A stretch of DNA of 64,000 nucleotides from an uncultured Spirochaetota bacterium (GCA_963734495.1 CAVTHK010000011.1:640001-704000); one strand, 5' to 3'; positions 1 to 64,000 are shown, counted from the stretch's first letter. Notes: generated by a model from the sequence alone, not told the origin. Numbers and translations: made by a program.

Positions 1-320
1 TAGCCGGCGAGGATCTTGACCGCGGCCGTGGTGATCGACTCCATTCCGCTGGCGCAATTCCTGTGCACCGTCACGGCCGGAACCCGCTCGGGTATGCCCG
101 CCTTGAGCGCGATGACGCGCGCGACGTTCGCCGCATGCGCCGGCTGCGCCACGTTGCCGATGATCACTTCGTCGATCTGGTCCGCCGCGATCCGCGTGCG
201 GTTGACGATCTCGCGCACGACCATCGCCCCCAGGTCGTCTGCGGGAGTGTCCCTGAACAGGGTTCCCGCCTTGGCCATCGGGGTGCGCACCCCGTCGACA
301 ATCGCGATCCGCTCCTTCAT
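1..320 (-). CDS. Acetyl-CoA C-acyltransferase (thiolase), N-terminal part; runs off the window
   Basis: Manual translation of the minus strand (absent from the ORF track): MKERIAIVDGVRTPMAKAG...DEVIIGNV...ARVIALKAG...PAVTVHRNCASGMESI. This contains the thiolase RTP motif and the active-site CASG. Its ATG overlaps the TGA of the upstream ligase (ATGA). Confidence 0.93.
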   Translation of the reverse strand, partial: MKERIAIVDGVRTPMAKAGTLFRDTPADDLGAMVVREIVNRTRIAADQIDEVIIGNVAQPAHAANVARVIALKAGIPERVPAVTVHRNCASGMESITTAAVKILAG

Positions 321-2137
321 TTCCACCCCCCGATGGAGCGGTACATCCCCTCGATGAGGCCGCTGTACTGCCGTTCGATGACGAACCTCCTCGGCTTGAG
401 CGTCTGGGTCAGCTCTCCCGTCTCCACTTCGGCCGGGTGATCGAGGATGGCGAAGCGCTCAACCCGCTCGCAGTGGTGCAGGTGCGCGTTGATCCCGTCC
501 ACGTATTCCTGCGTCTTCTGCCTCAGGAAATCGCTGCCGAGAAACTCGGCGTCGCTCATGTCCGCCAGGCCGAACCTCTTCTTGAACGCCGGCATCTTCT
601 GGAGGTCAGGGAAGAGGAGGGCGACCACGTACGGCCGTCCATCGGCGACGATCACGGCGGAATCCACGAACGGAATGCCTGAGAGAGCGAACTCGATGGG
701 TCCGGGGGGCACGTACTCCCCCGTGGACTTCTTGAACATCTCCTTCTTCCTGCCCTCGATCCGCAGGAAGCCCTCATCGTCCAGAGAGCCGAGGTCGCCC
801 GTGCGCAGCCATCCGTCCGGAGTGAGGACTTCGGCCGTGAGGTCGCGGCTGTTGTGATACCCCCGCATGACATTGGGCCCTCGCGCCAGGATTTCCCCGT
901 CCTCGGCGATCCTGACCTCGACGCTGGGGAAGAGCGCTCCCACGGTGCCCAGCTTCCGCCGGCCGGGGTAGTTGGCTGCGATCACCGGCGCGGCCTCCGT
1001 GAGGCCGTACCCTTCGTAGATAGGGACACCGATGTTCACGAGGAGGCGGGCGACCTCAGGTTGGAGCTTCGACGAGCCGCAGATGACGGACCGGAGTCGC
1101 CCTCCCAGGGCTGCGGTCATGCGGGGATACACCATCCGGCGGTACAGCGCGTCCAGGAGGCGCGGCGGGCTCTCCGGGTCTTTGCGCGCGGCCCGCGAAA
1201 GCGCCGCGCGGGCAAGAAGACGCCGCGCTCCGGTGGAGCTTTCGACCGCCTCGCCGATGCGCGCAGCGACCTTCTCCAGGATCCGCGGGACGACCGTCAG
1301 GACCGTGGGTCGAACCGCCCGCATGTACTCCGCGAGTCTCTTGGGATCGTCCACGAAATAGACGTGCAGCCCGCTCGCCATGTAGAAGTAGCAGACCATC
1401 CTCTCGAACACGTGGGCGAGAGGAAGGCCTGAGAGGCAGACGTCGTGTCCCGACTCCATGGGGAACCGGACCGCGGCGTCCTCGACCTGGGAGACGAGGC
1501 TCTCCTGGGTGAGCTCGACGCCCTTTGGCAAACCCATGCTTCCGCTGGTGTAGATGATGGTGGCCAGGTCTGAGGGGGAAACCGTCCGGCACAGCGTGTC
1601 GAACAGCCCGGGGTCCTCCTTGTCCCGGGCCTCGCCTCTCTGCAGAATCTCGTCGAAGGCCTGGTGGGTCCCCGAATACCAGAAGCTGATGAGCTTGACC
1701 AGGCTGCCGGCATGCTCGAAGGCCATCGGCATCTCTTCCGGGTTGCCCACGAACAGGAAGCGCATGCCGGAGTCCCTGATTTCGTGCGTGAAGCTCTCCA
1801 CGGAGATCCTGGTGAAGATCGGCACCGTGACGCCGCCCGCGATCTGGATGGCGAGGTCCACCATCAGCCACAACGGCGACGACGGCGCGATGAGGCCGAC
1901 GGATTCGCCCCTGCCAATCCCGAGGTCCCGCAGCCCGAGAGCAAGCCGTCTTACGATCTCGCTCAAGCGGGCGTGCGAATAGGTGATCCAGTCCCCGCCG
2001 CGAGGGTAGCTCAGGGCGTCTTGAAGCCCGTAAGTCGAAATAGCGTAGCTGAACAGCTCGGGCAGGGTGCTGAAAGGGAACCTTTTTGCCTGCGGCCTCT
2101 GCGTGCTCAGCGCAGCGCCCCTGAGAGCCACTTCCAT
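317..2137 (-). CDS. fadD: Long-chain fatty-acid--CoA ligase (AMP-binding family)
   Basis: YTSGSMGLPKG AMP-binding loop, YEGYGLTE, GWLRTGDLG and GRKKE motifs. Start placed at ATG 2137 after GAGAGG (ORF track extends to 2185). Coupled to the thiolase. Confidence 0.9.
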   Translation of the reverse strand: MEVALRGAALSTQRPQAKRFPFSTLPELFSYAISTYGLQDALSYPRGGDWITYSHARLSEIVRRLALGLRDLGIGRGESVGLIAPSSPLWLMVDLAIQIAGGVTVPIFTRISVESFTHEIRDSGMRFLFVGNPEEMPMAFEHAGSLVKLISFWYSGTHQAFDEILQRGEARDKEDPGLFDTLCRTVSPSDLATIIYTSGSMGLPKGVELTQESLVSQVEDAAVRFPMESGHDVCLSGLPLAHVFERMVCYFYMASGLHVYFVDDPKRLAEYMRAVRPTVLTVVPRILEKVAARIGEAVESSTGARRLLARAALSRAARKDPESPPRLLDALYRRMVYPRMTAALGGRLRSVICGSSKLQPEVARLLVNIGVPIYEGYGLTEAAPVIAANYPGRRKLGTVGALFPSVEVRIAEDGEILARGPNVMRGYHNSRDLTAEVLTPDGWLRTGDLGSLDDEGFLRIEGRKKEMFKKSTGEYVPPGPIEFALSGIPFVDSAVIVADGRPYVVALLFPDLQKMPAFKKRFGLADMSDAEFLGSDFLRQKTQEYVDGINAHLHHCERVERFAILDHPAEVETGELTQTLKPRRFVIERQYSGLIEGMYRSIGGWK

Positions 2138-2198
2138 GGATGCGCCTCTCGAGGCAAAGTTACCCTTCGGCCCGGCCGGAGGCAAACAAAACGCCTGT

Positions 2199-2418
2199 GC
2201 GAGTACGCCGGGTCAACGTTACGGGCAAGGACGGCTGCGATCCGCGCGGGAACCCCGGAGGCGCGAGGCCTCCGGGGTTCCCGGCGAAGCGGACGCATCG
2301 GTCGGCGTGAGGCACCGGCGGCGTGGGCCGGCGGCACTGGCAGGCGCGCGCGGCCACAGCTCGGCGAGTACGCCGGGTCAGGGCACCCGGCGAGTACGCC
2401 GGGTCAAGGCACCCGGCG
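2199..2418. repeat. Short intergenic direct repeats: two tandem 26-bp units plus a partial third copy
   Basis: cggcgagtacgccgggtca(g/a)ggcacc at 2362-2387 and 2388-2413; gcgagtacgccgggtcaa at 2199-2216. Confidence 0.85.
2247..2283. terminator. 16-bp perfect stem-loop downstream of the solute-binding protein gene (terminator or mRNA stabiliser)
   Basis: cgggaaccccggaggc-gcgag-gcctccggggttcccg; no poly-U tail. Confidence 0.6.
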
Positions 2419-2431
2419 GACCGCGCCCGGC

Positions 2432-3940
2432 CTACTTCGGGACGACCTTGTTCGGGTCCTTGGCGTACAGCTCGTTCAGCTCCTTGGTCACCTGGTCGCC
2501 GCCGGCTGCCTTCCAGTCATCGAGCGCCTTCTGCCACCCGGCCTTGTCGATCTGGCCCATGACGTACTTGATCCGCGCGTCCGTGACGATCTTGGTGAGG
2601 TCCGCGCGGCGCTCGTTCCACGTGTTGGAGATATAGGACGCGGCCGGGTTCGGCACGATCTTGTCTTGCACCGCGGCCTTGGCCTCGCGGTAAGCCATGA
2701 TGGCCGGGTCGAGCTGGCCCTTCATCGCGCGCGAGCCGTCGGAGATCTGCAGGCACTGCTGCGGCTGGATCACTTCGAGGCTGTACTTGTCCTGCTGCTC
2801 CCTGGTGCGCACGGCCTGGCCGTCCTTGACCGTGTAGTGGACCCCCTCGAGGCCCCACTCGAAGATGTTGGCTCCGGCCGGCTCAGAGAGCTTGTCGAAG
2901 AACGTCAGGATGCGCTTGAGCTCGGCCTCGCTCTTGACCGCGGTCTTCGCGAACACGAACTCGCCGGTGTAGCCGTTGTCCATCAGGATCCGAACGTTGC
3001 CCTTGGCGCTCGTGAGCGTCGACGTCACCGCCAGCTTGGCCTTGGGGTTCAGCCTGTAGAGCTGGGCCTGGCGGGTGATCTGGTCGGGGTCGCCCATGCG
3101 GACGCCGATCTTGCCCTTGTCCATGTTGTCGATCTGCATCGGCCGCGTGGACAGCGGGATGTCCTGGTTCATGAGCTTCTCGGCGAAGATCCTGCGGTAG
3201 AAGTCCATGGCGTCCATCCAGGCCTTGCTGAACATCGTCGAGACCAGCTTTCCGTCGACGACGTCCCACGTCTGCCCGCCGCCGGTGGCCGCGAGAATGA
3301 AGTTGAACCCGCGCATCCCCGACTCCTCGGCGAAGCCGATGGTGTTGTTCTGGCCGTCCTTGTCGGGGTCGTTCAGGGTAAACGCCCGCAGCATGGCGTA
3401 CACGTCGTCCAGGGTCTGGGGCGGCTTCATGCCGAGGTTTTCGACCCAGTCCAGGCGGTACACCATCCCGTCGCCCACCAGGGCGCGGCTGCGGAACAGG
3501 GTGTAGGTCTTGCCGTCCAGCGACAGGTTCTTCTGGACGAACTTGTTCTGGGCCTGCTCGATGTTCGGGTAGCTCTTGAGATAGGGCGTGAGCTCCCAGA
3601 AGTAGCCCGACTGCATCGCGGCCACGAGCGAGGCGGGCCGTGTCTGCACGAGGGTGACCATCGGCAGGTTCCCCGCCGCGATCACGGCGTTCAGCTTGTC
3701 GGTGTAGACGTTGCCTCCGGGGAACCACTGGATCTCCAGCTTCGTGTTCGTCAGCTTCTCCACGGCCTGGATGATCGGGTCATCGGGCTTGGTGGGCTCG
3801 GCGAGGATGCTCTGGTTCATCATGGTGATGACCGCGGGCTTCCCCCCGGCGGCGCCCGCGCTCTCCGGGCTCCCGGTGGCGAGCGCCAGGGCGGCGGGCA
3901 GCAGCACGAGGACCAGCATGACTCTTGCGAAACGCGACAT
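2432..3940 (-). CDS. ABC transporter extracellular solute-binding protein (LplA-like, oligosaccharide/aldouronate type)
   Basis: Signal peptide; YRLDWVENLGMKPPQTLDDVYAML and DPDKDGQNNTIG motifs typical of LplA-like proteins; downstream of two permeases. Confidence 0.9.
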   Translation of the reverse strand: MSRFARVMLVLVLLPAALALATGSPESAGAAGGKPAVITMMNQSILAEPTKPDDPIIQAVEKLTNTKLEIQWFPGGNVYTDKLNAVIAAGNLPMVTLVQTRPASLVAAMQSGYFWELTPYLKSYPNIEQAQNKFVQKNLSLDGKTYTLFRSRALVGDGMVYRLDWVENLGMKPPQTLDDVYAMLRAFTLNDPDKDGQNNTIGFAEESGMRGFNFILAATGGGQTWDVVDGKLVSTMFSKAWMDAMDFYRRIFAEKLMNQDIPLSTRPMQIDNMDKGKIGVRMGDPDQITRQAQLYRLNPKAKLAVTSTLTSAKGNVRILMDNGYTGEFVFAKTAVKSEAELKRILTFFDKLSEPAGANIFEWGLEGVHYTVKDGQAVRTREQQDKYSLEVIQPQQCLQISDGSRAMKGQLDPAIMAYREAKAAVQDKIVPNPAASYISNTWNERRADLTKIVTDARIKYVMGQIDKAGWQKALDDWKAAGGDQVTKELNELYAKDPNKVVPK

Positions 3941-4143
3941 GGATCACTCCTTTCGAGCGAACGGGAACGTGTTCATCGGGCGCCGCGGCCTCCGGTGCGG
4001 CCGGCGTGCGCCGATCCTTGCCTCAGAACGAACTGCACCTCCTTGCCTTCGATCGGCCGCGGTCTGACCACGGTCTGCCGCGGCCTGACACGCCGTACCG
4101 GCGTGGACAACGGGCGGCCGAACGTCCGGCCGCCCGCCGCATC

Positions 4144-5025
4144 CTATCCCTTGATCGATCCGACCAGAGCTCCTTTGACAAAGTGCTTCTGGAGGAACGG
4201 GTAAACGCACAGGATCGGCAGGGTCGCGATCACGATGACCGTCATCTTGATGATCTGCGACGGCGGGACGACGTAGGTCGAGTCGAAGAACGTCGAATCC
4301 CCGATCCCGCCGAACGACAGGATGACGATCTGCCTCAGCCAGACCTGCACCGGCCACATGCGGTTGTTGTCGATGTAGAGCACCGCGTGAAAGAACGCGT
4401 TCCAGTGGCCGACGGCGTAGAACAGCGTGAAGCTGGCCAGCATCGGCAGGGAAAGAGGCAGCACCACCAGTCCCAGGATCCTCAGGTCGTTGCACCCCTC
4501 CATCTTGGCCGCCTCTTCCAGGCTTTCCGGGATCTGCTGGAAGAAGTTCTTCATGACCACGAGGTAGAACGCGCTGATCGCGTTCGGGATCACGAGAGCC
4601 CAGAACGTGTTCAAGAGCCCGACCATCTTGACGACGAGGAAGGTCGGGATCATGCCTCCGCTGAACAGCATGGTGAACGTCACCAGCAGCAGGAGCACGC
4701 GCCGGCCGTCGAGGTCCCGCTTCGACAGGGGATAGGCCGTCAGCGAGGTGAACAGCAGGTTGATCGCCGTGCCGACCACGGTCACGAGGACCGTCACCCC
4801 GAGGCTGTGGATCAGCGTGTCGCTCGCGAACACGTACTGGTAGCCGGCAAGGGAGATCTTCCTGGGGATGAGGACCACGCCCCTGGTCAGCATCTCCTGC
4901 GGCGAAGTCAGCGAGCCCCCGATGATGTAGACAAAGGGCAGCAGGGCGCACGCCGCGAACGCGAAGAGGAACGTGTAGTTGAAGAGGTCGAACGCGCGGC
5001 TGGCTGCTGATCTGTCCCTCGGCAT
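4144..5025 (-). CDS. Carbohydrate ABC transporter permease (LplC-like)
   Basis: Multiple TM helices; FSGGMIPTF; EAA loop ESLEEAAKMEG; C-terminal YPFLQKHFVKG. Confidence 0.92.
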   Translation of the reverse strand: MPRDRSAASRAFDLFNYTFLFAFAACALLPFVYIIGGSLTSPQEMLTRGVVLIPRKISLAGYQYVFASDTLIHSLGVTVLVTVVGTAINLLFTSLTAYPLSKRDLDGRRVLLLLVTFTMLFSGGMIPTFLVVKMVGLLNTFWALVIPNAISAFYLVVMKNFFQQIPESLEEAAKMEGCNDLRILGLVVLPLSLPMLASFTLFYAVGHWNAFFHAVLYIDNNRMWPVQVWLRQIVILSFGGIGDSTFFDSTYVVPPSQIIKMTVIVIATLPILCVYPFLQKHFVKGALVGSIKG

Positions 5026-5043
5026 TTCGGTCGCACCCCCGGA

Positions 5044-6012
5044 CTAATAGATGCCCTCTTCGCCCGCCCTCTTGGCGAAGGAGTTGGCGAGCAGGACGAG
5101 CGTGATCCCCACCACGGACTTGAACAGGTTCGCGGCCGTGGCGTAGCTGAAGTTGCCCTGCTGGATGCCGCTGATGTACACGAACGTGTCGAACACGTTC
5201 CCCGTCTCCTCGTTCATCGGGTTCAGCATCAGGAAGATCTGCTCGAAGCCGGAATCGAGAAAGCTCCCGAGCCGCAGGATGAGCAGGATGACGATCATGC
5301 TCCTGATCCCCGGAAGCGTGACGTGCCAGGTCTGGGGCCACCTCCCCGCCCCGTCGATGCGGGCGGCCTCGTAGAGCTGCGGATCGATCGCCGTGAGGGC
5401 CGCGAGGAACAGGATCGTTCCCCAGCCCGTCTCCTTCCAGATCACCTGGCTCACGACCATGGGGCGGAACCACTCGGGGCTCAGGAGGAAATTGATCTTC
5501 TCCCGTCCGGCCTGCACCAGGAGGTTGTTGACGATGCCGCCGTCGGGGGTGAACAGGATGTACGCTATTCCGACGACGACGACCCACGAGATGAAGTGGG
5601 GGATGTAGATGAGCGTCTGTATGAGGCGCTTGTAGACGTCGCTGCGCAGCTCGTTGAGCATGAGCGAGATGATGATGGGGAGCGGAAAGAAGAACAGGAG
5701 ATTGTACACCGCCAGGATGAGGGTGTTACGGAAGACCGTGAGGAAGGCCGGGGCGTGGAGGAAGCGGACGAAGTGCGCGAGGCCCACCCACTTGCTCCCC
5801 AGGAAGCCGGCAAACGGGGAGTAGTCCTTGAAGGCGATCATCACCCCCCACATGGGGAGGTACTTGAAGATCGCGAAATAGGCCATCCCCGGCAGCACCA
5901 TCAGGTAGAGCCAGCGGTTCTTCAGGGCGCGTCGCACCCGCAACCCGAGCCCCTGGTGCGGGCCGTGATCGGGGGCTTTGTCCGAGGCGGCGAACGTAAG
6001 CCTGCTATCCAT
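5044..6012 (-). CDS. Carbohydrate ABC transporter permease (LplB-like)
   Basis: PHFISWVV; EAA loop LYEAARIDGA; GFEQIFL. Start chosen at ATG 6012, downstream of a candidate promoter. Confidence 0.92.
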   Translation of the reverse strand: MDSRLTFAASDKAPDHGPHQGLGLRVRRALKNRWLYLMVLPGMAYFAIFKYLPMWGVMIAFKDYSPFAGFLGSKWVGLAHFVRFLHAPAFLTVFRNTLILAVYNLLFFFPLPIIISLMLNELRSDVYKRLIQTLIYIPHFISWVVVVGIAYILFTPDGGIVNNLLVQAGREKINFLLSPEWFRPMVVSQVIWKETGWGTILFLAALTAIDPQLYEAARIDGAGRWPQTWHVTLPGIRSMIVILLILRLGSFLDSGFEQIFLMLNPMNEETGNVFDTFVYISGIQQGNFSYATAANLFKSVVGITLVLLANSFAKRAGEEGIY

Positions 6013-6056
6013 CACGCGACCACGTAGAAGAACCGGTGCTTGGGGGCGCCGCAGAC

Positions 6057-6084
6057 ACTCTACTCCCGGCGGGTGGTTTGTCAA
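6057..6084 (-). promoter_or_regulatory. Candidate sigma70 promoter for the LplBCA-like operon
   Basis: Minus strand reads TTGACA-16 nt-TAGAGT. Confidence 0.5.
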
Positions 6085-6294
6085 GGCGGGCGGCGACCCG
6101 GCGTGCCCCGGCGTGCCCGGCGAGGGGGGCGAGGGCCTTCTCTAGCGGCGGGTTCGCCCGCGGCGGACGCTGCGCGCGAGGCGAGGCGGCCGCCCCGCCC
6201 GCCGTCCCCGGCCGTCGCAGGCGGTTGACGATGGCCGCCCTTTCGAGCGACCCTTTCATTGCCGGAGAGGCGAAGCTCCGGCGAGGAGGCTTCC

Positions 6295-7831
6295 GTGCAC
6301 ACCGACACCAAGAAGCTCAGGTACTTTGCCGGCGGCGAGTTCAAGGAATCGCGCTCAGCGAAGTACATGAATTGTTACGATCCTTCGACGGGCGAGGTGA
6401 TCGCGCTGGCCCCGCAGTGCACGCCCGCCGAGGTCGAGGAGGCTGTGGCGGCAGCCAAGGCGGCGTTCCCTGCCTGGGCGGACACGCCTCCGAACAAGCG
6501 CGTGCAGGTCCTGTTCCGCCTCAAGGCGCTGCTCGACAAGCACCTCGACGAGCTGACCCTGCTGTGCGCCAAGGAGAACGGCAAGGTCTGGGACGAGGCC
6601 ATGGGCGACGTGGCCAAGGCGATCGAGGTCACCGAGTTCGCCTGCGGCATCCCGCACCTGCTCGAGGGCCCTGCCCTCATGAACGTCACCTCCGGCTACG
6701 ACACCGTGCAGTACATGGAGCCGGTGGGGGTGTTCGCGGCGATCGCCCCGTGGAACTTTCCCGCCATGATCCCCATGGGCTGGATGGCGCCGCTCGCCAT
6801 CGCCACGGGCAACACGCTGGTGCTCAAGGCCGCGAGCTTCGTGCCGCAGAGCTCGCTGCGTATCGCGGAGCTGTGGCAGGAGGCGGGGCTCCCCAAGGGC
6901 GTGCTCAACGTCGTGACATGCTCGCGCAACGAGGCGGAGATCCTTCTGCGCCACCCCGACGTCAAGGGCATCTCCTTTGTCGGCTCCACGTCGGTCGGCC
7001 GCCACATCTACGCCACCGCGTCGGCCAACGGAAAGCGCGTGCAGTGCCTCACCGAGGCCAAGAACCACGCCCTCGTGCTGCGCGACGCCGCCCTCGAGCG
7101 CACGGCGCGCGGCATCGTGAACTCCTCCTGCGGCTGCGCGGGCGAGCGCTGCATGGCTCTGCCCGCGGTCTGCGTCGAGGAGGCGGTCGCGGACTCAGCT
7201 CGTCGACGCGCTGGCCAGGATGATGAAGGGGCTCAAGATCGGCCCCGCCTACGACAAGACGAGCCAGCTCGGCCCCCTCGTCAACGCGGAGCACCGCGAG
7301 AGCGTGCGCGCGTGGGTGCAGAAAGGGATCGAAGAGGGTGCGAAGCTGGTTCTCGACGGGCGCAACGTCACGGTCAAGGGACACGAGGACGGCTTCTACA
7401 TGGGCCCCTGCCTCTTCGACCACGTGAAGCCGGGCATGAGCGTGGGCGACCGCGAGATCTTCGGGCCCGTCCTGTCGATCAAGCGGGTCAAGGACTTCGA
7501 AGAGGGCCTCGCGATCATGAACGAGAACGAGTTCGCCAACGGCTCGGCGATCTACACGCAGAGCGGCTACTGGGCGCGCGAGTTCTCGAAGCGCAGCCAC
7601 GGCGGCATGGTCGGCGTCAACGTCGGCATCCCCGTGCCGCTGAGCGTCTTCGGCTTCACCGGGCACAAGAGCTCGTTCTTCGGCGACCTGCACATGATGG
7701 GCACCGACGGCATCCGCTTCTTCACCGAGCAGAAGAGCGTGACGGCCCACTGGTTCTCCGAAGCCGAGGCGCGCGAGGCGAAGGTGCTCAACAGCTGGGA
7801 CGGCATGATCTCGATGCCGGACAGGAAGTAG
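6295..7831 (+). CDS. mmsA: CoA-acylating (methyl)malonate-semialdehyde dehydrogenase, IolA/MmsA family; apparent 1-nt insertion near 7195
   Basis: PWNFPAMIP, FVGSTSVG, EAKNH, AGERCMAL (catalytic Cys), EIFGPV, GMVGVNVGIPVP and SFFGDLH. ORFs 6259 and 7220 join (VADQLVDALARMM) if one T at about 7195 is removed. GTG start after GAGGAGG. Confidence 0.9.
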
Positions 7832-7862
7832 GCAGCTACAGGCCGGCCGGGGCGCGCGCGAT

Positions 7863-9248
7863 TCAGCGGGCGCCCGGCGCCGCGGCCACGTCCGCTTCCA
7901 CGAGCCGGATGCGCCGCCACGCGCCGCTGCGGAAGCGGGCGAACATGCCGACGCCCACAAGCACCACGAACACGACGAACACGCTAAAGACGGTCGTCGG
8001 CGCCGCTCTGGCCACGCGGACAAGGATGACTGCCGCGGTGGCAAAGGCCCAGTGCAGCCCCACCGAGATCGCCATGACCCAGCGGGTGTCTCCCGCCCCG
8101 CGCAGGGCCCCGGCAAAGACCAGGTGCGCCGCATCGGCCAGGATGTAGATGGCGGCGAGCCGCACGAGCGTCTTGGCGAGAAGGGCCGTTTCCGTCGCGC
8201 CGGCGCCGAAGCCCGAAGAGAACACGTTGACGAGGGCCGGCGTCGCGGCCACGAAGAGCACGGCGACCGTCCCCGCGTAGAGCCACGCGACGCGGAGCGC
8301 GAGAGCGGTCGCGCGCTGCACCATCTCCGGCTCCCTCGCCCCGACAAACTGCCCGACCAGCGACGTGACGGCAAAGCTCATCCCCAGCATGGGGATAAAG
8401 GCCACGATGTCCCAGTTGAACGCAATCGTCACCGAGGCTGCGACGCTCGGGCCGTAGGAATGCATGAACTGGATGAACAGGTTGAAGGCGAACGTGTTCA
8501 GGAACGTCTCGATCCCGGCCGGAATCCCGAAGCGGAGCAGGATCCCGATGGTGTTCCCCTCGAAAGCGAAGGCCCGGTGCGTGGCGAACTCCCGCCTGCA
8601 GCCGGGGCGCAGGAACTGGACCAGCAGCACGACGAAGGCGACGAAGCTTCCGAGCACGGCACCGAGGGCGGCGCCCGTGAGCCCGAGTGCGGGGAGCCCC
8701 AGCTTTCCGAAGATCAGGAGGTACTCGGCCGGGACGTTGATCGCCATGCCCGCCAGGTTGGCGACCATCACGACGCGGGTGCGGCCCACGCCGATAAAGA
8801 AGCCCGTGATGGCTGAACGCAGCACGCTGAAGAGGGAGCCGTAGACCAGGATGCGGTAGTACTCGTAGCCCAGGGCCACCTGCAGCGGCGTCTGTCCCGC
8901 GGCCGCGAACAGGTGCCGGGCGAGCGGCGAGATCGCGAGGATGATCGGGTAGCTCGCGACGGCCAGGATCAGGCCCTGGACGGCCGCCCGGGCGCACCTG
9001 TCGCGTCCCCCCGCCCCGAAGAGCTGGGCGACCACGGCGTTTGTGTAGCCCACGGTCCCCGCGAAGATGCCGCTCAGCGTGAAAGCGGTCAGGCCGCCGC
9101 TCATGGCTGCCGCGAGGTGAGCTTCGCCGAGCCTCGAGAGGAAGAGCCGGCCGACGAACATGTTGACTGTTTCCATGGCTTGGGAGACGACCATGGGAAG
9201 GGCGATGGCCAGCAGGCGGCTGAGCAGTGCAGGCGAACGCGAGGCCAC
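7863..9248 (-). CDS. MATE family efflux transporter
   Basis: About 12 TM segments; LIFGKLGLPALGLTGAALG and GALRGAGDT MATE motifs. Start is uncertain (GTG at 9248 chosen; ORF extends to 9368). Confidence 0.88.
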   Translation of the reverse strand: MASRSPALLSRLLAIALPMVVSQAMETVNMFVGRLFLSRLGEAHLAAAMSGGLTAFTLSGIFAGTVGYTNAVVAQLFGAGGRDRCARAAVQGLILAVASYPIILAISPLARHLFAAAGQTPLQVALGYEYYRILVYGSLFSVLRSAITGFFIGVGRTRVVMVANLAGMAINVPAEYLLIFGKLGLPALGLTGAALGAVLGSFVAFVVLLVQFLRPGCRREFATHRAFAFEGNTIGILLRFGIPAGIETFLNTFAFNLFIQFMHSYGPSVAASVTIAFNWDIVAFIPMLGMSFAVTSLVGQFVGAREPEMVQRATALALRVAWLYAGTVAVLFVAATPALVNVFSSGFGAGATETALLAKTLVRLAAIYILADAAHLVFAGALRGAGDTRWVMAISVGLHWAFATAAVILVRVARAAPTTVFSVFVVFVVLVGVGMFARFRSGAWRRIRLVEADVAAAPGAR

Positions 9249-9308
9249 GGCGAAGAATACCCCATCCGCGAGATGCGGCAAAGGAGGCGTGCGTCCTTCT
9301 TCTTTTTT

Positions 9309-9337
9309 TTGACAACGCGGGAATTCCCTTGTACGCT
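9309..9337 (+). promoter_or_regulatory. Candidate sigma70 promoter with a palindrome in the spacer
   Basis: TTGACA (9309-9314), 17 nt, TACGCT (9332-9337); perfect palindrome GGGAATTCCC at 9319-9328. Confidence 0.55.
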
Positions 9338-9382
9338 GCTCCTGGAACCTTGGACTGCGGTAGCGCAAAAGGAGATCGAGAA

Positions 9383-10704
9383 ATGAAGAACAGAGTCCTC
9401 GTCGTCCTGCTGCTCGTGGTTTCCGCGGGCGTGTTCGGCGCCGGCCGGCAGGAACCGGCGGCGAAAGCCGAGGCGAAAAAGGCGTACGCGGGAGCGAACG
9501 TCGTCTTTTCCTGCCTCGACACGACCAACTACAAGAAGATGGACAACCTGCTCCCCTGGGTCGAGCAGAAGACCGGCATCAAGGTAAGCATGGATTACAT
9601 TCCGGAAAACGCCTACATGACCAAGCTCCAGGTCGTGCTGTCGTCGAAGACGGGCGAGTACGACGTCATCTACGCCAACAACAAGATGTACCCGGTGCTC
9701 TTCCCGTCGGGCTGGATCCTCCCGCTGGACGACTATCTCAAGGACGCCGCACTCACCGGAGCGGACTACAACTACGGCGACTTTGTTCCCAAGATCGCCC
9801 AGAACGTCATGTACAACGGCAAGATCATGGGGATCCCCTTCGGGACGGAATCCAACATCCTCTACTACAACAAGAAGATGCTGGCCGACGCGGGTACACG
9901 GCCCCGCCGAAGACCATGGCGGAGGTCTACGAATACGCCAAGAAGCTCCACCAGCCCGACAAAGGCTACGCGGGCATTGCGATGCTGGGCACGCGCGAAG
10001 GCAACGTGAACGGCTACGGCTGGATCATGCTCTGGCTGTCCCTGGGCGGCAGCTGGGTCCCTCCGGGCCAGGAAAAGTACGCCGTTCTGGCCCGCCCCGA
10101 AGCCATCAAGGCGACTGAGATGTGGACCGACATGCTGACCAACTACGCTCCCAAGGGCATCTCGAACTTCGGATGGAACGAGCTGTACCTCTCCATGCAG
10201 CAGGGCAAGGTGGCCATGGTCATCGCGACGACCAAGGACTACCCGATCTTCGTCGATCCGTCCAAGTCGAAGATCGGCGAGACGCTGGGCTACGCGTGCA
10301 TCAAGGGCACCGGCGATGAATACACCGTCGGGAACATCGGCGCATGGCTCCTTCCGAGCTCGGGCAAGAACACCAAGGCGGCCTGGGTCGCGATCCAGAC
10401 GATGACCGGCAAGGACGCGCAGACCAAGCAGGTCGAGGAAAAGGACCTCGTCGACGTGACCCGGCAGTCGGTGATCGATTCCAAGGTATTCGGCAGCAAG
10501 TACAACCCGGAATGGGCGGCCGCCTCCAAGGAGGCCTTTGCGCACGGCTACGTCGAGTACACTCCGCTGATCGCGCAAGGCGGCCAGATCAGGGAGTTCC
10601 TCGCGATCGCGCTCTCCAAGAGCCTGTCCGGGCAGGCGAAGCCCAGGGAAGCCATGGAAGAAGCGAACGCCGCCGTGGTCAAGTTGCTGAGCGAGAAGAA
10701 ATAA
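9383..10704 (+). CDS. Sugar ABC transporter solute-binding protein; apparent 1-nt deletion near 9893
   Basis: RBS AAGGAG, signal peptide MKNRVLVV...FGAG, LYYNKKML motif. The two ORFs join as AG-YTAPPKTMAEV if one base is added in ggg at 9892-9894. Confidence 0.88.
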
Positions 10705-10817
10705 CGGCTCGAACGCACGCATCAGATATGGTCACTCGCACGGGGAGCGCGGGTCCGCGCTCCCCTCGTCAGGCTGTCGAGACCGCGCCTGCCGCCGACC
10801 CGCGAGGGGTCCCCCGC

Positions 10818-11706
10818 ATGAGGAGCGCCCACTTCTCGCAGGATCGCAAGTATTTCCTGCTGCTGATCGGGCCGCCGTTCCTGGTGATCTTCCTGCTCAC
10901 GGTCGTGCCGTTCGCCTACAGCCTGCTGCTGAGCACATGGAAGCTGAACCTCGCCATGCCGGGCTCGGAGCGATTCGTCGGGCTCGGCAACTACGTCAAG
11001 ATGCTCACCGATGACCGGAATTTCTGGATCATCATGCGCAACACCGTGATCCAGGTGTTCGGCACGGTCAGCCTGCAGGTGGTGATCGGGCGTTTGCTCG
11101 CGCTGCTGTTCTCGCGCCCCGCCCGGGGCCTCAGGCTGGCCCGGTCGCTGCTCATGGTGCCGATGATGGCGACGCCCGTCGTGATCGGCGTCATCTGGCG
11201 ATTCATGGTCAACCCCGATTTCGGGATCGTCAACTATCTTCTCTCGCTGCTGCGCATCCCCGGCCCGGACTGGCTCGGCAAGCCGGGCCTCGCCATGGCG
11301 ACCATCATCGCCGCCGACGTCTGGCTCTCGACGCCCTTTGTCACCATCATCATCATCGCCGGCATCTCCTCGCTTTCCAAGGAGCCGTTCGAGGCCGCCA
11401 CGGTGGACGGCGCATCGTCCTGGACGTCATTCGTGTACATCACGCTTCCGCTGCTGACGCCGGTCATCTGGGTGGCGATCATGTTCAGGCTGATCGACGC
11501 CTTCAAGCGCTTCGACTCGATCGTACATCATGACCGCCGGCGGTCCGGGCAACTCGACCGAGACCCTCAACCTCTACGCCTACAACAACGCCTTCAGCTA
11601 CCTCGACACCGGCTATGCTTCGGCTCTCGCGATGTTTCTCTTCTTCATAATCGCCGCCCTCAGCGTGTTCACGATCAACCGGGTGCGGCAAGGCGCGCGC
11701 GCATGA
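10818..11706 (+). CDS. Carbohydrate ABC transporter permease (MalF/UgpA-like); apparent 1-nt insertion near 11523
   Basis: FVGLGNY and EAA loop FEAATVDGA. Removing the G at 11523 restores FDSIYIMTAGGPGNSTETL...DTGYASA through to TGA at 11704-11706. Confidence 0.87.
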
Positions 11707-12559
11707 ACGGGCACGCGGGGCGGGAGGGGCCGCAGGGCGAAGGGTGCGCTCGTGGTCGTGTCGCTCGGGCGCGCTCACCTGGCTGGTCGTCTTTGTCGCG
11801 CTGGCGCCGCTGCTGTGGTTCGCCGAGATCGCCTTCAAGCCGCAGGTGCTGGCCTGGGCGATGCCGCCCAGGTTCATCTTCGTTCCGACGTTCGACAACT
11901 TCCTGGGCGTGTTCGCCGCGGGAAAGCTCTTTCTTCACGCCTACGTCAACAGCTGCATCGTGTCGGTGTTCACCACCGCCCTCTCGCTCGTGCTGGGGGT
12001 CAGCGCCGGCTACGCGATGGCGCGCAGCGACTTCCGGTTCACCAGGTACATGGGGCTCTGGATCATCCTCACCCGCATGGCGCCGCCCATGATCTTCCTG
12101 CTTCCTTTCTACAACATGCTGCGGATGCTCGGCCTGAGCGGCACATACACCGGGATCATCATCACGTACATGGTCATCACGCTGCCCTTTGTCACCTGGA
12201 TGATGTCCAGCTACTTCCAGACGATCCCCGAGGAGATCGAGCAATCGGCCATGATCGACGGCTGCAACCGCATCCAGATCCTCCTGCGGATCGCCGCCCC
12301 CGTGTCGGTGCCCGGGATCGTGACCTGCACGATCTTCTCCTTTATCTACTCGTGGAACGAGTTCCTGTTCGCGCTGGTCGTGACCGGCCGGGGCACGAAG
12401 ACGGTGCCGATCATGATCCAGGGCTTCATGTCCTCGGACGGGATCGAGTGGGGTCCGCTGGCCGCCACGTCGCTGATGGTGATTCTCCCGGTGCTGCTCG
12501 TCGCGATGGTCAACCAGAAGGGTTTCGTCCGCGGCCTCACCGGCGGCGCGATCAAGTAG
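11703..12559 (+). CDS. Carbohydrate ABC transporter permease (MalG/UgpE-like); 5' end disturbed by apparent extra G bases
   Basis: IPEEIEQSAMIDG, SWNEFLFA, FVRGLTGGAIK. ATG 11703 overlaps the upstream stop. Two +1 shifts (about 11722 and 11768) separate it from the main frame 11744-12559. Confidence 0.87.
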
Positions 12560-12564
12560 CGATC

Positions 12565-13527
12565 ATGCGTTGCGGCGCCGCGGAGAAGGAATTCGACATA
12601 CTGTGCATCGGCATCGCGAACATGAGCATCTCGGTCAAGCCGGTCGGCCGCGAGGTCTTCACCGCGGACGTCACGCTCGTCGAACCGATCGACGTGCGCA
12701 CGGGCGGCGACGCGCTGAACGAGGCTTCGACGGCGGCCCGGCTGGGGAACCGGGTCGGGCTGATCAGCAAGGTCGGGGACGACCTGTTCGGGCGTCTCCT
12801 GCTGGAGAGCGCGCGAGAGGCAGGCGTGAACGTTGACCACGTCGCGGTCTCGCGCCGCGAGCGCACGGCGGCGGCTGCCCTGCTGATCGACGGGAACGGC
12901 GACCGCAGGATATGCGCTCACCGAGGGGCGTTCGAGACGCTGTGCCTGGAGGACGTGGACCTCTCCGTCCTCGACCGCGCGAAGATCGTCAACGTCGGGA
13001 GCCTTTTCGCGCTCAAGAGGCTCGACGGCGACGGCGTCAGGACGCTTCTCGAGCGGGCCAGGAGCGCCGGGGCGACGACCGGCGCGGACGTGAAGTTCGA
13101 TGCCTATCGCCTCGGCATGGGCGGAATCAGGCAGGTGTTCCCCTTTGTGGATTTCTTCATGCCGAACCACGAGGAAGCCCTCTACCTGACCGGGGAGAGA
13201 GAGCCTTCGCGCCAGTGCGACGCGCTGATGGCCGCCGGGTGCGGCGGCGTCGTGGTCAAGCTCGGAGCGGAGGGCTGCTACCTGGCCGCGGGCGGCAGGC
13301 GCGGCCTGGTTCCCCCCTGCCCGGCGACGCGCGTGGACACCACCGGCGCGGGCGACAATTTCGTGGCCGGGTTTCTCACCGGCCTGAACCGCGGCTGGAC
13401 GCCCGAGGCGGCGGCCAGGTTCGCCAACGCGACGGCGGCGGTGAGCATCCAGGAGGTCGGCTCGAACGGCGCCGTGAGGAGCTTCGAGCAGGTCGCGGAG
13501 CACATGCGCCGAGTCGGCTATTCGTGA
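12565..13527 (+). CDS. PfkB/ribokinase-family carbohydrate kinase
   Basis: GGDALN, KVGDDLFG, PNHEEA, VKLGAEG and DTTGAGDNF signatures. Confidence 0.92.
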   Translation: MRCGAAEKEFDILCIGIANMSISVKPVGREVFTADVTLVEPIDVRTGGDALNEASTAARLGNRVGLISKVGDDLFGRLLLESAREAGVNVDHVAVSRRERTAAAALLIDGNGDRRICAHRGAFETLCLEDVDLSVLDRAKIVNVGSLFALKRLDGDGVRTLLERARSAGATTGADVKFDAYRLGMGGIRQVFPFVDFFMPNHEEALYLTGEREPSRQCDALMAAGCGGVVVKLGAEGCYLAAGGRRGLVPPCPATRVDTTGAGDNFVAGFLTGLNRGWTPEAAARFANATAAVSIQEVGSNGAVRSFEQVAEHMRRVGYS

Positions 13528-13547
13528 AGAGCCCCAGGAGGACAGCG

Positions 13548-14996
13548 GTGTTCGAGCGCTACAGGGAAAGAAGCGGCGTTCGCCTCGGCTTGCTGCCCAC
13601 GCGCAGGAGCCTCAACCGGCCCAACCTCTTCAACCGCGATTTCGCCATCGCGGAAAAGAACAAGGTCGAGGCGTACCTCAAAGCGAACCGGGTCGACTAC
13701 GTCAATCTCGACTTCCTGAACGACGAAGGCCTCATCTTCAACGGCGCGGACGCGGACAAGGTGGCCGAGCGCTTCCGCTCGTCGGGTGTGGGTGCGCTGT
13801 TCGCACCGCACTGCAACTTCGGCACCGAGGACGCCGTGGCCAAGGTCGCGAAGAAGCTCGGGGTCCCCGTCCTGCTGTGGGGACCGCGCGACGAGGCGCC
13901 GCAAGCCGGCGCCAATCGCACGCGCGACAGCCAGTGCGGGCTGTTCGCCACCTCGCGCGTGCTCAAGACCTTCGGCGTGACCTTTTCCTACATAACCAAC
14001 AGCCGGGTCTCCGACCCGGTCTTCGAGCGCGGCTTCCGGAACTTCATGGCGGCGGCGGCCGTCGTCAGGAGATTCAGGGGCATGCGCATCGGCCAGGTCG
14101 GCGTCCGCCCGGCGTCGTTCTGGTCGGTCAAAGCCAACGAAACCGAGCTCCTCGAGCGCTTCGGGGTCGAGGTCGTTCCCATCACCATCCAGGACGTGCG
14201 CCAGATGATGGACGCCGTGATGGGATCGCGCAAGGCCGAAGTGGCGGCCGAGGCCGCCTCCATCCGGGCGAAAGTCGACGTCGTCGGAATCGGCGAAGAG
14301 GCTCTCGGCCGCGTCGCAGCGATGAAGCTCGCTTTGCACGAGTGGGCGAGCGCCGAGGACCTCGACACGGCCGCGGTCTTCTGCGGGGGAGGGATCCGGC
14401 AGCTGACCGGCATCATGCCCTGCTTTGTGCTCTCGGAGCTCACCGACGACGGCTTTCCGGCCATCTGCGAGACGGACCTGCACGGCTGCATCACCGCGGT
14501 GATCACCCAGACCGCCGCGGGCGCTTCGTCGCCGGTGTTCCTGGCCGACATGACCGTTCGCCATCCGGAAAACGACAACGCGGAGCTCCTGTGGCACTGC
14601 GGAGTCTTCCCGCTTTCGCTCAAGAAGGAGGGGACGCGGTCGGCCGTTACCGACCACTACGGGTCCGGCCTTCCCGGGGCGGCCAGCTGGCAGATCCGGG
14701 GCGGCGACCTGACGATCACGCGCTTCGACGGCACGACCGGCGACTACCGCCTGCTCGTAACGAGGGGCAGGGTCGTCCCGGGCCCCGAGACCAACGGCAC
14801 CTATGCCTGGGTGGAGTTCAAGGACTGGCCCGAGCTGGAGCACCGCCTCATCTTCGGGCCCTACATCCACCACTGCGTGGGCGTCCACGCGGACGTCACG
14901 GCCGTGCTCTTCGAAGCGGCCAGGTACATGCCGGGGGTCGCCCTGGACCTGGTCGACCCGACGCCCGACGAAGTCGCCAGGTGGCTGCGGGGGTAG
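13548..14996 (+). CDS. L-fucose/L-arabinose isomerase-like family protein
   Basis: NFGTE, RDSQCG, CETDLHG, LWHCG and GPYIHH motifs of FucI-like proteins. GTG start after AGGAGG. Confidence 0.8.
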   Translation: MFERYRERSGVRLGLLPTRRSLNRPNLFNRDFAIAEKNKVEAYLKANRVDYVNLDFLNDEGLIFNGADADKVAERFRSSGVGALFAPHCNFGTEDAVAKVAKKLGVPVLLWGPRDEAPQAGANRTRDSQCGLFATSRVLKTFGVTFSYITNSRVSDPVFERGFRNFMAAAAVVRRFRGMRIGQVGVRPASFWSVKANETELLERFGVEVVPITIQDVRQMMDAVMGSRKAEVAAEAASIRAKVDVVGIGEEALGRVAAMKLALHEWASAEDLDTAAVFCGGGIRQLTGIMPCFVLSELTDDGFPAICETDLHGCITAVITQTAAGASSPVFLADMTVRHPENDNAELLWHCGVFPLSLKKEGTRSAVTDHYGSGLPGAASWQIRGGDLTITRFDGTTGDYRLLVTRGRVVPGPETNGTYAWVEFKDWPELEHRLIFGPYIHHCVGVHADVTAVLFEAARYMPGVALDLVDPTPDEVARWLRG

Positions 14997-15042
14997 CGGT
15001 CCGCGCCGGCGGCAAAGCCTGAATCGAGAAAGGAGTTTCGAC

Positions 15043-15675
15043 ATGATGATCGCCGTTGTCACGGAAGTGAGCACGAAGGAGAAAAACAAGTTCGTCGTCG
15101 CCGCCCTCGAAGGCCGCGGCCACGAGGTCTTCAACCTGGGCATGCGGGGCGTCGAAGGCGAGCCCGAGCTGACCTACATCCACACCGGCTTCATCGCCGC
15201 GGCGCTCCTCGGCTCCGGGTGCGCCGACCTGGTGGTAGGCGGCTGCGGCACCGGCCAGGGCTTCCTCAATTCCGTACTCCAGTACCCCGGCGTCTGCTGC
15301 GGGTTGATCGCGAGCCCCCTCGACGCGTGGCTGTTCGCCCAGATCAACGGCGGCAACTGCGTCTCGCTCGTCCTGAACAAGGACTTCGGGTGGGCGGGCG
15401 ACGTGAACCTCAAGTTCCTCTTCGACCGCTTCTTCAGCGTGGAGCGCGGCTGCGGGTATCCCGAGCACCGCAGGGCGTCCCAGCAGCGCTCGCGCGAGGT
15501 GCTGGGCGAGGTCTCCCGGCTCACCCACCTGGAGCTGCCGGCCATCGTCGAACAAATGGACGAGGCGGTGACGCGCCCGGCGCTGTCCTTTCCCGGCGTC
15601 ATGGATTTCATCCGCAAGCATGCCTCGCCCGCCGTCAGGGCTGCGTGCGAGAAACGGTCCGCGGCGCGCGCGTAG
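15043..15675 (+). CDS. RpiB/LacA/LacB-family sugar isomerase with C-terminal extension
   Basis: GGCGTGQG catalytic Cys motif, DAWLFAQINGGN and GWAGDVNL; RBS AAGGAG. Confidence 0.85.
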   Translation: MMIAVVTEVSTKEKNKFVVAALEGRGHEVFNLGMRGVEGEPELTYIHTGFIAAALLGSGCADLVVGGCGTGQGFLNSVLQYPGVCCGLIASPLDAWLFAQINGGNCVSLVLNKDFGWAGDVNLKFLFDRFFSVERGCGYPEHRRASQQRSREVLGEVSRLTHLELPAIVEQMDEAVTRPALSFPGVMDFIRKHASPAVRAACEKRSAARA

Positions 15676-15744
15676 GCCGACGGCCAACCGTTGTCCTCGA
15701 ACGCGCGCGGCATCGCGAGGATGCGGGTCTTGCCCATTCTCCGC

Positions 15745-15773
15745 TTGCGCGCCGGCGGGACCCGCTCTACAAT
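15745..15773 (+). promoter_or_regulatory. Candidate sigma70 promoter
   Basis: TTGCGC-17 nt-TACAAT upstream of the gene at 15820. Confidence 0.45.
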
Positions 15774-15819
15774 CCCTTCGCTCTCGGGAGAGAGGGCTGC
15801 CGCAACAGGAGGGAAGGGC

Positions 15820-16815
15820 GTGGCCAAGAATAAGGTGAAGGTCTGCATCATCGGCGCCGGCAACATGGCAAGCCGGGTGCACTACCCGTCACTCGCGTCG
15901 TTCGACGACGTCGAGATCGCGGGAGTGGGCGAGCTCGCGCCGGAGCGGCTGAACGCGGTATGCGACCAGTTCAAGATCCCGCGCGAGGCGCGGCACGAGC
16001 TGCGTTCTCCCACCGACTACCGCAAGATGATCGAGAAGGCCGCGCCGGACGGCGTCTACGTCATCGGGCAGCCGCACATCATGTACGACATCTGGGTGTG
16101 GTGCCTGCAGCAGGGGCTCGACCTGTACATCGAGAAGCCGATGGGAATCACGATGCACCACGCCGAGATGCTCGCGCGCCTGGCCGAAGACAAGAAGGTC
16201 ATCACGCAGGTGAGCCACCAGAGGCGCTCCTGCCCGCTGCTGGTCAGGATGCGCGAGGAGTGCCTCAAGCGCGGCCCGATCACCCACGCGATCTGCCAGT
16301 TCTACAAGTGCGATCCCGTCCCGTACTACGGCGCCCGCGACCGGATGATGGACGACGGCACGCACGCGATCGACACGGTGCGCTGGATGTGCGGCGGAGA
16401 GGTCGTGGAGGTCGAATCGACCTGCAAGCGAGTCGGCACTCCCGACATCAACTGGATCTCGGCGACTCTGCACTTCGACAACGGTTCCACGGGGTTCGTG
16501 CTGCTCTCCTTCGTGAGCGGGAGGCGCGTCTTCCGGGTCGAGATGCACGCGCCGCGCATCGGCGTCGACGCGGAGGTCGAGGGCAAGGCGATCCTCTACG
16601 CCGACGGCGACACGAAGGGCGTGGTCTACGACACAAAGGAAGTCGCGGGGAGCGATCAGCTCCACGTGTACGGCGGGTTCGCGGCCAAGAACCGCGAGTT
16701 CATCGACTCGCTCAAGGCGGGCAGGGAGATGACCTCGTCGCCCTTCAGCGACTGCGTCAAGACGATGGCGGTCGCCGAGGAGATCCTCGGACAGGCCCTG
16801 ATGCAGGGGGTGTAG
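15820..16815 (+). CDS. Gfo/Idh/MocA family oxidoreductase
   Basis: IIGAGNMA Rossmann motif, IEKP, DDGTHAID; GTG start after AGGAGG. Confidence 0.9.
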   Translation: MAKNKVKVCIIGAGNMASRVHYPSLASFDDVEIAGVGELAPERLNAVCDQFKIPREARHELRSPTDYRKMIEKAAPDGVYVIGQPHIMYDIWVWCLQQGLDLYIEKPMGITMHHAEMLARLAEDKKVITQVSHQRRSCPLLVRMREECLKRGPITHAICQFYKCDPVPYYGARDRMMDDGTHAIDTVRWMCGGEVVEVESTCKRVGTPDINWISATLHFDNGSTGFVLLSFVSGRRVFRVEMHAPRIGVDAEVEGKAILYADGDTKGVVYDTKEVAGSDQLHVYGGFAAKNREFIDSLKAGREMTSSPFSDCVKTMAVAEEILGQALMQGV

Positions 16816-16878
16816 GACGCGGGCGCCCCGCGCCCCGCATCTGGCGCCCCGCGCCCCGTTCCGCTATCCTCTTCGAGC

Positions 16879-18216
16879 ATGAACCGCTTCGAGGAGATCC
16901 TCGCGCTCGCCGAGGAGATACCGTTCGTCGACACCCACGAGCACCTGCTCGAGGAGAGGACGCGTCTGGCCGGCCCCGAGGGCGCGGCGCAGCCCGCGCG
17001 GGCGCTCAAGGACTTTGCCGTCCTCTTCAGCCACTACGCCGACAGCGACCTGCTCAGCGCGGGCATGCCCCAGGCGGACTACGCCCGCTTCTTCTCCCCC
17101 GGCGTCGACCCCCGCGACAAGTGGCGGCTGGTCGCCCCGTGGTACGAGCGCACGCGGCTGACCGGCTACATGCGGAACATCCGCGAGTCGCTGCGCATCC
17201 TCTACGGCGAGGACGACCTCGAAGAGAGCAACGTGGAGCGCGTGTCCGCCGCGGTCGCCGCGCTGATCCGTCCCGGCTACTACAGGCGCGTCCTGCTGGA
17301 AGCCGCGAAGGTCTCCTACTGCCAGGTCAACAGCCTCGAGGACCCGCTCTTCATGGAGACCGCCCACCCGGACCTGCTCGCCCAGGACCTGAGCCTGGTG
17401 AGCCTCTCGACCGACCTCGCCTCGCTCGAGGCCGCGCGGCGCGCCGGGGGCCCGGGGGGCCAGGCGCGATCGCTCGCCGACTGGCACGCCGTCATCGACT
17501 GGGCGTTCGCCACCTACGGCCCCCGCGCGATCGCGGTCAAGAGCCAGGCCGCGTACCACCGCCGCCTCGACTACGACGACGTGAGCTCCGACGATGCGGC
17601 GCCCCTGTTCGCGCGCTTCGCCGTCGACCGGGCCTCCCTTGCCGCCGATGAGCTCAAGGCCCTCCAGGACCATCTCTTCAATTACTGCCTCCGCAAGGCG
17701 GGCGAACATCGCCTGCCGATCAAGCTGCACACCGGCACTTACGCGGGCACGGCCAGGATGCCGCTGCACAGGGTGCGGGCGAACGCCGGCGACGTTTCCG
17801 AGCTGCTCCTCCGCTACCCGGACCTCCGTTTCGTCGTCATGCACATCACGTGGCCCTACCAGGACGAGGCGATCGCGCTCGCCAAGCACTTTCCGAACGC
17901 CTGGGTCGACATGTGCTGGGCGTGGATCATCGACCCCGCCGCGGCGACGCGTTTTCTCGAGGAGTTCCTCATGGCCGCCCCTGCCTCCAAGCTGCTCACC
18001 TTTGGCGGCGACTACATGCCGGTCGAGCTGGTGCCGGGGCACGCGCGCGTGGCGCGGATGGGGCTCGCCCGCGCGCTCGCGCGTCTCGAGGAGCAGGGCT
18101 GGCTCGCCGAGCGCGAGACCCCGGCCCTGCTCGCGCGCCTGATGAACGGCAACGCGGCCGAGCTCTTCGACCGCGAGCGGACCCTCGCGCCGCCGCGCGG
18201 CCGCTCCGCGCGATGA
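16879..18216 (+). CDS. Amidohydrolase superfamily protein
   Basis: DTHEH, KLHTG, VVMH and FGGD metal-binding motifs. Confidence 0.85.
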   Translation: MNRFEEILALAEEIPFVDTHEHLLEERTRLAGPEGAAQPARALKDFAVLFSHYADSDLLSAGMPQADYARFFSPGVDPRDKWRLVAPWYERTRLTGYMRNIRESLRILYGEDDLEESNVERVSAAVAALIRPGYYRRVLLEAAKVSYCQVNSLEDPLFMETAHPDLLAQDLSLVSLSTDLASLEAARRAGGPGGQARSLADWHAVIDWAFATYGPRAIAVKSQAAYHRRLDYDDVSSDDAAPLFARFAVDRASLAADELKALQDHLFNYCLRKAGEHRLPIKLHTGTYAGTARMPLHRVRANAGDVSELLLRYPDLRFVVMHITWPYQDEAIALAKHFPNAWVDMCWAWIIDPAAATRFLEEFLMAAPASKLLTFGGDYMPVELVPGHARVARMGLARALARLEEQGWLAERETPALLARLMNGNAAELFDRERTLAPPRGRSAR

Positions 18217-19460
18217 GCCGCGGCGGGGTTGCGCCGAGCCACGCCCGGGTGGTCGTGGGGCTCTGCTTTCTCTCCGTAGCGGTCAGCACGGGCGTCACGC
18301 AGTCGATCATCATCCTCTTTCCCGCGATCCTGGACGAGTTCGGCTGGAGCCGCGCAGTGCTCTCCGTCGCCCCGGCTCTCGCAGGCGCCATGGGCTCGCT
18401 CGGCGCCCTCCTCGTGGGGCTGCTTGCGGACCGCGTGGACCTCAGGTTCCTCATGCCCGCGGGCGCGCTCGTGGCGGCCGCAGGGCTCGTGCTCTGCAGC
18501 CGGATCGCGCAGCTCTGGCAGCTCTACGCGTTTTACGGCGTAGTCGCGGCCCTCGGCTGCAGTTTTCTCGGAACGCTTCCGAACAACCTGATCCTGGCGC
18601 GCTGGTTCGAGCGGGGCCGCGGCACCGCCATCGGCATCATGAGCAGCGGCTTCGGCGGGGGAGTGTTCGTCTTCATGCCCCTGCTGGCCAGGGTGATCCG
18701 CGGCGGCCGCTGGCGCGAGGGCTACGTCGTGCTGGCCGCCGCGCTTCTCGCCCTCGCGCCGCTGCTCCTGCTTCTGCAGAGGTCGCGCCCCCCCACGGCG
18801 CGGCCGCGCTCGGACGCGCCCCTGCCGGGGCCGGCGGCGACCGGTGCGCCGCGCCGCCTCGCGGCCGTCGTCCGCAGGCCGCGCTTCTGGTTCACATACG
18901 CTCAGTACATCCTGGGGCCGCTGTCCACGACGCCGCTCATCATCCACCAGGCCGCGCTCATGCGCGACCGCGGCATGGGCGAGATGCAGGCCGCGTGGAC
19001 CGTAGCCCTCTTCGGGCTTTCGGCTCTGATCGGGATGATCGCGGCGGGCGCGCTTTCGGACCGTGCGGGCCGCGAGCGGGCCTACACCCTCGGCACGGTC
19101 GGCATCATCGCGGGGTGCGCAGCGCTCCTCGCGCTGCCGGGGCGCGCGGCGGGCGCCGGCGGCGTCGACGCGCACGCGATCGCGTACGCGGTCCTGTTCG
19201 GGTTCGGCTTCGGCACCCGGCCGTCCATGGACGCGGCGACGGTTACGGACATCTTCCGCGGCCCCGGCTTCGGCCTCGTCTACGGCGTGCTGAGCACCGC
19301 GCTGGGGATAGGGCAGCTCGCTTCGCCCGTTCTCGCGGGGGCGATCCACGATGCCACCGGAAGCTACGACGCGGCGATCCTGTTCTGCATCGCCGCCGCG
19401 CTCGTGGCCACCGCTTCGATCTGGCTCGCGGCGCCGCGGCGCGGGCTCGAACCCGCGTGA
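18213..19460 (+). CDS. MFS transporter
   Basis: About 12 TM segments; GLLADRVD and GALSDRAGR motif A; WFERGRGTAIG. ATGA overlap with the upstream gene. Confidence 0.88.
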   Translation: MSRGGVAPSHARVVVGLCFLSVAVSTGVTQSIIILFPAILDEFGWSRAVLSVAPALAGAMGSLGALLVGLLADRVDLRFLMPAGALVAAAGLVLCSRIAQLWQLYAFYGVVAALGCSFLGTLPNNLILARWFERGRGTAIGIMSSGFGGGVFVFMPLLARVIRGGRWREGYVVLAAALLALAPLLLLLQRSRPPTARPRSDAPLPGPAATGAPRRLAAVVRRPRFWFTYAQYILGPLSTTPLIIHQAALMRDRGMGEMQAAWTVALFGLSALIGMIAAGALSDRAGRERAYTLGTVGIIAGCAALLALPGRAAGAGGVDAHAIAYAVLFGFGFGTRPSMDAATVTDIFRGPGFGLVYGVLSTALGIGQLASPVLAGAIHDATGSYDAAILFCIAAALVATASIWLAAPRRGLEPA

Positions 19461-19482
19461 CGCCGGGCCAAAGGGGGACGTC

Positions 19483-21822
19483 ATGAAGTTCACCGACGGG
19501 TTCTGGCTGATGCGCAAGGGCGTCGTGCCGCACTACGCCACCGACGTCGCCGACACGGCCGACGACGGCCGCTCGCTCACCGTGTGGGCCGCCACCCGGC
19601 CGCTCGCGGGCAGGACCGCGACGCTGGGCGGGCCGCTGCTGACGGTGCGGCTCTCCTCGCCGATGCGCGACGTGATCAGCGTCCGCATGAGCCACTGGGA
19701 GGGGACGCCCGAGCCGCGCCCGACGTTCGAGCTCTCCGCTCCCGACGCCGGGCCCGGCGCGACGGTGACTCACGCCGCCGCCGCCGCCGTGCTGCGCAGC
19801 GGCAGGCTCGAGGCCCGCGTCGCGACCTCAGGCGCCTGGAGGCTGGACTTCGCAGGCGACGGCCGCGTCCTCACCGGCAGCGGCCAGCGCAACCTGGCCT
19901 GGATCGAGACGCCGGGCGGGGGCCCGTATTGCGTCGAGGAGCTTGCTCTCGGAGTCGGCGAGGCGATCTACGGGCTCGGCGAGCGATTCACGCCCTTCGT
20001 GAAGAACGGCCAGGTCGTCGACATCTGGAACGAGGACGGCGGCACCGCTTCGGAGCAGGCGTACAAGAACGTCCCGTTCTACCTGAGCAGTCGCGGCTAC
20101 GGCGTCTTCGTGCGCAACGCGGGCCGCGTCTCCTTCGAGGTCGGCAGCGAAAAGGTCAGCCGTGTCGGCTTCAGCGTCCCCGGCGAGTCGCTCGAATACC
20201 TGGTGATCTACGGGCCGACGCCCAAGGAGGTCCTCGAGAAGTACACCGCCCTCACCGGCCGCCCCTCGCTGCCCCCCGCGTGGTCCTTCGGCCTCTGGCT
20301 GACCACCTCGTTCACGACGGATTACGACGAAGCCACGGTCACCCGCTTCGTCGACGGGATGGCCGAGCGCGGGATCCCCTTGAGCGTCTTCCACTTCGAT
20401 TGTTTCTGGATGAAGGAGCTCCAGTGGTGCGACTTCGAGTGGGACCGCCGCGTCTTCCCGGACCCGGCGGCGATGCTCGCGCGTCTCAAGGCGAAAGGGC
20501 TGCGCATCTGCGTGTGGATCAACCCCTACATCGCGCAGAAGTCGCCGCTGTTCGCCGAGGCCGCGCGCAGCGGCTGGCTCCTCCGCCGTCCCGACGGCAG
20601 CGTCTGGCAGTGGGACATGTGGCAGCCGGGCATGGGCATCGTGGACTTCACGAGCACAGGCGCACGCGAGTGGTTCGCGAACCGCCTGCGCGCGCTGCTC
20701 GACACGGGCGTCGACTGCTTCAAGACCGACTTCGGCGAGCGCATCCCTGCCGACGTCGTCTACGCCGACGGCTCCGACCCGATCGCCATGCACAACTACT
20801 ACAGCTACCTCTACAACCGCACGGTGTACGAGGCGCTCGCCGCCAAACGGGGCGCAGGCGATGCCGTCGTGTTCGCGCGCTCGGCGACGGCGGGGTCTCA
20901 AGCGTTCCCCGTGCACTGGGGCGGCGACTCGACGGCGACCTGGGAGTCGATGGCCGAGTCGCTCCGCGGCGGCCTCTCGCTGGGGCTCTCGGGCTTCGGC
21001 TTCTGGAGCCACGACATCGGCGGCTTCGAGAGCAACGCGTCCCCGGACCTGTACAACCGCTGGGTCGCTTTCGGCCTCCTGTCCTCGCACAGCCGCCTCC
21101 ACGGCTCGAGCTCCTACCGCGTGCCCTGGCTCTACGGCGAGCCCTCCGTCGCGGTGCTGAGAGCCTTCACCCGTCTCAAGTGCCGGCTCATGCCCTACCT
21201 CTACGCGCAGGCGCGCCGGGCCGTGACGCACGGCACGCCGCTCGCGCGAGCGATGATGCTGGAGTTCCCCGATGACCGCGCGTGCGAGGCGCTCGACCGC
21301 CAGTACATGCTGGGCGACGCGCTCCTCGTCGCGCCGGTGTTCAGCGAGACGGGCAACGTCGAGTACTACCTGCCCGACGGGCGCTGGACGAGCTTTCTGA
21401 GCGGAGTCGAAATTGAAGGCGGCCGCTGGCTGCGCGAGACCCACGGTCCGCTCAGCCTGCCGCTGATGGCCCGGCCCGGCTCGCTGATCCCGGTCGGCGC
21501 GGTCGACGACCGGCCCGACTACGACTTCGCCGACGGCGTGACCTTCCACCTGTTCGCGCTCGCCGATGGGGCGGAGGCTTCGGCTGAGGTCGCCGATCGC
21601 GAGGGCGGCGTGGCGTGCGTCGCCGCCGCGAAGCGCAGCGGCCGGGAGGTCGTGCTGCGATGCGACGGGGCGCGGCGGCCCTGGCGCGCGCTCCTCCGCG
21701 GCATCGCCGATGTGGCCGCGGTCTCCGGCGGCAGGGCGGAGCGCGACGCGTCGGGCGCCGTCATCGTCCCGGACCGGCCGGACGCGACGATCGTGGCAAC
21801 GCTCGCGCCGCCTGATGCGTAG
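19483..21822 (+). CDS. yicI: Alpha-xylosidase, GH31
   Basis: MKFTDGFW start, YGLGERFT, HFDCFWM, FKTDFGERIP (nucleophile), HWGGD and WSHDIGGF, all matching YicI. Confidence 0.95.
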   Translation: MKFTDGFWLMRKGVVPHYATDVADTADDGRSLTVWAATRPLAGRTATLGGPLLTVRLSSPMRDVISVRMSHWEGTPEPRPTFELSAPDAGPGATVTHAAAAAVLRSGRLEARVATSGAWRLDFAGDGRVLTGSGQRNLAWIETPGGGPYCVEELALGVGEAIYGLGERFTPFVKNGQVVDIWNEDGGTASEQAYKNVPFYLSSRGYGVFVRNAGRVSFEVGSEKVSRVGFSVPGESLEYLVIYGPTPKEVLEKYTALTGRPSLPPAWSFGLWLTTSFTTDYDEATVTRFVDGMAERGIPLSVFHFDCFWMKELQWCDFEWDRRVFPDPAAMLARLKAKGLRICVWINPYIAQKSPLFAEAARSGWLLRRPDGSVWQWDMWQPGMGIVDFTSTGAREWFANRLRALLDTGVDCFKTDFGERIPADVVYADGSDPIAMHNYYSYLYNRTVYEALAAKRGAGDAVVFARSATAGSQAFPVHWGGDSTATWESMAESLRGGLSLGLSGFGFWSHDIGGFESNASPDLYNRWVAFGLLSSHSRLHGSSSYRVPWLYGEPSVAVLRAFTRLKCRLMPYLYAQARRAVTHGTPLARAMMLEFPDDRACEALDRQYMLGDALLVAPVFSETGNVEYYLPDGRWTSFLSGVEIEGGRWLRETHGPLSLPLMARPGSLIPVGAVDDRPDYDFADGVTFHLFALADGAEASAEVADREGGVACVAAAKRSGREVVLRCDGARRPWRALLRGIADVAAVSGGRAERDASGAVIVPDRPDATIVATLAPPDA

Positions 21823-21828
21823 GCGCGG

Positions 21829-22062
21829 CTACTTCTGCTTTTCCGGGTGCTTTTCCTGGTGCGGGCCGTAGATCCTGTACTCGACCTTGTCTGTTTCGGA
21901 CTTCGCCTCGTAGAGGACGGTGAGGACGAGGACGAAGCTGTGCTCCCGTTCGACCTGGAAGATGGACTGCTTGACCTCCACGATCTTCGGACGGTAGACC
22001 TCGATCCAGCTGTTCATGTCGTTTTCGACGCTCTGGCAGTCCCCCTGGAAGATCTTGACCAT
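21829..22062 (-). CDS. Small hypothetical protein (77 aa)
   Basis: Typical codon usage; RBS-like GAGAGG before ATG 22062; fills the gap between yicI and a divergent promoter. Confidence 0.7.
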   Translation of the reverse strand: MVKIFQGDCQSVENDMNSWIEVYRPKIVEVKQSIFQVEREHSFVLVLTVLYEAKSETDKVEYRIYGPHQEKHPEKQK

Positions 22063-22152
22063 GGCACGCCTCTCTACGGCTGATCTGCGGCTAATCTCGC
22101 GCATGCGCGGGGAGCCGTCAAGGCCGTCCCATCCGCGCCGCGCACCCTTCGT

Positions 22153-22181
22153 TTGACAGCGTTCCCTTCGTGCCCTAGACT
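22153..22181 (+). promoter_or_regulatory. Candidate sigma70 promoter
   Basis: TTGACA-17 nt-TAGACT upstream of 22215. Confidence 0.6.
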
Positions 22182-22214
22182 GCGTTCCTATCGCTTTCCC
22201 GCCGGGGGCATGAT

Positions 22215-23336
22215 GTGAAGATCACGCGCGTCGAAGTGGTGCGGAGCAAGCCGCGGGCGCTGCCGATCGAGTATCTTCCTGCCTGGTTCTCGCCTGACGG
22301 CCGGCCGACCAGGAGCTACCAGTTCTCGCTCTACCGCATACACACCGACGAAGGCATCGTGGGGCTGGGGCCTCACGGGGGCGAGCCCGACGGCTGGGTG
22401 ATGAATGCCCTGGTCGGGTTCGATCCGTTCGCTGTCGAGCGGTTCTTTTCCCGGGCGATGTCCGGCAAGGAGATGACGCTTCACCGCGGCTCCTATGGCG
22501 GCCTGGAGGTGGCGCTCTGGGACATCATCGGAAAGGCGGCGCGCCTGCCCGTATACCGGCTCCTCGGCGCCTACACCGACAAGGTCATGGCTTACGCCGC
22601 CACCAGCCGCCTGCTCAGCCCGGAAGAGCACGTGGACCAGGTGCTCCAGATCAGGGAAGCCGGCTTCCGGGCGGTCAAGCTGCGGCTCCACCGGCAGGAC
22701 CCGGCGGACGATCTGAAAGTCGTCGAGGCCGTGCGGCGCGCGGTCGGCGACGGGTACCGCATCGTCGTGGACGCCAATCAGAACCATAAGTCCATGGCGT
22801 ACAACCACTGGAGCCACAAGACGGCCCTGTGGATGGCGAGGGAGCTGCAGAGGCTGGGCGTGTATTTCCTCGAGGAGCCGCTGCCCCGCAAGGACGTGGC
22901 CGGGCTGGCCGAGCTCGCCGGGTCCGTCGAGATCCCGATTGCGGGGGGCGAGCACGCGAACGACATCTACGAGTTCCGCGAGCACCTCGCGACCGGCGCG
23001 TACGATATCCTGCAGCCGGATGTCATCCTGGGCGACATGGGCATCTCCGGCACCAGAAAGCTCGCGATCCTCGCGGAGTACTTCGGCAAGGAGATCGTGC
23101 CGCATGTCTGCGGCCTCGGGAGCTTCCCTCTGAACATGCCGGCGATGCTGCACGCCGTCTGCACGGTGAGCAACTGCGCCATGATAGAATACCCGTACGA
23201 CCCTCCCGTGCTCACGGTCGAGACGCAGCAGGCGATCCTGAAAGAGCCGCTTCTGATAGACCGCGAGGGGATGATCGGCCCCCCGGACCGGCCCGGGATC
23301 GGAGTCGAGGTGGACGAGCGCCTGCTGGCCGGCTGA
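22215..23336 (+). CDS. Mandelate racemase/muconate lactonizing enzyme family (enolase superfamily; probable acid-sugar dehydratase)
   Basis: ALWDIIGK, VKLR, VDAN, LEEP, AGGE, QPD and PH motifs. Confidence 0.9.
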   Translation: MKITRVEVVRSKPRALPIEYLPAWFSPDGRPTRSYQFSLYRIHTDEGIVGLGPHGGEPDGWVMNALVGFDPFAVERFFSRAMSGKEMTLHRGSYGGLEVALWDIIGKAARLPVYRLLGAYTDKVMAYAATSRLLSPEEHVDQVLQIREAGFRAVKLRLHRQDPADDLKVVEAVRRAVGDGYRIVVDANQNHKSMAYNHWSHKTALWMARELQRLGVYFLEEPLPRKDVAGLAELAGSVEIPIAGGEHANDIYEFREHLATGAYDILQPDVILGDMGISGTRKLAILAEYFGKEIVPHVCGLGSFPLNMPAMLHAVCTVSNCAMIEYPYDPPVLTVETQQAILKEPLLIDREGMIGPPDRPGIGVEVDERLLAG

Positions 23337-23430
23337 CCTGCGGCGGCCGGGGACGGCGAACGGGAGATGGCGCTGACCGTCGGAGGTTTCGTCCCGAGCC
23401 TCGATCAGCTCGTCCGATGCGGGTGACGCT

Positions 23431-24684
23431 ATGCAGGACATGTCGGACCGCACGTTCCGCCTCCTCGCAGCCGCGCTTTCGCTCGTGATGCAGATAGGCG
23501 CGCGGTTCCAGCTTCTCCTCATCGCGCCCACCGGCCGCATCCCGCCGCAGTGGGGCCCGCAGCTCACCTTTCTTCTGGCCGTCGCCGCCGTGCTGACCGT
23601 GATCCTTCCCTGGCTCCGGCTGAGGGCACTGGTCTACGTGTTTCTCGCCGCGCGGTTCGCCCTCGTGTACCTGGTCGGGGTGCCGCTCGGGGGGTACCTC
23701 GGCGCGGAGACGACGCTCCTGGCCGCGCTCGTGGTCGAGGCGTTCGCTCACGGCACCCTTCGCTGGAGCGCGCTGGCTGCGCCGCTCGGGGTTGCGGTGT
23801 TCGTGGTCTCGCAGCGTTCGGTCAACGCCTGGGGACAGGTGCTGCCCGCCGCGGAGGCCCACGACATCCTCTCGCTGTGCCTTTACATGCTCGTCGTCAT
23901 CATAGCGATGGGGCTGCTGCGGGCGTACCGGGACAAGCACGTGGCGGAGCACGGGCTGTACGACCGGCTCAACGAGACATCGCTGCGTCTGGCCGATGCG
24001 AACACGAGGCTCCAGGAGTACGCGGCGCTCAAGGAGGAGGAGGCCACGCGATCCGAGCGCAAGCGGGTCGCGCAGGAGATCCACGACACGCTGGCGTATA
24101 CGCTCACCAACCTCATCATGATGATGGAGGCAGGCTTGAGCCTCACCGGCCCGGAGGACGATGAGCTGCGGGAGGTCCTGTCGGAGGCGCGCACGCAGGC
24201 CAAGGACGGTCTCGGCGAGGTTCGCAAGGCGGTGCAGACGCTCCAGCCCACCGCGGTGCGACGGCCGGCGGGCCTCCGGGCGGTGTACAACCTGGTCCAG
24301 TCGATCAGGAAGGCCACGGGCATCCGCGTGGACCTGCACATGGGCGACGTGCCCTGGAGCTTCGGCGAGGAGGCGGATTCCGTCGTGTTCCGTTTCGTCC
24401 AGGAGAGCATCACCAATGCGATGCGGCACGGCAAGGCCAGCGAGGTGTCGGTGTTCCTGTCCCGGTCCAACTCCGGGGTGCAGGTCACCGTGCGGGACGA
24501 TGGGTCGGGCTCCGACCACGTCGAGCCGGGTTTCGGGCTCAAGGGAATGCAGGACCGCCTCGCCGGGCTGGGCGGAACCGTGAGCTTCTACAGCCAGTTG
24601 AACCGCGGCTTTCGTGTGGAGGCCTGGATACCTCTCCCAAAGGAGCAAGGCAGTGAAGAGAATCAAAGTGCTCCTGGTGGATGA
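23431..24684 (+). CDS. Membrane sensor histidine kinase (HisKA_3 type)
   Basis: N-terminal TM helices; ERKRVAQEIHD H-box; QESITNAMRHG, DDGSG and GFGLKGMQDR. Confidence 0.92.
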   Translation: MQDMSDRTFRLLAAALSLVMQIGARFQLLLIAPTGRIPPQWGPQLTFLLAVAAVLTVILPWLRLRALVYVFLAARFALVYLVGVPLGGYLGAETTLLAALVVEAFAHGTLRWSALAAPLGVAVFVVSQRSVNAWGQVLPAAEAHDILSLCLYMLVVIIAMGLLRAYRDKHVAEHGLYDRLNETSLRLADANTRLQEYAALKEEEATRSERKRVAQEIHDTLAYTLTNLIMMMEAGLSLTGPEDDELREVLSEARTQAKDGLGEVRKAVQTLQPTAVRRPAGLRAVYNLVQSIRKATGIRVDLHMGDVPWSFGEEADSVVFRFVQESITNAMRHGKASEVSVFLSRSNSGVQVTVRDDGSGSDHVEPGFGLKGMQDRLAGLGGTVSFYSQLNRGFRVEAWIPLPKEQGSEENQSAPGG

Positions 24685-25345
24685 CCAGGTCCTGTTCGTA
24701 AAGAGCCTGAACATCGTGCTCAAGACTCAATCGGACCGGATCGACGTGGTAGGGATCGCCTACGACGGCAGGGAGGCGCTTCAGATCATCGAGCACCGCA
24801 AACCGGACGTCGTCTTTCTCGATATCAGGATGCCGGAGATGAACGGTGTGGAGTGCACCCGTGCGATCAAGGCGCGATGGCCGGAGATTCACGTCGTGAT
24901 CCTCACCACGTTCAACGATGACCAGTACGTGAGCGACGCCCTCCGATTCGGCGCCTCCGGCTACCTCCTCAAGGACGTGCCGCCCGAAGAGCTGATCGCC
25001 ACCGCGATCGCGGTAAGCAACGGAAGCGTCATGATGTCGCCCCAGGTTGCGGTCAAGATCGGCGACCGCATGCACGGTCACTCGCCGGCGGCGCGTCCTC
25101 ACGCGATCCCGGCCAGCGCCTTCGAGGATCTGAGCGGCAGGGAAAAGGAGATCCTCGAGATGATGTGCTCGGGCTACGGCAACCGGGAGATCGCCGGTCT
25201 GCTGTCCATAGCCGAACAGACCGTCAAGAACAGCGTCTCCACCATCTATGCCAAGCTGGGGGTCAAGAACCGCTTCCAGGCGGTCAGGCTCGCAAACGAA
25301 GAGGGTTTCAGACCCCGCTTCCGCCAGGAAAGATCCGCGACCTGA
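24653..25345 (+). CDS. NarL/LuxR-family response regulator
   Basis: LLVDD, LDIRMP, LTTF, GYLLK; C-terminal LSGREKEIL...NREIA...TVKN HTH. GTG start after AAGGAG. Confidence 0.94.
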   Translation: MKRIKVLLVDDQVLFVKSLNIVLKTQSDRIDVVGIAYDGREALQIIEHRKPDVVFLDIRMPEMNGVECTRAIKARWPEIHVVILTTFNDDQYVSDALRFGASGYLLKDVPPEELIATAIAVSNGSVMMSPQVAVKIGDRMHGHSPAARPHAIPASAFEDLSGREKEILEMMCSGYGNREIAGLLSIAEQTVKNSVSTIYAKLGVKNRFQAVRLANEEGFRPRFRQERSAT

Positions 25346-25386
25346 CGCCCCCCGGGAGGCGCGAGCCGGCCGCGGCGTGGGCCTCA

Positions 25387-25398
25387 GTACAATTGTAC
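25387..25398. promoter_or_regulatory. Palindromic candidate operator upstream of the ABC operon
   Basis: Perfect AT-rich palindrome GTACAATTGTAC, followed by a related gagtactt at 25410-25417. Confidence 0.5.
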
Positions 25399-25570
25399 CG
25401 CCTCAAACTGAGTACTTCGGTCAGTTGCGGACTCTGCCGTACCAGTTGCACCCTTGAGCGATCGGGATTCATCCGCACACCGGCAGCGTGAGAAGTCGCG
25501 CCGGCAGGAAGGAGGTGGCTTGAAAGAGGAGCGTCACGATCAGTCGTCACATATATCACCACGAGGAGGT

Positions 25571-26893
25571 ATGGGAAAGATGAGGAGAAGCACGATCGCG
25601 TCAGTGATGTGCGTCCTGGTCCTCGCTCTGCTGTGCGTCGGGTCCATCTGGGCCTCGGGCACGACCGACGGGGGCTCCGAAGCCGGCAAGAAGATCACTT
25701 TGCGCGGCACGAAGTGGCAGTCCTTTGTCGAAGAGAAGACGATGATGGAGGACTGGTCCACGCGCTACACGAAGGCCCACCCGAACGTGACCATTCAGTT
25801 CGAGATGGTCACGACCGGCTACGGCGAGAAGCTGACCGCCGGCTTCGCGGGGGGGACCGCGCCGGACTACTACTACGTCAACTTCAAGGACCTGCCGGCG
25901 CAGGTGGTCCAGGGAATGCCGAGGCCGCTTGACCCATGGATCGACGGCAAGAACGGCGTCAAGCGTGCCGACGTTTTCGACGAGATCTGGAAGGCAGGCT
26001 CGTACAAAGGCAAGACGTACTCTTACAGCCGGAACAACGGGGTCCAGATCCTTTACTACAACAAGAAGATGTTCCAGGCGGCGGGCGTTCCGTTCCCGAC
26101 CGACAACTGGACCTGGGACGACCTGTCGGCGGCCGCCAAGAAGCTGATCAAGAAGGACGCCTCGGGCAGGATCGAGCAGTACGGGTTCCAGTGCGACGAG
26201 TACGCGCGCGTCTGGGTCACGCACCTCTGGAGCAACAACGGGAAGGACTTCGACGACTCGTACGCCCCGAAGAAGGCGCTCTTCAACGGGCCCGAGGGCG
26301 TGGCAGCCGCGAAGTACCTGATGGACCTCGTGCAGTCCTACGGCGTGGCGCCGCCTCCGGGAGTCCCCGGGGCTCTGGGATACCGCGAAGCGTTCAGCAC
26401 CCAGAAGGTCGCGATGATCCTCGACGGGAGCTGGATGATCAAGTCGTTCGCGAAGGTTCAGAACCTGGACTATGGGACAGTGCTCGTCCCCAAGGGCAAG
26501 ATCCGCACGGGCTGGTACGACGTCAACGGGTTCTGCAGCGCATCCACCAACAAGTTCCCCGACACGACCTGGGACGTGATCAAGTTCATGACCAGCCTGG
26601 ACATCTCGCTGGAGTACGCCGACTACGGCGGGAACAACCTGGGCGGCATGCCGAGCTGGAAGACGGCCTACGCGGACCCGCGGTGGAAGCCCACCGCCGT
26701 GTCGGCGCCGATCGCGGAGCAGATGAAGTTCGCCAGGGCCGAGTATGCCTGGTACAACTCGGGCAAGTGGTTCTGGGACATGCTGAACACCAGCCTGCAG
26801 GCCATGGTCACCAAGAAGCTGGATCCGCAGAAGGTGATGGACCAGCTCGTTGCTGACACGCAGAAAGAAATCCTGGACAAGACGCCGCAATAG
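25571..26893 (+). CDS. Sugar ABC transporter solute-binding protein
   Basis: Signal peptide; LYYNKKMF, WTWDD and AMILDGSW. Start is ATG 25571 or 25580, after GAGGAGG. Confidence 0.92.
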   Translation: MGKMRRSTIASVMCVLVLALLCVGSIWASGTTDGGSEAGKKITLRGTKWQSFVEEKTMMEDWSTRYTKAHPNVTIQFEMVTTGYGEKLTAGFAGGTAPDYYYVNFKDLPAQVVQGMPRPLDPWIDGKNGVKRADVFDEIWKAGSYKGKTYSYSRNNGVQILYYNKKMFQAAGVPFPTDNWTWDDLSAAAKKLIKKDASGRIEQYGFQCDEYARVWVTHLWSNNGKDFDDSYAPKKALFNGPEGVAAAKYLMDLVQSYGVAPPPGVPGALGYREAFSTQKVAMILDGSWMIKSFAKVQNLDYGTVLVPKGKIRTGWYDVNGFCSASTNKFPDTTWDVIKFMTSLDISLEYADYGGNNLGGMPSWKTAYADPRWKPTAVSAPIAEQMKFARAEYAWYNSGKWFWDMLNTSLQAMVTKKLDPQKVMDQLVADTQKEILDKTPQ

Positions 26894-26910
26894 AGAGCGA
26901 CGCCGGAGCT

Positions 26911-26940
26911 GAGGCTGCGGTCCCCTGCGACCGCAGCCTC
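26911..26940 (+). terminator. Intercistronic stem-loop between the solute-binding protein and permease genes
   Basis: gaggctgcggtc-ccctgc-gaccgcagcctc, 12-bp stem. Confidence 0.6.
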
Positions 26941-26973
26941 TTCTGCCGGCAGGCGGGAAGAGGAGGGCGAGTC

Positions 26974-27888
26974 GTGAAGTCGACGAACGGTAAGGCGGGA
27001 AGGCTCACGTTCAGGTACCGGCAATACGCGGCCCCTCTTGTATTCATCGCGCCGTCTGTGGTGCTGCTTGTGGTGTTCAGGGTTCTGCCGATCTTCCAGT
27101 CTGCGCAGCTGTCGCTGACGGAGTTCAAGATTCTGAACCCCGCGCTGTCGAAGTTCGTGGGGCTGGACAACTACGTGAGGCTGTTCAACGACAAGCACGT
27201 GGGAGAGGCGCTGTGGAACACGCTGTACTACAGCGTGGGATCTGTGATACCCGGGATGCTGATCTCGCTTCTGTATGCGCTGGTGATCACGGAGCGGTGG
27301 TTCAAGTTCCAGAGCTTTGCCCGCGTGATCTTCTTTCTGCCTCATATTCTGTCGATCACGATCGCGGCGCTGATGTTCTCCTGGATGTACCATCCGAGCT
27401 TCGGGCTGTTCAACTTCATACTGCACGCGGTCGGGCTGAAAGACGTGCAGTGGCTGGGGGATCCGAGCACTGCGATGATGTCTGTGGTGATCATGGTGAT
27501 CTGGAGGGGTCTGGGCTACAACATCACGATCTGGTCTGCCGGGCTGCTGTCGATCCCGCTGGAGTACCGGGATGCGGCGAAGATCGACGGTGCGAGCTGG
27601 GTGAAAGAGTTCTGGTACGTGCGGTTCCCGATGCTGAGGCCCGTGTTCCTGTTCCTGGCTGTCTTGGGGTTCCTGAACACGTTCCAGGGGTTTGAATCGA
27701 TCTACGTTCTGACGGCGGGCGGTCCCGCCAACGCGACGCGGGTGATCGTGTTCTACCTGTGGCAGAACGCGTTCCAGTGGTACGAGATGGGGTACGCGTC
27801 TGCGATTGCGTGGATCCTGTTCATGATACTGATCAGCCTGACCTACCTGCAGTTCAAGCTGATGGGCACGCGTGAGGTGGAGGCATAG
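26974..27888 (+). CDS. Carbohydrate ABC transporter permease
   Basis: FVGLDNY, YRDAAKIDGA, LTAGGPANAT and MGYASA. Confidence 0.92.
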   Translation: MKSTNGKAGRLTFRYRQYAAPLVFIAPSVVLLVVFRVLPIFQSAQLSLTEFKILNPALSKFVGLDNYVRLFNDKHVGEALWNTLYYSVGSVIPGMLISLLYALVITERWFKFQSFARVIFFLPHILSITIAALMFSWMYHPSFGLFNFILHAVGLKDVQWLGDPSTAMMSVVIMVIWRGLGYNITIWSAGLLSIPLEYRDAAKIDGASWVKEFWYVRFPMLRPVFLFLAVLGFLNTFQGFESIYVLTAGGPANATRVIVFYLWQNAFQWYEMGYASAIAWILFMILISLTYLQFKLMGTREVEA

Positions 27889-27890
27889 CC

Positions 27891-28727
27891 ATGGCTGGGA
27901 ACATCGGCCGGGGCGCACTGAGAGGCTTCCTGCACGTCGTGGTGGCGCTGACGCTGGTCTCGATGATCTTTCCGCTGCTGTGGATGATCTCGACGTCGCT
28001 CAAGACGTACTCGGACGCGCTGCAGTGGCCGCCGAGACTGATACCGCAGCCGGTGTACTGGCAGTCGTACTGGGAGGTGCTGACGACGACGGGGCTGCCG
28101 CGGGCTATTCTGAACTCGGGGTTCTACGCCGTGTTTGGCACGCTGGCGTCTGTGTTTGTCAGCGCGCTGGCCGGCTTCGCGTTTGCCAAGTACACTTTCC
28201 CGGCCAAGAGCGTGATCTTCGCGCTGATCCTGTCGACGATGATGGTGCCGTTCCACGTCACCCTGATACCGGTGTTCCTGATTCTGCGCAGGCTCCACTG
28301 GATCGACACGTACCTCGCCCTGATCGTTCCCGGGATTGCGAGCCCGTTCGGGATATTCCTCATCCGGCAGTTCGGGCTGGGGGTGCCGAGCGAGCTGTTC
28401 GAGTCGGCGCGGATCGACGGGTGCAAGGAGATCCGCATATTCTGGCAGATCTTCGTGCCGCTCTGCGCCCCGGCGATCTCGACGCTGTGCGTGCTGGACT
28501 TTCTGAACAGGTGGAACGATCTGTTCTGGCCGCTGATCGTGACGAACCGGCCGCAGATGCGCACGGTGCAGCTTGCGCTGACGCTGGTCAGCCGGAGTCT
28601 CTACGACGTCTTCTGGAACCAGCTCACCGCCGGGATGACGCTTGCGCTGATACCGGTGGTGTCGTTGTACGTGTTCTTCCAGCGCTACTTCACCCAGGGG
28701 ATCTCTCTGACAGGCATGAAGGGATAG
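27891..28727 (+). CDS. Carbohydrate ABC transporter permease
   Basis: MMVPFHV, ELFESARIDG, WNDLFWPL and FQRYF. Confidence 0.92.
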   Translation: MAGNIGRGALRGFLHVVVALTLVSMIFPLLWMISTSLKTYSDALQWPPRLIPQPVYWQSYWEVLTTTGLPRAILNSGFYAVFGTLASVFVSALAGFAFAKYTFPAKSVIFALILSTMMVPFHVTLIPVFLILRRLHWIDTYLALIVPGIASPFGIFLIRQFGLGVPSELFESARIDGCKEIRIFWQIFVPLCAPAISTLCVLDFLNRWNDLFWPLIVTNRPQMRTVQLALTLVSRSLYDVFWNQLTAGMTLALIPVVSLYVFFQRYFTQGISLTGMKG

Positions 28728-28846
28728 ACGCGGGCTCTTCCGCCGGTGCTTGCACGGCCCTGGCCGTGGGCGACACATCCCGGGCGCGAAGCCGGCATCG
28801 CTGCGTGTGGCCGGGAGTCGCGCATCCCTCGGGGGACGGTGGACGC

Positions 28847-31555
28847 ATGCGGCACGAGACGGATGGAAACGAAATGGCTCAAGCGGGACTGCCCCGAGAG
28901 GTTCATTTCACCCTGGGCTCGCATCTGGACCTGTTCTGGATGGGAGCGGCACGCGACTGCCTCGACCGCGGAAGCGAGATCATCAAGACGGCGCTCGACC
29001 TGTGCCGGGCGCACGCGGATTACCGCTTCTACATCGAAACAACGGTGTTCGCGGAGCACTTCCTCGAGCAGCATCCTGAAGAAAAGCCCTACATGGCGGA
29101 GCTGCTCGCGGGCGGCAGGCTCGAGATTGGTGCCTCCTACGTCGATCGGGTCGAGCACATGCACGGGGGCGAGTCGATCCTGCGGCATCACGTGCTTGCG
29201 ATCCGGTGGATGCAGTCGACGTTCGGCCTCAGGCCGCGGAGCACGTGCCACTCGGATCTTCCGGGGCTGTCGCCCCAGGTTCCGCAGATCTGCGCGGGCT
29301 GCGGGATCGACTTCTACCTGAGGGCCCGCGGGCCATGCTCGGTCTTCCGATGGCGGGCGCCGAACGGATCCGAGATCATCTACGCCAGTTTCGGCTACGG
29401 CTACGGCCGCAAGAGCGTCGAGAGCATCGGCCAGGCGCTCTCGGAGGTCCGCCCGCCCGTTCCCGCGGTCCTGATGCGCGGTGGCTACAGCGATCTGGAA
29501 ATGGCCGATGCCGGCATTCTCGCCGTGGTCGACGCGTTGCGGCAGCGCCACGGCGATTCGATCAAGTTCTCGGTATCGTCGCCGACGCCGGTTCTCGACC
29601 GCTACCACCGCGACGCGGACGAGAGGAATCGTCTGCCCCTGATCAGCGGAGAATGGCCTTTCGGGTGGGGAAGCGCCGCCACCCTCGAGGTGGAGAACTT
29701 CCAGGCGAACCTCAACCTGGAGCGGCTGCTGCTGGCGGCCGAGAAGCTGGCCGTCGGGGCCCGAATGTACGGCCATGCGGTCAGTCCGCCGACCACCCGC
29801 GCCCTCTGGTGGTCCAGCCTCGGCAGGTACGCGCGGGAGATCGTTCCCCCGGAGATCCCGGCAGGCGAAGAGATCGCCGAGGCCTGGAAGGTCGCCCTGT
29901 TCACCCAGGATCACAACTACGGGGGGTTCTCCGCCGCGAGATCGGAGTACGACAGGCAGGTGATGCTCTCGTACGCGACGCAGTACGTACGCGCGATCGC
30001 GACGGAGAGCCTGGCCCGGATCGGAGGGCATGTTGGAATGCCCGAGGCTCTCGGCCAGAGGAATGTGAGGGGATTCGCGGGGGTTTTCAACCCGCTCGGC
30101 TGGGAGCGCGATGAGGCAGTGCTCCTCGTCCTGCCGGCTGACATGCGTGCGGATGCCATCGCGGTTTGCGAGGCCGGCGGTCGTGTCCTGCACCAGCAGG
30201 AGGAGGGCGGCGCCCTCAGGGTGTGCGTCCCGTCGATTCCCGCCCTGGGCTACACGCCGCTGTTTCTCGTGGATCGCCCTGTCGACTCGCGCGAGGCGGA
30301 TCCGCCTTCGCCCATATTCCACGAGCACCCGGGCGAATGGAATCGCAGGTTCCGCGAGTGGCAGGACGCGCTGCCGGCCCGCGAGGAGCCGTGGATCGCC
30401 GAAGCGCGCCGCGGCGGGGAGACGCTCGTCGAGACGGATCGATTCCGGGTGCAGCTCGATCCAGGCAGCGGGACGATCCCGTCCGTATACGACAGAGCCC
30501 TGGGCCGGGAGCTCTTTGAAGACGGTCCCCGGCGGTTTCTCGAATTGCTCGCCTATGAGGATCCGGGGATCGACGTCCGCTACAACTTTACCGGACGCTT
30601 CGCGACGGACGCGGAGACGCCTCATCGGCTGCGACGGGAGCTCTGCGGCGATGTCTCGGCGACCTATCTCTTCGAGGGGTCGCTCGAGCACGCGAGCGTC
30701 GAGAAGCGGCTGACGATCTACCGGCAGATCCCTGCGCTGGACCTCTCCGTGACCATCTACTGGTGGGGAAAGACGGGGGACCATGTCCGGCTGTGCCTGC
30801 CGTTCGCCCGATCCGGCTTTGCCGGCACCTGGTACGGCGTGCCGTTCTACGCGATGCAGTGGCCCCGGATGATGGAGGGGATCGACGAAGAGACCATCCT
30901 CGCCATGGGGCGGGCGCGCCACGATGAGATGCGGGCTGACGACCGGAGACATTTCCGCGAGATCAAGGAATGGCTCGATGTCGGGTACGCGGACTGGGGC
31001 ATCTGCCTGGGGACCCGCTGGCCGACCGTGTGGATCGACGGCAGCCGAATCGAGATCCCCCTCATCCGGAGCCAGCGAAGCTGCGGTGATCACGACCACT
31101 GGCCCCTGAACCCCGGCAGGCACACGTGGCAATTCCGCATCAGCCCGCACCGCGGGGACTGGCGCACGGCTCGCGCCTACAGGAGCGGCTGGGAGCTCGC
31201 TCATCCGACCCTCGTGGGACCGGTTTCGCCGCCCCGGTCCGCCGCGGATTCGGGCGCGTCGCTGCGCGGCGGCGTTTCGTTCGTCTCGGTCGACGGGGCC
31301 GGAGTGATCGTCACCGCGGTCAAGGCCGCCTACGACGACCCCGATGCCTGCGTCGTCCGCCTCTACGAGGCCGAAGGGCGCGCGACAGAGGTTCGGCTGA
31401 CCTGTCTTCGGGAGATCGTGGAGGCGAGTCAAGTCAATCTGCTCGAGGAGCCCCTCAGGCCGCTGGCCTGCGACGAGGGAACGGTGCGAGTGGCCGTCGG
31501 ATCGCACGAGATCAAGACCGTGATGATCCGGTGGCGTGCGCGAGGATCTGGCTGA
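28847..31555 (+). CDS. Glycoside hydrolase family 38-like protein (divergent alpha-mannosidase family)
   Basis: N-terminal SHLDLFW (HxDxxW), SDLPG..PQI nucleophile region, FRWRAPNGS, VFNPLGW, C-terminal VVRLYE and EIKT. Start is 28847 or 28874. Confidence 0.82.
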   Translation: MRHETDGNEMAQAGLPREVHFTLGSHLDLFWMGAARDCLDRGSEIIKTALDLCRAHADYRFYIETTVFAEHFLEQHPEEKPYMAELLAGGRLEIGASYVDRVEHMHGGESILRHHVLAIRWMQSTFGLRPRSTCHSDLPGLSPQVPQICAGCGIDFYLRARGPCSVFRWRAPNGSEIIYASFGYGYGRKSVESIGQALSEVRPPVPAVLMRGGYSDLEMADAGILAVVDALRQRHGDSIKFSVSSPTPVLDRYHRDADERNRLPLISGEWPFGWGSAATLEVENFQANLNLERLLLAAEKLAVGARMYGHAVSPPTTRALWWSSLGRYAREIVPPEIPAGEEIAEAWKVALFTQDHNYGGFSAARSEYDRQVMLSYATQYVRAIATESLARIGGHVGMPEALGQRNVRGFAGVFNPLGWERDEAVLLVLPADMRADAIAVCEAGGRVLHQQEEGGALRVCVPSIPALGYTPLFLVDRPVDSREADPPSPIFHEHPGEWNRRFREWQDALPAREEPWIAEARRGGETLVETDRFRVQLDPGSGTIPSVYDRALGRELFEDGPRRFLELLAYEDPGIDVRYNFTGRFATDAETPHRLRRELCGDVSATYLFEGSLEHASVEKRLTIYRQIPALDLSVTIYWWGKTGDHVRLCLPFARSGFAGTWYGVPFYAMQWPRMMEGIDEETILAMGRARHDEMRADDRRHFREIKEWLDVGYADWGICLGTRWPTVWIDGSRIEIPLIRSQRSCGDHDHWPLNPGRHTWQFRISPHRGDWRTARAYRSGWELAHPTLVGPVSPPRSAADSGASLRGGVSFVSVDGAGVIVTAVKAAYDDPDACVVRLYEAEGRATEVRLTCLREIVEASQVNLLEEPLRPLACDEGTVRVAVGSHEIKTVMIRWRARGSG

Positions 31556-31587
31556 CCGGCGTGACCGGCGGAAAGGAAGGCTGTTGC

Positions 31588-34089
31588 ATGGCAAAGGTGA
31601 GCGCGTATCTGGTTCCGTTCTCCCACCTGGATCTGTTCTGGCTCGGCGCTTACGAGGAGTGCCTCTCGAGAGGCAATCGCGTGATCGCCGAGGTGCTCGA
31701 GATGTGCGCCGCGCATCCGGAGTTCCGTTTTCTCCTCGAAGACGTCGTGTTCATCGAGCACTTCCTGCGCTGCCACCCGGAGAAGAAACAGGAGCTGGCG
31801 TCGCGGCTCAAGAACGGGCAGATCGAGGCGGGGCCCAAGTGGGCGGGCATCGACCAGACTCCCCAGCTCGGCGAAGACCTCGTGCGCAACTCGCTGTACT
31901 CCATTGACTACCTCGAACGCGAGCTCGGCTATACGCCTCAGGTCATGCACACCGGCGATCTGCCGGGCTGGACTCCGAACTATCCGCAGATACTCGAGAA
32001 GCTCGGCATTCCCTACGCGGTGTACACGCGCACCGGCCCGACCGACGCCTCGCTTTTCTACTGGGTAGGGCTCGACGGAACGCGAAAGCTCGTCTGGTAC
32101 TCGCTCAAGGGGTATGGCTGGGCCCACCGGGTGGGCTTCGAGATCAGCGCGGACAAGGCCATCGAGAACGGTCTCGAAACGACGATGCGCGAGGTCCTCG
32201 CTCAGGGCGTTGAGCCCATCTTCGTGCACTGGGGAACGGACCTGCTCCTGCCCGGGAAAAAGCTGGCCGAGAACCTGCGCGACTGGAACGCGAAGTCGGA
32301 TCTCAAGATGGCCTTTGCCACTCCGACCGAGTACTTCGAAGCCGCGCCCAGGGAGGGCCTGCGCGAGCTCTCGGGGGAGATCCCCTCAGCCTGGCCGTAC
32401 AGCGATCCGCAATACACGTACCACATGGTGCTGACCTTTCCCGCGGTGTCCGCTCTGCTCAACGCCGAGAGATTCTCCGAGCTCGCCCGCTGCCGCGGCA
32501 TCATGGACGGTTATCCGGCAGACAAGATCCGGGAGTCCTGGCTCCAGGTCCTCGAGACGATGGATCACAACAACAACGGCCAGGGAAATGACCAGACCAA
32601 CGAACGGAAGAGATCGTACTACGAGATGGCCATCCGCACGGCGGATCGGATCCGCGAGGACGCCCTGCGCCGGATGGCGGAGAACGTCGCGAATCCCTTT
32701 GGCCGCGACGCCTACCCGATCGTGGTCTTCAATCCCATGAGCTGGCCGCGCACCGAGCTTGCCAGCACTCACGTCACCTACCACGGCGACATCAAGCCCA
32801 CCAACATCGCGGCCTACCGGCAGGTCACGCTCGTCGACGAGCATGGCACGGCAGTGCCTTTCCAGACGTACGACACAAGGGAAGGTGTGGCGCGGGAGGA
32901 GACCATCCGCTTCGTGGCGGAGGCAGTGCCCGCGGGTGGATACCGCACCTACTACCTCAGGCCGTCGGACAAGCCGGTCGAGCACGGTCCTGCGTTTCAA
33001 TGGGACGGCGCTGCGCTCACGACCCCCTTGTACAAGCTGGTCGTCGACCCGGTCACCGGGAGCCTGTCCGTGACTGACTTGAAGAGCGGGCAGCCGCTGG
33101 TCAGCGGCTTGTGCGTAGTCGCCGTCGAGGAAAAGCTCGACCAGGGGTCGTTCCGCGACGAGACGACCGGCAGGCGCCTCGAGTCCGTGCTGGAGTCCGT
33201 CGAGCTCGTCGAATCCGGCGCCGTGGCCGCGCGCCTCGACCTGCGAGTGCGGGTCGCCGAGTCGGTCGTCACCGAGCACATCATCGTGCAGTCGCGCAAT
33301 CCGAAGGTGGAGATCTCCGTCGACGTCGATTTCCGCAAGTGGCGGCCCATGCGCCTGTGCCTGGAGATGTCGACGGGGATCGCGGATCCCAGGATCAACT
33401 ACGGCGTTCCCTACGGCGTGAGCTGGACCGAGAACATCATGGCGAACAGCGCCCCCTTCAGGCACGACGAGATCCCCGTTGAGTCCTGGAACCGGCTTCG
33501 GACCGCCATCCACTGGATCGATCTGAGCGACGGCAGCCGCGGCGTGACCGTGGGCAGCAAGCATCGCTGCTTCAGGTTCGAGGGACCCATCCTGCAGGCG
33601 GTCATGCTCCGCGCCGTCGTCTCCGGACAGTGCTGCTACATCCGCGACGGAAAGCGCGAGCGCCACCTGCGGCCGTACCCCGGCAGGTATTCGTTCGACT
33701 ACTGTCTCCTCCCTCACACCGGCGGATGGCAGCAGTCCAAGAGCTATCGTGCCGGCTGGGAGCTCAGCTATCCCCTGCTGCCGGTGGTCGTGAGCGACAG
33801 CGCGAGCGCCAAGCGCCTGCCGAGCAGCGAGCAGCTCCTGACGCTCGAGTGCGACACCGACAGCGTCCTGCTGGACGTCGTGAAGAAGGCGGAACGGGGC
33901 GAGGAGACCGTCGTGCGCTTCCACGAAACCGAGGGCAGGGCCGGCAGCGCCCGGCTGAGCCTCCCCGGCAAGGCCATCAAGGCGCTCGCCGTCGCCGACC
34001 TGCGGGAGCGCGAGATCCGCAAGCTGCGTCCCGCGGACAGGATTCCCTACAAGGCGTACGAGATCGTCACGCTGCGCGTCGGATGGTGA
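31588..34089 (+). CDS. Glycoside hydrolase family 38-like protein (second paralog)
   Basis: SHLDLFW, GEDLVRN, GDLPG..PQI, FYWVGLDG, VFNPMSW, VKKAE and YEIVTLR. Confidence 0.84.
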   Translation: MAKVSAYLVPFSHLDLFWLGAYEECLSRGNRVIAEVLEMCAAHPEFRFLLEDVVFIEHFLRCHPEKKQELASRLKNGQIEAGPKWAGIDQTPQLGEDLVRNSLYSIDYLERELGYTPQVMHTGDLPGWTPNYPQILEKLGIPYAVYTRTGPTDASLFYWVGLDGTRKLVWYSLKGYGWAHRVGFEISADKAIENGLETTMREVLAQGVEPIFVHWGTDLLLPGKKLAENLRDWNAKSDLKMAFATPTEYFEAAPREGLRELSGEIPSAWPYSDPQYTYHMVLTFPAVSALLNAERFSELARCRGIMDGYPADKIRESWLQVLETMDHNNNGQGNDQTNERKRSYYEMAIRTADRIREDALRRMAENVANPFGRDAYPIVVFNPMSWPRTELASTHVTYHGDIKPTNIAAYRQVTLVDEHGTAVPFQTYDTREGVAREETIRFVAEAVPAGGYRTYYLRPSDKPVEHGPAFQWDGAALTTPLYKLVVDPVTGSLSVTDLKSGQPLVSGLCVVAVEEKLDQGSFRDETTGRRLESVLESVELVESGAVAARLDLRVRVAESVVTEHIIVQSRNPKVEISVDVDFRKWRPMRLCLEMSTGIADPRINYGVPYGVSWTENIMANSAPFRHDEIPVESWNRLRTAIHWIDLSDGSRGVTVGSKHRCFRFEGPILQAVMLRAVVSGQCCYIRDGKRERHLRPYPGRYSFDYCLLPHTGGWQQSKSYRAGWELSYPLLPVVVSDSASAKRLPSSEQLLTLECDTDSVLLDVVKKAERGEETVVRFHETEGRAGSARLSLPGKAIKALAVADLREREIRKLRPADRIPYKAYEIVTLRVGW

Positions 34090-34174
34090 GCCTGGCACGG
34101 CCCAGGCAGGGAGGCGGAGTCGTGGATCTCACGTTGTTGCTCGAGAAGGCAGAAAGCGACGGGAGGTTGCTGAA

Positions 34175-34942
34175 GTGGCAGAGCTGACGCAGGAAGTCAA
34201 AGACGCCGTGCTCGGGCTCGGGGCAAGCCTCGTCGGCATCGCGAGCGTCGACCGGTTCGATCGGGCCCCTGTCGGGCACAGGCCCAACGACCTTCTCGAG
34301 GGAGCGAGATCGGTCGTCGTGCTCGGCGTTCAGCTGCTCGAGTCGGTCTCGGGATGGAATCGCCTCTTTCGCAACTCGGAGATCTACGAGACGGAGCAGC
34401 AGCGGATCGCCGTCGCGGAGCGGCACTTCTACGGGCGCAGCGGTTACGAGACGATGAACATCTTTATCGAGCAGCTCGGGCTGCGAACCGCTCTCTCTCT
34501 CGAAGGGCGGGGCTACAGGTCCATGTACTTCCCCGCCACCTTCGCACACCACGCTCCGATCATGGAGAAGATCCCCGGCTACCACGCGCCTTTTTCGCAC
34601 CGCCACGCCGCGGTGCGCGCGGGCCTCGGCGAGTTCGGGCTCAACAACCTCGTGCTGACAAAGCGCTTCGGGCCCCGCGTGCGGTTCATGTCCGTCATCA
34701 CGCGCGCCCCGCTCGATCCGGATCCTCTGCTCGCGGAAAAGCTCTGCCTCGGCTCGAGCTGCCGCCTCTGCGTCGAGGCCTGCGGCGTCGATGCGCTGCA
34801 GCCGATCGAGGGGCTGGACGACAGCCGGGTGTTTCTCGACATGCCCACGGTAGTCGACAAGCCGGCGTGCTACTTCAAGCATGACCGCGGCGCCGACTGC
34901 TGGGGCTTCTGCATGGATGTCTGCCCCGTGGGCAAGGCCTGA
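34175..34942 (+). CDS. QueG/reductive-dehalogenase-like 4Fe-4S protein (probably cobalamin-binding)
   Basis: SHRHAAVRAGLGEFG, FGPRVRF.SVIT; Cys clusters CLGSSCRLCVEAC and C...CWGFCMDVCP. Confidence 0.8.
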   Translation: MAELTQEVKDAVLGLGASLVGIASVDRFDRAPVGHRPNDLLEGARSVVVLGVQLLESVSGWNRLFRNSEIYETEQQRIAVAERHFYGRSGYETMNIFIEQLGLRTALSLEGRGYRSMYFPATFAHHAPIMEKIPGYHAPFSHRHAAVRAGLGEFGLNNLVLTKRFGPRVRFMSVITRAPLDPDPLLAEKLCLGSSCRLCVEACGVDALQPIEGLDDSRVFLDMPTVVDKPACYFKHDRGADCWGFCMDVCPVGKA

Positions 34943-35015
34943 CCGCCGCGTCCGGGTCGCTTGATCCCCGCCGGTCTCGCGACGCACAATCGCACCGGCG
35001 GGAGGCGCGATCACA

Positions 35016-36245
35016 GTGTCTGACTCGGGGTCTCACAGGCCGATTCGCATCGGGCTCGTCGGCATCGGCGGCTTCGCGAAGACGCACCTCGCGGCGATCA
35101 GGCACGCCGAGGCCGCGGGGATCGCGAAGCTCGCGGCCGCGGTCAACATAGAGACGGTCAGGGACGCGGAGGAGGAGCGGCGTCTGCGCGAAGCTGGCGT
35201 GGCGATCTACCGGTCGCACGGCGAGATGCTCGACCGCGAGCGCGGCGTGGACCTGGTGGGGATCCCGTGCGGCATCGACCAGCACGCACCCCTGTCGGTC
35301 GAATGCCTGGACGGGGGCTTCCACGTGCTGTGCGAGAAGCCCGCGGCCGGCGACACCGCGCAGGCGCTCGAGATGGCGACGGCCCGCGAACGCTCAGGCA
35401 AGGTGCTCGCGATCGGCTACCAGCACATGTATTCGGCATCGATCCGGCGCATCAAGGCGCTCACGGTGAGCGGCCGCCTGGGGAAGCTCCTCAGGGCGCG
35501 ATCCTATGTCCTGTGGCCGAGGACCCTCGACTACTACACCCGCCACGGCTGGGCCGGAAAGCTCAAGGCCAACGGCCGCTTCATCTTCGATTCTCCGGCG
35601 CAGAACGCCGTGGCCCACTACCTGCAGAACCTGCTCTACGCGGCGGGCGCCGACGAGCGGAGCAGCGCCGAGCCGGTCCGCGTCTACGGCGAGAACTACC
35701 GGGCCAACGACATCGAGTCCGCGGACACGCAGTACCTCCGCGTCGGCACGCGCGAAGGGTGCCTGATCATCTTCGCGGCAACGCACGCCACGAACGTCCG
35801 GCGCGATCCCGTCGCCGACTTCCAGTACGAAGGCGGCCGGGTGACCTGGGAGCTCGAGGGGAACGGCCGGACGCGGGTCTACGAGGGCCGCGCCGCGAGT
35901 CCCTCGGAGGAGCTCGACAACGGCCCGGCAGACGTCCACGACCTTCCGTACCTCGGCGTCATCGGCGCTCTGAGCCGCGGCGAAGAGCCGATCGCGACCA
36001 TCGACAACTGCATCCAGCACACCCGCTGCATCGACGCGCTCTTCACCAGGGCATCCGGGATCGCGAAGATACCGGCCTCGGCGATCCGCGTCGCGCAGTC
36101 CTACGGGCCGGAGAGCGGCCCAAAAGCGCCCCTCACCTATGTGCCGGGCATCGAGGACCTCATGGCCCTCATGTACGAGAAGGACCTGAGCTTCGTGGAG
36201 GCCGGCGCCGCGTGGGGCAGGGCCGGGAGCGAAGTGACCCTGTAG
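35016..36245 (+). CDS. Gfo/Idh/MocA family oxidoreductase
   Basis: LVGIGGFA, HVLCEKP, IGYQ and NAVAH. Confidence 0.9.
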   Translation: MSDSGSHRPIRIGLVGIGGFAKTHLAAIRHAEAAGIAKLAAAVNIETVRDAEEERRLREAGVAIYRSHGEMLDRERGVDLVGIPCGIDQHAPLSVECLDGGFHVLCEKPAAGDTAQALEMATARERSGKVLAIGYQHMYSASIRRIKALTVSGRLGKLLRARSYVLWPRTLDYYTRHGWAGKLKANGRFIFDSPAQNAVAHYLQNLLYAAGADERSSAEPVRVYGENYRANDIESADTQYLRVGTREGCLIIFAATHATNVRRDPVADFQYEGGRVTWELEGNGRTRVYEGRAASPSEELDNGPADVHDLPYLGVIGALSRGEEPIATIDNCIQHTRCIDALFTRASGIAKIPASAIRVAQSYGPESGPKAPLTYVPGIEDLMALMYEKDLSFVEAGAAWGRAGSEVTL

Positions 36246-36275
36246 GCCCCCCGCCCGCCGCCGCGCGCGGCCGCT

Positions 36276-36902
36276 TCAGCGCGGGCCGCGGTGCGCGCGC
36301 GGGTGCGCCTGCTCGCCGAGGGCGACGCCGGCGAAGAACGCGACCTGGAAGCGCTCCACCGGGTAGCTCTCGAGATCGCTCCACGGCGGCGCCCCCGCCT
36401 CGGGTATGAACGCAAGGCGGCCGCCGAAGTAGAAGCCGTGGAGGTCGAAGGCCAGGCCCGCGGAGAGCATCGGGAAGATCGACACCAGCACGGGCGTGTC
36501 GACGTCGGGGCCTTCCTCCCCGGCCCGGCCCGCGCTGCCCACTGCTACGTGCACGAACGGGTCCACAAAGTGGCCCGCGCCCACCAGGTGGTAGCTCAGG
36601 AACAGCGCCTCGGTCATCCAGTCGACCGACCAGCGGTCGAGGGAATCCCTGGAGAAGCTCACCATGTAATTGCCGCCGAACCCGATGTGGTCGACCACGA
36701 CTTCCCACCCCGGCCCGTAGAAAAGCGGCTGGTCCGGCTCGGCGAACGCGTCGATGGCCTCTCCCGCCGTCGGCCGCTCGGAAAAGGGAAGGGCCATGTT
36801 GCCCACGATCCTGACCTGCTCGAGCGCGGACGCCTTCGTGGCAGCCGTCGCGGCCGCCAGCGCGACCAGGAAGACGACTGCCGACCTTCTTCTATTGCCC
36901 AT
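36276..36902 (-). CDS. Exported hypothetical protein, possible small outer-membrane beta-barrel
   Basis: RBS AAGGAGG, signal peptide ending ASA, alternating aromatic/Gly strands ending FQVAFFAGVALG. Confidence 0.7.
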   Translation of the reverse strand: MGNRRRSAVVFLVALAAATAATKASALEQVRIVGNMALPFSERPTAGEAIDAFAEPDQPLFYGPGWEVVVDHIGFGGNYMVSFSRDSLDRWSVDWMTEALFLSYHLVGAGHFVDPFVHVAVGSAGRAGEEGPDVDTPVLVSIFPMLSAGLAFDLHGFYFGGRLAFIPEAGAPPWSDLESYPVERFQVAFFAGVALGEQAHPRAHRGPR

Positions 36903-36992
36903 TCGTGAACCTCCTTTGGCTCAAGCGCCTGGCCGTCCGTTACCCGCACACGGAGCGGCAGGGTCTATACTGGAACACGGAGCGGGCGGGCG

Positions 36993-37021
36993 GCTGTCAC
37001 CGCCGGTTTCCCGGTGACAGC
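36993..37021. promoter_or_regulatory. 10-bp inverted repeat in the divergent intergenic region before the ECF sigma gene
   Basis: gctgtcaccg-N9-cggtgacagc. Confidence 0.5.
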
Positions 37022-37074
37022 AACGCGGTCGGCGGGTGTTGAACTTTGCGAGGAGCCGGAAAGGTTCGGTCCGT

Positions 37075-37554
37075 TTGGCAGTCGATGTCGAAGCCCTCTA
37101 CAGGCGATACGGGCCGATGGTCCTCAGGCGCTGCCGCCGGCTTCTGCGGGACGAGGAGCGAGCCGTGGACGCGATGCAGGACACGTTCGTGCAGGTGCTG
37201 AGGCGGGAACGCGCGCTCGACGAGAGGGCGCCTTCGAGCCTGCTGTACACCATCGCCACGAACGTCTGCCTCAACGTCCTGCGATCCGACCGCAGCCGGC
37301 CGCGGAGCGCAGGCGCGGAGCTGCTGGACACGATCGCCGGCCCGGACGATCCCGCCCGCAGAGCGGTGGACAGCCATCGGCTCGCGCGCATCTTCGCGAA
37401 GGAGAAGCCCTCGACCCGCGTCATCGCCGTGATGCACTTCGTCGACGGGCTGACCTACGAGGAGACCGCCGCGGAAGTGGGCCTTTCCGTCTCGGGGGTG
37501 AGGAAACGGCTGCGCTCGCTGCGGGCGCGCGCCAGGGCGCTGGAGGAAGGATGA
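37075..37554 (+). CDS. ECF-type RNA polymerase sigma factor
   Basis: Region 2 (LYRRYG...AVDAMQDTFV...LYTIATNVCLN) and region 4 (DGLTYEETA...VRKRL). Start is TTG 37075 or GTG 37036. Confidence 0.92.
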   Translation: MAVDVEALYRRYGPMVLRRCRRLLRDEERAVDAMQDTFVQVLRRERALDERAPSSLLYTIATNVCLNVLRSDRSRPRSAGAELLDTIAGPDDPARRAVDSHRLARIFAKEKPSTRVIAVMHFVDGLTYEETAAEVGLSVSGVRKRLRSLRARARALEEG

Positions 37555-38328
37555 AGCCGATGTCGGACCGTACGCTGGAACGGTACCTGCTCAGTGAATT
37601 GCCGGAAGATGAAATGGAAGAAGTCGCCCGCGCGGTCGACCAGGACCCGGACGTGGCGGCGCGCCTGGAGGCGCTGCGCCGCTCGAGCGCCGGGATCCTC
37701 GAGCGCTACCCGCCGTCGATGATGGCCGCGCGCATCCGCGACCGCTGGGACGCCGCCGAGAAGGCGGAGCAGGCCCGATTGCAGAGCCGCTGGCGCGGGC
37801 TGGCGTTCGCGCTGCCCGGGGCGGCGCTCGCGGCGCTCCTCCTGGTCGTGCTGCTGCCGATGCAGCAGGAGTCGACGCGGCTCAAGGGGCTGGAAGGCAG
37901 CCTGGCGCTGCACCGCAAGAGCGGCGCCGGGGATCGAGGCGCTCGCCGACGGCGCGCGCGCCTCAGCGGGCGACGTCATCCAGATCAGCTATGTGGCAGG
38001 CGGCGCCCGCTACGGCGCGATCTTCTCCATCGACGGCAGGGGTGCGGTGACCTGGCATCTCCCCCTGGGGCTTCGCCCGCGGGCCGAGTCGGCGCAGGTC
38101 CAGCCCGGCGGCGAAGTCCCTCTGGGAGCCGCGTACGAGCTCGACGACGCGCCGGGCTTCGAGCGGTTCTTCTTCGTCACTTCCGACAAGCCCTTCCCGC
38201 TGGACCGCATCGACGCGGAGGCGAAGCGCCTGGCCGCCGATCCCGCGGGCGCGCGCGGAGGGAGCCTGCGCATCGCGCGGGGGCTCGCGCAGGCTTCGTT
38301 CCTCCTGGTGAAGGCGGCCGGCCGATGA
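37551..38328 (+). CDS. Putative single-TM anti-sigma factor (ActD-like) with an extracytoplasmic beta-rich domain; apparent extra G at 37929-37932
   Basis: ATGA overlap with the sigma gene; N-terminal LERYLLSELPEDEMEEV anti-sigma-like helix; TM helix ALPGAALAALLLVVLLP. Removing one G joins it to ORF 37993-38328 (GIEALADGARASAGDVIQISY...SIDGRGAVT...ELDDAPGFERFFFV). Confidence 0.8.
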
Positions 38329-40457
38329 AGAGACTCCTCGTCCCGTTCTGCCTCGCGCTGGCCGCTGCGGGGCTCGCCGCCGAACCGGCGGGCACGATCC
38401 GGCGCTTCGCGCTCGTGGCCGGCGCCAACGACGGGGGCTACGACCGCGTGCGCCTGCGCTACGCGGCGAGCGACGCGCGCGCCTTTGCGGCGGTGATCGG
38501 GGATCTCGGCGGGGTGAAGTCCGAGGACAGCATCCTGCTGATCAACCCCGACATCGGCGTCTTCGAGGACGCGCTCCGCCGGATCCGCTCGCGGATCCAG
38601 GCCGCGGCGGGCGGCGAGCGGCACGAGCTCATCGTCTACTACTCGGGCCACGCCGACGACGAAGGCCTGCTGCTCGGGCGCGAGCGTTTCCCCTACAGCC
38701 GGCTGCGCCGCGAGGTTTCGGAGATCGAGGCCGAGGTTCGCATCGCGGTGGTCGACTCCTGCTCGTCGGGCTCGCTCACGCGCGCCAAGGGCGGCTCTCC
38801 GCGGCCCGCCTTTCTCCAGGATTCGTCGACGGAGATGAAGGGCTATGCCTTTCTCACCTCCAGCTCCGCGGACGAGGTGGCGCAGGAGTCGGACCGCATC
38901 GGCGGGTCCTACTTTACGCACTTCCTCGTCGGGGGCCTGCGCGGCGCGGCCGACGCCAACGGCGACGGCGTCGTGACGCTCAACGAGGCGTACGCCTACG
39001 CCTTTACCGAGACCCTCGCGTCGACCGAGCGCACGCAGTACGGGCCGCAGCACCCCGCCTACGACATCGCGCTCACGGGCAAGGGCGACCTCGTGCTGAC
39101 CGACGTGCGCGAGGCGGCCGCGCGCCTCGTGATCGGCCCCGACGTCGCGGGACGCGTCTTCGTGCGGGACCGCGGCGGCGCGCTCGTGGCGGAGGTCGCC
39201 AAGAAGCCGGGCGACGCGCTGCAGCTCGCACTCGAGCCCGGCACCTACACCGTGCGCGTGCAGGAGCAGGATCGCTGGGCGGAAGGCTCGGTGACGGTGA
39301 GCCGCGACGCGCGGCGGGGCACCCCTCTGGATCGCGCGGACCTGCGGACGATCGCCGGCGAGCCCACCGTGGGCCGGGGCGAGGACGGAGAGCCGGGCCG
39401 CAGGCCGGCGGACGACTACGAGAAGCAGACCTTCCACTTCAGCTTCCTTCCGGAGATCAGCTCCCAGGGAATCTACGGCTCGCGCGAGGAGCAGGCGATC
39501 TCGATCAACCTCCTCGCCGGCAACGCCGCGGCCGTAAACGGCGTGGTGCTGGCGGGCGTTGCCTCCTTCGTGGGCGACCGCGTGGACGGGGCGCAGGCGT
39601 CGGGCGTCGTGAACGTGGTCGGCCAGGACGCCTGGGGCGCGCAGCTCGCCGGCGTGGTGAACTGGGTGGGCCGCGACGCCGGGTTCTACCAGGGGGCCGG
39701 CGTGCTGAACCTGGCCCGCGGCTCGCTGCTGGGCGTGCAGAATTCCGGTGTGATGAACTTCGCTTTCGGCGGCGTCCAAGGCCTCCAGCTCGCCGGCGTG
39801 GGCAACGTTTCGGGCGAGCACGCCTCGGGGGCGCAGGCGGCCGGCGTCTTCAACTACGCGCGTTCGGTGACGGGCGCGCAGCTTGCCGGCGCGGTGAACG
39901 TCGCGGGCCCGCTGCGCGGCGTGCAGGCGGGCGTGGTCAACATCGCAAGCGATGTCACGGGAGCGCAGGTCGGTCTCGTCAACATTTCGCGGCACCTCGA
40001 CGGCGTGCCGATCGGGCTCATCAACTACGAGCGCGACGGCAGCCGGCACCTGGAGGTTGCGTGGCAGGGCGACCGCATGACCGGCGCCATCAGGCTCGGC
40101 GCAGGCTACGTCTATTCGCTGCTGCGCGGCGCGGTCGTGCCCGACAGCGACCCGCTGGAGTGGTCGTACGGCTTCGGGCTCGGCGTCGAGGTTCCGCTCT
40201 TCGAGCCCGTCTTTATCGACGTGGACGCTTCGCTGTCGCAGTGGCTGGGCGGTCCGGGGTCGCCGTCGATCAACGACCCCGCGTCGGTCAAGCCCGATCT
40301 GCGGGTCGCGGCGAGGATTCTCCGCCGCCCGGGATTCGCCTTTCTGGCGGGCGCGAGCTTCGAGCTCGCGATCCCGGGATGGCACGACACCTCCGACCTC
40401 AAGATCACGCCGACCGCGTTCGTCGGCATGCAGTTCGGACGCGAGCGGAGCAGGTAA
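38325..40457 (+). CDS. Exported caspase-family (peptidase C14-like) protein with Gly-rich repeats and a beta-barrel-like C-terminus, 710 aa
   Basis: ATGA overlap; signal peptide; RRFALVAGAN, LRYAASDA, YYSGH (His), VDSC (Cys), AQES and FTHFL; about 11 G-x-Q-x-x-G-x-x-N repeats; terminal strand AFVGMQF. Confidence 0.9.
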   Translation: MKRLLVPFCLALAAAGLAAEPAGTIRRFALVAGANDGGYDRVRLRYAASDARAFAAVIGDLGGVKSEDSILLINPDIGVFEDALRRIRSRIQAAAGGERHELIVYYSGHADDEGLLLGRERFPYSRLRREVSEIEAEVRIAVVDSCSSGSLTRAKGGSPRPAFLQDSSTEMKGYAFLTSSSADEVAQESDRIGGSYFTHFLVGGLRGAADANGDGVVTLNEAYAYAFTETLASTERTQYGPQHPAYDIALTGKGDLVLTDVREAAARLVIGPDVAGRVFVRDRGGALVAEVAKKPGDALQLALEPGTYTVRVQEQDRWAEGSVTVSRDARRGTPLDRADLRTIAGEPTVGRGEDGEPGRRPADDYEKQTFHFSFLPEISSQGIYGSREEQAISINLLAGNAAAVNGVVLAGVASFVGDRVDGAQASGVVNVVGQDAWGAQLAGVVNWVGRDAGFYQGAGVLNLARGSLLGVQNSGVMNFAFGGVQGLQLAGVGNVSGEHASGAQAAGVFNYARSVTGAQLAGAVNVAGPLRGVQAGVVNIASDVTGAQVGLVNISRHLDGVPIGLINYERDGSRHLEVAWQGDRMTGAIRLGAGYVYSLLRGAVVPDSDPLEWSYGFGLGVEVPLFEPVFIDVDASLSQWLGGPGSPSINDPASVKPDLRVAARILRRPGFAFLAGASFELAIPGWHDTSDLKITPTAFVGMQFGRERSR
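39520..40030 (+). repeat. About 11 intragenic 14-16 aa repeats (resembling LA_2272-type surface repeats)
   Basis: GAQASGVVN, GAQLAGVVN, GVQNSGVMN, GLQLAGVGN, GAQAAGVFN, GAQLAGAVN, GVQAGVVN, GAQVGLVN, GVPIGLIN and others. Boundaries approximate. Confidence 0.85.
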
Positions 40458-40493
40458 CGCGCGCCCGGCGTGGCGCTCGGACCCGAGGCCGGC

Positions 40494-41039
40494 CTACCTG
40501 AGCGGAACGGCGAGCGACGTGCGGAACGAGTGGTAGGACGCGAAGGAGTCCTGGCTGCCGTAGGCCGCGATCAGCTCGAGCTCGGTCGCGCCCGCCGCGA
40601 TGACCCGCGAGGCGTCCAGCTCGACCTCGAGCACCGTGCGGCCGCCGCTCTCGGTGAGCGCGTGTGCGGTCGCGAACGGCGCGTCGGACGCGTCGGGCGC
40701 GGCGCTGTGACGGTGGCCGCTGCCGAGGTCCTCCTCGAAGGTCGCGGTCCCGTCCTTGACGTAGCCGATAAAGATGCGGGAGCCGTCCATGCGCCCGGTC
40801 CCCGTGCCGACGGCCACCCAGCCGGTCGTCTGGGCGGACAACGCAATGTAGACGCGGTCGGCCGTCCTCGCGAGCGACAGCGTCGCGCCGCGCAGCTCAC
40901 GGGTGAGCGTGTACTCGCCCTGGTGCACGACGCCGTCGACGACCGGATGCGTCGACGACACCGCGAGCGCCGTCTCCTGGGCGCCCGCCATGGTCGCGAC
41001 CGCGGTCGCGACGAGAATCGCGGCAATCTGGATTCGCAT
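40494..41039 (-). CDS. Secreted DOMON-domain protein
   Basis: Signal peptide; TTGWVAVG..GRMDGSRIFIG (conserved W and M) and a C-terminal YH, as in heme-type DOMON domains. Confidence 0.75.
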   Translation of the reverse strand: MRIQIAAILVATAVATMAGAQETALAVSSTHPVVDGVVHQGEYTLTRELRGATLSLARTADRVYIALSAQTTGWVAVGTGTGRMDGSRIFIGYVKDGTATFEEDLGSGHRHSAAPDASDAPFATAHALTESGGRTVLEVELDASRVIAAGATELELIAAYGSQDSFASYHSFRTSLAVPLR

Positions 41040-41048
41040 TTCGCCTCT

Positions 41049-41391
41049 TCAGTATGCGGATGGGTCTTCGGGGCGCGCTTTCCGCCCCTGCTTGATATGT
41101 CCAAGGTCGTCGTGCAGGTCCTCGAAGCGCTTCATCACGTCGTCCTCCACCTGCTTCCCGCCATCGAGGTCGTCCGTCAGCGCCCCCATGACACGGTTCA
41201 TGCGGATCTCGGACTCCCTCCACTCGATCATGATCGCGCGCAGGAGCCCGGCCGGTATCCCTCTCTCGAGACACGCGGACACCAGGTCTCCGCCCATGAC
41301 GTCGTAGACGGGCTTGAGGTTGGCGTAGATGCGACGGGCTTCGTTCGGGTCCAGATGCGCCTCACCCCGGCCTGCTTGCGGCCTGTGTCCA
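41049..41391 (-). CDS. Small hypothetical protein; 5' end uncertain
   Basis: ORF 41049-41297 extends upstream in frame with good codon usage (HLDPNEARRIYANLKPVYDVM). Reaching a GTG near 41391 needs one extra base in the C/G run near 41365. Confidence 0.5.
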
Positions 41392-41540
41392 CAAGATATC
41401 GTTCACGCCGCATGCGGACAAGCGGCTCGATGCCCTCCCCGGTCCCGGCGGGAGGCGCGCGAGGCGCGGCGCCGAGGGCTCGACGCACCCGCGACTTTCA
41501 CGATAGTGTTCGGTGACCTGAAAACGGAAGGAAGCATCGA

Positions 41541-42725
41541 ATGGACGCACAGAGAAAGGTGAAGATCGGGCTGATCGGCCTGGGCAACATCGGAGGCAAG
41601 ACTCACGCGGTCAACCTCAAGAGCATGGCCGGCATCGAGGTCGCGGGCGTCTGCGACATCGACGCGGCCTGCGCCGACAAGTTCGCGGCCGAGCTCGGCA
41701 CGACCGCGTACCACGATCACGCGAGCCTGTTCGCCCGCTCGGGCCTGGAGGCGGTGATCGTCGCGGTCCCCCACTACCAGCACACTCCCATCGCCATCGA
41801 GGCGCTCGGCCGGGGACTGCACGTCCTGTGCGAGAAACCGATGGCCGTCCACGTCAACGACGCGCGCAGGATGCTCGAAGCATGGGAAAAGGCGAAACGC
41901 CGGAATCCCGGGCTCATCTTCGCCATGATGCTGCAGGAGCGGACGCTCCCGCTCAACAGGAAGCTCAAGGACATCGTGACGGGCGGCGAGCTCGGCAGGC
42001 TCCTGCGCGTGACGTGGATCAACACCGCGTGGTTCAGGTCCCAGGCGTACTACGACAGCAGCGGGTGGCGGGCGACCTGGGCGGGCGAAGGGGGAGGCAT
42101 CCTCACGAACCAGTGTCCGCACAACCTGGACCTCTACCAGTGGCTGTTCGGCGTCCCCTCGAGAGTGAGCGGGTTCGCGCACCTCGGCAAGTATCACGAC
42201 ATCGAGGTCGAGGACGAGATCACCGCCTACTTCGAGCACGACAACGGCATGATCGGGCATTTCGTCGCAACGACCGCCGAGAGCCCCGGCACGAACCGGC
42301 TCGAGATCGTCGGCGAGTACGGCAGCCTCGTGAGCGAGAGGGGCAAGCTCATCTTCCACCGCAACCGCATGTCGATGCTGGAGTTCTCGAAGCAGACCAA
42401 AGAGGCGTTCGCGAAGATCGAGTGCTGGCCGACGGAAATCCCGTTCGAGTCGAAATCTCCCGCCAGCCACAAGCTGGTCGCCGAGAGGTTCGTGGACGCG
42501 ATCCTCGGCCGCGGGGAGCTCGTCGCGGACGGCAACGAGGGGATCAAGTCCGTCACGATCGCAAACGCCATCATGCTGTCTTCGTTCAGCGGGCGGCCGG
42601 TCGAGATCCCCTTTGACGCCGACGCCTACGAGCGCAAGCTCCAGGAGCTCGCGCGGAGCTCGACCTTCGCCAAGACGGTGCGGGACGACGTCGGGGTGAA
42701 CATGACGAGCTCGTTCTCGCACTAA
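41541..42725 (+). CDS. Gfo/Idh/MocA family oxidoreductase
   Basis: LIGLGNIG, VPHYQH, HVLCEKP and WRATWAGEGGGILTNQCPHNLD. Confidence 0.93.
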   Translation: MDAQRKVKIGLIGLGNIGGKTHAVNLKSMAGIEVAGVCDIDAACADKFAAELGTTAYHDHASLFARSGLEAVIVAVPHYQHTPIAIEALGRGLHVLCEKPMAVHVNDARRMLEAWEKAKRRNPGLIFAMMLQERTLPLNRKLKDIVTGGELGRLLRVTWINTAWFRSQAYYDSSGWRATWAGEGGGILTNQCPHNLDLYQWLFGVPSRVSGFAHLGKYHDIEVEDEITAYFEHDNGMIGHFVATTAESPGTNRLEIVGEYGSLVSERGKLIFHRNRMSMLEFSKQTKEAFAKIECWPTEIPFESKSPASHKLVAERFVDAILGRGELVADGNEGIKSVTIANAIMLSSFSGRPVEIPFDADAYERKLQELARSSTFAKTVRDDVGVNMTSSFSH

Positions 42726-42853
42726 CGCGTCTGCTCCGCGGGTTTGCGCGTGACCGGCAATGCTGACTGCAGCACTAATCGATTGACGATCCTGCAGCGT
42801 TGTTGACTGCTGCTTCTTCGCGTCAGTAGCCTTGTGTCAGAGCGGGCACACCT

Positions 42854-43576
42854 ATGGTCCACACAGAGACGGTCCTGCTGCGCTTCGTGCTTGGGACCGT
42901 CGATCTTTCGATTACAACGACGATCGCATGGACGCTGTGCGGGACTCTCGTCCTCGTGGCGGCTCTCGTCCTCTGCACGCGCCGCGTTTCGATCAGACCG
43001 GACGGAGCGGCGCAGATCCTGATCGAGTACGTCGCGGAGTTCGTCGAGAAGCAGATGCTCGCCCCGATCGGACTGGACCCGGCACGGTGGACTCCGCTGA
43101 TCTTGAGCCTCTTTCTCTTCATCCTCGTCAACAATCTCACCGGGATCATCCCCGGGGGCCTCGCGTCGACCTCCAATATCAACCAGACCGGCGCGCTCGC
43201 GGTCCTGGTCTTTCTGGTCGGCTATTTCCAGATGTTCCGCCACAGGGGCGCGTCCGGGTTCGTTCGCAGCCTCGTCCCCCGGGGCGTCCGAGGTCCGGTC
43301 CTCGTCATCCTGGTACCTGTCGAGTTCGCGAGCCAGCTCCTTCGGCCTTTCTCGCTCGCGGTGAGGCTCTTCGCCAACATGTCCGGAGGCCATCTCCTTC
43401 TGCTCACGATCGTCGGGTTCACGGTGGTCTTTGCGAACGCGGTCGTGGACGTGCTCGCGGTCGGCGGCGCCGTTTTCGTATTCCTCTTCGAGATCTTCGT
43501 GGCCTTCATCCAGGCCTACGTGTTCGCTTTCCTGAGCGCGCTGATGATCAGTCAGAGTCTCGAAGAGGAGCATTGA
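42854..43576 (+). CDS. atpB: F0F1 ATP synthase subunit a
   Basis: RPFSLAVRLFANMSGGH (essential Arg) and IQAYVF. Confidence 0.95.
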   Translation: MVHTETVLLRFVLGTVDLSITTTIAWTLCGTLVLVAALVLCTRRVSIRPDGAAQILIEYVAEFVEKQMLAPIGLDPARWTPLILSLFLFILVNNLTGIIPGGLASTSNINQTGALAVLVFLVGYFQMFRHRGASGFVRSLVPRGVRGPVLVILVPVEFASQLLRPFSLAVRLFANMSGGHLLLLTIVGFTVVFANAVVDVLAVGGAVFVFLFEIFVAFIQAYVFAFLSALMISQSLEEEH

Positions 43577-43624
43577 GATCGAAGGCCCGTCTTCGCGCCG
43601 CGGAAACAGGATAAGGAGACAGCC

Positions 43625-43855
43625 ATGGACAATCTGGTGGGCGCTTTTCTGGGTTCGGGGATCGGGATCGGGCTGGCCGCTCTCGGCGGGGCGATCGGGA
43701 TCGGCATCCTGATGGCCAAAGCCTTCGAGAGCATGGCGCGACAGCCCGAGATCGTGAGCACGATGCGGCCGCTGATCTTTATCGGGATCGCATTCATCGA
43801 GGCCGTCGTGCTGTACGCGCTCGTGATCAGCATTCTTCTCGCGACCAAGCACTGA
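43625..43855 (+). CDS. atpE: F0F1 ATP synthase subunit c
   Basis: GxGxG helix, ARQPE loop, FIEA carboxylate; RBS AAGGAG. Confidence 0.97.
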   Translation: MDNLVGAFLGSGIGIGLAALGGAIGIGILMAKAFESMARQPEIVSTMRPLIFIGIAFIEAVVLYALVISILLATKH

Positions 43856-43917
43856 GGCGGCCGGCCGCGGGGGTCGCCGCAGACCGCGGCGGCCCGCTGG
43901 CGCCGGGGGAGACAGCA

Positions 43918-44412
43918 GTGTTCGAATTCCAGCCGGGCGTCGCCGTGTGGACGCTCATCTCATTCGCCGTCGTGTATCTGGTCGTCCTCAAAGCCGTGTT
44001 CCCCGTCATCCGCAAGACCGTGCTCGACCGGCGGGCGCAGATAGAGCGGAGCCTCTCCGACGCGAGCGCAAAGCAGGCCGAGGCGCATGCGAAGGCCGCG
44101 GAGGTCGAGCAGAGGCTGCAGCGGATCAGGCAGGAGGAGCACGAGGTCCTCGCCGAGGCGCGGGACAGGGCCAAGCGGCTCTACGAGGAGCATGAACGAA
44201 AAGCGCTCGAGGACTTCCGCCTGATGAGGAAGCAGCGGGAGAGCGACCTGCAGAAGATGCAGGAGGGCGCCTTTCAAGGGCTGCAGACGGCGTTCGCCCG
44301 CACCGTCATCGAGGCCTGTCGCAAGGTCATGCGCAGCGACCTTTCCGCCGAGCAGCAGCGCAGGATCATCGACGATCGGATCACCGAGCTCGAACGGATG
44401 CGGGAGCTCTGA
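43918..44412 (+). CDS. atpF: F0F1 ATP synthase subunit b
   Basis: N-terminal TM helix (WTLISF), then charged coiled coil (LDRRAQIERSL); operon position. Confidence 0.88.
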   Translation: MFEFQPGVAVWTLISFAVVYLVVLKAVFPVIRKTVLDRRAQIERSLSDASAKQAEAHAKAAEVEQRLQRIRQEEHEVLAEARDRAKRLYEEHERKALEDFRLMRKQRESDLQKMQEGAFQGLQTAFARTVIEACRKVMRSDLSAEQQRRIIDDRITELERMREL

Positions 44413-44419
44413 AAAGGCG

Positions 44420-44956
44420 ATGCTCAACTACCGCTACGATCTGGATCGCCTGGTCGACCGCCTGCAGGCCGGGGGGGATCTCGAGGCCTTCCTGGACGAC
44501 CTCTTCGCCTTCAAGGCGGCCCGCAGCGGCAGCCGGGAGATCGAGGACGTGCTCTCCGATCCGCAGGTCACCGCCGAGAGCAAGCTCGGGTGGATCCAGC
44601 GGGTCTTCGACGGCCTGTTCGGCGAGCCGTTCTTCCAGTTCCTCCTCCAGCTTGCCAGGAACGGCGATGTGCATGCGGTGGACCTGCTCGCCGACCGGAT
44701 CCTCTCGGCGGTCGGCGCGCGCGGGATCGAGACTGCCGAGGTCTCCTCGGTGGTGCCGCTCTCCGCGGAACAGGTGCAGCGCGTTCGAAACGCGCTGCTC
44801 CGGATCACGGGCCGCGAGATCTACGTCTACAACACGCTGTCCGCGCCGCTGCTCGGAGGCTTCGCCGTCCGGTACGGCGGCCGGACGCTCGACATGAGCG
44901 TGCGGAGGGACCTCGAGAAGCTGCGCGACGAGATCGCAGTCGGGCGAGGGGGGTGA
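44420..44956 (+). CDS. atpH: F0F1 ATP synthase subunit delta
   Basis: EVSSVVPLS and LLGGFAVRYGGRTLDMSVR delta/OSCP C-terminal motif; operon position. Confidence 0.9.
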   Translation: MLNYRYDLDRLVDRLQAGGDLEAFLDDLFAFKAARSGSREIEDVLSDPQVTAESKLGWIQRVFDGLFGEPFFQFLLQLARNGDVHAVDLLADRILSAVGARGIETAEVSSVVPLSAEQVQRVRNALLRITGREIYVYNTLSAPLLGGFAVRYGGRTLDMSVRRDLEKLRDEIAVGRGG

Positions 44957-44960
44957 CACA

Positions 44961-46464
44961 GTGGCGCTGGACACGAGCTTTCTCGACAGCATCCAGAGCA
45001 GGATAGAGAGATTCTCCAACGTTCCGCGCAGCGAGGAGGAAGGGGTCGTCGTCGAGACGGCGGACGGGATCGCCCGCGTCCGAGGGATGGCCTCCGCCGG
45101 CATGGACGAGCTCGTGGAGTTCCCCGAGAACGTCCACGGCGTTGTGTTCAACCTGGAGCGTGACGAGGTGATCTGCTCGATCCTCGCCAACCACACCAAG
45201 GTCAAGGAGGGGGCCTGGGTCAGGCGGACGGGCCACGTCGTCAGCGTTCCCGTCGGCGACGCGCTCCTCGGCCGGGTCATCAACCCCCTGGGCGAGCCGC
45301 TCGACGGCAAGGGCCGCATCGAATCGACGACGAGCTATCCGCTGGAGCGGCCTTCACCAGGCGTCGTGGAAAGGGAGCCGGTCAAGGTGCCTCTGCAGAC
45401 CGGCTACAAGGTGGTGGACGCGCTGGTCCCGATCGGGCGGGGGCAGCGGGAGCTCATCATCGGAGACCGCCAGACCGGCAAGACCACGCTCGCGCTGGAC
45501 ACGATCATCAACCAGAAGGACACGGGCGTGCTCTCGGTCTACGTCGCGATCGGGCAGAAGGACGCGACCGTCGTCAAATTCGTCCACAAGCTCAAGGACC
45601 TGAACATCCTGAAGAATGCCGTCATCGTCAACGCGCCGGCGGCGGCGCCGGCGATGATGCAGTACCTCGCCCCTTACGTCGGCTGCGCCATCGCGGAATA
45701 CTTTATGTACGAGCAGCACAGGGACACCCTCGTCATCTACGACGATCTCACCAAGCACGCCGCGGCCTACCGGAACGTGTCGCTGCTCATGCGCAGGCCG
45801 CCCGGCCGCGAGGCCTATCCGGGCGACATCTTCTACCTGCACTCGCGCCTGCTCGAGCGGGCGGCCAAGCTGTCCGCGGCTCTCGGGGGCGGATCGATGA
45901 CGGCCCTGCCGATCATCGAGACGCAGAGCAACGACATCTCGGCCTACATTCCGACCAATGTCATCTCGATCACCGACGGCCAGATCTTTCTCGAGTCGGA
46001 CCTCTTCAACGCGGGCGTCCGGCCGGCGGTCAACGCGGGGATCTCGGTGTCCCGCGTCGGCGGCCACGCCCAGATCAAGGCGATGCGCCAGGTGTCGGGC
46101 ACGCTGCGCATCGACCTGGCCCAGTACCGCGAAAAGGAGGCGTTCTCCATGTTCGCCTCGGAGCTGGACCCGGAGACGGTCCGCCAGCTCAAGAAGGGCG
46201 CGGTGATGGTCGAGCTGCTCAAGCAGGACAAGAACGCCCCCATGCCGATCGAGGACCAGGTCGTCGCGTTGTACGCCGGCGCCGGCGATTTCCTGATGCA
46301 GATCCCCGCCAACCGCGTCGCCGAGTACGAGGCGCAGCTCCTGAACGTCATACGGCTCAAGCACGCGGACCTCCTGCGGGAGATCCGGGAGAGGGGCGAG
46401 CTCTCGTCCGAGCTGCGCGCGGCCCTCGACGAAGCCATCGTCGATTTCACCAAGGGGTTCTCCG

Positions 46465-46487
<23 letters not shown>
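44961..46487 (+). CDS. atpA: F0F1 ATP synthase subunit alpha
   Basis: GRGQRELIIGDRQTGKT, PPGREAYPGD, PTNVISITDGQ and SVSRVG. Confidence 0.98.
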
Positions 46488-49061
<2,574 letters not shown>

Positions 49062-49065
<4 letters not shown>

Positions 49066-50462
49066 GCGCCGGCCGCCTGCCGCTCCCTCGCGAAGAGATC
49101 GCGCTCTTCGAGGGCGCGGGGTTTTCCGCGGAGGAGTGCAGCCGGCTGCTGCGCTTCTACCGGTCGTACCAGGAACGGAACCTCGCGTATTTCGTCTCGC
49201 TGCGCCGGCTCTGGACGGACCGCCACCGGGGGCAGCGTTTCCCCGGCCTGTGCGCCAACGTCCATCCGCTCACCGGCGAGCTCCGTCCGGACGCCGAGCA
49301 ACGCCTCTGGGGGTGGGGCGACACGCGGGCGCTGGCGACGTGGTGCTCGTTTCTCGCAGCGGACCGCGTCCCGGCGAAGCAGGTGACGCTCGAAGGCGGC
49401 GGGACCGTGGACCTGCGCGAGGCCCTGAGCCGCTACGCCGATCTGCTGTGGGAAGCCCTGGCCGAGCGTTACCGCCTCAACGGCCGGATCCCTTTTACCG
49501 CGGACCTGCGCACCAACCTGGCGGATGATCACCCCGCGAACCGGGCGTCGCCGGAGGGCCCCGACATCACGAGCATGTTCGCGGCCAACGCCTTCGTCCA
49601 GTACGGGCTATGGCGCGGCGACGCGGAGGCGCTCGCGCTCGGTACGGACCTGCTCGAAAAGCAGCTTCGGGCCGTGGCCGGGGCGAGCCTCCAGCGGAGG
49701 CCGGGTCAGACCCACGGACCGTGGATGATCCTGCTCGGCGTGATCGTCGAGATCCGCCGCAACCCGGCGGCGGCGAGGCTCGGCGAATCGCTGGCCGGGG
49801 CCGCGATGCCGCTCGTCGACCACATCCTCGCCGATCACTACCGTGAGGACGGCAGGGAGGTGGGCGCCCCGGGCCGGGGTGCCGCATTCTGGGAGCGCAG
49901 CGACGGCGCGGGCGGCCCTGCGGCTGATCCCTCGGGGAGCGTCGTCGTGGACCCGGGGCATGCCACGGAGCTGTCCGGGTTCCTCGCGGAGCTGACGCGG
50001 TTCCTGGAGGCTGAAGCCCGCGGGCGTGTCCTCGCCGCGGCTCTGAACATTCACCTCTTCGCGGACCGCATCGGGTTCACCCCGGCGGGCGCGATGAGCA
50101 AGCTCGTCGAGCTCTCGACGGGGCGCTTCCTCCCGGACACGCAGGCGGCCGCGGCGTCGCAGGGGCCCGCCCGGCCGACGGCCCCGTGGTGGAACGTGCG
50201 CGAGCACTCGGCCGCCGCCCTGCGCCTGTACACGCTCACGCGCGACGAGCGGCTGGTCGAGAGCTACCGCAGGGCGCAGCGCGCCTCCTATCTCTTCTAC
50301 CCGAGCCTGCGGATCGGCGGCCAGATGATCCAGACGATCGACCCTTTCACGCTGGAGCCGCTCGACATCGCGCCCGCGACCGGCAACCTGGACCCGATGC
50401 ACGACGCGCGCTCGCGCGTCCGCGAGATAGAGTGCCTCGAGGAGCTGCTGGCGGGAGCGTAA
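49062..50462 (+). CDS. Hypothetical protein, probable divergent AGE (N-acylglucosamine 2-epimerase)-like alpha/alpha barrel
   Basis: DPGHATE, PWWNVRE and DPMH resemble the PGHxxE, WWxxxE and PxH motifs of the AGE superfamily. GTGA overlap with atpC. Confidence 0.6.
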
Positions 50463-50471
50463 CCGCGGATG

Positions 50472-51539
50472 CTACTCGAGCACGCGGCCCAGCGCCCGCA
50501 TCCAGTTGCGCGCAAAGACGTTCTCGATGTCCTCGGCTCCGAAGCCGCGGGCCTCGAGGATGGAAGCCACTTGCGGCACGTCCGCGATCGTCTCCAGGCC
50601 GGCCGGCGACTGCTCGACGCCGTAGCCCCCGTCGAGGTCGCTGCCGATGGCGGCGTGGCGGCTGGAGCCCGCAAGCTGGCAGACGCGGTCGATCTGGTCC
50701 GCCACCGCCTCCAGGCCGACGGCGCGCGCGCCGGAGCCGCGGACGAACTTGGGGTCGAGCATCCACAGGTCGAACGAGGTGCCGATCACGGCGTCGCGCT
50801 GGACCAGAGCCTTGATCATGTCGTCGGCGAGCTGCCTCTGGCCGGGCACCAGCGAGCGGCAGTTGTGGTGGGAGGCGACCAGCGGGCCGTCGTAGGCTTC
50901 CAGGACTTCCCACAGCCCCTGGTCCGTGAGGTGGGTGACGTCCACGAGGATCCGCGCGGCCTTGAGCGCCGCGAGCAGATCGCGGGCGCGGGGCAGCAGG
51001 CCGCCTTCGGTGCCCGTCCCGTGCGCGTAGGCGCCGGTGCCGTAGTGCGAGAGGCTCACGCAGCGCAGTCCGATCCGGTGCCAGTCCTCGGCCTGCTCGG
51101 GGTCCACGATCGGGTCGGCGCTCTCCATCGAGATGACGATCCCGATGCGCCCGGGCTCCTCGAGCGTGCGCCACTCGGCCGCGACCTCGGCGAGGTCGGC
51201 AGCGGTGCGGATGATGCGCGCCTCGCCGGCGCGCTCGAGCGCTTCGTACCAGGCGGCGTGTCCCCTGCCCATCGCGTAGCACTGGAGCTGCGTGCGCATG
51301 CCCGTGCCCGCATAGCTGCCGGCGGGGTCGATGCGGATCATGACGGTGGCGAAGACGATGCCGACGCGGCCGCGGCGAAGAGCCGGCAGCGTGACCGTGC
51401 ACGTGCCGAACTCCTTGCGGACCGCGTCGTTGTCCTGCGCGCGGACCTCCTCGACCGGAAGCGTCAGGTCGCGCCGGATCTGCATGGCGTTGGTGGCGAT
51501 GTCGAGGTGCCCGTCGATGATGAGCGAAGGCCGGGTCAT
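50472..51539 (-). CDS. Membrane dipeptidase (peptidase M19) family amidohydrolase
   Basis: IIDGHLD, SMESAD, VDVTHL, ASHHN and AIGSDLDG. Confidence 0.9.
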   Translation of the reverse strand: MTRPSLIIDGHLDIATNAMQIRRDLTLPVEEVRAQDNDAVRKEFGTCTVTLPALRRGRVGIVFATVMIRIDPAGSYAGTGMRTQLQCYAMGRGHAAWYEALERAGEARIIRTAADLAEVAAEWRTLEEPGRIGIVISMESADPIVDPEQAEDWHRIGLRCVSLSHYGTGAYAHGTGTEGGLLPRARDLLAALKAARILVDVTHLTDQGLWEVLEAYDGPLVASHHNCRSLVPGQRQLADDMIKALVQRDAVIGTSFDLWMLDPKFVRGSGARAVGLEAVADQIDRVCQLAGSSRHAAIGSDLDGGYGVEQSPAGLETIADVPQVASILEARGFGAEDIENVFARNWMRALGRVLE

Positions 51540-51652
51540 GAACGCTCCTTGGCCGCCCCGATGGCGAAGAGGGCGAGCGGCGGCATTTTAGCAGACGCGC
51601 GCCGCGGCGTAAACGCAGTGGCCGCGCGGCGCCCGGCCGCGCGGCGCAGCCC

Positions 51653-52499
51653 CTATCCCTTGAGGCCCGTGGAGGCGATGCCCTGAACGAGGTAGCGCTG
51701 AAACGCGACGAAGAGGAAGAGCACGGGGATCAGGGAGAGGAACGACATGGCGAAGATGGCGCCCCAGTCCGTGAGCCCGCCGGGGTCCGCGAAGGACCGC
51801 AGCGCGAGCGAGATGGTGTAGATCGTCGGGTTGTTGAGGTAGATCAGGGGCGTGAAGAAGTCGCTCCAGGTCCAGTAGAACGAGAAGATCGCGGCGGTGA
51901 ACATCGCCGGCTTGAGCAGCGGCACGATGATGCGCAGAAAGGTGGCGCCGAGGCCGCAGCCGTCGATGTCCGCAGCCTCGTCCAGCTCCCGCGGTATGCC
52001 CCGGATGAACTGCATGATCATGAAGATGAAGAAGGCCTGGCCGAAGAGGCGCGGCACGATCAGGGGCAGGTACGAATTGATCCAACCGATCCGGTTGAAC
52101 AGGATGTACTGCGGGATGATCTGGATCTGCGATGGGAGCATCAGCGTGGCGATCATGCAGGAGAACCAGATGTTCTTCCCGGGGAAATCGATGCGGGCGA
52201 AGCCGAAGGCCACCACGGCGGAAGAGATGATCGCGGCCAGGGTCCCCACGGTCGCGTAGAAGATGGTGTTGCGGTAGTAGACGGCGAACGACACGCCGCC
52301 GAACCCCCGCCATCCGTTCAGGTAGTTCTCCAGCGTCGGCGCGCGGGGGAGCAGGGAGGCGACCCGGGTCCAGATTTCGCCGGCCGGCTTGAAGGAGCTT
52401 CCTGCCAGCCAGAGTATCGGATAGATCATCGCCAGGCAGAGGAGGCTCAGACCTGCGTGGTAGCCGAAGGTTTCCAGGAACCGGGGAGGCGCGCTTCAT
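51653..52499 (-). CDS. Carbohydrate ABC transporter permease; apparent extra base at 52483-52486
   Basis: IPRELDEAADIDG, WSDFFTP and FQRYLVQG. ATG 52499 overlaps the upstream stop and joins ORF 51653-52429 (MKRASRFLETFGYH) if one base is removed. Confidence 0.9.
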
Positions 52500-53410
52500 C
52501 GCTCTCCTCCCCGGTCCGACGCGTAGAACACCCAGCGGGAGGAGGTCCGGAAGATGACCAGGGTCAGCGCCGCCGCGACCGCCAGCAGCACCCACGCCAT
52601 GCCCGAGCCGTAGCCCATCTGGAAGGTCTCGAAGGCGCGCCGGTAGAGGTAGAGGGCATAGAAGTTGGTCGTGTCCAGGGGCTTGCCGCCGGTGATGATG
52701 AGGGCGGGGGTAAAGACGATCAGGCCATTGATGGTCTGCATGACGAGGTTGAACAGGATCACCGGAGTCAGCAGGGGCAGCGTGATGGACCAGAACCGGC
52801 GGACGCCCGAGGCTCCATCGATGGCCGCCGACTCGTAGAGCTCCTCGGGGATCTGCTTGAGGCCCGCCAGGAAGATCAGCATGGAGGAGCCGAACTGCCA
52901 GGCCGCGAGGAGGATCAGCGTCCAGATCGCGAAGCTCGGCTCCCCGAGCCAGGCGGTCTTCGAGGGAAGGCCGACCAGCGCGAGCATCCCGTTCACGAGG
53001 CCGTCGCCGCCGAAGAGCTGCCGCCACATCACCGCAACGGCCACGCTGTCGCCGATGATGGACGGCGCGTACACGAGGGCGCGGTAGAACGCCATCCCCC
53101 GCCGCTTCGTGTTGAGCGCCATGGCCACGAGCAGGGCGACGACGAGGCGCAGCGGCACGGCGGCAACCGCGTAGTAGAACGTGGCTCCGACCGACTTCCA
53201 GTACCGCGGGTCGTCCGTGAACATCCGGCGAAAGTTGTCGAGGCCCGTCCAGGACGGCGGGCTCAGCAGGTCGTAGTCGGTAAAGGAGAGGTAGAAGCTC
53301 GCGGCCGTCGGGATCAGGGTGAGCGTGAAGAATCCGATGAGCCACGGGGAGATGAAGAGGTACCCCTGGATCGAGTTGGTCCGTCTTCGGCGCGAGAGCG
53401 CATGGCTCAT
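52496..53410 (-). CDS. Carbohydrate ABC transporter permease
   Basis: YLFISPWLIGF, ELYESAAIDGA and MGYGS. Confidence 0.92.
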   Translation of the reverse strand: MSHALSRRRRTNSIQGYLFISPWLIGFFTLTLIPTAASFYLSFTDYDLLSPPSWTGLDNFRRMFTDDPRYWKSVGATFYYAVAAVPLRLVVALLVAMALNTKRRGMAFYRALVYAPSIIGDSVAVAVMWRQLFGGDGLVNGMLALVGLPSKTAWLGEPSFAIWTLILLAAWQFGSSMLIFLAGLKQIPEELYESAAIDGASGVRRFWSITLPLLTPVILFNLVMQTINGLIVFTPALIITGGKPLDTTNFYALYLYRRAFETFQMGYGSGMAWVLLAVAAALTLVIFRTSSRWVFYASDRGGER

Positions 53411-53430
53411 CTTTGGGGGATCCTTTTAAG

Positions 53431-53457
53431 CGGGACGGCCGGCTGCCGGCCGTCCCG
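53431..53457 (-). terminator. Intercistronic stem-loop between the solute-binding protein and permease genes
   Basis: cgggacggccggc-t-gccggccgtcccg inverted repeat. Confidence 0.6.
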
Positions 53458-53468
53458 TCACACGCGCG

Positions 53469-54785
53469 CTACTTGGTGGCCGCGAGCAGCTCGGTCGCCT
53501 TGTCGCGCAGGACCTTGGCCCCCTGCTCGGGCGTGATGACACCGAAGAGGACCTTCTCGATGACCTGGGGCCTCCAGACGTTGGTGTAGATGTCCGTGTT
53601 CTTCACAGGGTCTGGCGGCGGACAGGGGCTGGCCTCCTTCGCCACCCACCCCACGAAGTTGAACACCTCCTGCGTGATCGGCGGCACCAGGGGCGACAAC
53701 GCCGTCCGGATCTCGGAGGAGATGGGGACTCCCCGTTCGGCCATGAGGATCTTGTTTGCGTCGATGTCGTTCGTGAAGTAGTCGATGAACCGCGCCGCCT
53801 CCTTGGGGGTCTTCGACTGGTTGCTCACGGAGAAGAACATGGAGGCCTTGATGTAGTTGGGCGACGGGCCGCCCCTGCGGGTGCGCGGGAGGCTCATGAG
53901 GACGAAGTGGCGCCCTTCGCCGGAGGCCTTGTTGACCGCGAAGGCCTGGTTGCTCCAAAGGAACTGCATCCCCGCCTTCTTCTGGATGATGGGCGTCTGC
54001 TCCGGGTTATCTCCGTCGCCCCAGGTGGCGATGGCCTCCTGCTTGCTCGGGATGGCGCCGGCTTTCATCAGGCGGAGCATCATGGCCAGATGATCGGCGA
54101 ACGGCTTGTCGTCGGTGTATCCCAGCGCCGTGCCTTCGTTGTTGTAGGCCCACTGGCCGAGCCCCAGGTAAATGTTCTTCCAGAGCTGGATGTTGTCCAG
54201 GCCGGGGCCGTGGCCGTAGAGGCCGGTCTTCTGGTGGATCTCCAGGACGATCTTCTCGAAGTCCTCCCAGGTCCAGTCGGACTTCGGCAGAGCCACTCCG
54301 GCCTGCTTGAAGACGTCGGTGTCCAGGATCATCGCCTCGGAGTTGGAGCCCAGGTTGACGGCGTAGAGCTTTCCGCCGATGCGGCCTGAGGAGATGAGCG
54401 CGTCGGTCACATTGGAGAAGTCGAGCACTTTGGACTGCACGTACTCGTCCAGCGCGTGCAGCAGGTTGCGCTTCTGCCACTCCGCCACGTAGGCGTAGTC
54501 CTGTTGCATGACGTCGGGGAGCTGGCCGCCCGCCGCCATGGTGGTGACCTTGGTCCAGTAGTCGTTCCACGCGGCGAACTCGTACACGGCGGTCACGTTG
54601 GGGTTCTTCTGCTTGTAGAGATCGATGGTCTTGATCGTGCCTTCGTGGCGGGTCTGGGAGCCCCACCAGATGACCTTGAGGTCCACCTTCTGCGCGGGCT
54701 GCGCGGATTCCGTGGTGCCGGTGGCCCACAGGAACGAGCCGGCCGCGATCAGGAGCACCGACACGACGAGGAACACTCGTTTCAT
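53469..54785 (-). CDS. Sugar ABC transporter solute-binding protein (YesO/TogB-like)
   Basis: Signal peptide; WWGSQTRH, LPDVMQQD, WTWEDF and ERGVP motifs. Confidence 0.92.
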   Translation of the reverse strand: MKRVFLVVSVLLIAAGSFLWATGTTESAQPAQKVDLKVIWWGSQTRHEGTIKTIDLYKQKNPNVTAVYEFAAWNDYWTKVTTMAAGGQLPDVMQQDYAYVAEWQKRNLLHALDEYVQSKVLDFSNVTDALISSGRIGGKLYAVNLGSNSEAMILDTDVFKQAGVALPKSDWTWEDFEKIVLEIHQKTGLYGHGPGLDNIQLWKNIYLGLGQWAYNNEGTALGYTDDKPFADHLAMMLRLMKAGAIPSKQEAIATWGDGDNPEQTPIIQKKAGMQFLWSNQAFAVNKASGEGRHFVLMSLPRTRRGGPSPNYIKASMFFSVSNQSKTPKEAARFIDYFTNDIDANKILMAERGVPISSEIRTALSPLVPPITQEVFNFVGWVAKEASPCPPPDPVKNTDIYTNVWRPQVIEKVLFGVITPEQGAKVLRDKATELLAATK

Positions 54786-55000
54786 GATTGCCTCCTATTG
54801 CGGGGCCAGTATAGCACCGGCGCACCGGGCCGCAACATGGGGTGTGCGCCCGCTCGGCGGAGCCGGCGGCCGGCCCGCGCGCTCCGCGGGGATGCGCGCC
54901 CGGGCCGAGCCGGGGGCCGCGCGGCGCGCGGCCGCCGTGGCGGCGCATCGACGCTGGCCGCTTCCGAAGCGCGCGGCTATATTGGCTCGAGGCGGGACCC

Positions 55001-56107
55001 TTGGCGATCAGCGGGCATACGGACGATCTGCGTCGCAGGAGGCCGCGCCGCGCGGCGGCGGCAGCCTTCACTTTGACGTTCTTGTTCCTCCTTTCCGGCT
55101 GCTACGTCCTCAAGCAGGGCACGCGCCTCTTGTCATACGAGCTGCGCGCCGAGGACATCGAGCGCGTGCTCGCGGACCCGGCGACGACGCCGGAGGTGCG
55201 CCGGCTCCTCGAGCTGGTCCGGGACGTCCGTCGCTTCGGCGTCGCAGAGATCGGTCTCTCCGAGGACCGCAACTACACCACCTACGTCAGCATCGACAAG
55301 GACCACCTGGTGGACGTCGTCTCCGCGACCGCCGACGACTCGTTCCGCAGGCACACGTGGTGGTTCCCGATCGTCGGCCGCGTTCCGTACAAGGGGTTCT
55401 ACGATCCGAAGGACGCGGAGCGCCTGGCGGCGAAGCTCAAGAAGCAGTCCCTCGATGTGATCATCCGCCCGGTCGACGCGTTCAGCACGCTGGGCTTTTT
55501 CCGCGATCCCGTCTACTCGTTCATGAAGAGCTACCCCGTGTTCGAGGTGGCTTCTCTCGTGCTGCACGAGGAGACGCACGCCGCCCTGTATCTCAAGAAC
55601 CAGGCGCAGTTCAACGAGGAGCTCGCGAGCTTCGTGGGCAACGAGGGCGCGCTGCTGTACATGCGCAAGCGTTACGGCGAAGACTCGGAGCTCTACACAA
55701 AGACGCTCCTCGAGCAGCACGACGACCAGGCGTTTACCGAATATCTCAAGGGCATCCACGCCAGGCTCGAGGCGGTGTACGCGAGCGACCTCGATCGCGC
55801 GGCGAAGCTCGCGGCCAAGCAGCGCATCCTCGACGACGAGCGCGATCGCTTTGCGCAGGACTACTCCACGCGCTTCCGCACCGAGCGCTATCGGGGGTTC
55901 TCCAAGGCGCGGATCAACAACGCCTACCTCGACCTCTACGCGACCTACACGCAGGACCTCGGGGTCTTCGAGCGGCTCTACGAGAAGGACGGACGCGACC
56001 TTCGGCGCATGATGGAGCAGATGAGGCAGCTCAAGGACTTCAAGGGCGACGCGAAGGAGCACATCCGCACCGCGCTGCTCGGCGAGCCGGCGGGCGAAGG
56101 CCGGTAG
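55001..56107 (+). CDS. Putative zinc aminopeptidase lipoprotein
   Basis: Lipobox LSGC; WWFPIVGRVPYKGFY, AFSTLGFFRDP, HEETH zinc motif, FNEELA and NNAYL. Start uncertain (TTG 55001). Confidence 0.85.
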   Translation: MAISGHTDDLRRRRPRRAAAAAFTLTFLFLLSGCYVLKQGTRLLSYELRAEDIERVLADPATTPEVRRLLELVRDVRRFGVAEIGLSEDRNYTTYVSIDKDHLVDVVSATADDSFRRHTWWFPIVGRVPYKGFYDPKDAERLAAKLKKQSLDVIIRPVDAFSTLGFFRDPVYSFMKSYPVFEVASLVLHEETHAALYLKNQAQFNEELASFVGNEGALLYMRKRYGEDSELYTKTLLEQHDDQAFTEYLKGIHARLEAVYASDLDRAAKLAAKQRILDDERDRFAQDYSTRFRTERYRGFSKARINNAYLDLYATYTQDLGVFERLYEKDGRDLRRMMEQMRQLKDFKGDAKEHIRTALLGEPAGEGR

Positions 56108-56134
56108 GGCTGCGCCCGGCCGCCCTCATCGCTC

Positions 56135-56962
56135 TCATCGCTCGCGCAGCGAGGCGCGCACGAATGCGAGCAGGCGCCTCTTCTCCTCGGGCGGACCATC
56201 TTCTGCGATTCGCGCGGCCGCGATGGGCACCATGAGCTCGCCCAGGGCTGAGAGGCCTTCGCCCGACGCTGTCGCGTAGGCCCGCAGATAGATCCGCAGG
56301 TAGAGGCGCTTGACCGCTTCCAGCGCGAGCCTCGCCGCGTGAGGCAGGTGGGGCGGGGCAGCGCTGAACCTCATGATCACAGCGGTCCTGGCGACGTCCA
56401 CGAGCGGCCTGCCGCGCGTGGCGGTCATCCAGTCGATGATCACCGGGCCGCGCGGAGACAGAAGGATGTTGTCGGGATGGAAGTCGCCGTGGCAGAGAAG
56501 GTCGGCCGCGGGCCAGGAGCGGACGCGCTCGATCATCGCCCGCAGCAGCGGCTCCTGCAGCTCCGCGCGGGCGAGCGCCGCCGCCAGCGCCTCCCGCTGC
56601 TCCGGCAGCGGCGAGCCGGGGAGCCGCAGGCGGTGGACCCGAGCGTGCAGCGACGCCGCGAGACGCGCCTGCCGTCCGAGCAGCAGCGGGTTGGCCGCGA
56701 TGGTGTCCAGCTGCGAGGGCCCCTCGATGCGCTCGTAGACGAGCCCCGGCCGGCCGTCCCGCTCCATCGGTCCGAGGAAGCGGGGACACGGGACCTCCCC
56801 GTGCTTCGAGAGCGCCTCGGCTATGAGCCGCTCCCTCTCGACCGCGCGGAGAGGGAAGCCGGGCCTGAAGAGCTTGAGTACCCTCCCATCGCCGAGGTCG
56901 AAGACCTCGGCCGTGCGTCCCTGCCCGCTTCCGGTCCCGCCAGGCTTCCCCGTGTCCGACAT
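56135..56962 (-). CDS. Phosphotransferase, APH/choline-kinase-like family
   Basis: GQGRTAEV, VLKLF, CHGDFHPDN and IIDW. Confidence 0.88.
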   Translation of the reverse strand: MSDTGKPGGTGSGQGRTAEVFDLGDGRVLKLFRPGFPLRAVERERLIAEALSKHGEVPCPRFLGPMERDGRPGLVYERIEGPSQLDTIAANPLLLGRQARLAASLHARVHRLRLPGSPLPEQREALAAALARAELQEPLLRAMIERVRSWPAADLLCHGDFHPDNILLSPRGPVIIDWMTATRGRPLVDVARTAVIMRFSAAPPHLPHAARLALEAVKRLYLRIYLRAYATASGEGLSALGELMVPIAAARIAEDGPPEEKRRLLAFVRASLRER

Positions 56963-57058
56963 GCGTCCCTCAGCGACCGGCGCCCTGAAGTGTCCTCGCG
57001 CCCTCGGGTCCTCGCGCCCTCGGAGGCGACCCTCTCGCAGGCCGAGCGCGAGGCCCCT

Positions 57059-57946
57059 TTAGCGGCTCCCTCGCCTCGCAGCCTCGAGGTGCGCCGCGAT
57101 CTTTTCGGCGAAGCGCCGCTCGCTCGAGTCCTGGGGGGCGAAGCCGATGACGCGACGCGCGTTGGCGATGCTCCAGAAGGCGTGAGGGTTGGCGCTGATG
57201 CCGTAGAAGATCTGGAACGGCACGCCGTGCTCGTCGCGGATGTCCTCCGCGTCGATGCTCTTGACGAAGAGCTGCAGCATGTCGCGCGCGCTCATGTACA
57301 CGGCCAGCGCGCGCCGCATGCGCACCAGGTCGCCGGGGGGCACGCGGTCGATATCGGTCTCCCTCGGCCCGCCGATGCGGATCTGCACGTTCTCGAGCGG
57401 CCGGCCCAGGACGCCGCCGACGGCGAACACGAACCCGAGGTGCTCGTACGCCTCCTTGGCCCAGCCGTAGTAGTTGTCGGAGAGCGCCCGCATGTCGGGG
57501 CCGACGAAATCCCATTCGCCATGCAGCACCAGCCGCTCGAAGTAGTCGGCCGCGTGGTTGGAGCTGAGCACGACGACCCGCCGGACGTTGGCCTCGAAGC
57601 TCGCCATGTAGACGTTGTAGGCCATCTCGACATTCGCGAGCTCCGCCCGGAACCTCGCATCGGGCTCCCCCGTGTCGATCCGGATGGGGCCGGTGCCCGA
57701 CTCGGGCGCCCGGACGAATGCTCCGTGGACGACCGCATGTGCGTCCCGGAACAATTCGCGATAGCGGCCGCGGTCGCGCTGCGTCAGGTCGACCACCTGC
57801 ACGCCCGCGATCTCCCGGCCCTCGCGGTCGCGGGTGCGCGCGTCGATCAGGACGCAATCGTAGCGCTCGCGCAGGCCGTCGAGGATCAGCCCGATCATCT
57901 CGCCGCACGCGCCAGTGACGACAACTTTGCGTTTGGCTGCTGCCAT
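57059..57946 (-). CDS. NAD-dependent epimerase/dehydratase (extended SDR), uronate dehydrogenase-like
   Basis: VVTGACG, SSNHA, YGWAK (YxxxK) and FYGISAN. Confidence 0.82.
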   Translation of the reverse strand: MAAAKRKVVVTGACGEMIGLILDGLRERYDCVLIDARTRDREGREIAGVQVVDLTQRDRGRYRELFRDAHAVVHGAFVRAPESGTGPIRIDTGEPDARFRAELANVEMAYNVYMASFEANVRRVVVLSSNHAADYFERLVLHGEWDFVGPDMRALSDNYYGWAKEAYEHLGFVFAVGGVLGRPLENVQIRIGGPRETDIDRVPPGDLVRMRRALAVYMSARDMLQLFVKSIDAEDIRDEHGVPFQIFYGISANPHAFWSIANARRVIGFAPQDSSERRFAEKIAAHLEAARRGSR

Positions 57947-57959
57947 GCCGGCGCCTCCT

Positions 57960-58343
57960 TTACCTGCGCGCCGCGATCGCTTCGATCTCGACGTTGATCC
58001 CCATGGGCAGCCGCGCCGCCTGGATGGTCGTGCGCGCGGGATACGGCTCGGCGAAGTACGTCTTGTAGATGTCGTTCATCCGCGCAAAGTCGTCCATGTT
58101 GGCGAGGTAGACCGTGGTCTTGAGCACGCGGTCGAGGCCGCTGCCCGCAGCCTCGAGGAGGAGGCGCAGGTTCTCCATGACGATCTTCATCTCGCTCGCC
58201 ACGTCGCCCTTCTCGATCTTTCCCGTGTCCGGGTTGCCGGGGCCCTGGCCCGAGACGAAGACGAGATCGCCGTACACGATCGCCGGCGAATACGGTCCGA
58301 CCGGCTTGGGGCCGCGCGCGGGCCTGACTGCCTGCTTCTCCAT
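57960..58343 (-). CDS. ridA: RidA/YjgF family protein
   Basis: GPYS, VSGQ, VLKTTVYL, MNDIY, PARTT and VEIEAIA. Confidence 0.92.
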   Translation of the reverse strand: MEKQAVRPARGPKPVGPYSPAIVYGDLVFVSGQGPGNPDTGKIEKGDVASEMKIVMENLRLLLEAAGSGLDRVLKTTVYLANMDDFARMNDIYKTYFAEPYPARTTIQAARLPMGINVEIEAIAARR

Positions 58344-58356
58344 GGAATCCTCCTAT

Positions 58357-58443
58357 GACTTGGCGTCCTCGCCAAGTCCCAAGTCCCGTTTTGAGGGGCC
58401 CTCCTTGGCGTCCTCGCCAAGTCCCAAGTCCCGTTTTGAGGGG
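58357..58443. repeat. Tandem 40-bp direct repeat (45-bp period) with an internal hairpin
   Basis: cttggcgtcctcgccaagtcccaagtcccgttttgagggg at 58359-58398 and 58404-58443; internal stem cttggcg/cgccaag. Confidence 0.9.
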
Positions 58444-58560
58444 TCCCGAGGCTTCGAGGGGCCCTGCGTGGCCACCATACCACACGGGAAGCCGCGGCGG
58501 CAAAGGCAGGCTCGCGGCGCGCGTCCCCGGCGGCTATAATGCGGCGCCTGAGGGGACAAG

Positions 58561-59358
58561 ATGAAAGTTGAAGGGAAGGTCGCCTGGGTCACCGGCGCCT
58601 CGTCCGGGATCGGCGAGGCGCTCGCGTGCGCCCTCGCGGCGCGGGGGGCGCGCGTCGTGCTTTCCGCCCGGCGTGTCGACCGCCTCGAGCGAGTGCGCGC
58701 CCGCTGCGGCGAGGGGCGGTCGGCCGTGCTCCCGATGGACGCCGCGGACATCTCCTCGTTCTGCCGGCAGAAGGTCCGCGAGGCGGCGGCGCTCTTCGGC
58801 CGCATCGACCTGCTCGTCAACAACGCCGGCGTGAGCCAGCGCTCGCTCCTCGAGGAGACGGACCCCCGCGTGATCCGCCGGCTCCTCGAGATTGATCTCC
58901 TTTCGCCCATTCTTCTCACACGGGCTGTCGTGCCGCTGCTCATCGAGCAGAAGTCGGGTCACGTCGTCTTCGTCAGCAGTCTCGCGGGAAGGATCGGCGC
59001 GCCTCTGCGCACGATCTACGGTGCGGCGAAGCACGGGCTGTGCGGTTTCGCGGACTCGCTGCGCGCGGAGCTCTGGCGCCACGGCGTCGGGGTGACGCTC
59101 GCGGTCCCGGGCTTCGTGCGGACGGAGGTGTCGCTCGCGTCACTCGACGGGCGCGGCCGCGCGCGTGGTGTCATGGACCCGGGGCAGGGAAAAGGCATCA
59201 GCCCGGAGGCGTGCGCGGCCGCCATCCTCGCCGCGATCGAGAAGGGCAGGCGCGAGGTGCTGGTCGGCATGGGCGTGCGCGGGACGCTTGCGCTTGCGCT
59301 CAGCGCCGTCGCGCCGGGGCTGCTGGCCCGCTCGCTGCGGAACGCGCGCGCCACGTAG
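58561..59358 (+). CDS. Short-chain dehydrogenase/reductase
   Basis: TGASSGIG, NNAG, SS, YGAAK and PGFVRT; TATAAT at 58535-58540 upstream. Confidence 0.93.
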   Translation: MKVEGKVAWVTGASSGIGEALACALAARGARVVLSARRVDRLERVRARCGEGRSAVLPMDAADISSFCRQKVREAAALFGRIDLLVNNAGVSQRSLLEETDPRVIRRLLEIDLLSPILLTRAVVPLLIEQKSGHVVFVSSLAGRIGAPLRTIYGAAKHGLCGFADSLRAELWRHGVGVTLAVPGFVRTEVSLASLDGRGRARGVMDPGQGKGISPEACAAAILAAIEKGRREVLVGMGVRGTLALALSAVAPGLLARSLRNARAT

Positions 59359-59481
59359 GCGCACCGCGGCGGCGCAGCCCGCTCCGACCGCCGCTATGCC
59401 GGAGCAATCGCCAACGTACGGCTCCCGAGGAAGGGGACAGTGCCTTTTCGGTCTGGCCCGGCGCAGTGGCATCGCCTTGAG

Positions 59482-59835
59482 CTATTGGCGGTCCCACTCT
59501 TCAAGTATCCGATTCAGTTCGTTCACCAGCGCCGGAAGGTCTGACTGAAGCGTCTCCCACACAATGGTGAGGTCAACACCGAAGTAGTCGTGGATGAGCA
59601 CGTCCCGCATACCGGCCATGTCAACCCACGGAACAGAAGGATGTTGCGCGCGAAACGCGTCAGGCATGTTCTTGGCCGCTTCGCCTACCACTTCCAATGC
59701 CCGTATCGTGGCGAAGACTGTCTTGGCATCGGAGGCGAATGCCTCGTGGGTCATTCCGGCGGAAAACGACAGCGCCTTCTGTGCCGCATCCAGCATGTCG
59801 CGAAGGTAGACGCGCAGATCACGCTCAGTTGCCAA
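59482..59835 (-). CDS. hepT: HepT-like HEPN ribonuclease toxin (DUF86)
   Basis: YLRDMLDA, LEVVGEAAK, RDVLIHDY (RX4HXY) and VD..IVW. Confidence 0.92.
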   Translation of the reverse strand: MATERDLRVYLRDMLDAAQKALSFSAGMTHEAFASDAKTVFATIRALEVVGEAAKNMPDAFRAQHPSVPWVDMAGMRDVLIHDYFGVDLTIVWETLQSDLPALVNELNRILEEWDRQ

Positions 59836-60121
59836 CGTACTGCACCGTTTCCAGCACGCGCTCGCGGATACCGGGCTTCAACGCCGCGACCGTCACCAGG
59901 TCGACTCGGGCTCCCAGGCGTCGCGAAAGATGATTGCGCAGACGTACGAATCGAAACAAGCCGACAGGTCGCTCGAAATGAACCAGAACGTCCACATCAC
60001 TGCCTTCTCGTTGCTCTCCGCGGGCATACGAACCAAACAGGCCGATGCGTCCCACCGAGTACTCCCGTCGAAGGGTGCCGAGCTCGGCGGCAAGGGCGTT
60101 ACGCAGATCAGGCGCCGTCAT
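59825..60121 (-). CDS. mntA: Minimal nucleotidyltransferase antitoxin (MntA-like)
   Basis: LFGSYARGEQREGSDVDVLV (GSX10DXD) and VDLVT; overlaps the HEPN start. Start ATG 60121 or 60127. Confidence 0.92.
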   Translation of the reverse strand: MTAPDLRNALAAELGTLRREYSVGRIGLFGSYARGEQREGSDVDVLVHFERPVGLFRFVRLRNHLSRRLGARVDLVTVAALKPGIRERVLETVQYVGN

Positions 60122-60409
60122 AGGCATAAAGTTCTGCGAGAAACCGAGCGCTGTCAATAGCGCCTCGTCACCTCTTTTGCTGAACCCTTGCGTTTGCAGG
60201 AAACCCGTGCAGGCGGCAGATGTGATGAGGGCTACGCGAGTGTGATCGGCCGCGGTATTGCGCTTTCCATCAAAACGCCCAACGCGGGCTTCCGGCGGAA
60301 AATGATAGAGGAGTGGACCGATGAGGGCGTCTTCGCGCACGTCGGTGCGCTTTTCCGCTGGAGCTGCACGTTGGCGATCTCCGCGACCCGTTGCTTTGAG
60401 CCACCGCGT

Positions 60410-60438
60410 TTGACGCCTCCTCTTCACTTGGTTATTAT
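60410..60438 (+). promoter_or_regulatory. Candidate sigma70 promoter of the ArsR-rhodanese operon
   Basis: TTGACG-17 nt-TATTAT, followed by an AT-rich tract with repeated ATTCA. Confidence 0.6.
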
Positions 60439-60470
60439 TCAAGCAATCAATTCAGCAAGAGAATTTGGTG

Positions 60471-61148
60471 ATGCACGCCAGGGAGTTCAAGGACGCAGCC
60501 TTTGCGCAGTTCGCCCGCATCGCGGCGGCCTTTGCCAGCCCCAAGAGGATCGAGATCATCGACGTGCTGGCTCAGGGTGAACGGAACGTCGAGACTCTCG
60601 CGGCACAAACCGGGCTGACGATCGCCAACGCGTCCCGGCATCTGCAGGTGCTCAAGAGCGCGGGTCTGGTGAATGCGCGGAAAGACGGCGTGCAGGTCAT
60701 TTACCGAACCGCGAGCCGTGGAGTCCTCGATGGATACCGCGCGCTCAGGTCTCTTGCCGAGGAGCGGCTCGCTGACGTAGACCGTCTCGTGCGCGACTAC
60801 TTTGGCGACGCCGACGGCGTCGAGCCTGTCACGCGCCGGGAGTTGATCAAGCGCAGCCGTCGCAGTGAGGTGACCGTCATCGACGTGCGTCCGGACGAGG
60901 AGTTCTCGGCCGGGCACATCGCAGGTGCACTTTCACTCCCCCTCGGATCCCTGGAGAGGCTTCTTTCGAAGGTACCCCGTGACAAGGAGGTGGTGGCGTA
61001 CTGCCGCGGACCTTACTGCGTGCTGGCCGCCGAAGCTGTGCGCATGTTGCGGAAGAAAGGGTACGGCGCACGGCGGCTCGAGGAAGGCTATCCGGAGTGG
61101 CACGATGCCGGCTTGCCCGTGGCGTCGGGGTCGACGGCTGCCCGTTGA
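60471..61148 (+). CDS. ArsR/SmtB transcription factor fused to a rhodanese domain
   Basis: SPKRIEII...ASRHLQVLK HTH; IDVRP.EEF..GHI.GA and YCRGPYC rhodanese loop. Confidence 0.93.
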   Translation: MHAREFKDAAFAQFARIAAAFASPKRIEIIDVLAQGERNVETLAAQTGLTIANASRHLQVLKSAGLVNARKDGVQVIYRTASRGVLDGYRALRSLAEERLADVDRLVRDYFGDADGVEPVTRRELIKRSRRSEVTVIDVRPDEEFSAGHIAGALSLPLGSLERLLSKVPRDKEVVAYCRGPYCVLAAEAVRMLRKKGYGARRLEEGYPEWHDAGLPVASGSTAAR

Positions 61149-61172
61149 GAAAATGCAACAGGAGAATGCCAG

Positions 61173-61526
61173 GTGAAGATGTTGTTGATTCTGAATGACC
61201 CGCCGTACGGCAGCGAGCGGTCCTATAACGCGCTGCGTCTGGCTTCATCCGTGGCGAAGGCGGACCCGTCGGCCGAGCTTGTCGTCTTCCTCATGGCAGA
61301 TGCCGCGTCAGCGGCCAAGTCCGGCCAGCAGCCGCCCAACGGCTACTACAACCTGGAGCGCATGCTCAAAGGCCTCACCGTCAAAGGTGCCCGGGTGCTG
61401 CTGTGCGGGACGTGCATGGATGCGCGCGGCCTGCAGGACGACGATCTGCTGGAAGGCTGCAAGCGGAGCTCGATGGATGAGCTCACCCAGATCACGCTCG
61501 CTGCCGACAAAGTCCTGGTGTTCTGA
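61173..61526 (+). CDS. DsrE/YchN family sulfur-relay protein
   Basis: PPYGSERSYNALRLA, VFLMADA, LCGTCMDARG and ADKVLVF. Confidence 0.9.
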   Translation: MKMLLILNDPPYGSERSYNALRLASSVAKADPSAELVVFLMADAASAAKSGQQPPNGYYNLERMLKGLTVKGARVLLCGTCMDARGLQDDDLLEGCKRSSMDELTQITLAADKVLVF

Positions 61527-61539
61527 GGAGGGCACATCG

Positions 61540-62685
61540 ATGGCCGTGCTGATTCTGGGAGGAGGGGTGGGCGGCCTGGTAGCCGCGCGATCGCTGCGGC
61601 GCCGCCTTTCACGACGGCACCGCATCATCGTCGTAGACCGCGAGCGCGACTTCTCCTTTGCTCCCTCTTATCTCTGGGTCATGACGGGCTCGCGTCTCCC
61701 AAAGCAGATCACACGGTCGAGGAGTCGGCTCGAGGCGGCCGGCATCGAAGTAGTCACCGGCGAGCTGCAGCGGATCGACCCAGCCAAACGAGAGGTCGTG
61801 GTGGACGGACGGCCGATCTCCGCGGACACCATGGTGGTGGCGCTCGGCGCAGAGCTCGCTGAGGGCGCCATTCCCGGGCTCTTTGAGGGTGGCGAGACCT
61901 TTGCCACGCTCGACGGGGCCGTGAGGCTGAAGTCAGCCCTTTCGAGTCTGCGGGATGGACGCGTGCTTTTCCTCACCGCTGCGCCGTCGTACAGGTGCCC
62001 TGCCGCTCCCTACGAAGCCGCGCTCCTGCTCGACGCGTACTGGCGCCATCAAGGGGTCCGCGACAAGGTGACTCTCGAGTTCTACGCCGCGGAGCCGGGC
62101 CCGATGGGAGTCGCGGGGCCGGAGGTTTCGGCCGCCGTACGGGCGATGATTCAGTCACGAGGGATCGGGTACCATCCGGAGCAGCAGGTCACTGCCGTGG
62201 AACCGGGCGCCCGGGTCGCGCGGTTCGCCGGCGGCAACACCATCCCGTACGACCTGCTGATCTTCACGCCCCCCTACCGCGCGCCTCGTGTCGTGCGGGA
62301 CAGCCAGCTTGCTGGTGACGGTGGCTGGATCGCGGTAGACCGCAATAGTCTCGAGACCCGATTCCCGCAGGTCTACGCAATAGGCGACGTCACGTCGATT
62401 CCGCTCTCGATGGGCAAGCCGCTGCCCAAGGCGGGCGTCTTCGCCCACGGTCAGGGGACAGTTGTGGCTGCGAACATCGCAGCCGCGATCAGCGGCAGGC
62501 GCGGCGATGCGCGCTTCGACGGCCACGGAGGGTGCTTTGTCGAAGCCGGGGCCGGGCGAGCAGGGTATGGCGCGGGCAACTTCTTTGCGGAGCCCAAGCC
62601 CGCCGTGCGACTTCGCGGTCCCGGTGTCGGCTGGCACCTGGCGAAGGTTGCCTATGAGAAGTACTTCCTCCGGACGTGGGCATGA
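61540..62685 (+). CDS. FAD-dependent sulfide:quinone oxidoreductase / flavocytochrome c sulfide dehydrogenase-like protein
   Basis: GGGVGG, YRCPAAPYE, YAIGDV, PKAGVFA, GGCFVE and AKVAYEKY; RBS GAGGAGG. Confidence 0.85.
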   Translation: MAVLILGGGVGGLVAARSLRRRLSRRHRIIVVDRERDFSFAPSYLWVMTGSRLPKQITRSRSRLEAAGIEVVTGELQRIDPAKREVVVDGRPISADTMVVALGAELAEGAIPGLFEGGETFATLDGAVRLKSALSSLRDGRVLFLTAAPSYRCPAAPYEAALLLDAYWRHQGVRDKVTLEFYAAEPGPMGVAGPEVSAAVRAMIQSRGIGYHPEQQVTAVEPGARVARFAGGNTIPYDLLIFTPPYRAPRVVRDSQLAGDGGWIAVDRNSLETRFPQVYAIGDVTSIPLSMGKPLPKAGVFAHGQGTVVAANIAAAISGRRGDARFDGHGGCFVEAGAGRAGYGAGNFFAEPKPAVRLRGPGVGWHLAKVAYEKYFLRTWA

Positions 62686-62725
62686 CGATCCTGTCTCCTG
62701 GACCGCAATGCGGCGGCGGCCGCCT

Positions 62726-63855
62726 TCAGATGAAGGCTTCTCGCCCCGTGTACTTTGCCACCGCTGCCGCGTCGAGCGCGATCCCCAGGCCGGGCTTGTC
62801 GGGGATCGCCAGCATGCCGTCGGCGTCCAGCTTCCACTCGTCGGCGACGATCTCGTCCACGTAGGGCGAGCCGATCAGGTACTCGACGAGGTCGGTGCCG
62901 GCGAACGCCGAGGCGAGCTGCAGGTCGGCCGCCAGCCCGACCGCGGTGTTCCAGCCGTGCGGGATGAAGCGCACGCCGTGGTCCTCGGCCATCCAGGCGA
63001 TGCGCCGCTCCTCGCTGATGCCGCCGACCTTGGTGACGTCGGGCTGCACGATGTCGAGCGCGCCGGCCTCGAGCCAGGGCAGGAAGGACTGCCGGCGCGT
63101 GAGCACCTCGCCGCCGGCGATGGGGACGCGCGACCTGCGGCGCAGCTCGACGTAATCCTCGAGGGCGTCGGGCTTGAGCGGCTCCTCGAACCAGGCGACG
63201 TCGTACTCCGCGAGCATCTCCGCGGTGCGCAGGGCCCACTTGTAGCCGTTCGCCCAGAAGGCGTCGCTGCCGCCGGCATCGACCATGAGCAGCACGTCGG
63301 CGCCGACGGCGTCGCGGGCCGCGCGCACGATCGCCTCGTCCAGCGCGGCGCTTCGCCGGCCGAACGGGCCCCAGCCGATCTTGAAGGCCCGGAAGCCCCT
63401 GGCCTTCCACGCAAGCAGCACCTCGGCCAGCGCCGCAGGCTCCTGCATCAGGAGCGAAGCGTAGGGCCTCACCCGCTCGCGGTAGCGGCCGCCCAGCAGC
63501 CGCCCGACGGGCTGGCCGGTTGCCTTGCCCAGGATGTCCCAGAGGGCGATGTCGATGCCGCTGATGGCGTGGGTGATCGAGCCGCCGCGGCCCAGCCAGA
63601 AGGTGTTCTGGTGCAGCTTCTCGCTGACCCGCTCGGGCTCCAGCGCGTTCTCGCCCTCGTAGAGCGGCCGCAGCACCGCGAGCGCGGCGCGCACCAGGTC
63701 GTCGTTGGTGAAGACGCTCCCAAGCCCGTGAGCCCTTCGTCGGTGAGCACGGCGACCAGCGTGTGGACGCAGTCGTCGGGCTTGAGCTCCTCGGTCCAGC
63801 CGCCTTCGGGCGTGGCGCCGCGGAGACCGACCGCGCGGATTTCGCGGATCTTCAT
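62726..63855 (-). CDS. Mandelate racemase/muconate lactonizing enzyme family protein; apparent 1-nt deletion near 63720
   Basis: MKIREI...TDEGLTGLG joins SVFTNDDLVRAAL if one G is added; ALWDILGK, FKIG, MVDAG, FEEP, AGGE, QPD and PHGW. Confidence 0.88.
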
Positions 63856-63869
63856 GACGCGCCCTCCTC

Positions 63870-64000
63870 CTACCAGCGGATGTGCGACTGCACCGGCCCC
63901 GAGTGCTGGTCCGATCGCTCCGCGATCGGCCAGTCGCGCCACTCGTCGACCAGCTCGACCAGGCGCGAGACGGCGGCCTCGAAGACGATGCGCCCCTTTT
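63870..64000 (-). CDS. C-terminal end of an upstream gene, possibly creatininase family (partial)
   Basis: Manual translation KGRIVFEAAVSRLVELVDEW...HIRW*; the KG..F...V..L helix resembles creatininase C-termini. Confidence 0.5.
   Translation of the reverse strand, partial: KGRIVFEAAVSRLVELVDEWRDWPIAERSDQHSGPVQSHIRW

Follow-up and report, generated by a model that had tools for sequence, protein, structure and literature searches.

The window, a 64,000-nucleotide stretch of DNA from an uncultured Spirochaetota bacterium, carries on its plus strand, at 37075–40457, three genes in the order ECF sigma factor, anti-sigma factor and caspase. The genes are joined by ATGA overlaps, as had been predicted from the DNA: at 37551–37554 the TGA of the sigma gene (end 37554) overlaps the ATG of the anti-sigma gene (37551), and at 38325–38328 the frame-1 stop of the anti-sigma gene overlaps the ATG of the caspase gene. 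Translations of the flanking ORFs, read alone, suggest a mannosidase-like protein, oxidoreductase-like proteins and ATP synthase subunits, and a Pfam search revealed that a DOMON-domain protein is encoded after the caspase gene. Among the same flanking translations, read by eye, we found no defence genes beside the locus and no type III-E Craspase module (Cas7-11, Csx29, Csx30 and Csx31).

Profile searches support the prediction that the first gene (37075–37554) encodes an ECF sigma factor: Pfam Sigma70_r2 scored 52.5 bits (cut-off 24; E 4.3e-14), Sigma70_r4_2 30.2 bits (cut-off 25.7; E 3.6e-7) and TIGR02937 74.9 bits (cut-off 42.9), and Sigma70_ECF matched at E 1.1e-5. With regions sigma2 and sigma4, no region 3 and a curated cut-off exceeded, the protein belongs to the ECF (group 4) sigma-70 factors; all subfamily and equivalog models stayed below their own cut-offs, so that no specific ECF group was assigned. 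The TTG at 37075 is probably the correct start, because the in-frame upstream GTG at 37036 falls within a conserved promoter-like motif, GGTGACA-N16-GGTGTT (37013–37040, plus strand). This motif is a candidate autoregulated ECF-type promoter. Of 68 upstream regions, 47 have the pattern GT[GA]AC-N16-18-GTGTT on the sense strand; none of 68 downstream controls of equal length has it. Genome-wide the promoter motif was enriched only about 2-fold (14 found, 7.8 expected from base composition), which counts against our main reading, set out below.

A mirror motif, GGTGACA-N-GTGTT, found by genome scan on the minus strand at 36974–37001 (position 677001 of contig 11), faces a divergent gene for a 208-aa exported protein (36276–36902, minus strand) with the look of an outer-membrane beta-barrel; the motif was antisense in 6/68 upstream regions, including that of the same-genus genome. 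The 208-aa protein matched no Pfam family at E<=0.05. As a lead, its language-model look-alike clusters are named 'outer membrane protein beta-barrel domain' (score 0.96), and one such cluster has PF13505 in 87% of its members. Its homologues are neighbours of the trio at 13 of the other 91 loci, where they lie upstream in divergent orientation or follow the caspase gene; the protein is probably a fourth component or a regulon member.

The predicted anti-sigma protein and a one-base frame break

The middle gene had been predicted to encode a single-pass protein with an extracytoplasmic domain and to overlap both neighbours. Both overlaps stand, but the gene as assembled is not one intact ORF. 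Its N-terminal part (37551–37931, plus strand, frame 0) aligns to residues 1–126 of intact homologues and comprises a predicted cytoplasmic four-helix domain, one transmembrane helix and a juxtamembrane linker. The NCBIfam antisigma model NF052375 matched this part at E 8e-8 (32.5 bits, under its cut-off of 100), and the same-genus protein is modelled with four helices within residues 6–68 (pLDDT above 90), followed by a low-confidence stretch (73–109) that includes hydrophobic residues at about 80–97. The C-terminal part (37933–38328, plus strand, frame 1) would form a periplasmic beta-sandwich, modelled with high pLDDT at residues 114–251 of the same-genus protein, for which Foldseek returned only weak Ig-like or CBM-like matches. 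It resembles DUF4384 (PF14326), a likeness rather than a membership, as the Pfam match (E 0.032) reached 14.7 bits against a gathering cut-off of 27. Four of 11 family members match DUF4384 at E<=0.01 (best 3.7e-5), and among database homologues one carries PF14326 and another is named a DUF4384 protein.

The linker in the N-terminal part holds a candidate cleavage site, R-L-K-G (R110–G113; 37878–37889, plus strand). Of 77 anti-sigma sequences, 72 have R-x-K-G and 76 have K-G, and the residue before R is T in 37/72. In the model, the motif sits in a linker with pLDDT<50, four residues ahead of the first strand, and it could instead supply capping residues of the beta-sandwich.

Counted from its start (37551, frame 0) to the end of its stop (38326–38328, frame 1), the anti-sigma gene spans 778 nt, a length not divisible by 3, and frame 0 stays open past the anti-sigma gene into the caspase gene, giving a 1147-aa ORF at 37014–40457. 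The break maps to one extra base in a GGGG run (37929–37932, plus strand), seen as a one-base gap against the same-genus genome. Taken at face value, the assembly as given would describe a decaying or deregulated remnant, its anti-sigma factor truncated or fused out of frame by a real insertion, and a search of sequencing runs for this exact genome, which could have checked the base, found none (best share of words 0.17). We nevertheless regard a broken module as very unlikely. The extra G is most likely an assembly error, because the reading frame is unbroken in the same-genus genome, in contigs from two other metagenomes (two of run X1 and one of run X3, in which the G is absent at 37929 or 37930) and in 258-aa database proteins of 97%, 92% and 91% identity. 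The two translated pieces meet exactly, without a gap, along the intact homologues, and the frame-1 sequence downstream of the break is still fully conserved. A second gene in this genome has similar frame breaks, typical of assembly indels, and the genome, at 83% completeness, comprises only 18 contigs.

A predicted exported C14 protease

The third gene (38325–40457, plus strand) encodes a predicted exported, orthocaspase-type C14 protein of 710 aa that starts with a predicted signal peptide; Pfam Peptidase_C14 (PF00656) matched at 29.2 bits (cut-off 21.4). Among the best Foldseek rows for the modelled protein are MALT1, caspases and metacaspases (E 3e-3 to 1e-2). The NCBIfam model for EACC1-associated caspases (NF047832) scored 62 bits, below its cut-off of 140. 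The predicted His–Cys dyad is intact, with His109 in YYSGH (38649–38651) and Cys146 in DSC (38760–38762), both on the plus strand and unchanged throughout the 40 aligned homologues; across 92 loci the His motif and D[S/A]C were present in every one, which argues for real protease activity. The Asp of the DSC motif is presumably linked to an acidic S1 pocket. By the C14 family rule and this D-S-C motif, the enzyme would cleave after Arg or Lys.

The core motif of the anti-sigma linker recurs in the caspase itself as R153-A-K-G156 (38781–38792, plus strand), a candidate autoprocessing site in the loop that follows Cys146. In 92/92 loci R-x-K-G lies exactly 7 residues past this Cys, the preceding residue is T in 51 of 80, and the loop (148–186) has pLDDT<50; it could also be a structural or substrate-binding loop. 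Further along the caspase domain, an EF-hand-like loop (AADANGDGVVTLNE; 38946–38987, plus strand) matched EF-hand loops of calcium-binding proteins weakly (E 0.22), and conservation is complete or no lower than 90% at D210, D214, V217, T218, L219, N220 and E221; the loop may bind calcium.

An AlphaFold2 model of the whole protein (mean pLDDT 80.8) agrees with the domain order read from the sequence: an N-terminal helix, a caspase fold (about 25–236), a small beta-sandwich (257–343), repeated beta-hairpins and eight final strands (574–706). The repeat region (about 366–570) is regular, with pLDDT above 90, and the LA_2272 surface-repeat model (NF047436) matched in two stretches at 45.6 bits (cut-off 25). 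The best Foldseek rows for the protein were 8-stranded outer-membrane barrels at E 1.1e-3 to 3e-3, among them the designed barrel 6x9z (E 1.1e-3, target-normalised TM-score 0.73), and OmpA, NspA, PagL and OprF appeared at E 2e-3 to 1.5e-2; target-normalised TM-scores of the barrel rows were 0.41–0.73, except 0.24 for a full-length OmpA model, and no row for the protein reached E<=1e-3. Look-alikes in a language-model atlas are, as a lead, also named outer-membrane barrel. Relatives end in F or L, an aromatic last residue being a sign of an outer-membrane barrel, but this protein has six further residues after FVGMQF. From barrel matches at E about 1e-3 and the look-alikes we infer that the C-terminal eight-stranded barrel probably anchors the caspase in the outer membrane, in which case the LA_2272 beta-solenoid and the small beta-sandwich would position the catalytic domain on the periplasmic side.

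Conservation of the cassette and a proposed mechanism

The synteny survey that the original prediction had set as a test confirmed conserved linkage. Of the species-representative loci, 72 extend 1400 nt or more beyond the caspase gene on its upstream side, and in 71 of these the anti-sigma gene is its immediate upstream neighbour: 60 have the full trio, 11 have anti-sigma and caspase only, and 1 has neither partner. In the shorter loci, the anti-sigma gene was found at the contig edge in 6 of 8. The 11 loci with anti-sigma and caspase only are of Myxococcus/Archangium type; an ECF sigma gene nearby is thus not required for the anti-sigma/caspase pair to occur, a point against our main reading. 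In 11 of 11 loci of relatives, a sigma gene and the anti-sigma C-domain precede the caspase gene in the same orientation, and the anti-sigma N-part was matched in 10 of the 11. Of 41 relatives, both the anti-sigma and caspase genes have strong matches at adjacent coordinates in 25, neither gene is matched in 14, and one relative has an anti-sigma fragment alone; the two genes were present or absent together in 39 of 40. Loci with the cassette span Spirochaetota, Myxococcota and other phyla; the cassette is genuine and broadly conserved among bacteria.

We give about an even chance to the reading that the locus represents a widespread cassette for envelope signalling, made up of ECF sigma factor, anti-sigma factor and secreted caspase, for which we propose a mechanism whose membrane topology, cleavage, signal and feedback we infer. 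The sigma factor would be kept at the inner membrane by the anti-sigma factor until an envelope signal switches the protease on, perhaps through self-cleavage at its own T-R-x-K-G loop. The caspase would then cut the R-x-K-G linker of the anti-sigma factor (site 1), and an RseP-type M50 protease would cut inside the membrane (site 2); a Pfam M50 (PF02163) match above the cut-off is available on contig 8 of the genome (E 6e-51). The released sigma factor would transcribe its own operon and, in spirochaetes, also the small outer-membrane-barrel-like gene from GGTGACA-N16-GGTGTT promoters, creating positive feedback. A role for the caspase as dedicated site-1 protease is plausible, with indirect support from the conserved dyad, the M50 gene and the shared motif: in the anti-sigma linkers and caspase post-Cys loops alike, R-x-K-G lies in segments with pLDDT<50 and R is most often preceded by T. 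Both occurrences fit the Arg/Lys preference of non-metazoan C14 proteases, which are reported to cleave after Arg or Lys (PMC5756287); Arg/Lys at P1 is reported as the preference of all characterised non-caspase C14 enzymes (PMC5756287, PMC6426788).

Two other roles for the caspase need to be weighed. It may be the output of the system rather than its trigger, the sigma/anti-sigma pair sensing envelope stress by means of a general site-1 protease and the outer-membrane caspase acting as effector, for example by degrading or processing periplasmic or outer-membrane proteins. The position of its gene downstream of the regulators, behind a common candidate autoregulated promoter, fits an output gene, a second outer-membrane-barrel-like envelope gene seems co-regulated, and at one locus (L029) the caspase occurs without an anti-sigma factor; co-transcription of the cassette is equally expected if the protease is a mere sigma output. 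We nonetheless consider an output role doubtful, as the caspase is paired more tightly with the anti-sigma factor (71/72) than with the sigma factor (60/72), the pair is kept in Myxococcus-type loci without the sigma factor, which is unexpected for a mere regulon member, and the T-R-x-K-G common to linker and caspase is left unexplained. Tight pairing and co-inheritance would suit binding without signalling proteolysis, with the caspase as a contact-relay outer-membrane co-sensor, comparable to FecA signalling to FecR or RseB to RseA, or with the anti-sigma beta-sandwich as an inhibitor of, or dock for, the protease. DUF4384 is described as often fused to protease domains (bioRxiv 10.1101/2022.08.17.504292, citing CDD), suggesting a protease-associated module. 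The dyad kept in all 92 loci argues against binding alone, and a C14 domain was found in none of the best 120 of 456 longer beta-sandwich relatives, so that no close fused form backs direct docking; we judge this possibility unlikely.

Comparison with known systems

Regulated intramembrane proteolysis of an anti-sigma factor is known from E. coli sigmaE/RseA/DegS/RseP and B. subtilis SigW/RsiW/PrsW/RasP (summarised in PMC11506125). Like sigmaE/RseA, the locus pairs an ECF sigma factor with an adjacently encoded, predicted single-pass anti-sigma factor. Release is proposed to begin with site-1 cleavage in the periplasm and to be completed at site 2 by an M50 protease, for which this genome has a gene. 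Unlike the serine protease DegS or PrsW, the candidate site-1 protease is an operon-encoded C14 homologue, probably tethered to the outer membrane, and unlike RseA and RsiW, the anti-sigma factor has a DUF4384-like periplasmic beta-sandwich.

The Myxococcus act operon, including ActD, is reported to have a phenotype in the timing of C-signal production (Gronewold and Kaiser, 2001). Myxobacterial homologues of our anti-sigma factor (49–56% identity to its C-terminal part) are named ActD or ActD-like in databases; six Myxococcus-type loci encode, in order, a sigma54-activator C-terminus, an epimerase–GNAT fusion, an ActD homologue and a caspase, and, unlike the locus here, have no adjacent ECF sigma gene.

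The original statement that no mechanism had been demonstrated for such systems is in part outdated by two caspase-superfamily precedents. In Myxococcus xanthus DdvS/DdvA, as described in PMC11506125, an ECF sigma factor is likewise paired with a transmembrane anti-sigma factor, whose periplasmic CHAT domain is proposed as site-1 protease for a flexible juxtamembrane linker, and RseP dependence was shown for a truncated DdvA. The protease here is a separate C14 protein with a predicted outer-membrane anchor, whereas in DdvA a TPR-CHAT is fused to the anti-sigma factor and self-cleavage in trans is proposed; profile searches (Pfam/NCBIfam) of the 258-aa in-frame anti-sigma protein found no CHAT or TPR match, which rules out a DdvA-type protein. 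DdvA also has a zinc-binding N-domain, whereas the anti-sigma factor here lacks a Cys/His zinc motif, and DdvA controls a CBASS/CRISPR island, whereas the translations flanking this locus, read by eye, include no defence genes. In the type III-E Craspase, the caspase-like TPR-CHAT protease Csx29 cleaves Csx30, which binds the ECF-type RpoE (bioRxiv 10.1101/2022.08.17.504292) and is found bound to RpoE and Csx31 (same source and PMC10028731). Both systems combine a caspase-like protease with an inhibitor that has a flexible linker; sigma binding and the cut are demonstrated for Craspase and predicted here. DUF4384, which the anti-sigma periplasmic domain resembles, is the C-terminal domain in one group of Csx30 proteins. 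Craspase is cytoplasmic, RNA-guided, CRISPR-linked and CHAT-based, whereas the protein here is a predicted periplasmic C14 without CRISPR context among the flanking translations.

The cyanobacterial orthocaspase MaOC1, like the protein here, is a prokaryotic C14 with a His–Cys dyad; according to PMC7935541 and PMC5756287 it cleaves after basic residues, and PMC7935541 reports that it cleaves an antitoxin encoded by the neighbouring gene. MaOC1 is cytoplasmic and linked to a toxin–antitoxin pair, whereas the C14 protein described here has a predicted export signal and C-terminal barrel alongside its LA_2272 repeats, and its gene is linked to those of a sigma/anti-sigma pair.

Gene order, promoter motif and conserved linkage

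The genes of the cassette, encoding an ECF sigma factor (37075–37554), an anti-sigma factor (37551–38328) and an exported C14 caspase of 710 aa (38325–40457), are all co-directional on the + strand. Open reading frames and translations of the window bear out this three-gene layout and the ATGA overlaps of the original prediction: the sigma gene's TGA and the following gene's ATG share 37551–37554, and a second TGA shares 38325–38328 with the caspase ATG. The sigma product, ending at 37554, matched the Pfam families Sigma70_r2 (4.3e-14) and Sigma70_r4_2 (3.6e-7), as well as TIGR02937 (74.9 bits against a cut-off of 42.9). In 47 of 68 loci, a GT[G/A]AC-N16-18-GTGTT dyad precedes the sigma gene, against 0 of 68 downstream controls of equal length. 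Its copy in the window, GGTGACA-N16-GGTGTT (37013–37040, + strand), overlaps the GTG at 37036, and for this reason the previously proposed TTG at 37075 is the likelier sigma start. An antisense copy was present in 6 of the 68 loci; here, the mirror copy (36974–37001, − strand) faces a divergent gene (36276–36902, − strand) for a 208-aa exported protein that resembles an outer-membrane barrel. In 13 of 91 other loci, a homologue of this protein is encoded next to the trio, divergently upstream or else downstream of the caspase gene. Across the genome, the strict motif was found 14 times against 7.8 expected, an approximately 2-fold enrichment. Besides the back-to-back pair at the locus, the scan pointed to further regulon candidates, none of them convincing: an exported protein whose family is unknown, a DUF2807 protein, a small lipoprotein and an efflux adaptor. 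Converging on the caspase gene is one for a DOMON-domain exported protein (40494–41039, − strand; E 2.9e-7, just under the cut-off), of which the other loci had no homologue next to the trio.

Same-order relatives had the sigma gene and the anti-sigma C-terminal domain 5′ of the caspase gene, in the same orientation, in 11 of 11 loci, and the N-terminal part of the anti-sigma factor was detected in 10 of these. With each species represented by a single genome, a scan identified 549 relatives among 598 candidate stretches; the best 80 were kept and searched with HMMs built from relatives. The kept loci include Spirochaetota (Leptospirales, Treponemataceae, Marispirochaeta and Breznakiella homolactica), Myxococcota (Archangium, Corallococcus, Myxococcus, Haliangium, Polyangia and Bradymonadales) and single MAGs labelled Eiseniibacteriota, Fibrobacteres and FCPU426. 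The cassette ranges over hundreds of species, including cultivable, genetically tractable myxobacteria. The conserved linkage supposed by the original prediction holds in this synteny survey: 72 loci were testable, with at least 1400 nt upstream, and contained the full trio (60), the anti-sigma and caspase genes only (11) or neither partner of the caspase gene (1); in 6 of the 8 loci too short for full judgement, the anti-sigma gene lay at the contig edge. Within 41 relatives' genomes, 25 had strong matches to both the anti-sigma and the caspase at adjacent coordinates, 14 had neither and 1 had nothing but a piece of the anti-sigma gene, on a short contig; the compared genomes are kin, so that such counts overstate independence, yet presence and absence of the two genes are scattered over families. 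Anti-sigma and caspase form the tightest pair, ahead of sigma and caspase. The sole testable caspase locus lacking the anti-sigma gene, L029 from a Polyangia MAG, has two paralogous genes for Cys-rich, lipoprotein-like products upstream on the opposite strand. Another locus, L075, has two matches to the anti-sigma C-terminal domain (1165–1575 and 2498–2911 of that locus), one 5′ of the sigma gene and the other in the usual position.

The Myxococcus-type loci carry the anti-sigma/caspase pair without the ECF sigma gene. In six of them (L048, L053, L063, L064, L068 and L089), the genes run in the order C-terminus of a sigma54 activator, epimerase–GNAT fusion, homologue of ActD and caspase; database sources name the myxobacterial anti-sigma homologues ActD or ActD-like. 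This gene order fits that of the act operon, and the Myxococcus-type loci are probably that operon, which would make the caspase its unremarked downstream gene. A literature search on actC, actD and csgA returned nothing. We grouped with these loci L098, likewise lacking an ECF sigma gene, where the C-terminus of a sigma54 activator and an epimerase–GNAT fusion precede the pair. A second Myxococcus locus, L102 (G042:C15:17215–20973), encodes an ECF sigma C-terminus and an anti-sigma factor with a zinc motif (HxxxCxxC), which aligned along almost its full length with the ActD query (31% identity, E 6.5e-5); no caspase gene lies downstream in L102.

The anti-sigma factor and its frame break

The middle gene had been described as an intact open reading frame, which it is not: measured between its start (37551) and its stop (38326–38328) it spans 778 nt, and start and stop are therefore in different frames. 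Translations of 37551–37931 (frame 0) and 37933–38325 (frame 1) abut exactly on nine intact homologues, at the junction ...LALHRKSGAG | IEALADG..., and DNA alignment with the same-genus genome places one extra base in the GGGG at 37929–37932. A base is missing at 37929 or 37930 in two contigs from metagenome run X1, one of which has 7 differences from the window over 483 nt, and in one contig from run X3. Protein collections contain 258-aa proteins 97%, 92% and 91% identical to the C-terminal piece, and in the same-order relatives the gene is a single frame of about 255–300 aa in 11 of 11 loci. The source genome is 83% complete, yet in 18 contigs, and two loci elsewhere in it look frameshifted. 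An efflux membrane-fusion protein (adaptor) is spread over two or three frames (L095; C1:512500–514100), and an exported protein appears to degrade into Arg-rich sequence after about 190 aa (L093; C13:376000–378000); these breaks suggest many assembly indels. Because the relatives, the contigs from other metagenomes and the 258-aa proteins are in frame, and frames break elsewhere in this genome, the extra G is probably an assembly indel as well. A truly broken copy in this strain, a question independent of the other rival explanations, is improbable. Programmed +1 frameshifting is unlikely because relatives do not have the extra base; no stop or slippery context was evident. A search for the sequencing run of this genome gave a best run sharing 0.17 of the sampled words and listed no RNA run. 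Annotators of the genome should handle the frameshift as a probable assembly error rather than a pseudogene.

The modelled same-genus anti-sigma protein (pLDDT 84) has four helices at 6–68, a low-confidence stretch at 73–109 that contains a hydrophobic segment and a linker, and a beta-sandwich at 114–251. The likeness of the sandwich to DUF4384 is weak: the window piece scored 14.7 bits against a cut-off of 27, and 4 of 11 family members matched at E ≤ 0.01. Comparison of the sequence with solved structures gave nothing meaningful, Foldseek returned only weak Ig-like or CBM-like matches for the sandwich, and no fused C14–DUF4384 relatives appeared among the best 120 of 456 longer matches.

The exported caspase and the shared R-x-K-G motif

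The caspase-type dyad proposed earlier stands: H109 (38649) and C146 (38760) are each invariant in 40 of 40 aligned homologues. The protein matched Peptidase_C14 (29.2 bits against a cut-off of 21.4) and the LA_2272 repeat (45.6 against 25). In the AlphaFold2 model (mean pLDDT 80.8), a helix at the N-terminus, to the eye a probable signal peptide, precedes a caspase-type alpha/beta domain (approximately 25–236; low-confidence loops at 148–186 and 230–255). A small beta-sandwich (257–343) and an all-beta region (366–706, pLDDT mostly above 90) follow, the latter comprising LA_2272 hairpin repeats and then eight longer strands (574–706), in agreement with the small beta domain, repeat solenoid and barrel-like end originally predicted. 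Foldseek gave no match at E ≤ 1e-3; its top matches were eight-stranded outer-membrane barrels (a designed barrel at 1.1e-3, target-normalised TM-score 0.73, then OmpA, NspA, PagL and OprF), followed by MALT1, caspases and metacaspases at 3e-3 to 1e-2. Language-model look-alikes of residues 360–710 were unnamed or named outer-membrane barrels, which we treat as a lead only. The C-termini of relatives are aromatic or hydrophobic (for example, ...FGIQLF and ...FAGIKF); in this genus, a basic six-residue tail, GRERSR (40437–40454), follows FVGMQF, and most relatives stop at the aromatic residue. An even-stranded barrel would place the N-terminal domains on the periplasmic side.

The caspase profile had no match at E ≤ 0.01 among sequences of solved structures and gave no residue-level alignment to metacaspases; searched by itself, the caspase domain matched nothing beyond EF-hand loops of calcium-binding proteins, and these weakly (E 0.22). 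An EF-hand-like loop, DANGDGVVTLNE / AADANGDGVVTLNE (residues 208–221; 38946–38987), is conserved in the family, with key residues at least 90% conserved, and by analogy hints at calcium control, as in metacaspases.

The two proteins share a four-residue motif. In the caspase, R-x-K-G (R153–G156; 38781–38792, + strand) lies in a low-confidence loop, and it follows the catalytic Cys by exactly seven residues in 92 of 92 loci; in the anti-sigma factor (R110–G113; 37878–37889, + strand), it lies in the disordered linker directly before the sandwich in 72 of 77 sequences, with K-G in 76 of 77. Thr is the commonest residue just before the Arg in both (37 of 72 anti-sigma and 51 of 80 caspase sequences). 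By position, the caspase loop matches the inter-subunit linker of caspase self-processing (PMC5756287), and all characterised non-caspase C14 enzymes are reported to cleave after Arg or Lys (PMC5756287; PMC6426788).

A candidate proteolytic pathway and its relation to known systems

Taking gene order, its conservation, the dyad, the shared motif and the promoter motif as observed, we infer the topology, cleavage, signal and feedback of a mechanism that is our best-supported reading and to which we give an even chance. It makes more specific the earlier proposal that the caspase is the dedicated site-1 protease: an outer-membrane-tethered periplasmic orthocaspase would cut the anti-sigma factor at R-x-K-G, the M50 protease present in the source genome would then act at site 2, and the released sigma factor would drive transcription of its own operon. 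That the protease is instead a pure output of the sigma factor is unlikely, and the persistence of the anti-sigma/caspase pair even without an adjacent sigma gene argues against it. Less probable still is a non-proteolytic partnership or inhibition between the two proteins. Complex prediction for the caspase domain plus beta-sandwich (22–350 of the same-genus protein) and the periplasmic region of the anti-sigma factor (97–254) scored 0.05 against a mark of 0.32, which speaks neither for nor against binding.

We also, tentatively and with some doubt, suggest a periplasm-spanning proteolytic switch, in which a rigid beta-solenoid stalk would suspend the caspase from the outer membrane and the caspase would reach the anti-sigma factor only upon envelope perturbation, or when calcium activates the protease. 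T-R-x-K-G might then be cut in both the caspase itself and the anti-sigma factor; the response might be self-amplifying, since the caspase is co-transcribed with its sigma factor, and possibly all-or-none; and the sigma-less Myxococcus pair of ActD and caspase might time developmental C-signalling. Such a switch would provide the first defined physiological substrate class for bacterial caspase homologues, in envelope signalling.

To our knowledge, the actual cut targets of bacterial caspase homologues (orthocaspases) are largely unknown, as is the first cleavage of most ECF anti-sigma factors. The cassette offers a concrete, testable substrate for such a homologue: protease and candidate substrate come as a defined pair, the proposed site is narrowed to four residues, and the promoter motif could serve in a reporter. 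If the proposed cleavage is correct, the old Myxococcus actD phenotype might find an explanation.

Literature searches found no description of an ECF sigma/anti-sigma/C14 caspase trio and no work joining ECF factors and anti-sigma factors with Peptidase_C14, or ECF factors with DUF4384; for orthocaspases and sigma factors they found only an earlier DdvS/DdvA study. The main text of the ECF reclassification (PMC7826278) names no caspase, CHAT, C14 or DUF4384, and group contexts in its supplements may bear on novelty. Judged from its genes, the cassette would be a case of ECF control by regulated proteolysis in a form for which we found no earlier description. Its general scheme is like that of sigmaE/RseA/DegS/RseP, with the difference that the protease is an operon-encoded C14 enzyme. 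Caspase-superfamily proteases are already tied to ECF-type sigma control in two published systems: in Craspase, Csx29 cleaves the RpoE-binding Csx30, one group of whose C-terminal domains is DUF4384 (bioRxiv 10.1101/2022.08.17.504292), and in DdvA, the protein's own fused periplasmic TPR-CHAT region was proposed, not shown, to be the site-1 protease (PMC11506125). CHAT proteins also occur in the context of group ECF54, according to a review (PMC8999054). If the proposed cleavage holds, caspase-type sigma control would no longer be confined to a cytoplasmic, CRISPR-linked system (Craspase) and a fused one (DdvA) but would include a general stand-alone envelope pathway. Unlike Craspase and DdvA, the cassette has no CRISPR or defence context among the flanking open reading frames of the window; and, set against these two systems and the ECF54 context, it pairs a small, DUF4384-resembling anti-sigma factor with a C14 enzyme that is separate, exported and equipped with an LA_2272 stalk and a probable barrel.
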